Positions 1 through 64,000 of a stretch of 64,000 nt of DNA are shown one piece after another. The stretch's first letter is position 1. Every line of letters begins with the position of its first letter. Position numbers and translations under genes: made by a program. Source of the stretch: Octopus sinensis (lineage: Eukaryota); contig NC_043000.1 of assembly GCF_006345805.1 (NCBI RefSeq), forward strand, positions 125,736,001 through 125,800,000. The letters are read 5' to 3'. The notes under the pieces were generated by a model that saw only the letters and a program-made list of their open reading frames with translations, searched no databases and was not told where the DNA came from.

Positions 1-3000
1 AACAAGTACCCCTCCTCTCTCTCTCTCGTATTTTTTTTAAACAGCATCTCCTTTATTCATCAACCCAAATGACTTTGTCAGCAGATTTTTCATTATAAAA
101 GAAAACTAACTCATTTAGTTCTCTCCTTTCTAAGTATAAAGGGTCCTTTTCAGTACAATCTCCCTCCTTCCTTCTATTCAAAGAACTATCCTTGAGTCTG
201 TTGTTTCCAAGTTTGTGTATTCCTTTTCTCTTTACTTTCTTCCACCCTTTTAATCTCTCTTGTCCCCAAATATGAATCACTCTTTCAAATTATCCCCAAG
301 TCTTTGACTTTCAATTAACCTCCACACTGATATGACTTAACCTTCACTGAAGGTGCCCAGTTCGAAATATGTACTCAACTGCACTAACCTCCAACCAGTT
401 CCTTCCCTCAAATATATCAAGGTGTCAATTATATTTTGTAATGTTTCTTGATTGGTGTGTTGCCAGTTTAACTGAAGCAGTTGATGTAATACCCTTATAA
501 TGTTTTGTCAATAGTTTTACATAGCACACAACTAGATTTGCAGTGAATTTCACAAAAAGAATAGTACTCACTGGTTCTTCTGAATATCTGCAGACCATAG
601 AAAAGTGTTTCCCCACGTAAAGGTGCCGGACTTCGGGTCACATATTACTGGGACAAATATTGTATTGTGACCCCAAATCAAAGTGCAAACTGCTGGCTCC
701 AGTTTACCAAACTGATATATAACGAATATCATCCCATTCCCTGTAGCTGGTCAGATGGTGGTAAAAAAACAAGGAGCATCCACTGTGGAAGTAATTGCAT
801 CAACAAATGCTGCCCTATTCAAAATGGATGTAAAACAGCAAAACAAAAACAAATAATAACAATAACAAGGATTTCTTACATTTCCCCACTGCTGTTTTTT
901 CAACACTTGCAACAAATAGTATCTGTTGGCTGGACATTACATGGCCAGCTGATATTTTTTTAATTTTTAAGTAACCGAAATATCATTATAGGTATTGCAC
1001 TCAATTAATTTGAAAATTTTCTAGAGGAATAACATTCACCAGGAGTTGCAGATAATTAGTTCCTTCAATTGTAGCTTTATACAAAGACAAACAGCTAATG
1101 CTGCAGGGTGCATGTACCGCAGGAGATGTGTGTATCACCAAGAAGTTTTCAGGTCAGGGTTCACATTTCTTGCTGACAGTTGTAATTTTAGTAAATTTAA
1201 ATCAAGCTGTAATTTACTCACTTCCATTGGCATTCTCTAATAGACTCCAGACAAGTTTAAAAAGGTATTTATCACAGCAGTGACAGCTATTAAATACAGC
1301 ATCTTGTGGCAATTCAGCCATTTCTATTCTTATTGAAATACATTATTTGCGTTAAATTATTACAATATCTTAATATTATCGCAACAGGTTAAAGCTACAA
1401 TTAAGCTCCATGAATACATAAACATATAAAGCACTTTTTAAACCGGTTTACCCTCTCGGCACAAATATTTTCCAAGGGTATCTTCTTGTTCCTTCTTAGC
1501 AACTCCTCAAAATGACTCTAGATTCCTAAAATGGTAATACTGCACTCCTGCTTTTGCGTATTTCCAATTGTAATTCCTGATTGACCATGAATTCTTACAA
1601 CCTCTGTATATGAAAGGTCTTTTGAGCTCCTATATTTTTCTCGTAGATAAACCATTTTTCAGCATTGTTAGGATTACAACAAACTTCGCTTCCCTTTTAA
1701 ATCAAAAAGTCTATAATCCTTGATCAGTTATTGAGTCTTTGTAAGATTCACTTAGATGCCAGTCTAAAATATCAGTTAATGGATGTTGCACTTGGCTGCT
1801 ATCAAAATCTAGCCACTAGGTAAACCTTTAATCTCTACTTCAAAAATGTCTTCTTTTTGGTTCTTCTTTCATGACCACAGATGTTGTTCTTCTCTTTTAC
1901 CTTTATGGTTTCCTTATCAAATGCATCTTTCTTTTTCCCTAAGTCCAAACTTTCTTAGTTTCTTACTTTATGCAGTTTCTTTAGAATATAAGGCTTTGAT
2001 AACTCTTACAGTGTATTGGCTGTAAAACTGTTCAATACCTGACTTCAAGATTATGAGTTCAAACTTTCTACAGCCTTTATTATGTCCCTTGTGTACTTGC
2101 CTCTCTACTGTTAAGGTGAAACTAAGTATTATTTCTACTTTGTAATTGATTATTTAGTTTAAAATGGTACCAGTTGTGGATTTATGAAAATTTGGAAAGA
2201 AAATAGGGGGGAAAATATTTCCACACAAGTTTTCTAAAGAAAAAGTTGGACTAAATATTAACGGATATCAGCCAATTATTCCATCCTTCACAATCACTGA
2301 AAACCTTATGAGATTTGCACTAAAAATATAGCACCAACTAAAACGGTTCCATTAATAATACCAGGAAAAATAAAAAAGAAAATGGCATAGAAATACATAT
2401 TTCAGGGATAATAAAACGAGTTTCATAGAGAGAATTTTTCCTAATGCTTATGCAATTCAAATTCAGCACCATTTATTGAATTCCTTTGAAATCTGCCAAT
2501 CTGTTCAACTCATATAAAATGTGATGTCCATCACATATTGAACTGCTCTAAATGGAGCCTGTCATATGCTTGGCATAAAGGAAATATTTTCCTTTTATTT
2601 CTAGTTACAAAAGTTTTCCTTTGTTTGCCAAACACCAAACTGCTATTTATTAAGGGTACTTCGTATCACAATGTATTGTAATATTCATTTTTTCGTTCTC
2701 TGTATTTTTTCCTCTCTCATTAACTTGCTATAGAATATGGCTCTTTATGTAAGAATTCCTATAGAGCTTTCTACCTTCAGTGACACATGAAATAGAAGCT
2801 ACTGTGGTTTAGAAAATTATGTCGCTGCAGTGTTTAAGCTAGATTTTGCCTAGTTTTCAACCATTTAACTGTTTATATTTTGACAATGACATTTAATCTT
2901 TCATGGCTTAGAATATAAAAGGGATGGAAATAAGAGATTGTCATGGGATTTCAAATCTAAAAGGTTATAGATTTCCAATGCCTGCTTACCCATTCTTATT

Positions 3001-3559
3001 GTATAAGAAAGATTAAATTCAATTTTCTACTTTTGGATTTAACTTTGATTTTGAAGTCCATGTATCAAGACAGAGTTTTCTATACACTGTGAAAAATTGC
3101 TCTGACACTAATATAATCGTTTTATATCTCTTTGTTATTGGTGAATTCACATTCAGCGAAGTGTCCATTAGTAACTAAGCACTACACAGCATCAGTACAC
3201 TGTTGCTCTTTTATAGGAACGGCAACCTATAATTTTCTATCACTTTCTTTGTGCCTACTTTATGTACAGTAGTAATGGAGACCTTTCTCAACTGATTCAA
3301 AGCATGTTTTATGGAAATTATTTTTATTGGTCAGTCTAGACAGGAGGATACATTTATCTAGGCAACGTTGATAGTTTAATGTTTACTTTAATTGTGGTTT
3401 AAGAGAAAACATGAGCCAGAAGAGAAAGTTGCATTGGCACGCAGTTCTATGTAGAAATAATTTAGCAAAATATTTTTATCTCTTGCGAGAAAATTAATTC
3501 TTCAAACAGAATGAATAAGTATGCCTAGTTTATGCAAGGAGCCTGTTCATCACTACAGT

Positions 3560-4080
3560 TTTGTGTTGTACCTGTATGCGCTATCAGTGTCCTCTCCATC
3601 CAGTTCTTGATAACATTGCTCCATCATTATATTATCTTTGTCATTTGGTTGCCTGTTTTCTGTCCATCCTGCCCCTGACCTCTAGGATATGGACACCGAA
3701 ATGTTGGACTTCTGATAGCATGGCCATCCATTTTTATTTGGCTTATATCACTTTCCAGGACTACAAACCACTAAACTAAGTTTCTAGATTGTTAACATAG
3801 CATCAATTTCACACTCCTCCCTGCTTCAGTGAAACAGTAATGGACTAGGAAACCCCAAGTCACTTCATTCTAAGATTTTGATATTTGCTCTGCCAATATA
3901 TACAGAATGTCGATTTTTTAAATCTAAAAGTGTGTAGTATGTGTCTCTTCAATGCCTTCATCCATTCTCCATATTTTCTTGTGTATAAGTCACACTCCCA
4001 ATTTAATTTTAAATCTTGGTATAAAATCTCTCCTTGTACTTCAAACTTTACTCCATATATGTCCATATAATTTTCCAATT
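3560..4080 (-). mobile_element. Possible highly degraded RTE LINE 3' remnant
   Basis: Weak remnants KKIWRM and QIKMDGHAIRSPTFRCPY (QLRWAGHV.RMP..R.PK-like). Confidence 0.35.
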
Positions 4081-5242
4081 GAAATCAAGGTTAAAATGGT
4101 TCATCCTATACATGAGTAAGTACAGTGGCAGTGTTTTAGTTTGCAGTAAACTGATGGAGAAATATATTGCCTGAAGCCTAAAAGGCTATGTAACTCTCTC
4201 TTCCATTCATTCTGAGGAAGTATGGTCAGCAGCATTAGCGTTATTCTTGTATGTTAGTTGTCAACAAGTTGTAATGCGATGATGAAATCTCAGTGAAAGA
4301 AAATTCAAGAGAGTTTAGTTCAGTAATAGGGACTGAAAAAATAATTTATATTGTCGTTTAGACACAGGTGAATCCCAGTGGAGCAAAGCTCTGATCAAAG
4401 GCATTCCAACCATGACCGTTGTATTGAATTTTGTTAACAGAAAATAATTTTAGACCACAGTTACTCATTATTTAATTACAAAAGTACGTTGCTGTTGCTG
4501 CTAATGAATGACAGCTTACTTATTGTGCTAATGAATTTTTAATAAGACAGGCACAAATTATTAAAAAATATTTTTTTTAAAATTAAAATTCAGAAAATTC
4601 TTTTATGCAACAGCCCTCTTTGATAACTGAAATAAAATTTTATTAAATGGAGGGGACAAAACTATTACAGAGTTACGTCCCTTATACCCAATTACAGTTC
4701 CTTTTTTTATTTATTTATTCTTCCTGAACGCGCATATTTGCATATTTGAACCACCGAATTAGTGCTGTCATTTATGTTTGACAAATGATTTATTTCATTA
4801 AAATAAGATTATAATCTTCATGCATTTTTCATCTTACTGCAATTATCTTTGAAAAATTAATACTTGAGTGAGTGTTTGTGTGATGCACTTGTGTGCATTG
4901 AGCACTTTTGATGAATGCCTCGCTCTGATTAATTATGAAACATCCTGTGGGATACTTTGGTGTCTTGTTACTGAGGGTGAGCGTATGTGTGTGTGTGTGT
5001 GTGTGTGTGTGTTTGTTTGTGTATTTACTCTACATAACATATTGTCTGCTTTGTTTTTGTTTTATGTAAAAACAGTTAAAAATTCTTATAACACCTGTGA
5101 GTGTATATGTGTATGGATGTGTGTGTGTGTGTATATATTTGTTTATATTACACACACACATATACACCTACAATTCTTTTTACAGTGCACTTTCTCTTTG
5201 CGTTTTGCTGACACACAGTTACAGATTATTTGAAAACACCTG

Positions 5243-5280
<38 letters not shown>

Positions 5281-5395
5281 GAAGCTTCAACTTCTAAGGA
5301 AATATGCACACTCTTTATATTGAGTACTTCAAACACCCATGTTTGGAAATACACACATTCAGATATGCATATAGTATGTGTGTACATATGTATGT

Positions 5396-5454
5396 CCATG
5401 TATATATATATATATATATGTGTGTGTGTGCGTGTGGTGTGTGTATATATATAT

Positions 5455-5503
<49 letters not shown>

Positions 5504-5518
5504 ATAAATACGTGTATG

Positions 5519-5549
<31 letters not shown>

Positions 5550-5633
5550 ATATATATATATGTTTGTGTGTGTATATATATATATGTGTGTGTATGTGTA
5601 TATATATATGTATATATGTGTATGTATATATAT
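5396..5633. repeat. Compound (TA)n/(TG)n microsatellite
   Basis: Direct reading; source of spurious YIYI/CVCV ORFs. Confidence 0.95.
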
Positions 5634-5878
5634 ATCATCATCATCATCATCGTTTAACGTCCGTTTTCCGCGCTAGCACGGGTTGGACGGTTTCGACCGG
5701 GGTCTGGGGAGCTAGGGACTGCTCCAGGCTCCAGTCTAGTCTGGCAGTGTTTCTACAGCTGGATGCCCTTCCTAACGCCAACCACTCCGCGAGTGTAGTG
5801 GGTGTTTTTTACGTGCCACCTGCACAGGTGCCAGAGGGGTCTGGCATCGGCCACGTTCGGATGGTGCTTTTTCTATGT
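5634..5878 (-). mobile_element. LINE 3'-end-like repeat with (GAT)n tail (probably RTE-related)
   Basis: catcatcat-cgtttaacgtccgttttcc...ggatgcccttcctaacgccaaccactcc. Related copies at about 11355-11535 (+), 13120-13300 (+), 27160-27420, 53575-53810 and 56405-57350. Confidence 0.7.
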
Positions 5879-6060
5879 GGGGGGGGGGGGCAGAAATATA
5901 GGGGAGCACCAGTGGGGAGGGGTGGTTCAGAGAATGATGACAGGTTCTTAGGCAAGTAGAACGTAGGATATCAAGAGGGTAATGCATGGTGAAATAGCGT
6001 ATTGAGGAGGGGGGTTCGAAGAGTAGACACCTATAATGGTGGTGGGAGAAACAACATCCG

Positions 6061-6442
6061 GTATGTATATGTATATATGTATATGTATATATATATATGT
6101 ATATATATATGTATATATATATATGTGTATATATATATATGTGTATATATATATATGTATATATATATGTATATATATATATATGTGTATATATATATAT
6201 GTGTATATATATATATATATATGTGTATATATATATATGTATATATGTGTATATATGTATATATATATATGTGTATATATATATATATATATGTGTATAT
6301 ATGTATATATATGTGTATATATATATATATAATATATATGTATATATATATATATGTGTTATATATATATATGTATATATATATATGTATATATATATAT
6401 GTGTATATATATATATGTGTATAATATATATGTGTATATATA

Positions 6443-6473
<31 letters not shown>

Positions 6474-6702
6474 GTGTATATATGTGTATATATATGTATA
6501 TATGTGTATATATATATATATATGTGTATATATATGTATATATGTGTATATATATATAATATATATATATATATAATATATGTGTATATATATATATATA
6601 TATTGTATATATATATATATATGTGTATATATATATGTATGTGTATATATATATGTATGTGTATATATATATATGTATGTGTATATATATATATATATAT
6701 AT
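6061..6702. repeat. About 640-bp compound (TA)n/(TG) microsatellite
   Basis: Direct reading. Confidence 0.95.
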
Positions 6703-6865
6703 TGGAAGGTTTGGAGATGATGTACAGGTAATTTATATTAGAAGAAATGGGGTACTCAGAAATTCGGCTGGTTTTATATTCATAGATATTTATTTGTATA
6801 TTACATGTTTTTATACATCATATATCAAATTTTAGTGCTTTCATCCATTCTAGTGGAGTTGTCAA

Positions 6866-6901
<36 letters not shown>

Positions 6902-7045
6902 TGCTCTACCATTTGTTGCTTTATGTAACAAACATTTCTATATTTACATTTTCAAATATTAACAAAAAAAAACATACAAAATAAATATAAAAAAAAACAG
7001 ACGAATAAATGAACATGTTGTTTTATCTTCTTCTTCTCCTTGTAG

Positions 7046-7180
7046 GATATTGACAACTTGATGAATGAAGGTAACAAATCCAGAACTGTAGCAGCAACTA
7101 ACATGAATAGTGAGAGCAGCCGCTCTCATGCTGTCTTTAACATAATTGTCACTCAGACACTTGTTGACAGTGGGTCAATG
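7046..7180 (+). CDS. KIF13: Internal coding exon (phase 0-0, 45 codons) of a kinesin-3 KIF13A/B (Khc-73-like) motor domain, including switch I
   Basis: Seen: polypyrimidine tract plus TGTAG acceptor ending at 7045 and ATG|GTAAGT donor at 7181. Translation is [45 protein letters not shown]. Established: NxxSSRSH is the kinesin switch I motif, and [14 protein letters not shown]...[15 protein letters not shown] resembles KIF13 more than KIF1 ([20 protein letters not shown]). Confidence 0.92.
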
Positions 7181-7740
7181 GTAAGTGAATTCTCTCTTGT
7201 AAATTGTGTGCACCACTGTGATTCGATGTCTGTGAAGCTCTATTGATGTCTATCTTGTATCCAGTCATACATTGTATGATTGCAATCACATGGAAAGGTG
7301 GGGTTCTTGGTTCATTTCCTTTTTCCTTTTTTTTTTTTATTTCTATTTTTTTTACCAGTCACTTCCCCTCCCATCTCTTCTAATCTGTCTTTCGGCAGAC
7401 AGCAGCGGGGGTTGCAGTATTTAGGTGAAAATATTGTATTGTGATAGTTTTGTATTTATTCTATTTTATTTGTACTTTTTTTTTCTCCTAAGATTCAAGA
7501 TAGCTGTCGGAGATTTCCGCGAGGTTATATAGAAAAATAGGATTATGCACATCGATATTGGAGAAATATATGTAGTCTCGTTTCTCTTAAGTTTTCACCA
7601 ATAATTAGTAATTTGGAGGCAGTGAAGAAATATAAAGCTACCAGTGTTTTTATAATTGTTGTTGTTTTTGTCATTGTCAGCATTGTTGTCCTGATTATCG
7701 TCCTGATTATCGTTATTATCGATATGGTATTGTTGTTATC

Positions 7741-8148
7741 GCATAGGCATAGACATGGCTGTGCAGTCCAGAACTTCACTTTGCAACCACATGGTTTTGG
7801 GTTCATTCCTACTGTGTAGCACTTAGACAAGTGCCATGTAGCACTTTGGGCCAATGACATGTGACACTTTAGCTTAGCATCTCCTACTATAGCCCCTGGC
7901 CAACCAATGCTTTGTGAGGGAATTTGCTAAATTTGCTGTGTGCGTGTGTTAGTCTGCACACCACTTGACAACCGTTGTTGGTTTGTTTACATCCCTCTAA
8001 CTTTGTGGTTTGGCAAAAGAGACCAATAGAACGAGTACTAAACTTTAAAAAAATAAGTTCTGGGGGTTAATTTGTTTAATTGAAACCCTTCAAGGCAGTT
8101 CCGCTGCATGTTCACACTCCAATGACTTAAAAAAATAAAAGATAAAAC
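7741..8148 (+). mobile_element. tRNA-derived composite SINE (family S3)
   Basis: Head ggctgtg...gggttcattcc (B-box-like), body gcaaaagagaccaatagaa...gagtact, A-rich tail taaaagataaaa. Homologous to 17166-17854 and 50308-50659. Confidence 0.7.
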
Positions 8149-8385
8149 ATGACATTCTTATTATCATTACACCTATCTGTTGATGTTGTGGCTGACACCA
8201 CTGTCTTTCTCATCATTCTTGTCGCCGTGACCAACCATGGTCAGTGTTGTTGTCATCTTTGACGTCACCATCATCATTGTACTTCCAGCTTTGCCAATTT
8301 AAGTTGAATATATCTGTAAGAACATGAAACAGGTGAACTGAAAACTCATTGCTGTGCATTTACCCTGTTTGTCTCAGTCCTTCAT

Positions 8386-8416
<31 letters not shown>

Positions 8417-9184
8417 TTCACTCTCTCCTTCGCACACACCCTCTCGCTCATACTCTTCCTTCCCTTATGCTCCTTCACTCTCTTGCCCTCATCATCTTAC
8501 CCTCTCTCCCTCTCACCTGCTCCCTCTCACCTGCCCCCTCTCACCTGCTCCCTCTCCCTCAAACTCACAACCAATGAATAATCACTTTTATAAACTCACT
8601 GGACAGAAGTGGACTCTACTGCAAACCTTCTCTTGTGTGATAAGACTGACTAAGCAAGGCATTTTTAAAGCTGTTCAATTCACTATCACAAGTCTCCCAA
8701 AAGCTCTCAGCGACAAGTATTGCTACCTTTTAATGATCACATGATCTTTCTACTCACACAAGTGAATTGGAATGCTTTGCAGTGACTATAGCAGAACTTG
8801 AACTCCTAATTTATCTCCTGCTTGTCTTTCTAAATTGTGCAGTGGCATCTCAACTTTCTGCCCTTAATGTTGCGTTGCACGAAAAATCTTGCTGAGAAAT
8901 ATTGACAATTTCTGTTTTGATTGTCTCATTACAACATACATTTGAAATATAAAACTTTCAGTTCAGTGACGTAAACTGAATAAGAATATTTAAAAAAATT
9001 TTTTTGCATTAAGTTTAACAACCTGTTTCTTATCTGAGGCAAATAAAATCGATAGAGACTCAAGTGTCATTGCAGTCACAGAAAGTGATTAATCAGCTTT
9101 ATTATAGATATTCATACTGCTGATAGTGATGGTGGTAATAATGATAATAATGATAATAATAATAATAATAATAATATCAATAAT

Positions 9185-9543
9185 CTGATCACAAGCAGAA
9201 GTAGTGGGGGAGCATCATAGCCAGGTGTTGAAAGGAATTCTTCGAGGTTTGGATTATTCACCTTTGGAAACATGGGTGGTTCGTTCAACATCCTTAAACA
9301 ATCCTTATTCAGGGACCTTTTGATTGGGACAGGCTACTCGACCAGAAGAAAATTCTAACTGGGCCCCCCACCTGGAAGGTCATGCGCTGTTTATCTTGAT
9401 ATAAGATCACCATGTTGCGCACATATGGTTGTGATGTATGTGCCTGGTGTACCCTTATCAGACAGGTAGTCATGATGGGTATACTGGGCTTCGTATATTT
9501 TACCCCAGTGTCACTTTGATGGCATGCACTGCTCTCTCACTCA
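9185..9543 (+). mobile_element. Retroposon-like repeat with (AAT)n tail (family S4)
   Basis: GC-richer 360-bp segment ending ctctctcactc-aataataataat. Single copy here, so the call rests on its tail structure and on recognition. Confidence 0.5.
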
Positions 9544-9624
9544 ATAATAATAATAATATCAATAATAATAATAATACCAATAATAATAATAATAATAATA
9601 TCAATAATAATAATGATAATAATA

Positions 9625-9840
9625 ATCCTTTCTACTATAGGCACAATGCCTGAAATATTTTGGGGTGGGGTTAAGTCAATTATTTCAACCCCAGTACTCA
9701 TCTGGTACTTTATTTATCGACCCCAAAGGGATGGAAAGTACAGTCGACTTCAGTAGAATTTATACTCAGAACATGAAGACAGACGAAATACCGCCAAGCA
9801 TTTCACCCAGCATGCTAACAGTTCTGCCAGCTCACTGCTT
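9625..9840 (-). mobile_element. SINE family S1 (head GGCGGYGAGCTGGCAGAA, B box GAGTTCAAAT)
   Basis: Homologous to at least 10 other copies in the window. Confidence 0.8.
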
Positions 9841-10165
9841 GAATAATAAAGTAATAATAATAATAATATTTTAAAAAGGATTGACATAACTCTTAACAAA
9901 GGTAAACAGTCAAGATGAAGAGTGCGATTCAATTGTAATGGATATTTTATTGGTCGAATGATATTTCAACAGTTAGTCTGTCTTTGTCAAGTTCAAAATA
10001 AGAAGTGATAAAAATTCAAAATTATAGAAATTTAAATGTAAAGTATGAACAAGAGCAACCAGCATCCACACATTGATGGAATGACATCATCAGTCTCTAA
10101 GTTTCAATTTTATAATAGGTGAAAAGAAAAAGACAGAAAAAAATAATAATAATAATAATAATAAC

Positions 10166-10381
10166 AATCCTTTCTGCTGGATGCACAAGACCACAAATTT
10201 GTGGGGAGGGGATTAGTTGATTACATCAACCCTGGTACTCAACTGGTACTCAGTTTATCGACCCTGAGAGGATGAAAGGCAAAGTTGACCTCAGTGGAAT
10301 TTGAACTCAGAATTAAGCAGCAGACGAAATACTGCTAAGCATTTCACCTGGTGTGCTAACAATTCTACCAGCTCACCACTT
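10166..10381 (-). mobile_element. SINE S1
   Basis: Homology to the other S1 copies; (AAT)n flanks. Confidence 0.8.
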
Positions 10382-10412
10382 TAGTAATAATAATAATAAT
10401 AATGATAATAAT

Positions 10413-10626
10413 TATTTCTACTATACATACGAGGCATGAAATTTGTTGTGAGGGGGCTAGCCGGTTACATGGACACCAGTGTTCATCTGGTACTTTATTT
10501 TATTGACCCCAAGGGGTTGAAAGGTAAAATAAACCTCAGCAGCATTTGAACTAATAACTCAAACAACTAGAAGGTATGTTGCTAAACATTTTCACTGATT
10601 CATTAACAATTGTCAGCTTGCTGCCT
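10413..10626 (-). mobile_element. SINE S1 (older)
   Basis: Diverged homology to S1. Confidence 0.7.
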
Positions 10627-13529
10627 AGTAGCAGTAGTAGTAGTAGTAGTAGTAATGATTATTTCTTAATTTGCAAATCTTGAAATATGTTACACTGAAA
10701 TTCAATAATGTAGACTACTATGCCAATTAGCTGTAAACTGCATGTGGTCTATCTATCTATCTATCTATCTATATATATATATATACACACACATCTTTAT
10801 CTATATCTATCTCTTTATATATCTATTTATCTATATCTATTTCTCTATCTCTCTATCTATCTATTTATTTATCTATATATATACACACACACATATAATA
10901 ATAATGATAATTTCTGTTGATTCATCAATTAGCAATAACTCAATAATTAAATGTAGTCAATAACTAAATGTAGAGTAGTCTTCAATACATCTCCCTCACT
11001 CATCATTCACTACATCCAGTTCTCTAACCATCTGTCACTCTCTTCTCACATTCTTATGAAATTACCCATTCTTTCCTTGATCTCTGATCCTCAATCCATG
11101 TTCCCTCTTCTGGTCACCTTCTTGTACCTTGACAGTTTGCTCCTGCATCCTGCCACCTCCATCTTTATCTTTCTTCCTGCTATTCTCACCTGCCTTCACA
11201 TAACGTGGAGTAGTCATATATTTCCTCTCTAGTAAGTGACTTGAATTTGTCTTTTAATCATACTTTAGCTTCTCAATGCCTGGCATAAAGCCACCCTCTA
11301 TTTTCTCGTACACTTTCTTCAGTCAGGAGGACCTTTTCCTCTCTGTACATTGTCTTGCAAGTTGCCTGGTGAAAAAAAAAAGGCACCCAGCATGCACTGT
11401 AAAGTGGTTAATAAGCATTCAGCTGTAGAAATTATGCCAAAGCTGAGATTTGAATCCAGAGCAGCTCTGAGGCATGTTGGATCCTGTCACACTGTCCAAC
11501 CCATGCCAGTATGGATCATGGACATTGAACAATGAGATTATGACATTTTTAACTGAAACATTCATGATTTTCAGTACCCTTACGATTAACATTTCCTCTG
11601 TTTCAGTTGGTAATCTGATACTGTTTCCTCTCGAATAGTCTGTTGTTTGAATATATCTTGAAATATACAAAGGCTCTCAAGAAAATGCTTATTTTTATGT
11701 TTTAAAAAAAGTTATGCAAGTGATATGTGTAAAAACAGCTGTTTCAAGCTCACATTTTACATTTTCATTTCTAGCTCTTATGAGAATATCCAAACATATC
11801 CTGTCTAATTTATCACTGCATTCAGCTTGAAACCTCATACAAGGGAGGTCACTCTAAGAACTCTCGTCTTGTGAAATTGCATTGTTTAAGCAATATTTTC
11901 AGAACATTTTGAGAAAACAGTTCAAAACCAACCTTTTCATACTCCAAATTAGGTTGAAAATTATATATAATAAAGACATGAATCCTCCCTAGAGCTATGC
12001 CCCTATTACTCCTCTATCACTCACTCCCCTTATTTATCTCACTGTATTATGCTGTCAGTATGACTAAGGATTGCAGCAGTTCTCTCTGCTGTTAGCCAAA
12101 CATTGCTCCCTTTTGTAAGGTAAGGACCTTTGTTTCTTATCCTCTGCTCACCATCCTCTGTTTGCTTTCCTTCATCCATACCCATTGCTTATCTCTCAGT
12201 CACCCCCTCCTCTCCTCAATTCTCATTATACTATGCTCCTGTGGGACTGAAAATGGCAGTGGACCCCTTTTGTTTGTCATACATTGCCTGTAGTTAGGAC
12301 GTCCCTTTATCTATTCTGACCCTCTCTCTATTACTCGTCTGTGCTACTTATTGGTACCAAACCAAACTACTTTCCATTTACCATGCCGCTATGTACATCA
12401 CTCAATCCCTCTGGTCCTTTCCGTAACCTCTGTGTAGATAGCAGCATTAGACCACTTTGTGTCAGCATTCATCCAGATTGCATTGAGCTGGCTCCAACCA
12501 ACAAGTTCACCACGTCCCTTACAAATGCTGACCACATCTGACAATCAGCTGTGGTGGAGACTGTAATGGATACCCTCTCCTGGTTCCACTGCCAAAAACC
12601 ATAGATGCAGGGGTCCAATTGTACTTCCACACCCACCTCTGACATTACCAGCCATGTCTTCAGTTGGCCTTCAACTTATTTGAAGTGAGTTGGCAGAACC
12701 ATTAACATACCAGACAAAATGCTTGACAGTATTTCGTCTCTCTTTACATTTTGAGTTCTAGTTCCACCAAGGTTAGCTTTGCCTTTCATTCTTCAGGGTT
12801 GATTACAAGAAAAAACCCCAGAATTATACCACTTGTACTAAATTCACTCTACCTTCATCCTTAACATCCTATACTGCTTGTCTTAAACTTCTGTCACTCT
12901 GCCAGTATACTCCTGCTTTTTCTCCAACACATCTTGGGCCACTGTCTTCCCTTGCTCTGTTGCTTGAGTTTCATGAACTACTGACACCACCCTACAATCT
13001 CAGGATGAATACATTCATGCTGCTGTCACTTTTGCATCACACTCTGTAACGAGGCAGATGAGTGACCCCTGAAATTGTAAGTTTGTCCATTTAGTTATGA
13101 GTAGGGTGTGGCTACCTCTCTAGTGTAGCATCAAGAAAAATGCACTCAGTACACTGGATAAAGTAGTTGGTGTTTGGAAAGGTGTCCAGCTATAGAAAAC
13201 TAACCAAACTAAAACTGAGGAAGATAAGGTCCCCCGACCCACCTAGGGGAGCAGATCTATCCAACCCAACCCAATATTGATAGTGGGTGTAAAACAATGA
13301 TATGTATACGTATGTACATATGTACACACACAGAGAAAAAAAACTTATCCTTTCTTCCTTATTCCTATCCTTTACATACACCTTCCTCCTCTATTTTTTC
13401 CTTTTTTTTTTTTGCTGCTACTCATCTACCCTCATCTTTTCTCAACTATATTTCTGTTTCATCAAACTTTAGCCTCTCCTGTCATCTCTAGAATCACCAT
13501 ACACACACACACTCTCTCTCTCTCTCTCT

Positions 13530-13568
<39 letters not shown>

Positions 13569-13810
13569 TAAGAGAGTGACCACCATGTGGTCTACTCTAG
13601 CATTAAAAATAGATCCGCAAGGTTTCAGCCACAAAAGAAATTGTTTCCGTTGAAAGTTAGCACTACTACCAGCGCAAATATCTCCAAGTGGATGAAAGGC
13701 AAAGTCAACCACAGTGACATTTGAACACAGAACATGAAACCAGATGAAATGCCACTAAGCATTTTGTCTGGCATGGTAATATTTCTGCTAACTGCTGCCT
13801 TATTATTATT

Positions 13811-14152
13811 GAGAAGACCCCCTTCGGTCATGAATGACCATGGGATTGCACTTAGAAAGTTGCCCTCCGAGGCATTGGTCCGGGTAAGGTTGTTTGTGGA
13901 AGGCCAGCAGTCGCCCATGTATACCAGCCTCCCCTCCCCACACCACTGATGTTATCCAAGGGAAAAGCAAAGGGGCTGACACAGCTTGGCACCAGTGATG
14001 TCACAACTCATTTCTACAGCTGAGTTAACTGGAGCAACGTGAAATAAAGTGTCTTGCTCAAGAACACAACACGCAGCCTGGTCCGGGAATCGAACTCCCT
14101 ACCTCATGATCGTAAGCTCTATGCTCTAACCACTGAGCCATGTACCTTCACA
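13811..14152 (-). mobile_element. tRNA-derived SINE family S2
   Basis: Minus head tgtgaaggtacatggctcagtgg (A box)...gagttcgattcc (B box), followed by gtgttcttgagcaagacacttt. Confidence 0.85.
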
Positions 14153-14171
14153 ATAATAATAATAATAACAA

Positions 14172-14524
14172 TAGAACTCAGAGAGTGCAAACCTCCACCA
14201 AGGCAATGTCCTCTCAATGATTAGCCAGAGATGATTTTTAAAATGAGAATAACTGAAATAAACTCGACTGCTCTCACAAATGAGAATACTAAAAATGAAC
14301 TCAGCCTCTCTCAAAAATTAAGTAAAAAAGATAGGAAAAATAATCCAGAATCCTTGTCCAGTACTGGATCAATCCCAAAATCTAATCAGTTCGTGCCAGT
14401 CACGAGGCCAAACATCCCTGAAAGTTTCATCTGAATCCATCCAGCAGTTCTTGAGATATCTTGTCCATGGACAAACAAACAAACACGACGAAAACAATAC
14501 CTCACCTTCGCTAAGGCAGAGGCA
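14172..14524 (+). mobile_element. Helentron/HINE-like non-autonomous element
   Basis: 5' ACCTCCACCAAGG matches, as an inverted repeat, the 3' hairpin ACCTCACCTT-CGCT-AAGGCAGAGG. (CAAA)n repeats lie just before the 3' end. It is inserted in an (AAT)n context. Confidence 0.5.
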
Positions 14525-14550
14525 ATAATAATAATGATGATGATGATAAT

Positions 14551-14770
14551 AATGGTTTCAAAGTTTAGTACATGGTCAGGAATTTGGGGGATAAAGGATG
14601 AGTTGATTTCATTAACTCCAGTACTTCATAGGTACTTTATTTTAACAATCCTGAAAAGATGAAAGGCCAAGTTGACCTCGGCAGGATTTGAAATCAGAAT
14701 GTAAAGAGCTGGAGGAAATACCGCCAAGCACTTTATCCAATGCTCCAACAATTCCGCCAGTTCACCACCT
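14551..14770 (-). mobile_element. SINE S1 with alternative tail
   Basis: S1 head and body; tail reads tggtttcaaagtttag on the plus strand. Confidence 0.75.
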
Positions 14771-15364
14771 TAAGAATAATAATGATAAAATGATTAAGAA
14801 GACGAGAAATTTGTTGTAGGTTGTATGTATCCTTCTCTATACACGAAGTAAAATTAACTTAGTATAATAACAGAAGAATGATGCAAATTAACATTTTGCA
14901 TTTTAGCTGGGCTGTTTCTGCTCTACAGTTTTATTCCTCGTTTGCGTGTTAGAAAAAACAAATGTAATTTTATAATTGGTAAATGAAATCATTAAAATCA
15001 ATAAAACTGATAGAACTTTCAATCTCTTTTGAACTGTTTTCCGATATAATTAGTTAAAGCCTTCCTTTGACACGTCTTCTTAAAGAGGAATATTTTAAAA
15101 ATTTTATAGTGTTACAATAATGTCTCAAAATCCTTGAGTTTGTTCGTTTATTTGTTTTACTGTTGTTGCAGTAATTAAATGCTGTTCTCTCAGTTTGTTC
15201 TTTTCTTTTCTGCCGATTCTATAAATTCTGGATTTTGTCTTGGGAACGAAATTTTTATGCTCAATTTGTTATTGTATTGCTGTGAACAATCTGTGCATGT
15301 AGGCGGGTAGGTGTGTGTGCATTGTGCATGCGTGGGTAGGTGGGTGTAAGTTGCATGCATGCGC

Positions 15365-15600
15365 GTGTATGCATGTGTTTGTATATATATGTATATGTAT
15401 ATATATATATATGTGTGTTTGTGTGTATGTGTATATATGTGTGTATGTGTATATGTGTGTGTATGTCTGTTTGTATATATATGTGTGTGTGTGTGTTCGT
15501 GTGTATATATGTGTATATATGTGTGTGTGTGTGTCTGTGTTAATATATATATATATATACACACACACATATATACACACACACACATATATATATATAT
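15365..15600. repeat. Compound (TG)n/(TA)n/(CA)n microsatellite
   Basis: Direct reading. Confidence 0.95.
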
Positions 15601-16412
15601 ATTTGTATTTTCTCACCATATTTAAATTAGTTACGATGTAAAAACAAGAGCATTGTCCTAGCATTTACTGTTGATTGAGAATCAGTTGTTAAAAATATTT
15701 CAAGTGTGATTTTTAGTTAAAAATAACTGGAATGTTACTGCAACAGTCTTATCTTGTGAGCAAGGTTTTTACTAAATTAATGAAGAATGTGAAGCATTTC
15801 TTAATTCAACCAGAGTTAATTGAATATGGTTCATTACTAATCATTTTCCTTTGCTTTAATGAGAAATTACGATAACTTTCGGTTATTTGAACATATTTGT
15901 AATGTTTGTTTATCAATGTTATGTTTGAATAGTTAATTAATCTGTTTAAATTAGGATGTTGTAGAAGCAAGAAATAACTAGAATGTTACTAACATTTAAC
16001 TAAATATAGAAAGTGCTATATAAAAATAATACAAAGTCACAGTTTTAATTAACAGATAAACAGAAATAAGTTGACCTCAAATGAACTTTATTTATTTATT
16101 TTTAGAGGGTGGGGTTAAAGCTTGTTATGTCCCTAGTTTAACATCACCATATTACGATTGCGTTCATAAGTACCTACTCAGTTGCAAGCAGGGATCAAGC
16201 TTGTTTGTTGGGAGTTTTCATGATCTTGCAGCACTCTATGAACTTTCACATTTCACTAGATGTCTAAAACTAACCTCATTAGACAATTCACTCTTCACTT
16301 TCTTTACTAGCATTTGTGGACTCCGAGCCAACCTTGATACCACACATCACCTTTTATTAACATGCAAACCCCACATCCTATTTATAACTGAAACACAAAT
16401 CTCTGAGATCTA

Positions 16413-16648
16413 GGTGATGAGCTGGCTGAAGCGTCAGCGCACCAGACGAAATGCTAAGCGGTATTTCGTCTGCCATTACGATCTGAGTTCAAATTCCACC
16501 AAGGACGACTTTGCCTTTCATCCTTTTGGGGTCGATTATATAAGTACCAGTTACACACTGGGGTCGATATAATCAACTTAATCCGTTTGTCTGTCCTTGT
16601 TTGTACTCTCTGTGTTTAGCCCCTTGTGGGTAGTAAAGAAATAAAAAG
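16413..16648 (+). mobile_element. SINE S1 (tail variant b) with 16-bp target-site duplication
   Basis: TSD aaatctctgagatcta at 16397-16412 and 16649-16664. It interrupts the LINE endonuclease frame. Confidence 0.9.
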
Positions 16649-16671
16649 AAATCTCTGAGATCTATCCTTCA

Positions 16672-16864
16672 CTCAGTTCTATCCATCACTCACCGCTGTC
16701 CATCGCTCAGCTTTATCTGTCACTCAGTTCTCGCCATCACTCAGTTCTACCTGTCACTCAGCTCTATCCATCGCCCAGTACTATCTGTCACGTGTATTTT
16801 TTGCTCAGCTCTATCCATCACTCAGTTCTATCCATTGCTCAGTTTTATCCATCACTCAGCTCTA
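16672..16864 (+). repeat. 17-bp minisatellite, about 10-11 degenerate units (CTCAGTTCTATCCATCA)
   Basis: Units read directly, e.g. ctcagttctatccatca|ctcaccgctgtccatcg|ctcagctttatctgtca|ctcagttctcgccatca. One short interruption. Confidence 0.9.
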
Positions 16865-17165
16865 CTGTCCAGGCCACATTCTGAAAGATAGTACATGGTT
16901 TCATTCTCCCTGCGAATCATCTCTTTCTCCTGGATATCAGCAGCAAAGACTTGCAATTACTCAGCTTCAAAGTCTTCCCATAATACATCTGCTTCCTCTA
17001 CCATTCTCCAAACTCCTCCAAATCATCGACACCTCTTCCACCATATCTTATTTTACATTTAGAACAGCAATCTCTCTTCGTCCCTCTCCGAAACCATTGT
17101 CATCAGTGATTGCACTGCTCACAATTCTTCTTGGCTCTCACTCATGCATTATCTTTAAACTTTAG

Positions 17166-17640
17166 TCTGCTTCAGTCTTTAACCTTCGGCCATGCTGGAG
17201 CACTGCCTTGAAGAATTCTAGTTGAATAAATCAACTCAAGTACTTATGTCTTTTTTGAGCCTGGTACTTATTCTGTCGATCTCTCTTGCTGAACTGCTCC
17301 CTTACATGGATGTAAACACACCACCACTGGTTATCAAGCTGTGGTGGGAGACAGACACAGACGCAAAGACTTACACACATAGATATATATATATGTGGGT
17401 GTATGTGTGTGTGTGTGTGTGTATATATATGTATATATATATATTTATGTATGTATATATATATGTATTTATGTATGTATATATATATATATATGTATGG
17501 ATGGATGTATATGTATGTATATATGTATATATATGTTTGTGTATATGTATGTATGTGTATATGTATGTATATATATATATATATATATGTATACATGTCT
17601 GTGTGTGTGTGTATATATATATGATGTATGTATTCATATG

Positions 17641-17673
<33 letters not shown>

Positions 17674-17680
17674 ATGTATA

Positions 17681-17711
<31 letters not shown>

Positions 17712-17854
17712 GATGGGCTTCTTTCAGTTTCCGTCTGCCAAATCCACTCAAGGCTTTGGTCAGCCCAAGGCTATAGTAGAAGATACTTGCACTAAGTATC
17801 ACTCAGTGGAGCCAGAACCAAGTGGTTAGGAACCAAACTTCTTACCCTACAGCC
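17166..17854 (-). mobile_element. Composite SINE S3 with an expanded internal (TA/TG)n tract of about 340 bp
   Basis: Both SINE halves flank the microsatellite at 17372-17710. It is inserted into the CR1 fragment. Confidence 0.75.
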
Positions 17855-18033
17855 CCACCCTCACCTGCTGACTTTTTACCAAAAGGATTCTCACTTTATT
17901 CCTCAGATCCTTATTTCATTTGATTTCTTCTAAATGTGTTGGTTCTAGGAACAATATTCTTGCAGATACAGTCTGCTCATTTGCTGCCCATTTGGTAGTC
18001 AGCTCCAACACATTCAGTAATAAACGTTCATAT

Positions 18034-18263
18034 TATTTCTTTATTGCCCACTAGGGGCTAAACATAGAAGGGACAAACAAGGACAGACAAAGGGATTAAG
18101 TCGATTACATCGACCTCATTGCGTAACTGGTACTTAATTTATCGACCCTGAAAGAATGAAAGGCAAAGTCGACCTCAGCGGAATTTGAACTCAGAACGTA
18201 ATGGCAGACGAAATACCACTAAGCATTTCGCTGGCGTACTAATATTTCTGCCAGCTTGCCGCC
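18034..18263 (-). mobile_element. SINE S1 (tail variant b)
   Basis: Reverse-complement homolog of 16413-16648. Confidence 0.85.
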
Positions 18264-18403
18264 CACACCAAGTATAGAAGCACTTCCATTCACTTCAAAC
18301 TAAAAAGGCTACCATACCTGACAATGTCCTTTCTATTAGCCTCAAATAATGCAACCCAGAAATCACCCTTAAACACACAAAAGTCTTAAACTCCCCACTC
18401 TAA

Positions 18404-18481
<78 letters not shown>

Positions 18482-18795
18482 CACACACATACATGTGTAT
18501 TCCTAGGAAAATCTCTGTATTCCAATAAACCAAAGTTATTGGAGTTGGCCATCAAGACCCTAGTACAGCTTCTGTATACCAAGGTTTGCTGAGGACCTAC
18601 TCCCCTGCACCATTACCCTGTGGTCCCTTGCCTTCAAGTTTAGTGTAACAGTGTTGTTGCTCTCAATGTCACCTGTGCTTTCAGCTTTGTCAGGTGTAAA
18701 TCCACTGTGGAACCCACCCACCTGTTGACTCTATCCTCCAATCATCTCTTAGATCATCAGTGTTTTTCTGTCGGCTTGCCACTATTGTAGCATGT

Positions 18796-19120
18796 TGTGA
18801 AGGTGCACGGATTAATGGTTACGGTATTTGGCTCATGATTGTAAGGTCGTGGGTTCAATACCCAGCAGAATATTGTATCCTTGAGCAAGACTCTTAGTTT
18901 CACATTGGTCCAGTCCACTCAGCTGAAAAAAATGATTAGTACCTATATTTTTCGAAGGGCTGGCATTGTTGCACTCTGTGCCATACTGAGTCTCCCTGAG
19001 AACTACATTAAGGGTACATGTGTCTGTAGAGTGCAGCTACCTGCATGTTAATTTCTTGAGTTGGTTGTTCCGTTGATCAGATCAACTGGAACTCTTGTCT
19101 TCATAACAGACAGAGAGCCA
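18796..19120 (+). mobile_element. SINE S2 head with a different 3' body
   Basis: Same head and cttgagcaagac core as 13811-14152; unrelated tail. Confidence 0.7.
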
Positions 19121-21876
19121 TTTTAAGACTCCCATCCAGAGAAAGGCTACTCAGCCGATTAGCTCAAAGTCTCCCACAGACATGTTGCCTCCCATCTCTG
19201 CTGTTTTTTCTAGCACTATTACAATGCCCTCTCTTACTCTGGGTTGTTAGCCTCATGCCACCTCTGCTCAAGAACTCTCAACGCACCTATTACTTTTAAT
19301 CTCATTACCCATATTGGGTGGAATTTCACAGATCCCACTAACCACTTCAGTTAGGGTTAGCCCTTTTCATTCCCCCCACTTCTCTGTCTTGTCTTCAGTT
19401 ATCAACCAGCAAAAATTGAAACAGAACATCAACAGTATCTATTTTAGTCGTTTCACCATGTGTAGGGCCCCTTGTTCCAAATCAAATCAAACTGATAAAT
19501 TAAAAACAAAAGCAACTCATCTTACTAACTTTCTTGTGGGCATTTTTTCAGTAATATAGCAAGTGAAGAAAGAGAGGCACTTTGAAGTCTGCAGTACAGG
19601 CTTGGGGTTAGGGGGTGGGCAGAGATGTAGGGGTAAACCCAGAGACTACCTTGGGCAATACACACTCTTGCTATGCCAATGCATTTTTCTGTTCTAATAC
19701 ACCTGGTATTTTAATACAATATTCAGTTATTTTATTTATCTCTTTCAATAAGATTGCTATAAATCGTGACTGAAATATTTATTAGATTATTGCATATACA
19801 TATGTATATACACATATGTGTGTGTGTGCGTATATATATGTGTGTGTGTTTATATATATATATATATATATAGCTTTTGAAAAGCCTGATGTGTGAAACA
19901 AATGAAAGACCCGTAACATAAAGGAAATCTTTTAACAATAAAATGTTTATTATTAAATATTACAAAAGAAAATAAATTATGAAAGTTTTAAACCTTGTTC
20001 TAATATTTGTCAGAGAATCTGCCATTCTGTTTCACTCTTTACACCTCTCTCATCATTCACTCTAAACTTCTCTTCCATTTTCTCAACCGGAAAAATTCCC
20101 CTTTCAAAAAAAAAAAAAAAAATCAAAAAAGTTCATAACACTTAAATAATCCTCTTCTACTCGATGACTGAATTAACGTCTAGTGTAACAATAATAATTT
20201 GTGCTTTCATGTATGCTTGTGTACACATGTGTCTGTCTATGTACGTATGTGCAAATAGAACTTTTTCTTTTTTCTTTTTTTGGCTGATTTTTTTTGTTTT
20301 CATTAACGTTATTATTAATTCACATAATACTTAATTTTTTTTCCTCTGTAAGTACTTTAAGTGTACAACACTTGTAAAGCCAGTTCATAATTACTTGCTA
20401 ACATCGTTGTGGTTTTTTTTTTTTTTTGTTACTGTTGTTGGGTTTTTTTTGTTTTGGTTTGGTTTTTTTGTATTTTTTTTTGAAAGATCAGTATGAGTAT
20501 GGTATAAATATATGCAGGATCACATCCTGAATTTTGTGGTCTTCCGGAAAAAAATAAAATAATAATCAATACGCTTTGTGACATATTGAATTGCATGTAT
20601 ATTCAAATTTCTTTGTTGATTAGATATTCGTAGTAGTTAGAGTTGGTAGGTGTCTGTTACCAACTCTGCTAGAATTCTTGATTTCACACTGCTCATCACC
20701 TTCAGTCTCTCACTACTGCTACTATGTCTCTGCGATTAGCAACAATTTCATGTGGGAACAGTTGTGCTATGGAAGTAATTTGAACCTCTGTCATACAAAT
20801 ATAATTGTATTTCTCTTTTGTATTGGCACAACACATTTTTGGCGGGGTTTTTGGAGGTTTTGATGATTTTGTTTTTTGCTTTTTAATTTCATTTTTTGAA
20901 CACAATTTCATAGAATTAAATGCCAGCATTGTGTGAGGTGTGTTGTATTGTTGTGTATGTGTGTGTGTGTGGATATAGAGGTGTGTGTGTGTGTGTGTCT
21001 GTGAATACACACATCAGGTAAAGCAGTGTGTAAATGTACATATGTATATTTGTACACATAAATGATATGTGTGTTAGCATATACTGTATTTTATACACAA
21101 TGCAGATAGCACTAGTGTGTGTAAATGATTTTATACACACACAGGTAGTACAGGAATGTGTATACACTTGGATTATTTTTTTGCTTGTTTTTTTTATATA
21201 GACACAGTAGGTGTGTGTGTGTGTGTTTGTAACAATATTTGAATATAACTCAGATGTAAGTATATGTATGTAGATAAAATAAATGTTTGAAATTAAAACA
21301 AACATTTTTTTTTTTTTTAACATACAGGCTAAACCTTACTGACTCTTTTATTTCTTTTGTTTTATTTATTTTTAACGTTACATAATTTTAACTGTCATTC
21401 TCAGAGAGAGTGAGTTCAAATGGAAGAACTTCCAAGTAATTCTCTTCTTCTCCAACAATTGCATACAGTCTCTTGATGTCTTTGTTCTCTTCCATTTAGA
21501 TTCATTCTCTGTGCTCTATAAGTGTTCTTTAGCAAAATTGATACCTGCTGCTTAGAATGATTAAAACTAAACCCATTTTTGCAACTGTTTTCAGATTTTC
21601 CCCGATTTTTGATGAAATTCTTAGTAATCTTAAAAATTCTTCTACTTGTTGTTTTCCTATCAGTTATTGGTTTCTTTGAAACGAAATTTATTCTTCATAT
21701 CAGTTGTTTGTCTCCTCCTGTGTATATTATTTTTGAATAATCATTTATTTGTCTGCAGTCTACAAACAACTATGATTGATTTTTCCCATGAAAAAAAAAA
21801 AGAAAGAAAATAAAGATTAGAGATGGGGGTGGGGGACATTTTCTTTGCTGGTAGATATTTTATTAATATTTTTTAT

Positions 21877-24054
21877 TCAGACACTAACTGTTGGTACATA
21901 TTTAAGCTTATCTTTCTTTTCATCTTCACTATCATCATCATCATCATCATAATCATCATCATCATCATCACTATCCAACCATTTCTTAGAATTATATGAC
22001 AAAGCAGATGTGTATGTGGGAGATGTTAAATATTGGTTTGTTGTTTGTGTTGAAGAATCTGCATTTGAAAGGCTAACTAACTCTAACTTGTCTCTGGCAA
22101 GCCACAAATATTCACTTTCCCTATTGGTTTTCATCTTTGAAAACTGTTTGTTCAGCTCATCCATGACAAGAGCTTCAGCAATACTGTTCTCTTGCATTGG
22201 TGAGACTGATTTATACTTGTTTTCAATCTGTTGTTCTTTCTTTGCTTTGTCTTTTATATGACAGATAAGACACACTACTGGGCCAACAATTAGCCAGATG
22301 GCAATTAAACAGCCCATTCCAATACCAAAACCAGCACTGAGTGTCAACGTTTTGGAAGGGTTTTTTTGGGTCGACACATCAGTTTGGGGTGTAACATTGT
22401 CTGTTGGTTCTTTAGGGATTACTTGCTCTGTTGATTCAACTGAAACCAACTCCTCATCTGAGCAACATTTGCAGTTGGCATCATCAGAACAAGGTTTTGT
22501 GCACAGATGTGTCATTTTAGAAGGGTCCAAAGTTGCAGTGGCACTTAGAATAAGATGCTTATTTTTTGTTTTTAAAGATAATGCTGCAGTTGCTGAAGTT
22601 GGAGTAGAAAGAACAGGTTTGAGAAATCCATGTTTAGTTGGTGTTGGGTGTGTGTGTTGGGAATTGGTTGGCACAATAAGTATATCTGGTATCATTTCTG
22701 AGGGTCTCAAAAATTCTGTTGTCACTGCAGCCAACATTTTCCCATTTAAACCCTTTTTAGTAAACTCTTTGATTTTGTTTGTAACTAAGGGTTTATGGCT
22801 TTTGGTGGTTTCTGAATCTTCTGTTAGATGAAGCAGACCACTTCTTGAAGGCATCAGAGTAGGTTTTATTCCCTTTTGATGATGATGGGAATGAACATCT
22901 AAGGATAATATATTCCTTGGTGGTCGTTGTGTACCATATTTAGGTGGGTTTGTATAGGGTAAGTTTTTACTATCATATTTTCTTCTCGATGACCCATACC
23001 GTATATGGGTGCTTGGTGCTGGTTGTGCAAGTGGGGGTAAGTTTGGATCAAAATCTTCACTTGTTGACAGGGATCTTTCTTTAGTTTGAGAACCTTTCAA
23101 ACTGCTTTTGTCATTTACATTTAAAAGGAACGGTGGCTGAGCTAAATATTCTGGGATATCACTGGAATTTGCCTCTTTGAGAGGCATCTCCTCAGTTGTT
23201 GAATAGTTTTCAAACTGAGTTTCATTAATAAGTGTTGTCAAGGTACTTAGTACAGGTGTAGGTGTTAACAGAAGTATTACTCTATCAGGTTTATGTTGTG
23301 GATCTGTTTTCAACATAGCATCTGAAACTGTCTGTTGCAATGTTGATGATTGTATCGTATTATCAGCTATAGACATTTTGTTTGTTGTCATAACTGAGTG
23401 CAAAGATGTTAGAACTGGATGCTTTCTTTTTTCATTGAAATTATCCTGACTAGTCACTGGATTCTGTTGATCAAAAGATGAGCTCTTAAGTGGCGGCTGG
23501 CCTGAAACCATAACATTTTCAGGTGAAACCTTACTCAACTCTGGAGTTTTTACAGAACTAGAATGTATTCCAAGAGCACTTATCTGGCGCCACTTGCTAG
23601 AAAATCTCGAATCTTGTTTAGTCTTCATGTCTCGAAGTGACAGATTTAAATGTGGACTATAATTCTTCCGTTCTTTATGTTTACTATAAGCCCACTGATA
23701 GTTGTTGTTGTTGTTGTTCTGCTGATGGTATTTTTTAGAATGTAAAGGTGTTTCTGTGCTTGCAGCTATCAAATTTGGGAGGTCATTAAGTGCCAGCTGT
23801 TTATCTTTAAGTGCTGGTAAATGATAACTTGCTGTTTCCATTACCCTGAAAAGTTGAACATTCTTGATTCTATTTGGAAAGCCTTCTGTCGTAATTGGAA
23901 TTTTGTTATATTGCACTGACAACGATTTGGAGTTCATTGCCGTTGTCGTTTCTTGATAATGTTCAGCTGAACATAGTGTATTATAACACAATAGTAAAAT
24001 ATTAATCCAGCATGGAAAGTGTTTGGAAAATACTTTGTAATCCATTCTTGACAT
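21877..24054 (-). CDS. 725-aa single-pass type I membrane protein with mucin-like S/T/P-rich ectodomain; no family recognised; whole CDS in one exon
   Basis: Seen: 2178-bp stop-free ORF in AT-rich DNA, with an in-frame TAA four codons upstream of the ATG. Hydrophobic N-terminus (WINILLLCYNTLCSA|EH) looks like a signal peptide. Sequons NLS, NET, NYS, NSS and NVT. Cys cluster CTKPCSDDANCKCC. Transmembrane segment LSAGFGIGMGCLIAIWLIVGPVVCLIC followed by basic KDKAKK. Acidic tail ends PTVSV. AATAAA overlaps the TGA stop and recurs at 21859-21864. Confidence 0.88.
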   Translation of the reverse strand: MSRMDYKVFSKHFPCWINILLLCYNTLCSAEHYQETTTAMNSKSLSVQYNKIPITTEGFPNRIKNVQLFRVMETASYHLPALKDKQLALNDLPNLIAASTETPLHSKKYHQQNNNNNNYQWAYSKHKERKNYSPHLNLSLRDMKTKQDSRFSSKWRQISALGIHSSSVKTPELSKVSPENVMVSGQPPLKSSSFDQQNPVTSQDNFNEKRKHPVLTSLHSVMTTNKMSIADNTIQSSTLQQTVSDAMLKTDPQHKPDRVILLLTPTPVLSTLTTLINETQFENYSTTEEMPLKEANSSDIPEYLAQPPFLLNVNDKSSLKGSQTKERSLSTSEDFDPNLPPLAQPAPSTHIRYGSSRRKYDSKNLPYTNPPKYGTQRPPRNILSLDVHSHHHQKGIKPTLMPSRSGLLHLTEDSETTKSHKPLVTNKIKEFTKKGLNGKMLAAVTTEFLRPSEMIPDILIVPTNSQHTHPTPTKHGFLKPVLSTPTSATAALSLKTKNKHLILSATATLDPSKMTHLCTKPCSDDANCKCCSDEELVSVESTEQVIPKEPTDNVTPQTDVSTQKNPSKTLTLSAGFGIGMGCLIAIWLIVGPVVCLICHIKDKAKKEQQIENKYKSVSPMQENSIAEALVMDELNKQFSKMKTNRESEYLWLARDKLELVSLSNADSSTQTTNQYLTSPTYTSALSYNSKKWLDSDDDDDDYDDDDDDSEDEKKDKLKYVPTVSV

Positions 24055-24208
24055 TCTTTCGTTTTATTTGTCAATTTTTTCAAATTAATTTCTTCCTTTT
24101 ATTTATTGAAGCACATTTTTTCTGAGGCACTATTATATCGTTTTTGTTTTCTTGGTCTTGTTTTTTCTTTTTCTTCATCTGTGCTTCCTCTATCGTTAAA
24201 TGTCGATT
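24055..24208 (-). other. 5' UTR portion of the nested gene's coding exon, starting at a strong splice acceptor
   Basis: The minus strand reads ctttttctctttcag|aatcgac at 24209/24208, 154 nt upstream of the ATG. It contains upstream ATGs. Confidence 0.7.
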
Positions 24209-25683
24209 CTGAAAGAGAAAAAGTAGAAGTTAGTGACTAGGGCTCAGAGTTATGTTCGAGTTAATGTTTTTTTAAAAAAAAAAACAGTTTGTAGATAAAG
24301 TACAGGTTTTGTTGTGTGATTTTGCTAACACTTTTTTTTAATTTTGATAGTAGCCTTTCTTCTTTAGAAGCTAAATATCTACTAGCTTTTTCTAATCTCT
24401 GCCTTTCTCTCTCTCATTCACACACGCACAGTGAGTGATAGATAGATAAGGTAACAGTCATGAAATATATGTTAATTATTTTGACTTAATTAGAAATATA
24501 TCTAGGGGGAACACCAACTTAAAACTTTGAAAGAGAGATGGAGAGATTATCTTTAATATGTCATTGATTTATCAATTTTAATTAATTGCACATCCTAATC
24601 ATTGAGAATTTATCACTCATTAAAATCATTAGATCCTTGAGTACCATACTTTTGCTATTAAAGAGAAATGTATGTTCTTTCTGAGAGAAGCCTGATTTAC
24701 ATAGCTATATTTTAGCAGGAAGAAAAGGAAGAAATTGTATTTGCATATTCTTGGTAATGTAAGTGAAGGCAGCAGTGCTAGTGGTTTTCATTACCATCAC
24801 CCCTCACCAACACTGACTTTAAAATTTCAACTACTTCGTCTAAATTGAATAAGTTAAACAGTTTTAAAAAGTCTAGATATGATATATAATATTTTATATG
24901 GGAGAAATAAGCTAGAATACTTAAAGTATCTCTTCATCTCTGTTGTTCCTTACTGGGAAGAGGTACACAAAAGATAGTGAACAGTACTAGTCAGGCTTTT
25001 AACAATTGAATATAAAAATTGTTTTGTTTCTTTCTTGTGTTTATTATAATTTCTTTTATCATTTCTTTTCTAGATAAGACAATATTGAATTAAACTTCAA
25101 ATAGAATATATGGCTTCCATTTGTGAAACGCATTTATTTTAATGTTGACCTGAAATTTCTTCTGTCTATATTAGCATATTTACTGAATTCCATGGAGATT
25201 TCTATTGTTGAGGAAAATGAAAACTGGAAAAAAAAAAATAATAATAATGAAGAATAATAAAAATATTCGCAATGCTAAAACCAAATTTCATATTTTCTTT
25301 ATTCTCATGTTCTGCTTTACCAACTAAATATCAGATAAGTCAAGTCTATCTTTGGTAGCTTTACTATTTTAACTATTAAATGGAAATCTACAGCAAATAT
25401 ACTTTCTAGCAGATGTGTAGTAATATCTAAATAAATAATGATTTTTCACATCAACAGTAACAAACCTAAGGAAAATGTTTTTAAAAAATAGCTTATGCTC
25501 TTTTATTCTCAGTGGAGAAAGGTATTTGTTAAGCTTTGAAATAGAATTCCCTTTGATAAAACCCTGCTTTTTATCTTGTACTTCATATAAGTAACCCGAT
25601 AAACATTGAACTCTATTGAACGACATTTCTTTCTTTTTTTCCTTTTATTCTTTATTTTTACATACATACATACATACATACAT

Positions 25684-25732
<49 letters not shown>

Positions 25733-26832
25733 ACTTTTATTGAATAATTGCACGATTCTCACCGGCATCGATTTTTTATCTATTTCATTTACTTAACCCA
25801 TCTCATTTAAGGATTACATGATGAAGAAGGGGGTGATGGGGATGTGAGGGCGGATGTCATTCAAATTTTGTAACCCTTTAACTGATCTCGTGTACAAATA
25901 TCAATAAAAGAAAGATCGAATGTCATACATGTATACATAGATCTCTTTCACACACACAAACATATATTTTAAATATCTTTATGACGTTAGGTGTGGTTAT
26001 GTGTGTAGATAGATTTATGTGCATATATATATTTATGTGTGTGTGTTTACATATTTGCTTATTTTTCTATATATAAATAAACTTATAAATGTAAGAATGA
26101 GTGTAAAATTAAGTTTGCTTTGAAGCTATTTGGTTTTGGGTTCCAGCCCACTGTATGGCACTTTTGTCAAAACTCTTCTACTATACATATAGGCCTTACA
26201 AAGCCCTATGAACCAAATTGTAATAATGTATCTCTCTCATAAACAATAGACCCTGAAGCATAATGGTTTTCAGTTTGCATAAAGGCTAGTGGAATAAAAA
26301 AAATACCTAACTTGAAAAGTAAGCTAGCATTGGTAGCAATGAGGCATTTGACCAAGGAATACTGTCTTAGTAACACTTGTCCAACCTATATTAGCATAGA
26401 AACGCTTGATTTGTGTGTGTGTGTGTGTGTGTGTTCTAGATGTATGTGTGTTCCTAATATATTTATATATATGATATATGTGTGTAGGTGTGCATAAGCA
26501 GTATGAGTGAATGGTTAAGACGTTTGCTTCATAACAAGGAAGTCTTGGGTTCAATCTCACTGCATGGCATCTTGGGGAAAGTGCCATTCAAAGTAATTCA
26601 AATATACTACCTGATCAGACACACATTATGTCATTAAGCAGGCAATTCAGTTGAGCAAACAACTGAGAACCATCTGTCTGATATATATACACAAACACAT
26701 ACATACATTGTACACACACACACACTCTCACACACACATGTTTCTTATATGGATCATAATGTGCTTGTTGTTCCACAGTCACTCTTTGAACCTTTCAAAT
26801 GTTAAACTAGCTTTGCTCATCCTGCTATTTAA

Positions 26833-27052
26833 CCCTTTAGCATTTAAACCGGCCATATCCGGCCAAAATATTCTGCCTGTTTTATGGTCAAACTGGCCAG
26901 ATCTGGCCTCTCACACCTAACCTACAATGTCGTTTTAAAAATTAACAACTTTCTCATCAAAATCTCATAGCTACAAGATAATGCATGATTAATTCAAAAC
27001 AATGTGGATAAAGAAGCATTAATTTGGGCAGAATAATGCAAACACTAAAGGG
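26833..27052. mobile_element. piggyBac-type non-autonomous MITE (220 bp)
   Basis: TTAA|CCCTTTAGCATTT ... AAACACTAAAGGG|TTAA. TTAA flanks at 26829-26832 and 27053-27056, and the terminal inverted repeats begin CCCTTTAG. Confidence 0.85.
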
Positions 27053-27609
27053 TTAATTTGCCTCTCAACCTCCCATAAATCACAAATTCTATTGCCCAGT
27101 TAGGTCAAGTGTCAAACTTCCACCAGCTCCTGCCCATCAGTGGTACTGACTCCAGTTATGTCATTTGGTTTGTATTAGGGCTTGGCTGGAAGAGAACTTT
27201 ATTCACATGTGTGTATGTTTTTCCCTGCTTGCATGGGTTAGACAAATGATACCGAGGTATTATTTTACAGCCAGATGCCTTCCTGTTGCTAACCCTTACC
27301 TGTTTTTCAAGTAAGAGGTCTCTTATTTCACACAGCTTTGGAGGCACACAGCAAGCAAATGGTTTATTGACAAGAGAATCAACAGCTGTAACACACCATC
27401 ACTTCACCACAGCTTCTGTTTAAGCAAGCAAAGTGTAAATACACACAACCATGTACAAAAACTGTCAATGTTCTTGATCGATAGTGTATATAATTTAATG
27501 AGACTACATGATGGATTATATTCTCACTAACAAGCATATACATAACATGTGTACACATTCCTGCACATGGATACACCTACACCTAAGTGCATATGTGGGT
27601 ATATATAGT

Positions 27610-27640
<31 letters not shown>

Positions 27641-27853
27641 GTATCTGTGAGATTGTGAATTTGGTAGATAATTTTGTATGAGTATGTATAATACATATGT
27701 GGAACTACATAGAATTATACATGCCTGAACAGTCTTGTATGTGCTTATGCTGTATGTGTGTGTCTGTGTGTGTATGCTTTAAATTATATAAACTATCTTC
27801 CAAGAACATAGACAAAAATACAAAGACATTCAACTTAGTTTATAGACAAACTC

Positions 27854-27908
<55 letters not shown>

Positions 27909-28489
27909 AATGCTGTTGACTTGGAAGGTTATGGGGATCATGGCAACATACCTCACTTCTCCATCTTAGAAGTAGGAAAACCTGACAGGAAAACATTGTT
28001 ACACAAGGTTTAAATGCAGCAGTAGTAGAGGTGGGTGTTTAGGTCAGTGACTTATTGTTTGACCTGCAGGAATTTACGAAGTCATACTGCTATTGATAGA
28101 AGATCTTTGCTAAACATTATTAGACTTCAGATGTTTCAAGCACACACACACACAGTGATTCAAAACCCCCTTTAGCGTTTTCGTCTTCTATAACATTCTG
28201 AGACTAAGACTTGCATTTTGAGCTAAGCATGATGGTTAATAATAACACTTGGAAGCATATAGCTATATATAACCACACACACACATATATACATGCGTAC
28301 ATACATGTGTATATGTATACTTTTTATTTTTAATCAAATTGTCGCTTTGGTAAGTGCCATGTACAAAACCCTTGGCCTTTGATTCACTTTTAGAACTTTC
28401 TGTTGTTAAAAATAATAAAAGAAATATATACTCATGTACTGAATTCTATTTCACCTGTTTGTTGTACCAAACCTATATATATATTACTG

Positions 28490-28690
28490 AGATGTACTTG
28501 CATAGCAAGTGACCTGATCTGAGAACATGTGCTAAAGCAAAAACAATTGCAGCGTGGAAGGTGTTTATAAGCCATTTAAAAACACACAAAAACCGTTAGA
28601 TTCACTCAACATTTAAATTTAGTTTGTCAAAATATTTCCGTCGCTTCAAAGGCCGTGCCCTGTTCACTGACAAAATTCCATGCTGCATAT
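28490..28690 (-). mobile_element. Probable Penelope-like retroelement terminal fragment carrying HHR-B (second copy at about 30433-30630)
   Basis: Non-coding repeat-like segment ending in a minimal hammerhead. Established: minimal type I hammerheads are typical of Penelope-like element termini. The family assignment is inference. Confidence 0.4.
28623..28674 (-). ncRNA. Hammerhead-like motif with G3-C8 swapped core (HHR-B, copy 1), probably degenerate
   Basis: The minus strand reads UUUGUCA-GUGAACA-gggcacggccuuugaagcgac-GGAA-AUAU-UU/UGACAAA. Stem I is a perfect 7 bp, the core is GUGAACA instead of CUGANGA, and stem III is the palindrome AAUAUU. Stem II has mismatches and A13 appears as G. 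Confidence 0.55.
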
Positions 28691-28779
28691 ATATATATAT
28701 ATATATATAAATATATATACACATATATATATTGTATTAATTAATAGTAGGAGATGGATTCATATTAGACTTTTATTAG

Positions 28780-28824
28780 GTACAACATATGTTTCAACTC
28801 ATCAGTTTGGGTATCTTCAGGTAC
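28780..28824 (-). ncRNA. Minimal type I hammerhead ribozyme (HHR-A, copy 1)
   Basis: The minus strand reads GUAC-CUGAAGA-U ACCC AAACUGAU GAGU U-GAAA-CAUAUG-UU/GUAC. It has both core strands, stem I GUAC/GUAC, a short stem II with one C.A mismatch, palindromic stem III ACAUAUGU and a GUU cleavage triplet (cut between 28784 and 28783). Confidence 0.75.
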
Positions 28825-28866
28825 ATTGATAAAGAAGTCTCATTCAGAGATTTTTATTATATATAT

Positions 28867-29190
28867 CGGAGACCCCACTTCGGTCACGAATGACCATGAG
28901 ATTGCACCTAGAATGTTACCCTCCGAGGCACAAGTCCGGAAGACCAACAGTTGCCCATACATACCAGCCTCCCCTCTCCATGCCACCAAGGTTATCCAAG
29001 GGAAAGGCAAAGGCCAATACAGCTTGGCACCAATGACATCGCAACTCATTTCTACAGCTGAGTGAACTGGAGCAACGTGAAATAAAGTGTCTTGCTCAAG
29101 AACACAACACGCAGCCCGGTCCAGGATTCGAACTCACAACCTGACGGTCGTAAGTTCGATGCTCTAACCACTGAGCCATGCACCTTCACA
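28867..29190 (-). mobile_element. SINE S2 (second copy at 30807-31130)
   Basis: A box TGGCTCAGTGG and B box GAGTTCGAATCC on the minus strand; homologous to 13811-14152. Confidence 0.85.
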
Positions 29191-29799
29191 TTATATATAT
29201 ATATATATGTTTGTATTACATCATAGCCTTCCCTTAGATATGGACAACTTGTGTGTGTATAACTGATTAGTATTTGCTTTTTGAACTATTGGTCATAGCT
29301 GAAATGTCAGTGTTGTTCTTTTGACTCAGATTAGCCCTGATCAAGCAGAGCCTCAGATCAAAGTTGTTCCAACCAGGATAATCTCAACCTCTTCTACGTG
29401 TATCAAAGACTTCATAATCCAGTGCATCATTTATATTTAAGATGATGGAGCTAGCTACAAGGAAGATTTTACTACTATTTCTAGTATACCGAGCCGTCAT
29501 ATCGTTGAATATTCATCATCATTCTTAATAATAAAATCTGGTTGAGCAGTGTTTATCATCTTAGATAGAAAGCATTATTACTTTTCCGCTTATATATATA
29601 TGTATATATTCGTGTGCCAGAAACTGCTGTTACTGTAGTAGTTTCTTTGTAACACATTTTAGCTTCAACTAGTTGTCAGTTTCTATAAATGGTAGTTTAA
29701 TTTTCAATAGGTATCTCTTATTTAGTCATGTACACGTTCAGGAAACAAGGTGATTCTTATGGCGAACTTAGCACAAGAAAGCAAGAACTCTTTCCTCAT

Positions 29800-29851
<52 letters not shown>

Positions 29852-30565
29852 AATGCTGTTGACTTGGAAGGTTATGGGGATCATGGCAACATACCTCACT
29901 TCTCCATCTTAGAAGTAGGAAAACCTGACAGGAAAACATTGTTACACAAGGTTTAAATGCAGCAGTAGTAGAGGTGGGTGTTTAGGTCAGTGACTTATTG
30001 TTTGACCTGCAGGAATTTACGAAGTCATACTGCTATTGATAGAAGATCTTTGCTAAACATTATTAGACTTCAGATGTTTCAAGCACACACACACACAGTG
30101 ATTCAAAACCCCCTTTAGCGTTTTCGTCTTCTATAACATTCTGAGACTAAGACTTGCATTTTGAGCTAAGCATGATGGTTAATAATAACACTTGGAAGCA
30201 TATAGCTATATATAACCACACACACACATATATACATGCGTACATACATGTGTATATGTATACTTTTTATTTTTAATCAAATTGTCGCTTTGGTAAGTGC
30301 CATGTACAAAACCCTTGGCCTTTGATTCACTTTTAGAACTTTCTGTTGTTAAAAATAATAAAAGAAATATATACTCATGTACTGAATTCTATTTCACCTG
30401 TTTGTTGTACCAAACCTATATATATATTACTGAGATGTACTTGCATAGCAAGTGACCTGATCTGAGAACATGTGCTAAAGCAAAAACAATTGCAGCGTGG
30501 AAGGTGTTTATAAGCCATTTAAAAACACACAAAAACCGTTAGATTCACTCAACATTTAAATTTAG

Positions 30566-30617
30566 TTTGTCAAAATATTTCCGTCGCTTCAAAGGCCGTG
30601 CCCTGTTCACTGACAAA
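30566..30617 (-). ncRNA. Hammerhead-like motif with G3-C8 swapped core (HHR-B, copy 2)
   Basis: Identical to 28623-28674, shifted by 1943 bp. Confidence 0.5.
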
Positions 30618-30719
30618 ATTCCATGCTGCATATATATATATATATATAAATATATATACACATATATATATTGTATTAATTAATAGTAGGAGATGGATTT
30701 CATATTAGACTTTTATTAG

Positions 30720-30764
30720 GTACAACATATGTTTCAACTCATCAGTTTGGGTATCTTCAGGTAC
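30720..30764 (-). ncRNA. Minimal type I hammerhead ribozyme (HHR-A, copy 2)
   Basis: Identical to 28780-28824, shifted by 1940 bp within the tandem duplicate. Confidence 0.7.
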
Positions 30765-32685
30765 ATTGATAAAGAAGTCTCATTCAGAGATTTTTATTAT
30801 ATATATCGGAGACCCCACTTCGGTCACGAATGACCATGAGATTGCACCTAGAATGTTACCCTCCGAGGCACAAGTCCGGAAGACCAACAGTTGCCCATAC
30901 ATACCAGCCTCCCCTCTCCATGCCACCAAGGTTATCCAAGGGAAAGGCAAAGGCCAATACAGCTTGGCACCAATGACATCGCAACTCATTTCTACAGCTG
31001 AGTGAACTGGAGCAACGTGAAATAAAGTGTCTTGCTCAAGAACACAACACGCAGCCCGGTCCAGGATTCGAACTCACAACCTGACGGTCGTAAGTTCGAT
31101 GCTCTAACCACTGAGCCATGCACCTTCACATTATATATATATATATATGTTTGTATTACATCATAGCCTTCCCTTAGATATGGACAACTTGTGTGTGTAT
31201 AACTGATTAGTATTTGCTTTTTGAACTATTGGTCATAGCTGAAATGTCAGTGTTGTTCTTTTGACTCAGATTAGCCCTGATCAAGCAGAGCCTCAGATCA
31301 AAGTTGTTCCAACCAGGATAATCTCAACCTCTTCTACGTGTATCAAAGACTTCATAATCCAGTGCATCATTTATATTTAAGATGATGGAGCTAGCTACAA
31401 GGAAGATTTTACTACTATTTCTAGTATACCGAGCCGTCATATCGTTGAATATTCATCATCATTCTTAATAATAAAATCTGGTTGAGCAGTGTTTATCATC
31501 TTAGATAGAAAGCATTATTACTTTTCCGCTTATATATATATGTATATATTCGTGTGCCAGAAACTGCTGTTACTGTAGTAGTTTCTTTGTAACACATTTT
31601 AGCTTCAACTAGTTGTCAGTTTCTATAAATGGTAGTTTAATTTTCAATAGGTATCTCTTATTTAGTCATGTACACGTTCAGGAAACAAGGTGATTCTTAT
31701 GGCGAACTTAGCACAAGAAAGCAAGAACTCTTTCCTCATTCTCTCTCTCTCTCTCTCCCTTACGCTCTCCTCTCTCTCTATCACTCTCTCCCTCTCTCTC
31801 TTCCTTTCTCTCAATAATAGATTCATACCTGATTATAAAAAAATTTGCATAACTGATGAAAATATTGATAATTTTTCAAAAAATTTACACACACAACAAT
31901 GCATAAAATGCATGTTTATCATCATCACCATTTTGTACATTGGTGTGAAAATACACACACACACACACATGCATACATATCTCACACACACACACACACA
32001 CACACACAAATGTAAAAATATGAGTATTCAAATGCAGAAACATAATGTGCACATACATATGTACACATCATATATACACATACTTACAAATAAAAAAAAT
32101 ATGATATTATATATAAAAATATAAAAATAAAATGTGTATGTATGTACATAATCATAAATGCACACACACCTTATTTAAAATGTATTTAGGGTCATGCTTA
32201 AGATTTAACAATTTCCATATTTCCTCTGCTTTGATTCTGCTTAAATGGGTATTTGTACTTGCAAACCAAGTGATGTATGCTGCTGAAAATTTGATTCCAG
32301 CTTAAGTGGTCCCTGTTTCCAGGACTTAATGTAGGTCAGGTTCATGTTAATGACAGGATCCAATTGACAGTTAAAAGCCTTTCTCATGAACTTCAGTGGG
32401 GAAAAAAAAATACACTGTTTCTATTATATAGCTAATGAACTTTTGTTTTGTTTTTTTCAAGATATTTTTTTTCTTTGTGAGTTTTTCTTAGTCTTAAAAG
32501 AAAATATGGACATTTTTGTCCATCTTCACAAACTCACATGCACACACACACAGAAATACAAGATTAACTCATACACTAAAGATCCCACTTCTGAATCTCA
32601 ATAAATCATGCATATGTACTCTTGAATGCATACATGCATTCATGGTCTCTTATGTGCACATAGAACTATGCAGTTTCTTCCTCCA

Positions 32686-32808
<123 letters not shown>

Positions 32809-34089
32809 TCAACTTTGCACACTCTGATTTCTCATTCACACTCAAACTGTCCTCCTCTGGTTCAATTAACCTTACACTTCTGTGCACACATCATCTCACA
32901 CTCATTGATTCTACGTTTTGTTTAGCCACAAAACTGCCAACCCTATTCATTCTTGCAGGAAAACTCCCCTCTCTCTCTCTCTATATATATATATATGTGT
33001 GTGTGTGCACACAGAAACATCCACTTACAAATACATTCACATGTTGATATGCATACACATATACCTTTATATGCTTGTGTGTGTGTGTTTATATATGTAT
33101 GTATGTATGTATAAATATATATATATGAAATATGCAAAGTAGGCAGTTCTATCCAAACTAAAACTAAAAATATTAATTATTAAATATGAAAAGTAAATGA
33201 TTTCTAATTCTTTATAAAAATGCTGATTTAATGCATGCAATGTGATGTATGATTCAGTAAATGATGTTCAATAGATGCAATTTACTTTGCCTTTCAAGCT
33301 CAATGTTTATATACTCGGTGTAATGCTATTAAATACACGTGCTGTATGTTCAGTTCTATAAATCATCGAATATAAAAGAAATAACAGCGTACTTCATTCT
33401 GCCTTTTCACTCAAAGTCATTACAGAGTGGGAAATGTATGTACATGGTGTGTTACATGTGTGGTACAGCTGTTTTTTGGTGGTGGTGGTTCATTCTTGTG
33501 TTTTTTTTCCCCCCACTAATGATATATATTTACATGTGTGTTTGTGTGCATTTTGCTACGAAAAATTGTGCCAAAAAGAAAAGAGATTATTCAAGGGGAG
33601 ATGTTGAGGTTTTTTTTTTCTTTTGTTTTTTTATTATATGTATTGAAAGCTGAAAGCTGTTGTTCCGAGTTTCATTTTTCCCTTCTTCAGACAGTTGTGA
33701 AGGGTAAGACAGGGATAGTCGATATGTATAATATCACATGGAAAAAGCACACTGAAAATTTGTTACAGGATATGTATATGAAAAATTTTCAGAAATATAT
33801 CAAGTAAAACCATTGGAAATTTTTTAATGAATGCTGGGCTCTGATTGGATACAGGTGGTCATTATCTTGGTGTATTTTGTAGGAATGAGCAAGTGAATAT
33901 ATGATGAGTAATGAAAGGAACTGAGAGTGTATATTCTGTTTTTACTTCAGAACAGATGAATATAAAAATATTATCTTTAGAAAAAAAAATTCAAGGAGAA
34001 AAACTACAAGACATGATGATGAATGAAATTACCACCTGTGTGTGTTGAATTTCTTTTAGATTAAGTTCTTCAATACAGAACTCAAGCCA

Positions 34090-34800
34090 TTTACTAACAA
34101 AGTGATGTGCCTTCTTTGTTTGTGTTAATAATCATACTAGAGCACCACCTGTGTAATTGCACTTGGTAAGACCTGGAGAACTCTGATAAACAAGAGAGAC
34201 TATGAACCAAGCTCTGATGAACACCGACCTGTATGCTAAATTCCTCTGAACTTCTTGCTAATTTTTACTCTGCTGACAGCATCTCTGTGAGAAGTTGTAC
34301 GATTCTCACAAGTTCTTCATGTACATCTAGTCTTCTTAGTGACCACCAGACTACAGAGCTTGGTACTCTGTCAAAGGTCTTTTCTAGGTCAACAAATACT
34401 GGCAATTGTGGCTTGCTCTTTACTACACAAACATGAACCATATTTCGTTTAAACTAATTATCTTTCTAATTAGTTATGCCATAAATCTTTCTGCTACTTT
34501 CATTACTTGGTCCATCAGTTTAATGATTTTGTAGTTGCTTCTTTCTAAAGCATCTCTTTTTGCTCCTTGTAGCACTTCATAATTCTACTTCTGTACCAGT
34601 TTCTTGGAATTACCTCTTCATGGATGACCTGACTGATTGTAACTTTTACGTGTCCTTTGTAGCCACTGGTTTTCAGCATCTCAGTGACCGTTTCAAATGA
34701 TCTTCTTACTTTCTCTGCTTTCATATCCTTAATGGCCATTTCAACCATACAGCTATGAACTTTAACAGCTCATTCTTCAGTTGAGTCTGCATGGGTTAGT
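34090..34800 (-). mobile_element. Degraded RTE-type LINE reverse transcriptase fragment
   Basis: MAIKDMKAEK...TEMLKTSG...QVIHEEVIPRNW...LERSNYKIIKLMDQVMKVAER...FVDLEKTFDRVPSSVVWWSLRRL...QVGVHQ. Confidence 0.85.
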
Positions 34801-34947
34801 CTTTCTTATACATTCTCATTCAACAGCTTTTCATGTCATGTATGTTTGTATGTTTGTGTGAGAGTTTCATGTGCGTGTATGTATATACAATGAGTATAAT
34901 ATTTGAACAAAGATTGAGGAGACTACAACTCAATAAAGGACCCAATA

Positions 34948-34991
<44 letters not shown>

Positions 34992-35909
34992 AGTCTATTT
35001 TTATAAAGCATGTCATACCTCATGACAGCATAGTTGTTTCAGTATGTGTGTGTGTGTGTGTGTATACATGTGCATGTATCCATACACACATACACACAGT
35101 TTGTATAAGCCAGTTCAGTTGCCTGTTTCCACTCTGTGCAGCCACTTCTGGTGAACCAGACTGGGAACTGTGAAAACTCCAGGGTAAAAGGCTCTGGACT
35201 GGTCTAAATAAGCTACTTCATCACTTTTCAGTTTATCATCTCCAGATTGTTAGCCAACAACAGATGTGTGTGTATGTGTGTATTATTCTTTTTCCGCCAG
35301 CCGTTCCATAATAGCATTGGTCATACATCCTACTTTTGACATGGCTTCTTTGGGCTGATTCCCTTCTTGTTGCAACCGCTTTAGAGTGTTCTAGGTGTCT
35401 TTTATCAATGCAGATGCACAAGAGTTTGTTCTCTCCCCAGTTAGTCTAAACAGTCCTCTCTTCCACTGTTATCACCATTTATTTGTTCTCTGGCTCCAGA
35501 AAAGTTATCTTGCAGCTGGTAAGACTAAAAAAGAATCCCCATTTTCTATTTGATCATTCTTTTCTTTTGCACACAACTAGATAGGAAGTGACTCAGAGCA
35601 AGAGGGTGATAGGAGAGAGTAACAGAGAATAACAGGAGTGATAGGGACACAAAGATGGTAGAAGGAAAAGCTATGAAAGAGAGACAAACAATTACAATAA
35701 TGTTTGTTGGTAGGGAGATTGAATAGAAACAATATTACTAAGCAGGTGAAATAAAAGTGATGAATGAGAACCAGGCCAAGAGAATAATAGAAGACAACCA
35801 AAGAGATGGGAGCTAAATGACAATGAGAATGAGAGAAATAGCTACATGATGGTTGTTGATAAGGAGATGGAATAGACACAGCAGAATAATATAATGGAGG
35901 AAAACAATT

Positions 35910-37108
35910 ATTGGAGAATGACTGGATGGTGGATGATGGCAAGAGAGGATTTGCAGAAAGATGTATGAGTCCAACATTCTGGTAGGAGACGAACTGAGCA
36001 GAGTGAGGGCTTAGTGGGGTCACAACATGCATAATGAGAGGAAGGAAGACAGATGAATCAAGAATGTCAGAGTGGTGGTGGTATGAGACCAGTCAGCTCG
36101 AAAGTATAGAAACCATCGTAATTGTGGTAAAAATATGGCTGGTAGAGGAGACAGCACATTTGCAGACTAGAGGCTGGAGCATCTTTGTGAGTGACATACA
36201 GTACTCATAGATAGGGACAGTTTTCCAGTGTGGATCTTACCTGAGTGTTGTAACATGCAGGTGAAGTATTTTCAGTCTCTCAAGAGAAAGTCCAGTCTTT
36301 GACATGCAGTCTTTGTTGTATTAAGGATGTGTTTTTGCCAAGAAAATATCCTGAACAATAGTGAATCCAATTGTTTGGAGCTGTCTCAAAGGGTCTAGGT
36401 GTGTGCTTATTATGGGTAAAGTTTGGGGTGCCATGATGTTTTCATGTGTGTTTTCTCACTGTTTAAAGAGGCGAGATTCAGACAACCCGATTGGAATATT
36501 TTTGAAGATTTTGTTTATGGAATTATTGTAGATCTTTCTCTGAGCTGTTGTACATGCAGCACCCCTCCTAGAGGGATCCTTCTTGGAAGTGATGGCTAGT
36601 AGATCAATGATCTATAAGAGAAGGAGTATAAGGGATAGAACAGAATCATGGGTCACACTTGTGTGGATCCAGTAGAGCCCCATCTGTATAGGCTGTGGCA
36701 ATGCAATCAGACAAGAAGCTACCAATCAAAGAGATGAGAGGCAAATGAAGTTTATAGGCAACAATTTTTAGACCAGATACAGTTGAAAGGCAGTGCCAAT
36801 GCTTTCACCTGTTGCTAAGAGTAGGAACCCACTTACAAGTGCTATCTGCTGGAATAAGTTTCTAATAGGTCTGGTCATAAGAATGTCATCCTTGCGGTTT
36901 TAAATAGAGAGGGGGGAGGGGGAGATACAAGGGTTTAGAAATGTTAATATTTATTTCCTTTAAATTTGATGTTGAAAGTGATAACATGATGTTAGTTGGC
37001 TGGAGAGAAGCAGTTGCCCTTCTTGGGAAAGCATACCAATGTAGAACATACCTAAAGATAGCTAAATAGAGACAGACAGACAGATAAATAAGAGATAGAT
37101 AGAAAAAG

Positions 37109-37142
<34 letters not shown>

Positions 37143-37560
37143 CAGTAGATAGGTGTATTTGGTGAATATAGGGATGAGGTCTAGAGCATATTGAGTGTAA
37201 TTGGAGATTGTCAGGACCCATGGCCTTTTTAATTTGAATCAACCAGATGTATTTTAATAGTTGGTATATATGTATGAATTGTGATACACTTGGTTGAATG
37301 GCAAGAAATAGCTTTGGAGAAGGCTTACTTGATGTGCAGGCAATTAAATTTAAACCTCATAACAGATATAGAGAATTTTTACCTATGAATACAGTTCAGA
37401 AAAATCATCACAGCTATAGGAGATACAGATCTTTTTGATAAAGGGATGAATGATTTGGCTTCAGTTTAGAAGCTGGGAGAGGATGAGAGTTGTGTTGCAT
37501 GGTGGTATGCACTGGTCATGGTTGGCATGATGGACTTGGCAGTGCTGTCCAATTTTTTTA
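35910..37560 (-). mobile_element. Degraded CR1-type LINE RT fragment
   Basis: Minus-strand remnants IKKAMGPDNL, GSFLSD, VTHDSVLSLILLLL*IIDL (GVPQGSVLSP..F..FINDL-like), SWQKHILNTTKTACQRLDFLLR, VRSTLENCPYL and FYHNYDG...ELTGLIPPPL. Confidence 0.75.
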
Positions 37561-37739
37561 GGGCTGGGTGATTCTCCAATTGTCAAACCATGTGTATACA
37601 TAGGTGTGTGCATTTTTACTTGCCCTTATATAGATGACTATATTTATGTACATATTTGTTTGAATTCATGCATATATGTATAAAGATTTGTGTATAAGTA
37701 TATAGATCGACTGCAAGTACTTCAATAAGCATTATTTCC

Positions 37740-38510
37740 TGCACACCATTTTTTGATGAATTTGCATAATCTCCAAGAATGCTTGCATATATGTTGATGG
37801 TGTCACCTATCTCTCCACCTTCCTTCTGTAACCTTCTGCATGCAATCCTCCCATGAATCACCTCATGCCAAACCTTCACTGTTTCTATGAATGGGAACCG
37901 AAAGCCATTCTCCATCTTGTTTCATTTCACAGAAACACACATAGTTATTGCCGATATTAAAGAAACAACTTTGTACTCCATTTTGCTTATCATAGACAGT
38001 GCAGCCACAAACTCTTAAAATCACTCTGCTTACAGGGCTTGTAACCAGTGATGATCTCATCTGGCAATTTCACATTCACAACAGAACAAAACTGCATCAC
38101 AATAATTGGACTTCATCTTTATAGCCAGAAAATACTTCAGTTGTTAACATTCTTCAGGGTTCATATGAGACCCACTATGGAATACTGACCCCACTTCTGA
38201 GTGCTGCTAGCTGCTACACACACAAACATCCTAGACTATATCCTACCCTCTGATGAGCATGCAGTCATTGACCAGACCACTTTCAAGCCTATTGATGAGG
38301 TGTCACCTTTCTCTGGCTTTTCTGCTGATACTACAGCAAGTTCTACCTCCCTGACCTGGCTGGCATTGTACCACCTCCACCCTAGTCTATCCAACTCACT
38401 GCCTCTCCCCTCCTGTCATCATCCCTATTAACTCTTAAAACCCTGACAGCATGCTTTTTCTCTGGACTCATCAACTAGCAGATTTCCAAGAACATCATAA
38501 GCAGCATTGA
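37740..38510 (+). mobile_element. Degraded CR1-type LINE 3' fragment
   Basis: Remnants CIYVDGVTY (YADD-like), SDDLIWQFHI, MRPTMEY and AATHTNILD. Confidence 0.65.
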
Positions 38511-40235
38511 TATTACCATTCACCAAGAGCTTCTTCATGACCAAAACATTTTTAAAAAATATCAATTCATACGGCATATATTTTTGTTTCAATTTATATC
38601 CTAGGTTTGCAAACTATAGCATTATCGGTTATACATTTCCAGTGAGTTAATCATTGCATTTCTGATTCTGTGAGGGTAAAGTGGTATCCATGCACTTAGC
38701 CTTTGAAAGCCTGTATTTTGTAATGCAAAATGGTTCAGCCAAGTGAATAAAGTGCCTGCCATCAATATGGATCTTTGCATTGAATATTTAGAGGCCATAC
38801 ACAGATATGAATGTACAAGCCATTGTAAAATGACATCTTTCAGACTGTGGTGATAGCATTGCTCTGTGTTCAGTGTTTTGGCTGTGTGTGTGTGTGTGTG
38901 TAATTTGTGGAGTTATATTGCTTTAGTTACCAGTCTCCAACATTTTAACCTGTTGCTGGTGTTGTTTTTTAGCAACTTTTTTAGCATCATTGCAGTTAGC
39001 TGCAATGATCTAAAAAGCTTTCTTTTCCATAGTAGGGAGTTAATTGTTTGTATCAGTCATAATGTTTTTGAGCGACTCTTTCTTTCTAGTCCAACTTACA
39101 TGGGAATTTGCCTATAAGCAGAGGTGTCATCTTTTTCCCACACCAACTTGCTGTTTATGGTTTACACAGAGAATCTCAAAGCTCATTTTTATTGGCTGCC
39201 TGCAATTCTTAAAGTGCAGTGCAAGCTTTCATGGGCTTCATAGCATTCCTTGATGAAAACACTGCTTTATAATTTCATGGCTCAAATGTTACAATTCAAT
39301 TGTCTGCGTAGGCTTTCATCCTGACAAGCTCTCTCCGTTTAAGTTGACTTCTGCCACACTGCTTTCTTCCGCTGATCTCACTGATGCCAAATGCATGAAT
39401 GTGCTAACATATAGCTGTCAGAGATGATGTTACCCATCTAGGAAGGCTGGAGAACAAAAGTGAGTGCCCACCCACCCCTCCGTGTCAGGCTATGAGGGAC
39501 TAGAGCATTGAAGGGAGCTAGATCATGTTGACCTGAACGGGTAGCCTTAATAGATCGTGCATGAAAAATTAGATTTACACACATACACATTAATACATGT
39601 GTGGAGATTTATATTTATATATAAAAATTTATATCCATTTAAAATCAGTGGATGACACACTTTTTTATATTCGATTTTACATATAGAGGACACACATGAT
39701 TAATTCAGTAATATTTTGTGAATGAATAAAGCTCCCACTCCACTCTCCCCCTTTGCTCTTTCTCTATATCTCCCTTTTTCTCTCTCTCCCTCTATACACA
39801 CACACACACATATATATATATATATCTTTACATACACTGTGTATTTTTATATATCTACTTTCTACTTTGTATGTGTAGCCAATAGTTAGACTGTGATTTA
39901 CTGATGAAGTCTAATAAAACCAGAACATATCCAGAGTTATCATTTCTCCCCAAAGACTTGATTCACTGCCTATGGCATTTCGTATATAATTTATTTTAAT
40001 TATTATTCTGCATGTTTTTCCGCTTGTTGCATCTCATTTTCCTACTTACCAGAATTAGCGACTAAGAAATTTATTGCTCATATCACTAAATGGTGTTATT
40101 TTAATTAAAATCATTAGAATTCTTTTGTCAACTCCAGTAGATGTACTATCATCTACTTTACTGTTGGTTTTGCATCGTAAGAAATAGCTCTAGGTACTTT
40201 TATCAAGTCATTCAGTTTGATGTATATGTAGATAT

Positions 40236-40240
40236 ACATA

Positions 40241-40281
<41 letters not shown>

Positions 40282-40748
40282 TGCTCACATACACGCACAT
40301 ACATCATACACATATATATGTACAAGTAATACATAAGATGATGCAGTGGATTATAGGATATGCATATTGCTGGACAATATGCCTTGTGGCATTTTACCAA
40401 ACTTCCTTATAGCCCCAGTTTCTTGGCTCATCTCTCAGTGGAGTTGACATCAATTATGCATTCTTCTGGGGTGGATAAATTATTGAAGTACAATCAATTC
40501 TGTCCTCCCTCTATTTGTCAGGTAGTGTGCCCATACTATGCTATATACATACATATATACATACATGCATACAGACATATATTGTTTTTAAGAAAATGAA
40601 TGAAAATGACTTTTTGTGCACTTTAATGATTTTGTGAGCATCTAATTATTAAAGTGTAAAAAATGATCAGAAAAGTCATTCTTATTAATTTTTTTTTTCC
40701 AAAATATTTAATATCATACCAAGAACAGTCCATTTTAATTCTACTACT

Positions 40749-40789
<41 letters not shown>

Positions 40790-41009
40790 CACATACATAT
40801 ATACATATATATGTATGTATATATTTAAAAATATATATATATACACATACATATATATAAACATATATAGACAAACGCGCGTATATATATATATATATAC
40901 ACACACATACACATGCACATATATATATTTAAAATGTTATATCTTTTAGTTGTACTTATGTATGTATTTGCATATATATGCACATGCACACACACTCACA
41001 CAGACATAT

Positions 41010-41047
<38 letters not shown>

Positions 41048-41564
41048 AAACACACACAAAAGTACAACTAAACTTTGTAATTCTTAGTAGTTGAAAGTAT
41101 TATTAAGAAATAAAAGATAAGTGAAAATAAGTTTTTGTCTATGTGTATGTATGTGTTTGTGGGTGTGAGAGAAGCAAAATGATGATTACCCAAATCATAC
41201 TTTTATGTATGTTGTATGTGTGTGTGGATTAGCTTTAAAGTATTGAGTGCCCTTTCCTTATCAAAAGTAGGATTGTGTGTGTGTATTGATATCCATATTT
41301 TCATTCATGTATATATATATATATAAAATTTATGCTTTATATGTTTTGATTATTAACACAAAACATACTTTTTTATTTTATTCAATTATTTTTATTAATT
41401 TGTATGCATATGAATGCATGTTTTACATTCATACACATGTAAATACAAAATTTTACTTAATAATTCTGTGTACATACCACATATACTCAGTGTGTCGGCT
41501 TAAACTGAAATAGCACATAAGATATATATATATGTATATATTTATATATATATATATATGTATG

Positions 41565-41600
<36 letters not shown>

Positions 41601-41963
41601 TATATATATTCACACATTACATACAAACATATCCACCCACCCACCCACACATGTGTTTGTGTGTGGGAGTGTACATTTGTGTGTATGTGTGTGTGTGTGT
41701 GTGTTGTATGTTCAATAGAATAGAAATGATTTCAGCTGAAATTCTTTTTAATATTCCAAACTTTTTAGATTCCTTGTTTCCATCAGTTTTCATACTTATA
41801 CACACACAGTTGTACTTCTATGTAATGAAATGTACCTATGCACTTTTATGTGTGTGTGTGTTTATATAGTTAGGTAGATATTGTGTCTATGAAACTACTT
41901 ATACATGCACAAAGAAATATTAGTGTCTATGTAATTTAAGATGTGTGTGTGTATGTTTCTGTA

Positions 41964-42031
<68 letters not shown>

Positions 42032-42138
42032 GTATGTATATTTGTCTTTATGTACATATATGTGATTATATACATGTGTACATGACATACATATACTCAT
42101 GTGAATGTATTTGTTTTTATGTATAAAAGGAAGAATGA

Positions 42139-42176
<38 letters not shown>

Positions 42177-42282
42177 CATTCATTCATACATAAATATGTG
42201 TGTTTCAGAAAGAAAGAGTTTTGTATGAAAAGATAAATGGTTAATAATTTTTTACCTTTTTGTTTTTTGCTTCTCTCTATGA

Positions 42283-42329
<47 letters not shown>

Positions 42330-42340
42330 GTGTGTGTGTG
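40236..42340. repeat. Cluster of (TA)n/(CA)n/(TG)n/(CT)n microsatellites
   Basis: Multiple tracts separated by unique AT-rich DNA. Confidence 0.85.
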
Positions 42341-42391
42341 TGTGTGTATGTATGTATCTACTTGTAGTTATGTTTAGCACCAAAGACTTAC

Positions 42392-42492
42392 CTTTGACAA
42401 GTGTAATATCCATTCTTGCCATTGCAGTGATGATGTCTTGTAATCCAAAAGTTGACTGATTTGGAATGTCTGTGTGGGTGGATAGTTGTAAA
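42392..42492 (-). other. 101-nt minus-strand exon, probably a 5' UTR/uORF exon of the nested gene
   Basis: Acceptor gtttttatctatttttcactag| and consensus donor AAG|GTAAGT. No TAA, TAG or TGA in any of the three minus frames. Linkage to the 24208 exon is inferred. Confidence 0.6.
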
Positions 42493-42654
42493 CTAGTGAA
42501 AAATAGATAAAAACAAATATTTTTTCACACTTTTCTTTCCACCTTTATTTTAATACTTATCATCACCAATAAATAATATCAGTACGGAATATAGTTTCCA
42601 CCTTTTTCTTCTTCTTCTTTGGACCCAACATTGTTTTTGTTTTTTTCCTCTCAC

Positions 42655-43010
42655 CTGTTTTTACCTTTCACAGGTAATGTTATTATGTGCTACTGAAGAA
42701 GAATAATCAAGTAGTGTTGTGTTTGCTCTTCATGTGCAGTCAGCAGCCTCCCCCACTCTGGCTTCCCTCCACTCTTCTTTCTCTTTGATTCTGTCACTCC
42801 TCCGCCTTCTCCATTCCTTCCCCCAGTTAGGTGACTGTTTATCTGTGTAAGCGCATATGAGTGTGTGTCTGTGTGTAAGTGTAGCTCTCCCCTTCCACAC
42901 TCACTGCTGTTCTGCCCATCATCTCTCCTACTAACACACTCAAGAAATGGCGGCAGCAGCAGTAGTAGTTTGTGTTGACTGCTAGCAGTCAAAACTTGCA
43001 TTTTGACTAC
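42655..43010 (-). promoter_or_regulatory. Candidate first exon/promoter region of the minus-strand transcript
   Basis: Locally GC-richer, non-repeat sequence with minus-strand donors CAG|GTGAGA (42655) and AAG|GTAAAA (42665), 162-172 nt from the next acceptor. A near-YY1 motif (GCCGCCATTT on minus) lies at 42944-42954. Boundaries are approximate. Confidence 0.4.
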
Positions 43011-43411
43011 TAGATAGTGTCTATAATGCTTACTGTCTCTGTTCCCTTACTCTGTCTTTCTTCTTCTATCTCTCACCCTCTCTCTCATTCTCTCTCATTT
43101 TGTATTATTTCTTTAATTTCCCAAAATTTCTCTGTAATCACGCATACAAACACAAGTCAAACCTTTATATGCGCATACATGTTCCCACGTGTATATTCTC
43201 TTTTAGATGCTCAAGTTATAAACGCTTGTTGCCTCATTGGTATATATATATATATATATATATATGGAATGTGCCCAGTATAGATCTAGGAAGACCATAA
43301 TTCAAATGTGGAGTCAGTACACAATTATGTAGGGTGTATATTTTGATAGTGGAGACCCTTTACAGATCTGAGACAGTTCATGGGTCCTGATGATACACTA
43401 TACTATATATA

Positions 43412-43459
<48 letters not shown>

Positions 43460-46400
43460 CCTTCTTTCTTGTGGTTATCAATGATGGTTAGTTCTCTTTT
43501 GTGAAGAACTCAAAAAGAATATTCATGTATCTTCAAGGAAGAGGTTATTCTCTTGGATTAAACCAGTAAGAACTTTGAAATCAAAACAGTTTTATTAAAT
43601 CCAAAACTTTTCCGCATATCACTGTTTTAAAGTGTAAAATACTCCTAAATATTTGCATAAATTTAGTTAAGTATTTCAAACAAATAATCAAGTTTGTCCA
43701 AGTGATTTCTTTTTAACTTTTTGTTTATAGAATTTATAGAATAGCTAAAAATGTCAGATTAAGTTTTGAGTAATTCTGCTGAATTACTCAAACTTAACTC
43801 AATACTTTTATTTTTTTTATTTTCTTCATGATACCAATCAAACACTAATCAAACACAGTGTTTCTTGTCTCTATCTTTATTCTCACCTACATATATGCAC
43901 AACCTCTGTTAGAATTTTTACTGACATGTCGTTAATATGTTATTCTAGTCATCTTTAAATTGGACTGGTTTGATGTTCATATGAGTTTACATTTCCTATC
44001 TCACATCAAATAGAGAACACAAATTTTGTATCTGGTGTTTACTTATGAATAAATTATCTGTTGAGATAAGATATTCTCAGAAAACTACATCTCATAGTGT
44101 CTTGTCTATCTTTCCCACTGTCTCTTATGATATACTGTCATATTTTAATTTAACATGATTTCTCATTACTGTTGCTTTTTAAATTAGAAATATTTCTCTC
44201 TTGAAATTGTATATTCCACTACATATTTCCAATTAAACATATATCCATACAATAAATAAATAAGCAGAAAAGATAATCTGCAATGATGAATTTTTAAATT
44301 TAAGTGCTCATAAGAAATCATTCTTAAGAAAACCTGACTTCTCACAAATATGTATGTATATGCATGTCTGTATAGTGTGTGTGTTTGTGTACAGATTGCT
44401 CATTGTTTCTAATTAATCAGGCCACTACTCAGGGATAACAAGCATCAACATTTGCCCTTCCTGTTCCTATCTTACCCCCTTATTTGTTAAGGCTTACTAA
44501 TTGTTCTTTTCTCAATATTAGGTGATTTTTCTCTTCCTTGTTTGTATTCTTATAACTTACAAATAAAGATCACTCTCTCTTTCCTTTCCCTATACACACG
44601 CACACATACATACATATTTATAAGGGAATAATATCTGTGCAGTGTATACTGTATAACATTCAATCTTTTGTTGTGACCACGCAAAGCAGGGATATTGTGC
44701 ATGTCTATGTATGTGTGTGTGTGTGTATGGGAGGAGGTGTATGATATAGAATTATAAATATGTTATTATCATCATCATCATCATCATTTTACATATATAT
44801 ATATAATTTACATAAGCAGTTACATTCATTAACTATATATTGTAAAATGTTTGTTTCTAATTCTGTGAATTGGAAGATTGATTCCCACAGTAATATAATA
44901 TGAAGAATAAACAGAGAGTTAGGTTATATGCAGATGCATTGTGTTCAGTATAACATTGTGTTTAGAGAGAATTTTTTTTGTGTGTGTGTGTGTGTATGAG
45001 TGAGTGTTCTATCTCCTTAAACTTATCCAGTTATATGTATGATTGAATATCAATGGGCAACCGGAGGGAAATACACATAAATTTTTCTTGGTGATATTTT
45101 ATTCAATTTTATTCATCATTTGTTATTCCAATAGACAAGTAAAGTCTTTTTTACACAGTTTACTGACTACTGCCTCACTATATAAGGTGGTATTTGTATA
45201 TATTCACTTATTATTTTTATTATTTTTCTATTTGTATTACATTTATTTACTGTTTTTTTTTTTAAACCTCATATTGTAAATTTGGCTTTTGCAAATAATC
45301 TCAATCCTTTACTTTTTGCCCCTTTTTGTGAGGTAGCATGTGAATTTTGCCCTCAGTGTGGGGATATTTTTAGGTTTTTATTTATATATAGGATAATTTA
45401 AAATTCACCCACTAAAACTAAACTATTCAAATTTAAATGAATTCTTGAAATGATATTAATCACTCTACTCAAGTAGAAAGCTCACTATTCTTGAAATGTT
45501 GCTTGAAGCTTTCAAAAATTCTTCTAGTTATTCCAGGAAACTTAACTTTATAATGATTACTAATGTTGTTAAAAAACAAAATTAGAAAATCAATTTTTTC
45601 CCTTTAAATATTCATTATGATGGTTGATTAAAGTTGGCCAAAATTAGATATATTAACTATTAAAATGTGAACATGTCTTGTTTACATATTCAGTGAGATC
45701 ACTTCTCCTAACTAGCACACAAGAATCTTTGTATGGTAGGTAAGAAGCTCAACCTGATGGATATGGCAACTAAAGCTCTTCCAAGTCCTATTAACATCTT
45801 GAAAATGGTACAACACATTGGATAGTGTAGTCCTAGATATAGAAAAAAAGCTGGATGGTCATGGTTTGGTTTTTTTTTCATTGAAAGTCTGATTAATCAG
45901 TGCTTACCTGATATTAAACAAAAATGACAGGAACCTTATTTTTCATAGTTGTAAATTTGAATTAAGATATAGAAAATGATTTTTTTTTTTCTTTTAACCT
46001 TCCAACTCCAAGATAATTTAAAGGTTTGTTTCCTTTAAAAATTATGTAATTATGTTCCTTCACAGCTATATTTCCTTCACATTTACATTTTGGTAGTTTG
46101 ATTTTCTTTGAAGCTTAATAAATGTTTCAGAAATTTTTGTCAAGCACATGTTTATGAAGGTCTTGCCATGCCTTGATTCAAAGTCTGTGACCACAAGTAA
46201 ATTGCTATTTTAATGGAATATTCAACTAACCAAAAAGTCAGATAAGAAACTGGAAAATTACTTGACGTTTTCTTCAGATTTTTAATTATGTAATTCCAAA
46301 GACAAACCGTTGTATTAACAAGATAGTTGATGGAATCTCTTTCAATCTCTGTCTACCTCCACCCAGTGCCTCACACAGAGCAAAAGTCCATTAAGTAGTC

Positions 46401-48172
46401 CAAGATTGATAAAAAAAATTATTTCTTTATTTTTTTTTTTCTCATTGTCTTTATATAAAGAAAACAGCTACTTGTATAGATGAAATGTTCTTTAGTGGAG
46501 TATGTCTTACATATATTTAAGAAACATGTTAATAAACAATTTCCACAGAGTTTTTAGTACTCCATTTACATATTGAAGACAAAATAAGAACAATATTCAG
46601 TATGTATTATTGTATTAGCAATATGAAATATGAAAAATTTTTATTTTTGTTTTTAACAATAACTATAATTTCTAATTTCCTTCTGTACTAAGTTTGTATT
46701 TGCTACAGCAGTTATTTTTATGTATTTTTTTATTGTTTATTTTTATTTTATTTTTCTATTATTTGCTTTTATGTATGTTTTATTGTTTTATATTTGTTGC
46801 TTTCATGTTTACTCCCAGTAACGTTAAGTTAAATGGGTAAAATTGATATTTTAGAAATGGCTTTTTTCTCTTTATTACTATATGTTTGAAATATTTAATA
46901 AAGTAAATATGCATGATTAAAGCCTGTGACTTGAAAGAAATGGAAGTTTGCAGCAAATATGTTTAGTGGTTCTAATGCAAACTTTGAATTCACTCATCCG
47001 GCAATTTTTTTCAATTGCTATTTTATCTTTGTTAGAGTAATGGAGCAAGTCTAAAGTTGTAACTGTAAATTTAAACCTACCTGTATGTGTGTGTGTGTAC
47101 ATATACACACACATACACTTTGTGTGAGCACAGCATGCACTCACATATTTACATAGAAATATGTATATGTGTGCTTTTATACACACACACACACACACAC
47201 ACTTACATACTTACACATGTTTCCTTGCATTTGTCACTTGTCCATCTTTTATGCTAGATGCCATGATATTACATTCAACTGAGAATATTTTTAATGGAAC
47301 AGAAATTGCTTTATGAAGAAGGAATCAAATAAACAAATATATTTGAAAAAAAAAACAAAAAAACAACAGTGAGAGAGAAAATATTGTGATAACTTTCTAT
47401 ATCAAGTAGGCGCCATTCAACATTGTACTTAGATCTCTGAAGATTTTCAATTATTTCTGATTCTATTAGTACTGGTGATAGAAAAATATGTTGGTCAATC
47501 CCAGTTAGCAAATGAGATTTAGCTTAGTTTAATGATCTTGTTCTTGTCAAACGAAATCTAGCCAAACTGTTGCAAAAACATCTGGCTATCATATAGATTA
47601 AAGTATTAACATTTTCATACCATAGGGAGAGGAGCGTTTTTCTTTTTAAAATATATATTATGATTGGTGTTAGTTTGTCATATGTTTCTGAATATTAACA
47701 TAGCAAACTCTTACAAAATACTTCAGTAGATTCCGTTTAATGCTTTCCGCTGTGATCACCACTTATAAACAGTTTCTATTCCATCCTTCATTTTCTCCAT
47801 GTGATCTCGCACTGAACTGTAATTCCCTGGTTTAATCCAAGATTTATTGAAATACTTACATATTACTAGATTTTCTGTAGTAACCGCCAACATTCTCTCT
47901 TCTGGATTGATTATATACCTTATAAGAACTTATTATTATTATTGTTATTATTATTATCATTATTCTTAGAGATTTAGAACTTCTACAGAATCAAGCTTTA
48001 CTTTATTTCCAAATATAAGGTTCACTTAAATATGTCTGATTACGAAATATACTTAATTGTTCCTCTATACTGTTCATATTCAAAATATTATTGCTTGTTG
48101 TATTTTAGGTGAGGTGGTCATTTTTGCCAGTAAGAAACACACACTGGTTTTACCTCACTCATATTATTATTA

Positions 48173-48208
<36 letters not shown>

Positions 48209-48319
48209 CATTATTATTATTATTACTTTCTTTGATATCAGATAATACCTACCAAGTGACAAGTAGTTACCTGGGCTGGTTATTATTACCATCATCATCA
48301 TCATCATCATTATTATTAA

Positions 48320-48534
48320 GGCGGCAAGCTGGCAGAATTGTTACTATGCCAGACTAAATACTTAGCAGCATTTCATCTGTCTGTACATTCTGAGTTCAAA
48401 TGCTGCCAAGGTCAACTTTGCCTTTCCTCCTTTCAGGGTCGATAAAATAAGTACCTGTTCCACACTGGGGTCGATGTAATTGACTTAGTCCCTCCCATCA
48501 AATTTCAGGCTTTGTGCCTATAGTTGAAAGGATT
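48320..48534 (+). mobile_element. SINE S1
   Basis: ggcggcaagctggcagaa...gagttcaaat...tagttgaaaggatt followed by (ATT)n. Confidence 0.85.
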
Positions 48535-48584
48535 GTTATTATTATTATTATCATTATTATTATTATTATTATTATTCAGTTCAA

Positions 48585-48800
48585 GGTTACAAGCTGACAG
48601 AATCATTAGTATGCCATACAAAATGCTTAGCAGCATTTTTACCAACTTTACATTCTGAGTTCAAATTCCACCTAGGTCAGCTTTGCAGTCCATCCTTTCA
48701 GGGTTGATAAAACAAATTCCAGTCAAGCACTGGGGTCAATGTAATCGTCTAGGTCCCTCCCACAAAATTTCAGGCCTTGTGCTTATAGCAGAAAGGATTA
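48585..48800 (+). mobile_element. SINE S1
   Basis: Second head-to-tail copy after an (ATT)n spacer. Confidence 0.8.
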
Positions 48801-49741
48801 TTATTCAGAGCTCAACTTAGCTCCTCCCCTAAAACTGCTGACAGAAATCTATATTTGAAACCATTATCATCATCATCATCATCATTATTGTCATCATTAT
48901 TATTCAACTGGTTAACTAATTCACCAATTAACTAATTGATCGCTTGATTAATTATTTGATCAATCAATCAGTCAGTCATTATCAGAGTCCTTTCATCGCC
49001 ATTGGCAATCTCATCAATGATGTGTCCACCTTACTCTAAGTCTGTACCATTTTGTCTAAACTTCTTTTGTTTGCTCTTTGAATAATGTCACTGACCTTTC
49101 TTCTTTTTGAATTTATTGTCTCTAGAACAGTTTTCCAAATTCTCATGAAAGAGACTGACCATACCTACATAATATTTCCCTCCTCTAAATTTTCATCTTC
49201 TATATTGCAATTTTTATACATGAAACTTCAGCCGTATTTCAACTTCAATTCGTCAACCTTTTAGAATATTAAAGACCAAGTTTTATGGCTAGAGATTCTT
49301 AACATACTTTTATTAACACTTAAACTGGTAAGAAAACCTTCTGTGTTCATACTGACTTATTCATTTGAAGTAAAATACAATAAATCTTGGTAGCTTAGGT
49401 TATATAAATTTGCTTCCTTTTTATAGCATACATTTGATGTTAAGAGGCATTTTCATAAAACTTGGAAGCAACCGTAATATAATTATTGAAGATACTTATT
49501 TGATATATCACACTTGTTGGAAAGCTAAGGAGATAATGGGAATGAAAACAGTGTTTCAGAAATGACACTAAACACAACCTTTTAGTGTTAAGAAAAAGGT
49601 CATAAGACTCAATAAAAATAGCTGTTTTACTTGGATGACAATCACAAAATCATATTTTTGAAGAGCGGCTTCCACTCTCGAAAATATCTTTAACAAGAGT
49701 AAAACCTACAAGTGTGTGTATATATAATGTGTGTGTGTATG

Positions 49742-49777
<36 letters not shown>

Positions 49778-49959
49778 TCTATTTATGGACTTCTAAAATT
49801 TTTACTTTGCAAGTGTTGAAAATGTGACCAAAGAAATGTTATCGTCTGTTTAGATGAGATCAAGTGTGAAAGCATTTGATGTCATGGGTATTTTAATGTT
49901 GTATTGATGGCTTGATCTATTAGTTACTTTCCATTGATCTGCATACGCAGTGCACAGTG

Positions 49960-50130
49960 TGAGTTACATAAAATGTTATTGAGTGTGAATTACGAGTGAA
50001 GAAGTGGTTATCAAAGGAGTTGATCTGGGCTGAGGAATTGAAAGCCAAATTTGGAGAGGTACACAACATATTTTCAGTATTTGGGCAGTTTTGATAATCA
50101 GCTGGAAAGCCAACCGACTGATTTTACTGA
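49960..50130 (+). mobile_element. Possible mariner transposase N-terminal remnant
   Basis: ELRVKKWLSKELIWAEELKAKFGEVH weakly resembles the mariner HTH start; stops follow. Confidence 0.25.
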
Positions 50131-50307
50131 CAGATACAAAATTCTTTCCTTTTATTCAGTGAAGATAAAACTGATAAAAACGGATGAGCTGGCAAATTAT
50201 GTCAGTATTACTGTAAATTGTTACGTTCTGTTTAACTTTATAATAATAAATTAACTCATAAAACCAAGGTATATATATATATATATATATTTTATTTTGA
50301 GGATATA

Positions 50308-50659
50308 CTCTTTACTCTTTTACTTATTTCAGTCATTTAACTGTGGCCACGCTTTTAGTTGAGCAAATAGAGCCCAGCACTTATTTTTTGGTAGCCTAGT
50401 ACTTATTCTATTGGTCTCTTTTGCCAAACTGCTAAGTTATGGGGACATAAACACGCCACCATCGGTTGTCAAGCAATGTTGGGGAGACAAACATATACAC
50501 ACACATACATATATATATATATATACATATATATGATGCGCTTCTTTTCAGTTTGCGTCTACCAAAGACACTTGCCCAAGGTGCCACACAGTGGGAATGA
50601 ACCCAGAACCATGTGGTTGGTAAGCAAGCTACATACCACACAGCCACTTCTGCGCCTAT
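50308..50659 (-). mobile_element. Composite SINE S3
   Basis: Homologous to 7741-8148 and 17166-17854, with a shorter internal microsatellite. Confidence 0.75.
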
Positions 50660-50741
50660 ATGTATATATATATAATTTTTTGTTCGTTATGAAATGAAAA
50701 AACCAAGGCTGTGTAGATTTTAGAACATTTATAGATAGAAG

Positions 50742-50789
50742 GTCTTACACCTGTTTCCAGGATATTTATTGTATCCCTTCATCGGAGAC
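50742..50789 (-). ncRNA. Degenerate minimal type I hammerhead ribozyme (HHR-C)
   Basis: The minus strand reads GUCU-CCGAUGA-A GGGAUA CAAUAAA UAUCCU G-GAAA-CAGGUG-UA/AGAC. It has stem I GUCU/AGAC, a 5-6 bp stem II, near-palindromic stem III ACAGGUGU and a GUA triplet. The core has U4 changed to C. Confidence 0.6.
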
Positions 50790-51717
50790 GGTGTGAGAGG
50801 ATGGTTAAGAAATAGTTAATTTAGATAAGATATAAAATAGAGATTGAGGTGGAGGAAATAAAAGAAAATAGATGTGAGATATGTAGGGATATTGCATTTG
50901 TAGATCCATTTTTTTTTAGGCAGAATGGTATACATATAAATATATATATATATATATTGAGAGAGATATGCACACACACACCAGCATTGGTAAACCTGTT
51001 TTGTCATAGGACATGTATGGGTGAGAAACAATTACATACTAGATTATCCTCAGACTCCTTGTCTGTTGCTCTCTTAAGTGATCTCTCAGACTTATTGTGC
51101 AGAACAACCATTATTCAAGGTTAGTATCAAGCTGTTATAAAGACAGAACACACTCTAAAATGATAGCATTGGCTTCCACAGAAGATAATTGTTCTCTTTA
51201 ACTGTTGTAAACTTGAATTACATTCCGTAAAATAAAATACCAGTCAAGTAATTGACCGTTCCCTTCCCCCCAAATTCCCTAATTCTTGAAGCAATTATAC
51301 TCTGAAAAATAAAGAGTATCCTGGGTATTTTATCTGTTTGTACAAAACTTGTCAAGTCCTTTCTTACCTTTGTTATTACTATGCCCTCTATTTTCTATGC
51401 ATATTTTAGATTTATACAAAATTATGTGCTGTAACTTCCTATTACCTTTCAACACATGCTGTGTTTCATTTTCTAGATTTCACTTCAAATTTCTATAAAC
51501 CTTCCTTTCTAAAAGCTACACCTGCTAATTACATTTCCTATCCAGGTACACCCAGCACCATTAAACTCCATTTATGTATGTAAATATTAATTTATTACAT
51601 AGAAAAAATTATTGGGATGGTTTATAATAATATTATGCGATGTACCTTACTCAATAGCTTTAGCCACAAAGAAAATTTAACATCTACATGAAAAATCAAA
51701 ACCAGTCATGGACTTAC

Positions 51718-51862
51718 TTTGCTGGGAGCATATCTTGATGTTGTGGCACGCTTTGAACTAAATGCTAGTCATGTTAAATTTTGGTTAACAGTCTCATCCT
51801 TTGAAAACTATGTACACTGTAATTAACTTTCTCAAGGAGAGAGTAATTCCCTCTCATGGAAG
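51718..51862 (-). other. Possible non-coding minus-strand exon (145 nt)
   Basis: Acceptor gttgcttttcattcag| at 51862 and donor AAA|GTAAGT at 51718. No independent support. Confidence 0.25.
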
Positions 51863-53588
51863 CTGAATGAAAAGCAACTACAGGAGTTCTCTTAGCATTT
51901 AACATGCAACGCACTAGTAGAAAGAAGAAGCTGATTACTTTGTCAATTGATGTTTGAAATGTGAAAGCATAAATCTGATCAGTCAGTGAATGAAATGTCA
52001 TTATCAATGTTGGTAAAGAAAGGAATATTGTCAGTGTTGAAGAAACACCCACCTCTTGGTTCTTTTTCATCTGACCAATGTTAAGGAAACAGTTGAGCAA
52101 AAGCTTAGGAATGATTCATGTGGGCATGGCCATAGAGGCTGTTGCCCTGGGCACAAAATATCCAAAGAAAAAAATATTAAATATAATAATGATATGAAAA
52201 AAATAGTGCATTTTCCCCCAATGGTTGCCTTGCTCCTAGCGCTGGCATGTCATACTGCCACTTTAAGGTATGTCTAATGTATTGGTTTCAGTTAGATTGA
52301 ATATTCTAGATGTTATCACCCCCTGTTTATTCTGGATATTCTATTGTCAACAGGTTAAATACAGCATTTTTAGTGAGAATGTGGCTGCGATGTAAAATGG
52401 AATGATTGTATAGAGACGCTTTTACTGAGCTGAAATTTTGCTAATATTGTTTAATCCCAGGTCAAGCAGGCCTATGATCAATAGCATTCTTGCCTTAACA
52501 ACTCAATTCCTCTCCTACCACTCCTGCCACATTTTAAAACTAAAATCACTAGAATATGATTTGAGAGATATTTACCTGCTACTTCTAATAGGTCATGTTG
52601 ACCACACAGAGGCTTTCACATTTGTTTGCCTTAAAAGTATTGTATATTTTTCACAAAAAAGATTTATTAGAAATAAGTAGTTTTTTTTTTCTCTTTTTTG
52701 TAGTCTTAACAGAACCTTGATGCATAAAAATTAGCTAAATTTTCAATACAAATCCTGAATTTTATGGAAACTTTAATGGAATATATTGTTTGAGTTAAAT
52801 TTAAATAAAATTGTAAATAAACTTCTCTAGGTTTCATTGTGGTTAATTTTCTGTTTTCCCTTCTTAAATTTTAACTCTGTTTTATCATTTAAGTTTAGAT
52901 GTCAGTGGGGAAGGTGAGAAGCTATTTTCCACCTAGATCAGCAATAATGAACCATGAGATTTATAAATTCAATAATATGAAAATATTAATTAATGTGCTA
53001 ATTAAGTGAGAAATGTTATCCAATGCTCCATAGTGTCCGGTTGTTACTGTTGTTTATTATTTGATTATATTAACTAGGATAGAAACTGAATTAAAATGGA
53101 ATTTTTAATTCGATATGTATTGAACTTTCTGTGCGATTGTTTCTCTTTGTTGTTGTTTTCTGTGTTTTTTTTTTTATTATTTTGGTAGTGTTTTGGATGA
53201 CTTTGATATTTTATTAATTGAATATTTGTACTGTAATATTGATTTCTATTGACTTGAAACAAAAGCTAATGTTTGTTTGTAGGTGAAATGTATAGATGGC
53301 TTAATCAACCAGCCCATCCACCCACCCTTTTCCACTTCCCTCCACGGTTTTGTATTATCTGAACTTATTTTTATTAAGTTTAGTAGGATAAAAGACAAGA
53401 CTCAAAAGCCACAACAGGATTTGATCTCACAATAGAGATGAATGAGTCTCTATGCCGTGAAGCATTTCATATGACACTCTGTCTTAACCATCTCCAACAT
53501 TTCCATTTGAAGTGTCTTATCTCTGTTTTGCTGCATCATTAATATAAAAAGAGGAAAATATTGACAGACAATTTCTTGTTACATTGGC

Positions 53589-53621
<33 letters not shown>

Positions 53622-54394
53622 GTTATTTTAATGTCTGTTTTTCCATGTTTGCATGGCTCAGAGAGAATAGATTGAAAATACATTTTCTGCATCTGGGTAC
53701 CCTTCCTGTTGCCAACCCTGACTTGTTTCCTAGCAAGGTAATATTTCCCCATTACAAGCCATTTCCATGGAAGATTGGAAACAAGGAACTCTGCTTGTAT
53801 GATTGTAATGCTCATAATGACCCTACGATGTCAAACAAAGAGACAAAAGTGCATGTGTGCACATACACACATTCACATGTGCATTGGGCTTCTTTCAGTT
53901 TCCATCCATCAAATCCATTCACAAGGGTATGGTTGGCTGTGAACTTCAGCAGAAGACACTTGCCCATGGTGTGACACAGTGACATTGAACCCAGAACCAC
54001 ATGGTTGGGAAGCTAGAACCAGATTCTATATCAATGATTGATGTTGCTAATGCCAAAGTCAGTCCTGTTAAAGCAGAATTGTGATCAAGGATGTTCCAAC
54101 TCCTGTACCTTTATTCGTTCAGGCATGGTGTACCTTGGACTACATTATATAACATACCATTTTTTCTTTTTCAAGATGATAGTATTATTTTGTTTCCGGG
54201 AAATTTGGTTGCTATTTCTAGCAGATTAAGCAACTGTTAAGAGTCTTGGTGGCAGGATACACAAGAAATTAATTAACAGTTCTGCATCTAATCACCATCT
54301 GCCCATGTTATATCTTATGCAATACATTAGGTTTTTGTCAAAGTAGTTGACTTTGTCTTAGCAGTCATGTATCTTTCTCACGAATATATATTTA

Positions 54395-54463
<69 letters not shown>

Positions 54464-56404
54464 AACACAAATAGTACTAGAATATCAACTATTATCAGCC
54501 CATCCACCCCTAACTCATGCCTGTTTAGAAATATGAATTAAAAAGAAACAGAAAAATTTGTTTTAATCAAATATTTTTCTTTTTCCCTTTAAATCAAAAT
54601 GTTTCCATTTATAAGGTTTATCTATCGTTTGTTTTGTCTTTTAATTTTTTTGTTTTTCCGGTGTTTTTGTTTTTGTTTTTTTTTGAGTTGTTTCTTTTCT
54701 TTGATGGTGGGGTTCTCAAATTCTAAGATGAAGTGGAAGTTAATGTTTCCTGCAGATTTCGGTAGAAAGAAAGGAATTCCAGGCATTAATATGCATCACC
54801 TACCTAGTTTAACCAACAATAATGTATTCTTTTGTAATTTCCCTTGTAAATTTCAGTCCTGATCTTAATTGCTGTAGTTCAATGGAAGATCACTCCAGGA
54901 TACATTAGTTCTTAAATTACAGAATCAGTTGCTTCGTCATGAAGAATACAATTTGCACAATTTCTAAAGGATCTTCACATTTTATAGCTATCTTGATGTT
55001 AAAACAGTTAGGATCTCTTCCGCTTTTATACCAATTGCTGCTAAATATTTTATATGACTTGACTCATGTAACTCAGTTTCAGCTCCACGGCCATTTAATT
55101 AAAGGCATTAATCTGAATAACTAACTGTGTATCCGACACAATAAAAACTAATATCATTAAAACAAATAAAACTTAAATGGCAAAAATTTCAAAATCTATT
55201 CAAAATTTAATTAATAATTTTTTGGGTAATTATTTAACCAAAATTGATAAACTTGATTAAGTGATGCCAACTTTTCCAAAGCTGATAGTCAATTATCGGA
55301 AGTTTCATATTTGGTAACTGCTTTTCGGTTGAATAACTTTTCAATGAAAATATAAGTGTGTTGTATGCACTGTCATTGCAGCGATTATATGTACTTAATT
55401 TGAACCGCAAGTTAGATCTCTTTACCAATCATTTAGCACCTCATAATTATTCCTAATTAATAATTATCTTTTTATTATTTTCACCTCCTTAAGAGGTTTA
55501 ACCTCAGGGATTTATACTTTATGATAGTTTGTTTTTTGATTTTTTTTTTTCTCTTTATACAACTATAATAATTTCTACCGATCAGATTGCTTTCTTGTGT
55601 TACATAACTTATGTCTTTGTTCTAAATTGACTAATAATAAAGAATTCCTCCCAGTTAAGTCTGAGTCTAGTACTGGTGAGTCCCTAACTTCTGGTGGAGT
55701 CCTAGAAGCACCATTGTGACATACAAGATATCTTGGGCATTTTAAAACCTAACACGGTCTCCAAGTCTAAACATAACCATTTCTTCCAGAGAGAAAGTGA
55801 CTAAGAGCCCTAGTAGAGGACTGATACTTTATTTATCAAGCCCACAAGGATGAAAGACGAAGTTGACTTCAGCAGGATTTGAACTCAGAGCACAGAGAGC
55901 CAGAATGAACCCAGCAGTGCCTTCTCTTTCAACACCCCAACTGGACCAGTAATTGTGATTGTTTTATTAGGTATGATTAGATTTTGGGATTCCTGGCTAT
56001 AACATTTGCAAGTTCTTGTCACATTTCTTTCTCACTTGGAAATTTTTCTAACATACTCTAAGCTGATCTTGCAAATTGAGAAAGTAAAACAGAGAAAAGA
56101 AAGAAAAGAAAAAGTACCGATGCTACTTTTTCTTCTGTCAGAATATGAAGTGAATATTTCAAGAAAGCAGCATCAATAATTGTCTTGGCATAATCATTGG
56201 AATGAATTAGTTAAGATTAAAAACAATTAAAAGAAGGGTTATGGCATTTTATCCATTAGTGTAATCACTGTTAGCTGGTTGTTATTTAAATAAAAGAAAT
56301 ATTCCTTTTTTAGGGCTAACATTATTTAAGTGATTAGTTACCCAAATAATTATTGCTTCTGGAATTTAGTTTTTTCAAGTCTAAAACCTTCAGTTCTGCC
56401 TTTC

Positions 56405-57350
56405 ATTATCATCATCATCATCGTCATCATTTAACTTCTGTTTTTCATGCTGGCATGGGCTGAACAGTTTGACAGGAAGGCCAGAAGCCACACTCGGTTC
56501 CATAGTCAGTTTTTGGCAAGGTGTCTACAGTTGGATCATCACTATCATCATCATCATTTAACATCCGCTTTCCATTCTGGTATGGGTTGAACAGTTTAAC
56601 TGAAAACTGGTAAGCCGGGGAGCTGCACCAGGTTCCAATCTTATTTGGCTTGGTTTCTATGGCTGGATGCCCTTCCTAATGCCAACCACTCCATGAGTGT
56701 AGTGGGTCTTGTTTTGTGCCACCGGCATCAGCCACGACTACAATCTCACTTGGCTTGACAGGGCCACACAAGCACGGTATACTGCCCAAGGTCTTTGTCA
56801 CCTGTTACTGCTTCCATGAGGTCCAACACTCGAATGGTGCTGTTTACATGCTACCAGCACGGGTGCCAGTCAGACAGCACTGGCTTTGGCTATGACTACA
56901 GTTTCACCTCGCTTGACAGGTATTCCTAAGGCGGTGAGCTGGCAGAAACGTTAGTATGCCGGGCAAAATGCTTAGTGGTATTTCGTCTGCCATTATGTTT
57001 TGAGTTCAAATTCTGCCAAGGTTGACTTTGCCTTTCATCCTTTCAGGGTCGATTAAATAAGTACCAGTTACGCACTGGGGTCGATGTAATCGACTTAATC
57101 CGTTTTTCTGTCCTTGTTTGTCCCCTCTGTGTGTAGCCCCTTATGGGTAGTAAAGAAATAGGTATTCCTAATGCCAAGTGCTTTACATGTAGCACTGACA
57201 CAGGTGCTTTTAACACAGCTCTGGCATGGGCACATTTTACATGACACTCGTGCAGGTGCTTTCTGGGTGACACTAGCACAGGCACACTTTATGTGGAACT
57301 GGTTTTTTTCAATGGCAGCCATGTGACACCAACACTCTGACAATAAAATT
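56405..57350 (-). mobile_element. Two adjacent (GAT)n-tailed LINE 3'-end repeats, the second interrupted by a SINE
   Basis: Same motif as 5634-5878 at about 56405 and 56540, continuing after the SINE at 57172. Confidence 0.65.
56930..57159 (+). mobile_element. SINE S1 (tail variant b) with 12-bp TSD
   Basis: TSD aggtattcctaa at 56918-56929 and 57160-57171. Confidence 0.9.
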
Positions 57351-57618
57351 AAATAAAGTTGAAATAGAAAACGCCATTTTTTTTCATAAAAGACCTCTAA
57401 ACTGATTTATACTGTTATTGTAAAAAAAATCTATCATTCGTTTTCCTTTGCAAAGAAATAAAAAAAAAAAAATCTCGTTGATAAATTTAGTTATTCTGTT
57501 TTCTCCTGTTATCACTGATAGCTTTATAAATTTTATTGATATTGATAGTGACACTATCATTTATTTATTATTTATTTTTCTCCTTAGTCCATCTGAGCAA
57601 ACCCCCACATGCATACAT

Positions 57619-57827
57619 GTTGTTCTTCAGCTCTGGCTCAGTTCTGACTGAGTAGACCTTTTGACCAAAGGCATTCCAGCCATGGCCATCTCATATTTTC
57701 TTGTGCACTAAGTATCTAGGCCTACATTCTTATCAAATATATCCTTCCATATATATAGAATATCAACGTGTGATTTAAGAGAGATTCGGCTGTTGTTTCT
57801 AGCATATCAAGCAGCTGTGCAGATTCC
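57619..57827. mobile_element. Dispersed repeat family S5 (core gatcaaaggcattccagccatg)
   Basis: Related copies at about 4365-4420, 29325-29490, 31265-31430, 45720-45925 (inverted) and 52445-52615. Confidence 0.6.
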
Positions 57828-58224
57828 ACACACACATGCACACTCACACACACACCTTATTGGCTAATATGTATCTATGTATTCATAATAGGTGTGGAAT
57901 AAGTGTTAATAGGGTTGATGACATGCATTCTTAATTTCCAGTCTGTGAAATTAATTTGTCTATTAATGAATATTCTACGCAATTGTTTGTCAGCTATCTA
58001 ATTAATTATAAGGTGAAAGAACCTTCCTTAATTCAGCATCTAATTGACCATAGTCTCACTGACATGTGGGCAGTGCTAATAATCAAATTATCCATTTGTA
58101 ACAGTGTTCCGTTGAGGCAAACTTTTACGCAGCCTAACATTAATATCTTTGATTAAAAGGTTTGAAATTCTGTTCCTGAGTTAGACAACCTCGGCTTAAT
58201 GGCTTTTCTCTTTGTTTTATTTTT

Positions 58225-58238
58225 CGTGTGTGTGTGTA

Positions 58239-58273
<35 letters not shown>

Positions 58274-58292
58274 CTAATACATACATACTTAT

Positions 58293-58334
<42 letters not shown>

Positions 58335-58353
58335 CATACATACTTATATACAT

Positions 58354-58395
<42 letters not shown>

Positions 58396-59436
58396 ATATA
58401 TATCTAATACATACATACATATCTAATACATACATGCATACATATGTATGTATGTATTTGATAGTTAGGTGTAGAGTATGATTTGAAACAGTGTTTTGTG
58501 CAAGCAGCTTAAGTAAAATTTAGAAAAACCAAAAGAAAAAAGTAATTAAATATAATTATCAGAAAATAAAGCACCACTTTTATGAGAAGTTACTCTCATT
58601 GTATCCTGTCTGTGTGAGATGATAAAAACTAAAATCTGAGCAAAATTTATTTCCTTGTTGCAGCCTTTCTCCCTTTGATTTTTTTTTTCCAGTTTTGTTT
58701 TTTTTAAATTTCCCTAATGATCCATTAATTTTCGCATCCCCCCCTCCAACACATACACACATACATGCATGCACATATGCTCTTTCTCTCACTTACACTT
58801 TCTTTTCCTCACACACATACACACGCCCATACTATCTCCCTCTCACGTACACACATTCTCACGTGCATGCTTTCCCCATGTGCATGCATACTAACGCACA
58901 CTTGTTTGCGGACACTTGCACGGGTACCCCTGTGCACTCATATTCTGGTGCTCACATACCCATGCACACATACCCCTCCCCCCACACACACATATACCCA
59001 CCCATGCACATGCATACACAGAAATGCTTGCATGTGCGTGCACACTCACATGTGCATAGACTTACACATAATTATACATATTCAGGTACACATGCATACA
59101 CATATACACACGTATGGATAATCACCCATATACACATACACACACACACACACCTAACAAGATAGTGTGTTACTGAAGAGATTTAAACACTAAATTAGAT
59201 ACAAAATGTAATTAAATGACTAATTTATCCACATCATTTGCATGGACTCTCTATATATCTGTCTGATTGTCTGTCTGTCTGTCCCACCCAGTTTCCCCCT
59301 CCCTTCTCTTCACTCCCTTGTTTCCTCATTCTCTCCTTTCCTTTCTCACTCATCTCTTCTTTCTGTCTCTCCCCATCAGTTTTCTCTTTATATTTCCTCC
59401 CTCTCCACTCCAATCCCTACCCCTCTTTCTCGTTCT

Positions 59437-59490
<54 letters not shown>

Positions 59491-59765
59491 GTCTATCTTT
59501 ATCTCTCTCTCTCTCTCTCTTTTTATATATATATATATATAGTCTCTCTATTTGTTCTTTCTCATCTCTCCACTCCCTCACTCCATATTCACTCTATCCA
59601 TTTCTTTTCATATTTTCTCTAATTATCCCTGCTATATATTATTTCTTGCATACATACATATGTGTAAATAAATAATATATATTTGTGTGTACGCCTGTGT
59701 TTGTGTGTATGCATGTATCTATGCATGTGTACGTATGTGTCTATATTTGTTTGTCTAAGTATTTA

Positions 59766-59820
<55 letters not shown>

Positions 59821-60685
59821 GTCTCTGAATATATCTATGGGTATATATATATATATATATATATATATTACATATGTATGTATAGATGTGTCTATATGTA
59901 TTTATGCATGTATACATATGTATATTTATGTATATATGTATATATATTTATGTATATATGTATATATATTTATGTATATATATATATATATTTATGTATA
60001 TGCATATATGTATGTATATATGTATATATGTATATGCATATATGTATATATATATGTATTTATGTATATGCGTATATGTATGTATATATGTATTTATGTA
60101 TGTATATATATACACACATACATACACAGACAAACACAAATATGAGATGGGTGGAATTTAAAAAAATAATAGAGAAGTGTTAACTTTTTATTTACTTATT
60201 TATTTATTTTTTCTTAAATTGTTTTAACCTAAATTCTGAGGAAATACACAAACTAAATTGTTGTGCATAGTGTTAGAATATGTAACTGAATTACAGATAT
60301 CTGCTAAGCTTTTGTTGCATTTGTTACTACTTATCTGAACTTGCTTCCATTATCACTCGCACACTTCTGCATACAGTCATACGTACGTGCATGCTTGCAT
60401 GCATGCAAATGCACTCATGCACTCTCAGACTGACAACCACATTTATCTGCACCATGCAATCATAGTTATCACACACACACATGCACACACACACATATAG
60501 TTCTTTGATATAATATATACATTTGTTTTGGTGTGTGTGTATATATGTGTGTATGTGTACGTATATGTGTGTGTACGTACGTATGTGTGTGTGAGTATCT
60601 ATATGTGTGTGTGTATGTATATATATGTGTATGAGTATATATATGTGTGTATATGTGTGTGTGTATGTATATGTATATATCTATA

Positions 60686-60760
<75 letters not shown>

Positions 60761-60820
60761 GTATGTGTATGTATATATGTGCGTGTGTGTATATATATAC
60801 GTATGTGTATGTATGTATCG
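58225..60820. repeat. About 2.6-kb block dominated by RY microsatellites and degenerate (CAYA)n
   Basis: Direct reading: 58225-58460, 58750-59160, 59436-59545, 59680-60140 and 60530-60820. Confidence 0.9.
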
Positions 60821-63800
60821 TCTTTGAAGAGATATATTACTTTCGGCTTTCTACAGACATTAATGAAGCCTTAATGACGCATTTTTAATCTGGAAGGATC
60901 TTCATCAGATTTTCTTGACTGTTTCCACTCTCTGCCAATCTATGCCACCCACAACATATAAAGTAATTGTTTAATATTGTCTTCATAATTATTGAATCAG
61001 TCCTCAGGGATGTGACCATGCAATTCTTAAATATCCTCTCTGTGAGTGGACAGTCATGACGCTACATACTCTGTTTCATTAGCATCGCATTGGACAGCAT
61101 GGAGGTTTCGGGTTATGTCAGAGCCAGGTCAGTGAAGAATCTTTCTGCTGGTCTTTAATATAATGGAATGCTTAATTACATTAAGCTGGATTTTTCAAGT
61201 GTGTCATGACGCTGAATATTAGGAGAGTAGATTAACGGTGCTGTCGCACTGGAATAAAGGTTTTTTCAATATTGTTTCTGCAAATGATGACAAAGACTCT
61301 GATGATGACAATACTGGTGATGCTGGTTTTGATTAACAGTTGTTGTTACTCTTATGATGGTGGTGGTGGTATGAGTAATTGTTGATTATTAAATAAAATA
61401 TCTATTGATATTACATTGGTAAATTTCTGGCATTCTTTTAGTCTGGCTATAGATGAGTAAAATAATGACATTTAATACCTCCCATCAATTCAATTCACTG
61501 GAAACTGTTATATTATCTGCTATCATCATCATCACCATCATCATCGCCATCATCATCATCATCGCCATAATCATCATATTCATCATTGTTAGTGTCACCG
61601 TTTTTTTCAATTTTATCTATTTATTTATTCAGGTTTGTTTTAAAAATTCTTGAGGGTTTTCGTTTTAAAGAGCTCACAGCTTCAGTCAGAGTGAATATGG
61701 TACCTTAATCAATTGTATAATGGTTCTGTTGGTGACATATTTCCTTATCAGATTAATATTGATCACATAAATCAATTAATCATCTCTGTTTTCCACTCCC
61801 CACTCCTTCTTTTTCATTTCTTTCATATTACGCGCTCTCCCTCCCTCCCTCTCTCACACTTTTCTATCACCACAACTTTTTTCTTTTTCTTATTTGTTTT
61901 TAGTCTTTTCATTTATCATTTTTTCACTCTCTTACTCTTCTTTTCTAATGTCTTCTCTCATTTTGTTATGGTTCTTTTAAATCTCTCCTTCACCATCTTT
62001 CTCCTCTCTTATAATACATATCCATCTCTCTCTCTCTTCTTTATCTCTCTATCTAACCATCTTTCTATCTCTATCTATCTCACACATAATTATTAGAAGT
62101 ATCTAGCTCAGCTATATTGATGTAGGCTTCCTTGAAAATTTTCATGGAAAGCTGTTGTAATTGTTTAATGTTATTTTCATGTAGCAGTGGCATTGTTTCT
62201 AAAAGTATACCTTGAAATGTGCAATTCACTCTGGCTTTGCATCACAGATTCTTCTTTCTAGCTTTTTCTTTACTTCCATTTTCAACAGCTTTATCTTTTC
62301 ATCATTCTTTGTGTTTGTTTCGCATTTTTCCATTTTTCTCTTTATTACATTTCATCTCTTTGTCTTTTGTCTCTTCTTTTAATGCACCAGTCTATTACGT
62401 TTGGAGATTTGTTTGTGTCACACTCGTTCTATTATTACATTAGCTGCTCTGATAGCCCCTCCACCTATGTGACTTGTTTTTTTTTTTTTGTTTTTTTGGT
62501 TTTTTTGCTTTGTTTTATTTTGTTTGTTTTTTCTGGTTTTTAGTTTTGTTTCCAGCCTGATTCCCTGTGTTTGTTTCTCTGTCTTTATGAAATAAATGAG
62601 ATTTCACATTATTTTTGTGTTCATTAAACTGATATAGGAATGCTCAGCGGTGAACTAACTGTGTTTAACACAGAAATACTTTTAATAGAAACAGCCATGG
62701 CTGCTGTAACTGTTGTAGGAAACAAGAGCCATTAGTTTGTGTAATTCAACATAATTCAACTAGGTTATGGCTATCCTAGGTCCTCCACCAACATTAGTCA
62801 AAGACTTGATTTGAAAGGACAGCACCATTCTCAAATGTGTTGCCTTCCAATTTCAGTGACCCCCACCAGACCTTAGATGCTATGATACATCCTTTGTCAT
62901 AAACTACATTATCGAAAACAAAGTGAATTATAACTAGATCCTCTGTTCTTGAAATCTAAACACTGCTATAATTGAATACAGCCTGCTGATCTATATTGTC
63001 ATATCTGTGATATCATTAAGTAGATTACTCTGTTTAACAATTCTAAATTCATTATTCACAATATTGGAATATAGAATTGTTCACTTCCATAAATACAGTC
63101 TGAATATTGAGTGAGGTTTTGTTGGGTTTTTGTTGTTTCTTTTCTAATACCTCTGCACTCTATCTGCTGCATCCCTTTTATATATTAACTTTAATTAATT
63201 ATATTACTGTTATCTCTTTAAATATGTAATAACTGTATTGTGGTTTTGATAAGCTAGTTTTGATAAGCTACACTCATTTACACACATAACTCTGCTTGGA
63301 GCTAAGTACTCTAATAGAGAACAAAGCAATTTGCTCTAAAGGGAACTTCTGATAAACGAACGCAACTGCCTCACGGATGAACCATATCTTCCCCCGTATC
63401 AACATGAAATATCAGATTATGTGGTGTCAAGGTATAATAGCATGTTAATTAGAGATTAACCTAATATAAAATTACTCATCATCGGCATCGGTAATATCAT
63501 CATCATTTTCACATGCAATGCAGAGGAGTATTTCCATGTAACTTAATTCTGCATAATTTTAACGATGAGTGAGGCTCAATATTCTTAAGTTCCTCTTATG
63601 TACTTCCTGCCAATTTTTCTTCGTTTTATCTGTACTTCATGAACCTTCAACCAAAGTAATGCATATCATAGCAAATATTAGTCAAATTTAATTCATTAGG
63701 ATTCTGTTTTACTCTCAAAATCAATAAAATTTTTGTATTAGAAAAAGTAGATATTATTTCTAGTTCGGAAAATATTTGCCAATATTTTTTTTTTCCCCCT

Positions 63801-64000
63801 AAATTTTCATTATAAATTATTGATTTTCATATGTATCCTTATCATAAGTTCATTAATTTTAATTATATTATTGTATTTTTTTTTAATGACCTTGTAACCT
63901 GACATTTGTTAATCTCTTGTTTTGTGACTGCATTATTATCACTGTAAAATTCACTACAGCAACACTTAAATCATGTTGCCCTGAAGGTTATTTTCATTGT

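What the first reader, a model, noticed from the sequence alone, without database searches (positions are those of the whole stretch)
21877..24208. Orphan single-coding-exon type I membrane mucin-like gene nested antisense in the KIF13 intron
Seen: a 725-codon ORF with coherent topology. It runs signal peptide, about 540-aa low-complexity S/T/P/K ectodomain with sequons, C-x3-C-x5-C-x-CC cluster, TM helix with overlapping GxxxG motifs (GFGIGMG), juxtamembrane Cys and lysines, and a cytoplasmic tail of about 120 aa. I recognise no known family. Inference: a lineage-specific cell-surface glycoprotein or receptor-like protein whose transcription overlaps KIF13 on the opposite strand.
Basis: partly seen in the sequence, partly recalled or inferred. 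Interest (0 to 1): 0.75.

Follow-up and report, generated by a model that had tools for sequence, protein, structure and literature searches.

The report
Ancient membrane gene nested in KIF13
The octopus ORF is a real gene for a single-pass, sugar-coated surface protein lying backwards inside an intron of the kinesin gene KIF13. Relatives sit in that same intron in snails, an annelid worm and a ribbon worm (a scallop relative is nested in KIF13 too), so it is an old, unstudied gene family, not an octopus orphan.

Summary
The 725-codon ORF (window 21877-24054, minus strand) is confirmed. It is under purifying selection: dN/dS is 0.24 against Octopus bimaculoides, and the ORF has 2 in-frame indels where about 20 are expected from the flanks.

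Its cuttlefish orthologue is a spliced mRNA with one non-coding 5' exon and one coding exon.

The host is a KIF13-type kinesin-3. The gene lies in the intron after the switch-I (SSRSH) exon at window 7046-7180 (+).

"Orphan" and "lineage-specific" are wrong. A profile search found a conserved transmembrane, juxtamembrane and cytoplasmic-helix module in uncharacterised proteins of gastropods, a bivalve, annelids and a nemertean (hhalign probability 99.6-99.7 %).

- The gastropod, bivalve and nemertean homologues are annotated as nested antisense in a KIF13-type gene.
- Wherever host exons lie in the fetched flanks, the intron is the same one, between the SSRSH and DLAGSER exons.

No Pfam or PDB family matches. 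Function is inferred only: a membrane-anchored glycoprotein with a fast-evolving ectodomain and a conserved cytoplasmic docking module.

The parts
21877..24054 (-). Complete CDS: 725 codons plus the TGA stop, in a single coding exon.
   Evidence: ORF listing. Against O. bimaculoides: dN/dS 0.235, and only two indels (6 and 3 nt, both in frame) versus 38 indels in 4.07 kb of flanks.
24055..24208 (-). 5'UTR part of the coding exon. It is preceded by a polypyrimidine/AG acceptor at 24209-24220 and contains a 33-codon uORF (about 24079-24177).
   Evidence: Sequence read. The cuttlefish orthologue has a proven acceptor 98 nt upstream of its ATG.
23962..24054 (-). Residues 1-31: N-terminal leader with a hydrophobic core (CWINILLLCYNTLCSA) and a small-x-small C-S-A cleavage-like site. 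Putative signal peptide.
   Evidence: Hydropathy. A hydrophobic N-terminus is kept in all four cephalopod sequences. Not tested with SignalP.
22948..23961 (-). Residues 32-369: fast-evolving, low-complexity S/T/P/K-rich ectodomain with five of the six N-glycosylation sequons. One conserved island, NLIAASTE, at residues 94-101.
   Evidence: Composition and sequons. Poor conservation in alignment A1. N-half dN/dS 0.27-0.38 against 0.13-0.20 for the C-half. AlphaFold2 finds no confident fold.
22336..22947 (-). Residues 370-573: membrane-proximal ectodomain. Its short motifs are invariant across cephalopods: TQRPPRNILSLD, PSRSGLLHLTED, KPLVTNK, LAAVTTEF..SEMIPD, TAALS, LILSATATL.
   Evidence: Alignments A1 and A2. 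The nearest non-coleoid homologue P0004 shares LMPSRS.
22462..22503 (-). Residues 518-531: cysteine cluster C-x3-C-x5-C-x-CC. The two decapodiform relatives have C-x3-C-x4-C-x-CC.
   Evidence: Cys positions. All five Cys are invariant in A1.
22261..22335 (-). Residues 574-598: transmembrane helix AGFGIGMGCLIAIWLIVGPVVCLIC. It has a G-x-G-x-G-x-G face, an invariant Trp, a mid-helix Gly-Pro and C-x-x-C at the cytosolic end (candidate palmitoylation sites).
   Evidence: Kyte-Doolittle peak 2.63. The pattern G.(G/A).....W...(G/C)P..C..C recurs in nearly all family members, with exceptions such as the bivalve sequences, which lack the Trp.
22060..22260 (-). Residues 599-665: conserved cytoplasmic module. 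It runs polybasic HIKDKAKK, then helix SIAEALVMDELNKQF, then conserved Tyr (EYLWL), then DKLELVSL.
   Evidence: This is the part, together with the transmembrane helix, that matches distant homologues (profile positions about 187-305). hhalign gives probability 99.7 % (E 4e-25) and 99.6 % (E 5e-24).
21919..21987 (-). Residues 690-712: KKWLDSDDDDDDYDDDDDDSEDE. A Trp followed by an acidic cluster with Ser. It is kept in all four cephalopod sequences and was not seen in the other family members.
   Evidence: The motif readings (W-acidic, CK2/acidic-cluster sorting) are inference from general knowledge.
21880..21894 (-). Residues 721-725: invariant C-terminus PTVSV. It has Val at -2 and Val at 0, so it is a class II-type (hydrophobic-x-hydrophobic) PDZ-ligand-like end.
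   Evidence: Invariant in all four cephalopod sequences although the preceding residues vary. Classification.
7046..7180 (+). Host-gene exon, 135 nt, AG|...|GT, phase 0. It encodes [45 protein letters not shown], the kinesin-3 switch-I region.
   Evidence: Best PDB matches are KIF13B residues 194-235 (E 1e-14), ahead of KIF1A. Splice sites read. The next host exon (GEKVSK.SLVDLAGSER) is not in the window, so this intron exceeds 56.8 kb.

Best explanation
**What it is.** This is a functional protein-coding gene made of a non-coding 5' exon (not located here) and one coding exon. It lies antisense inside the intron of a KIF13-type kinesin-3 gene that separates the switch-I (SSRSH) exon from the switch-II (DLAGSER) exon.

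**The protein (topology inferred from sequence):**
- A cleavable leader.
- About 540 aa of largely disordered, N- and O-glycosylatable ectodomain that evolves fast. Short membrane-proximal motifs and a five-Cys cluster are the exceptions.
- One transmembrane helix.
- A 127-aa tail.

**Its family (shown).** It is the cephalopod member of an old, uncharacterised family found in molluscs, annelids and a nemertean.
- The recognisable core is the transmembrane helix (G.G..GC...W...GP..C..C), a polybasic stop-transfer stretch, an acidic amphipathic helix (h-E-E/A-h-h-x-x-E-L), a conserved Tyr and an E-[IL]-x-x-L motif.
- The gene's position in that KIF13 intron has been kept since before molluscs, annelids and nemerteans diverged.

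**How it most likely works (inferred).**
- The conserved transmembrane and cytoplasmic module anchors and sorts the protein. Likely means are palmitoylation at C-x-x-C, helix-mediated docking, and, in cephalopods, a YxxΦ motif, an acidic cluster and the invariant PTVSV C-terminus binding a PDZ scaffold.
- The variable glycosylated ectodomain would act as a surface spacer or ligand, in the manner of sialomucins.
- Nesting is most simply retained because moving the gene out would break the host. A functional tie to KIF13 is possible but unproven.
For: **Coding constraint.**
- ORF of 725 aa against a 193-aa maximum elsewhere in the window.
- Against O. bimaculoides: 41 synonymous and 37 non-synonymous changes over 465 and 1704 sites, dN/dS 0.235.
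- 2 in-frame indels in 2.18 kb against 38 in 4.07 kb of flanks.
- dN/dS 0.27 between the two more distant cephalopod sequences, with the C-half at 0.13.

**Expression and splicing.**
- Logan contigs L003 and L004 carry the orthologous ORF with UTRs.
- They align to genomic L002 in two blocks separated by 4,484 nt, bounded by GT..AG on the ORF strand.
- SRR19578103, the source of L004, is RNA-seq of juvenile Sepia esculenta (PMC9538352).

**Host gene.**
- The KIF13B-best exon lies at window 7046-7180.
- In O. bimaculoides the gene lies inside an opposite-strand gene with a 2232-aa product.

**Family.**
- An exhaustive profile search gave 25 hits, the distant ones on the transmembrane plus tail region.
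- Named members come from Argopecten, Gigantopelta, Haliotis, Lamellibrachia, Paralvinella and Tubulanus.
- Profile-profile probability is 99.6-99.7 %.

**Conserved nesting.**
- The Gigantopelta, Argopecten and Tubulanus homologues lie antisense inside genes with Kinesin + Kinesin_assoc + FHA + KIF1B + DUF3694 + CAP_GLY.
- The Haliotis homologue lies inside a gene with a 2104-aa product.
- The SSRSH exon sits just 3' of the nested gene in Octopus, Lamellibrachia, Tubulanus and L010.
- The DLAGSER exon sits just 5' of it in Gigantopelta, Haliotis, L009 and L010.
Against: - No octopus RNA data were available here, so expression is shown only in a cuttlefish.
- The octopus 5' exon and 3' end were not located.
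- Signal peptide, glycosylation, palmitoylation and PDZ binding are all sequence inferences.
- AlphaFold2 models are uninformative: mean pLDDT 30-35 from 3-4-sequence alignments.
- The C-terminal motif is not uniform. It is class II-like VSV in cephalopods and class I (D-T-x-V/L) in most annelid, nemertean and unassigned members. Gastropod and bivalve members have neither, apart from a class II-like LLL end in Gigantopelta.
- Two loci (L011, and L013 from Paralvinella) show no kinesin exon within 10 kb, so nesting there is unverified.
- Several homologues come from unnamed metagenome or SRA contigs.
- Nothing tested says what the ectodomain binds.
Confidence: 0.75

Rival explanations
1. One reading: a lineage-specific (octopus or cephalopod) orphan gene with no relatives elsewhere.
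For: - No Pfam family matches, only a sub-threshold Podoplanin hit at 11.3 bits.
- The first word-based search found cephalopod-like sequences only.
- The ectodomain cannot be aligned outside cephalopods.
Against: - Profile hits reach E 1e-12 on the transmembrane plus tail region in proteins of gastropods, a bivalve, annelids and a nemertean.
- hhalign probability is 99.6-99.7 %.
- The named mollusc and nemertean relatives are annotated antisense inside KIF13. Where host exons were found (two gastropods, Lamellibrachia, Tubulanus), the intron is the same one. This is independent positional evidence of orthology.
Confidence: 0.03
2. It is not a functional gene: a chance ORF, a decaying pseudogene, or a transposon-derived reading frame inside a large intron.
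For: - The intron is repeat- and microsatellite-rich and yields many spurious ORFs.
- Nucleotide identity to O. bimaculoides is only slightly higher in the ORF (96.4 %) than in the flanks (94-96 %).
Against: - dN/dS is 0.24-0.27.
- Indels are depleted about ten-fold and the two present are in frame.
- The ORF is intact at 724-729 aa in four species.
- A spliced transcript exists in cuttlefish.
- No transposon domains are found.
- The gene's position is conserved across phyla.
Confidence: 0.01
3. It is a very divergent member of a known sialomucin family (podoplanin, or CD34/podocalyxin/endoglycan) that sequence models cannot recognise.
For: - Several family members give repeated weak Podoplanin (PF05808) matches of 11-18.5 bits over the stalk and transmembrane region.
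- The architecture recalls CD34-family proteins: mucin-like region, Cys cluster, stalk, transmembrane helix, acidic tail, PDZ-type end. This comparison rests on general knowledge.
- Many non-mollusc relatives end in D-T-x-L/V, like DTHL and DTEL.
Against: - All Podoplanin scores are far below the 30-bit cut-off.
- The protein has no PLAG motif and its tail is 127 aa, whereas podoplanin's is about 9 aa.
- CD34_antigen (PF06365) gives no hit even at E<=10 for the octopus protein, or at E<=1 for ten relatives.
- The PDB profile searches are empty.
- The family-defining transmembrane motif (W...GP..C..C) is not a feature I know from either family.
Confidence: 0.06
4. Guest and host are functionally coupled. 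The membrane protein would be a cargo or cargo receptor of KIF13, for example through a PDZ/MAGUK scaffold, and the nesting would be kept by selection for shared or mutually exclusive expression.
For: - The same intron has been occupied across three phyla.
- KIF13B is activated by the MAGUK DLG1 binding its MBS domain (bioRxiv 10.1101/2021.10.14.464392, abstract).
- Most non-mollusc family members end in class I PDZ ligands, and cephalopods keep an invariant PTVSV end.
- Cephalopods also carry a Trp-acidic stretch reminiscent of kinesin-1 light-chain-binding motifs (general knowledge).
Against: - No interaction or expression data exist.
- The cephalopod end is class II-type, which is not the usual Dlg preference.
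- Most gastropod and bivalve members lack a PDZ-type end.
- Nested pairs such as synapsin-TIMP persist across Metazoa, and I know of no demonstrated protein-level coupling between those two proteins (nesting: PMC2825198; the absence of coupling is general knowledge).
Confidence: 0.12

Closest known systems
Synapsin-TIMP nested gene pair
   Same: The guest gene encodes a secretory-pathway protein and lies antisense in an intron of a neuronal or trafficking host gene. The arrangement is kept across animal phyla even though the guest sequence diverges strongly (PMC2825198).
   Different: Host and guest families both differ. Here the guest is a membrane protein of no described family, and conservation is shown only within Spiralia (molluscs, annelids, a nemertean). 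The position here is one identical intron, between the switch-I and switch-II exons.
EVI2A/EVI2B (and OMG) in the NF1 intron (general knowledge, not tested here)
   Same: Small genes with a single coding exon that encode type I, partly mucin-like membrane proteins, nested antisense in a large intron of a big host gene.
   Different: That is a vertebrate-specific arrangement. No sequence relationship was tested or is expected.
CD34 / podocalyxin / endoglycan sialomucins (Pfam PF06365)
   Same: Overall layout: a glycosylated low-complexity ectodomain, a Cys-containing membrane-proximal part, one transmembrane helix, and an acidic tail ending in a PDZ ligand. Many non-cephalopod relatives end in D-T-x-L/V.
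   Different: No CD34_antigen match at permissive thresholds. The cephalopod end is VSV (class II-type). The transmembrane/juxtamembrane signature W...GP..C..C and the helix EAhhM.EL are specific to the new family.
Podoplanin (Pfam PF05808)
   Same: A type I mucin-type glycoprotein, and the only Pfam model giving repeated weak matches, over the stalk and transmembrane region.
   Different: Scores are 11-18.5 bits against a 30-bit cut-off. The octopus protein has no PLAG motif, is 725 aa rather than about 160 aa, and has a 127-aa rather than a roughly 9-aa cytoplasmic tail (podoplanin features from general knowledge).
Neurexin / syndecan-type class II PDZ-ligand membrane proteins and calsyntenin-type W-acidic cargo adaptors (general knowledge)
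   Same: Single-pass proteins whose short cytoplasmic motifs connect them to scaffolds or motors: a hydrophobic-x-hydrophobic C-terminus, and a Trp next to an acidic run.
   Different: None of their extracellular domains (LNS, cadherin, heparan-sulphate sites) is detected. The motif resemblance is short and untested.

Membership tests
Unnamed spiralian family of KIF13-nested single-pass membrane proteins (defined here) | Transmembrane/juxtamembrane signature G-x-(G/A)-x-x-(G/A)-(C/S)...W...(G/C)-P-x-x-C-x-x-C followed by a basic stretch. | tested here: met
   The octopus sequence is GFGIGMGCLIAIWLIVGPVVCLICHIKDKAKK. The pattern is present in nearly all members aligned, with exceptions such as the bivalve sequences, which lack the Trp.
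Unnamed spiralian family of KIF13-nested single-pass membrane proteins (defined here) | Cytoplasmic helix h-(E/A)-(E/A)-h-h-x-x-E-L, then a conserved Tyr and E-[IL]-x-x-L. Significant profile-profile match. | tested here: met
   The octopus sequence is IAEALVMDELNK...EYLWLARDKLELVSL. hhalign gives 99.7 % (E 4e-25) against the annelid/other group and 99.6 % (E 5e-24) against other molluscs. hmmsearch E-values reach 1e-12 in a 1.84-billion-protein library.
Unnamed spiralian family of KIF13-nested single-pass membrane proteins (defined here) | The gene lies antisense in the KIF13 intron between the SSRSH (switch I) and DLAGSER (switch II) exons. | tested here: met
   - Window: the SSRSH exon is at 7046-7180 (+) and the gene at 21877-24208 (-).
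- The same flanking exons are found in Lamellibrachia, Tubulanus, Gigantopelta, Haliotis, L009 and L010.
- The host domain architecture is KIF13-type.
Podoplanin (PF05808) | Pfam model score at or above the gathering threshold (30 bits). | tested here: not met
   11.3 bits, E 0.44, for the octopus protein. At most 18.5 bits in relatives.
Podoplanin (PF05808) | PLAG motifs (E-D-x-x-V-T-P-G) and a very short (about 9 aa) cytoplasmic tail. | tested here: not met
   The regex finds no PLAG-like motif, and the tail is 127 aa. The defining features are from general knowledge.
CD34 / podocalyxin family (PF06365 CD34_antigen) | Match to the CD34_antigen model, which covers the membrane-proximal, transmembrane and tail region. 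| tested here: not met
   Not listed at E<=10 for the octopus protein, nor at E<=1 for ten relatives.
CD34 / podocalyxin family (PF06365 CD34_antigen) | C-terminal D-T-x-L class I PDZ ligand. | tested here: not met
   The octopus end is T-V-S-V, with Val at -2. Some non-cephalopod relatives do end in DTAL, DTNL or DTEV.
Classical gel-forming or tethered mucins | Tandemly repeated Pro/Thr/Ser (PTS) domain. | tested here: not met
   Tandem Repeats Finder detects only short codon runs, poly-Asp and poly-Asn. S+T+P is about 30 %.
KIF13-type kinesin-3 (host gene) | The motor-domain exon is most similar to KIF13B. Full architecture is Kinesin + FHA + KIF1B + DUF3694 + CAP_GLY. | tested here: inconclusive
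   - The one host exon in the window matches KIF13B best (E 1e-14), ahead of KIF1A (1e-12).
- The full architecture is seen only for the hosts in Gigantopelta, Argopecten and Tubulanus.
- The O. bimaculoides host (2232 aa) has no Pfam record in the look-up.

The most novel reading that the evidence does not exclude
The guest protein and its host motor form a functional unit more than 500 million years old. On this reading the nested gene encodes a membrane cargo or cargo receptor that is carried or positioned by KIF13, via a PDZ/MAGUK or other adaptor that binds its conserved tail. Selection on coordinated (or mutually exclusive) transcription would then explain why the gene has never left this one intron. 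The family might also extend beyond Spiralia in a form too divergent for these searches.
Probability: 0.12. Interest if true: 0.8.

Novelty: new variant of a known kind. Interest (0 to 1): 0.55.

Why it matters
**What changes.** A supposed octopus "orphan" becomes the visible tip of an unrecognised, uncharacterised protein family.
- Named members come from molluscs, annelids and a nemertean.
- The ectodomain evolves so fast that ordinary searches miss the family.

**Why the position is useful.**
- It adds a clear case of deep conservation of a nested antisense gene in one specific intron. The synapsin-TIMP pair is the comparable textbook example.
- A position-based handle (the KIF13 switch-I/switch-II intron) can be used to find further orthologues, and to ask whether nesting persists because of function or because of genomic inertia.

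**For cephalopod biology.** It flags a conserved, expressed surface glycoprotein with a well-defined cytoplasmic docking module as a candidate for localisation and knock-out studies.

Tried and rejected
- **Word-index search with alignment A2:** returned nothing, not even the known orthologues. I treat this as a candidate-selection failure, not as evidence.
- **Chimeric single-sequence query to reach several subgroups at once:** recovered only the P0018 subgroup, but it added Paralvinella and Tubulanus.
- **AlphaFold2 on the conserved C-terminal half and on the full protein:** mean pLDDT 35 and 30. These are too poor to use, so no fold search was run.
- **PDB sequence and profile searches:** no meaningful hit.
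- **Pfam on the octopus protein and ten relatives:** only sub-threshold transmembrane or low-complexity matches to Podoplanin, EphA2_TM, RIFIN and TMEM154. All rejected.
- **Octopus 5' non-coding exon:** looked for by similarity to the cuttlefish 5' exon. No conservation was found.
- **Next KIF13 exon in the window, and host exons in the O. bimaculoides and decapodiform flanks:** none found. Nesting in decapodiforms therefore could not be tested.
- **Fungal hit P0023 (Trichoglossum, E 5e-4):** it matches only the transmembrane stretch and is treated as a false positive.
- **Literature:** searches for LOC106874696 and for a nested gene in KIF13 found nothing relevant.
- **My own error:** I first read PTVSV as a class I PDZ ligand. 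Counting positions shows Val at -2, so it is class II-type.


Full report
**1. The observation**

The window carries an ATG..TGA ORF of 725 codons at 21877-24054 on the minus strand.
- No other ORF in the 64 kb exceeds 193 aa, and those others lie in microsatellites.
- The window is about 34 % G+C, so stop codons are frequent and a 725-codon open frame cannot be chance.
- Upstream of the ATG, ttttctctttcag ends at 24209.

- a hydrophobic N-terminus ending C-S-A|E;
- a 549-aa ectodomain with S 11.5 %, T 10.6 %, P 8.4 %, K 8.7 % and six sequons;
- Cys 518/522/528/530/531 (C-x3-C-x5-C-x-CC);
- the helix AGFGIGMGCLIAIWLIVGPVVCLIC;
- juxtamembrane Cys and Lys;
- a 127-aa tail.

"Mucin-like" is only loosely right. 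There is no PTS tandem repeat.

**2. It is a constrained coding sequence**

The window is collinear with O. bimaculoides chromosome CM046604.1 at about 90-96 % identity, including the intron. Raw identity therefore says little, but two other measures are clear.
- **Indels.** The ORF has two indels, of 6 and 3 nt, both in frame. The 4.07 kb of aligned flanks have 38 indels, mostly not multiples of three. About 20 would be expected in the ORF at the flank rate.
- **Substitutions.** There are 41 synonymous changes on 465 sites and 37 non-synonymous changes on 1704 sites, giving dN/dS 0.235.
- **Distant pair.** Between two more distant orthologues (P0002, P0003) dN/dS is 0.27. It is 0.38 in the N-terminal half and 0.13 in the C-terminal half.

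**3. It is expressed and spliced, at least in a cuttlefish**

P0003 is encoded on two short Logan contigs, L003 and L004.
- L003 aligns to the genomic contig of P0002 (L002) in two blocks: 5-581 to 4841-5418, and 582-3454 to 9903-12791.
- The 4,484 nt skipped in the genome begin with GTAAGT and end with TTTCAG on the ORF strand.
- One of the runs, SRR19578103, is RNA-seq of juvenile Sepia esculenta (PMC9538352).

So the orthologue is an mRNA with a non-coding 5' exon of at least 577 nt, one coding exon and a 3'UTR of about 630 nt.

The octopus 5' exon could not be found by similarity. No octopus RNA data were available to me.

**4. The host**

On the plus strand, 7046-7180 is a clean 135-nt exon (AG|...|GT). 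It encodes [45 protein letters not shown].
- Its best solved-structure matches are KIF13B residues 194-235, ahead of KIF1A.
- In O. bimaculoides the orthologous ORF lies wholly inside an opposite-strand gene with a 2232-aa product.
- The next kinesin exon is not in the window, so the intron is longer than 56.8 kb. The guest gene lies 14.7 kb into it.

**5. Not an orphan**

The first search found the O. bimaculoides protein LOC106874696 (95 % identity) and two proteins of 724 and 729 aa at about 40 % identity. Their C-terminal halves are strongly conserved.

A profile of that half was scored against 1.84 billion representative proteins and gave 25 hits. Beyond the cephalopods, the matches cover profile positions about 187-305, which is the transmembrane helix plus the first part of the tail.

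The sequences share this pattern:
- ...G-I-(A/G)-x-G-C-h-h-x-x-W-h-h-x-G-P-x-V-C-h-x-C-(R/K)-x-(R/K)-D-(R/K)...;
- a basic stretch;
- h-(E/A)-E-h-h-x-x-E-L;
- a Tyr;
- E-(I/L)-x-x-L.

Profile-profile comparison of the cephalopod module gives:
- probability 99.7 % (E 4e-25) against the annelid/other group;
- probability 99.6 % (E 5e-24) against other molluscs.

Members that carry a source name are uncharacterised proteins of these species:
- Argopecten irradians (bivalve);
- Gigantopelta aegis and Haliotis rubra (gastropods);
- Lamellibrachia satsuma and Paralvinella palmiformis (annelids);
- Tubulanus polymorphus (nemertean).

A fungal hit matches only the transmembrane stretch and is discounted.

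**6. The nesting is ancient, and it is the same intron**

Annotated hosts:
- The Gigantopelta, Argopecten and Tubulanus homologues each lie antisense inside a gene whose product has Kinesin, Kinesin_assoc, FHA, KIF1B, DUF3694 and CAP_GLY domains. That is the KIF13 architecture.
- The Haliotis homologue lies inside a gene with a 2104-aa product.

I then scanned the fetched flanks with four kinesin exon peptides.
- The SSRSH exon lies on the opposite strand just 3' of the guest gene in Octopus (14.7 kb away), Lamellibrachia (6.6 kb), Tubulanus (2.4 kb) and the unnamed contig L010 (2.1 kb).
- The following exon, (S)GEKVSK.SLVDLAGSER, lies just 5' of the guest gene in Gigantopelta (6.1 kb), Haliotis (5.1 kb), L009 and L010 (9.9 kb each).
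- L010 shows both exons, bracketing the guest gene.

So the guest gene has occupied the intron between the switch-I and switch-II exons of KIF13 since before molluscs, annelids and nemerteans diverged. From general knowledge, that is Cambrian or earlier.

Coding-exon number:
- The coding region is a single exon in cephalopods, annelids, the nemertean and the two unnamed contigs.
- It is two or three exons in gastropods and the scallop.

Limits:
- Nesting could not be checked in decapodiform cephalopods, in L011 or in Paralvinella. No host exon falls within the 10-kb flanks there.

**7. Anatomy and likely mode of action**

Shown:
- **Two-speed evolution.** The ectodomain cannot be aligned outside each class, and each class has its own conserved islands. 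The transmembrane/tail module is conserved across phyla.
- **Cephalopod ectodomain.** Short invariant motifs are kept in the membrane-proximal 200 aa: TQRPPRNILSLD, PSRSGLLHLTED, KPLVTNK, LAAVTTEF..SEMIPD and LILSATATL.PS.MT..CT.PCS....C.CC.
- **Cephalopod tail.** These are also kept: EYL(W/L)L (a YxxΦ pattern), DK.EL, a Trp followed by an acidic Ser-containing run, and an invariant PTVSV end.

Inferred:
- The protein enters the secretory pathway and is N- and O-glycosylated.
- It is palmitoylated at the C-x-x-C boundary.
- It is sorted or anchored through the conserved helix and the C-terminal motif.

On the C-terminus:
- PTVSV has Val at -2, so it is a class II-type PDZ ligand, not class I.
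- Most annelid, nemertean and unassigned members end in class I D-T-x-V/L.
- Gastropod and bivalve members have neither, except for a class II-like LLL end in Gigantopelta.

AlphaFold2 gave no confident fold: pLDDT 30-35 with very shallow alignments. That is compatible with disorder but does not prove it.

My working model is a scaffold-tethered, sialomucin-like surface protein. Its variable glycosylated ectodomain would serve as spacer or ligand, and its conserved tail would control trafficking and position.

**8. Comparison with known systems**

- No Pfam model reaches threshold. Podoplanin gives 11-18.5 bits against a 30-bit cut-off, and CD34_antigen gives nothing.
- No PDB sequence matches.
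- In architecture it works like CD34/podocalyxin-type sialomucins, but it fails their membership tests.
- In genomic arrangement the closest parallel is the synapsin-TIMP nested pair, which is kept across Metazoa (PMC2825198). EVI2A/EVI2B in NF1 is another parallel, from general knowledge.
- KIF13B is activated by the MAGUK DLG1 (bioRxiv 10.1101/2021.10.14.464392). This makes a scaffold-mediated link between guest and host imaginable, but nothing here tests it.

**9. Verdict**

The gene call, the topology and the nesting are supported. "Orphan" and "lineage-specific" are refuted.

What is new, as far as my searches show, is an undescribed protein family found in molluscs, annelids and a nemertean, with a deeply conserved position inside one KIF13 intron. 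Function remains inferred.

Noticed in passing
window 24800-25599: A non-coding block 0.6-1.4 kb upstream of the coding exon is more conserved against O. bimaculoides than the CDS itself. It has 17 differences in 800 nt, and none in 25000-25199 or 25500-25599. Neighbouring intron has 10-30 differences per 100 nt. It may hold the promoter, the non-coding first exon or an enhancer.
   Followed up: partly
window 27897-31549: Two adjacent copies of a roughly 1.9-kb segment (29192-29848 with 27897-28484, and 31132-31549 with 29840-30427) both match single-copy O. bimaculoides sequence. This is a tandem duplication in this species' intron.
   Followed up: no
window 24079-24177 (minus strand): The 5'UTR part of the coding exon contains an upstream ATG opening a 33-codon, Lys-rich uORF that ends before the main ATG (sequence read).
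   Followed up: no
window 22298-22831 (plus strand): A 177-aa ORF lies antisense to the CDS. It is most simply a by-product of the codon composition of the real gene, not a gene.
   Followed up: no
window 5.3-6.8 kb, 15.3-15.6 kb, 17.3-17.8 kb, 41.5-42.4 kb, 58.2-60.9 kb: Long (TA/TG/CA)n-type microsatellite tracts generate most of the other ORFs over 100 aa (YIYIYI..., CVCVCV...). Interspersed repeats recur with peptide signatures such as EFKFHQGRLCLSSFQGR.
   Followed up: no
L006 22426-25281 (Argopecten irradians): The scallop KIF13 intron region carries a second gene on the same strand as the guest. Its 898-aa low-complexity product has an N-terminal hydrophobic segment, and it lacks the family's transmembrane/tail module.
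   Followed up: partly
window 21919-21987 (residues 690-712): A motif kept in all four cephalopod sequences and not seen in the other family members: K-W-(L)-D/E-S-D followed by a long acidic run. It resembles the W-acidic kinesin-light-chain-binding motifs of calsyntenin-type cargo adaptors and acidic-cluster sorting signals. This is a resemblance from memory only.
   Followed up: no
P0004 (Logan transcript, 704 aa): This is the nearest non-coleoid homologue (E 1e-12). It shares the ectodomain motif LMPSRS and the tail motif ALAKDRSELENL with cephalopods. Its organism is unknown; it could be a basal cephalopod or another mollusc class.
   Followed up: no
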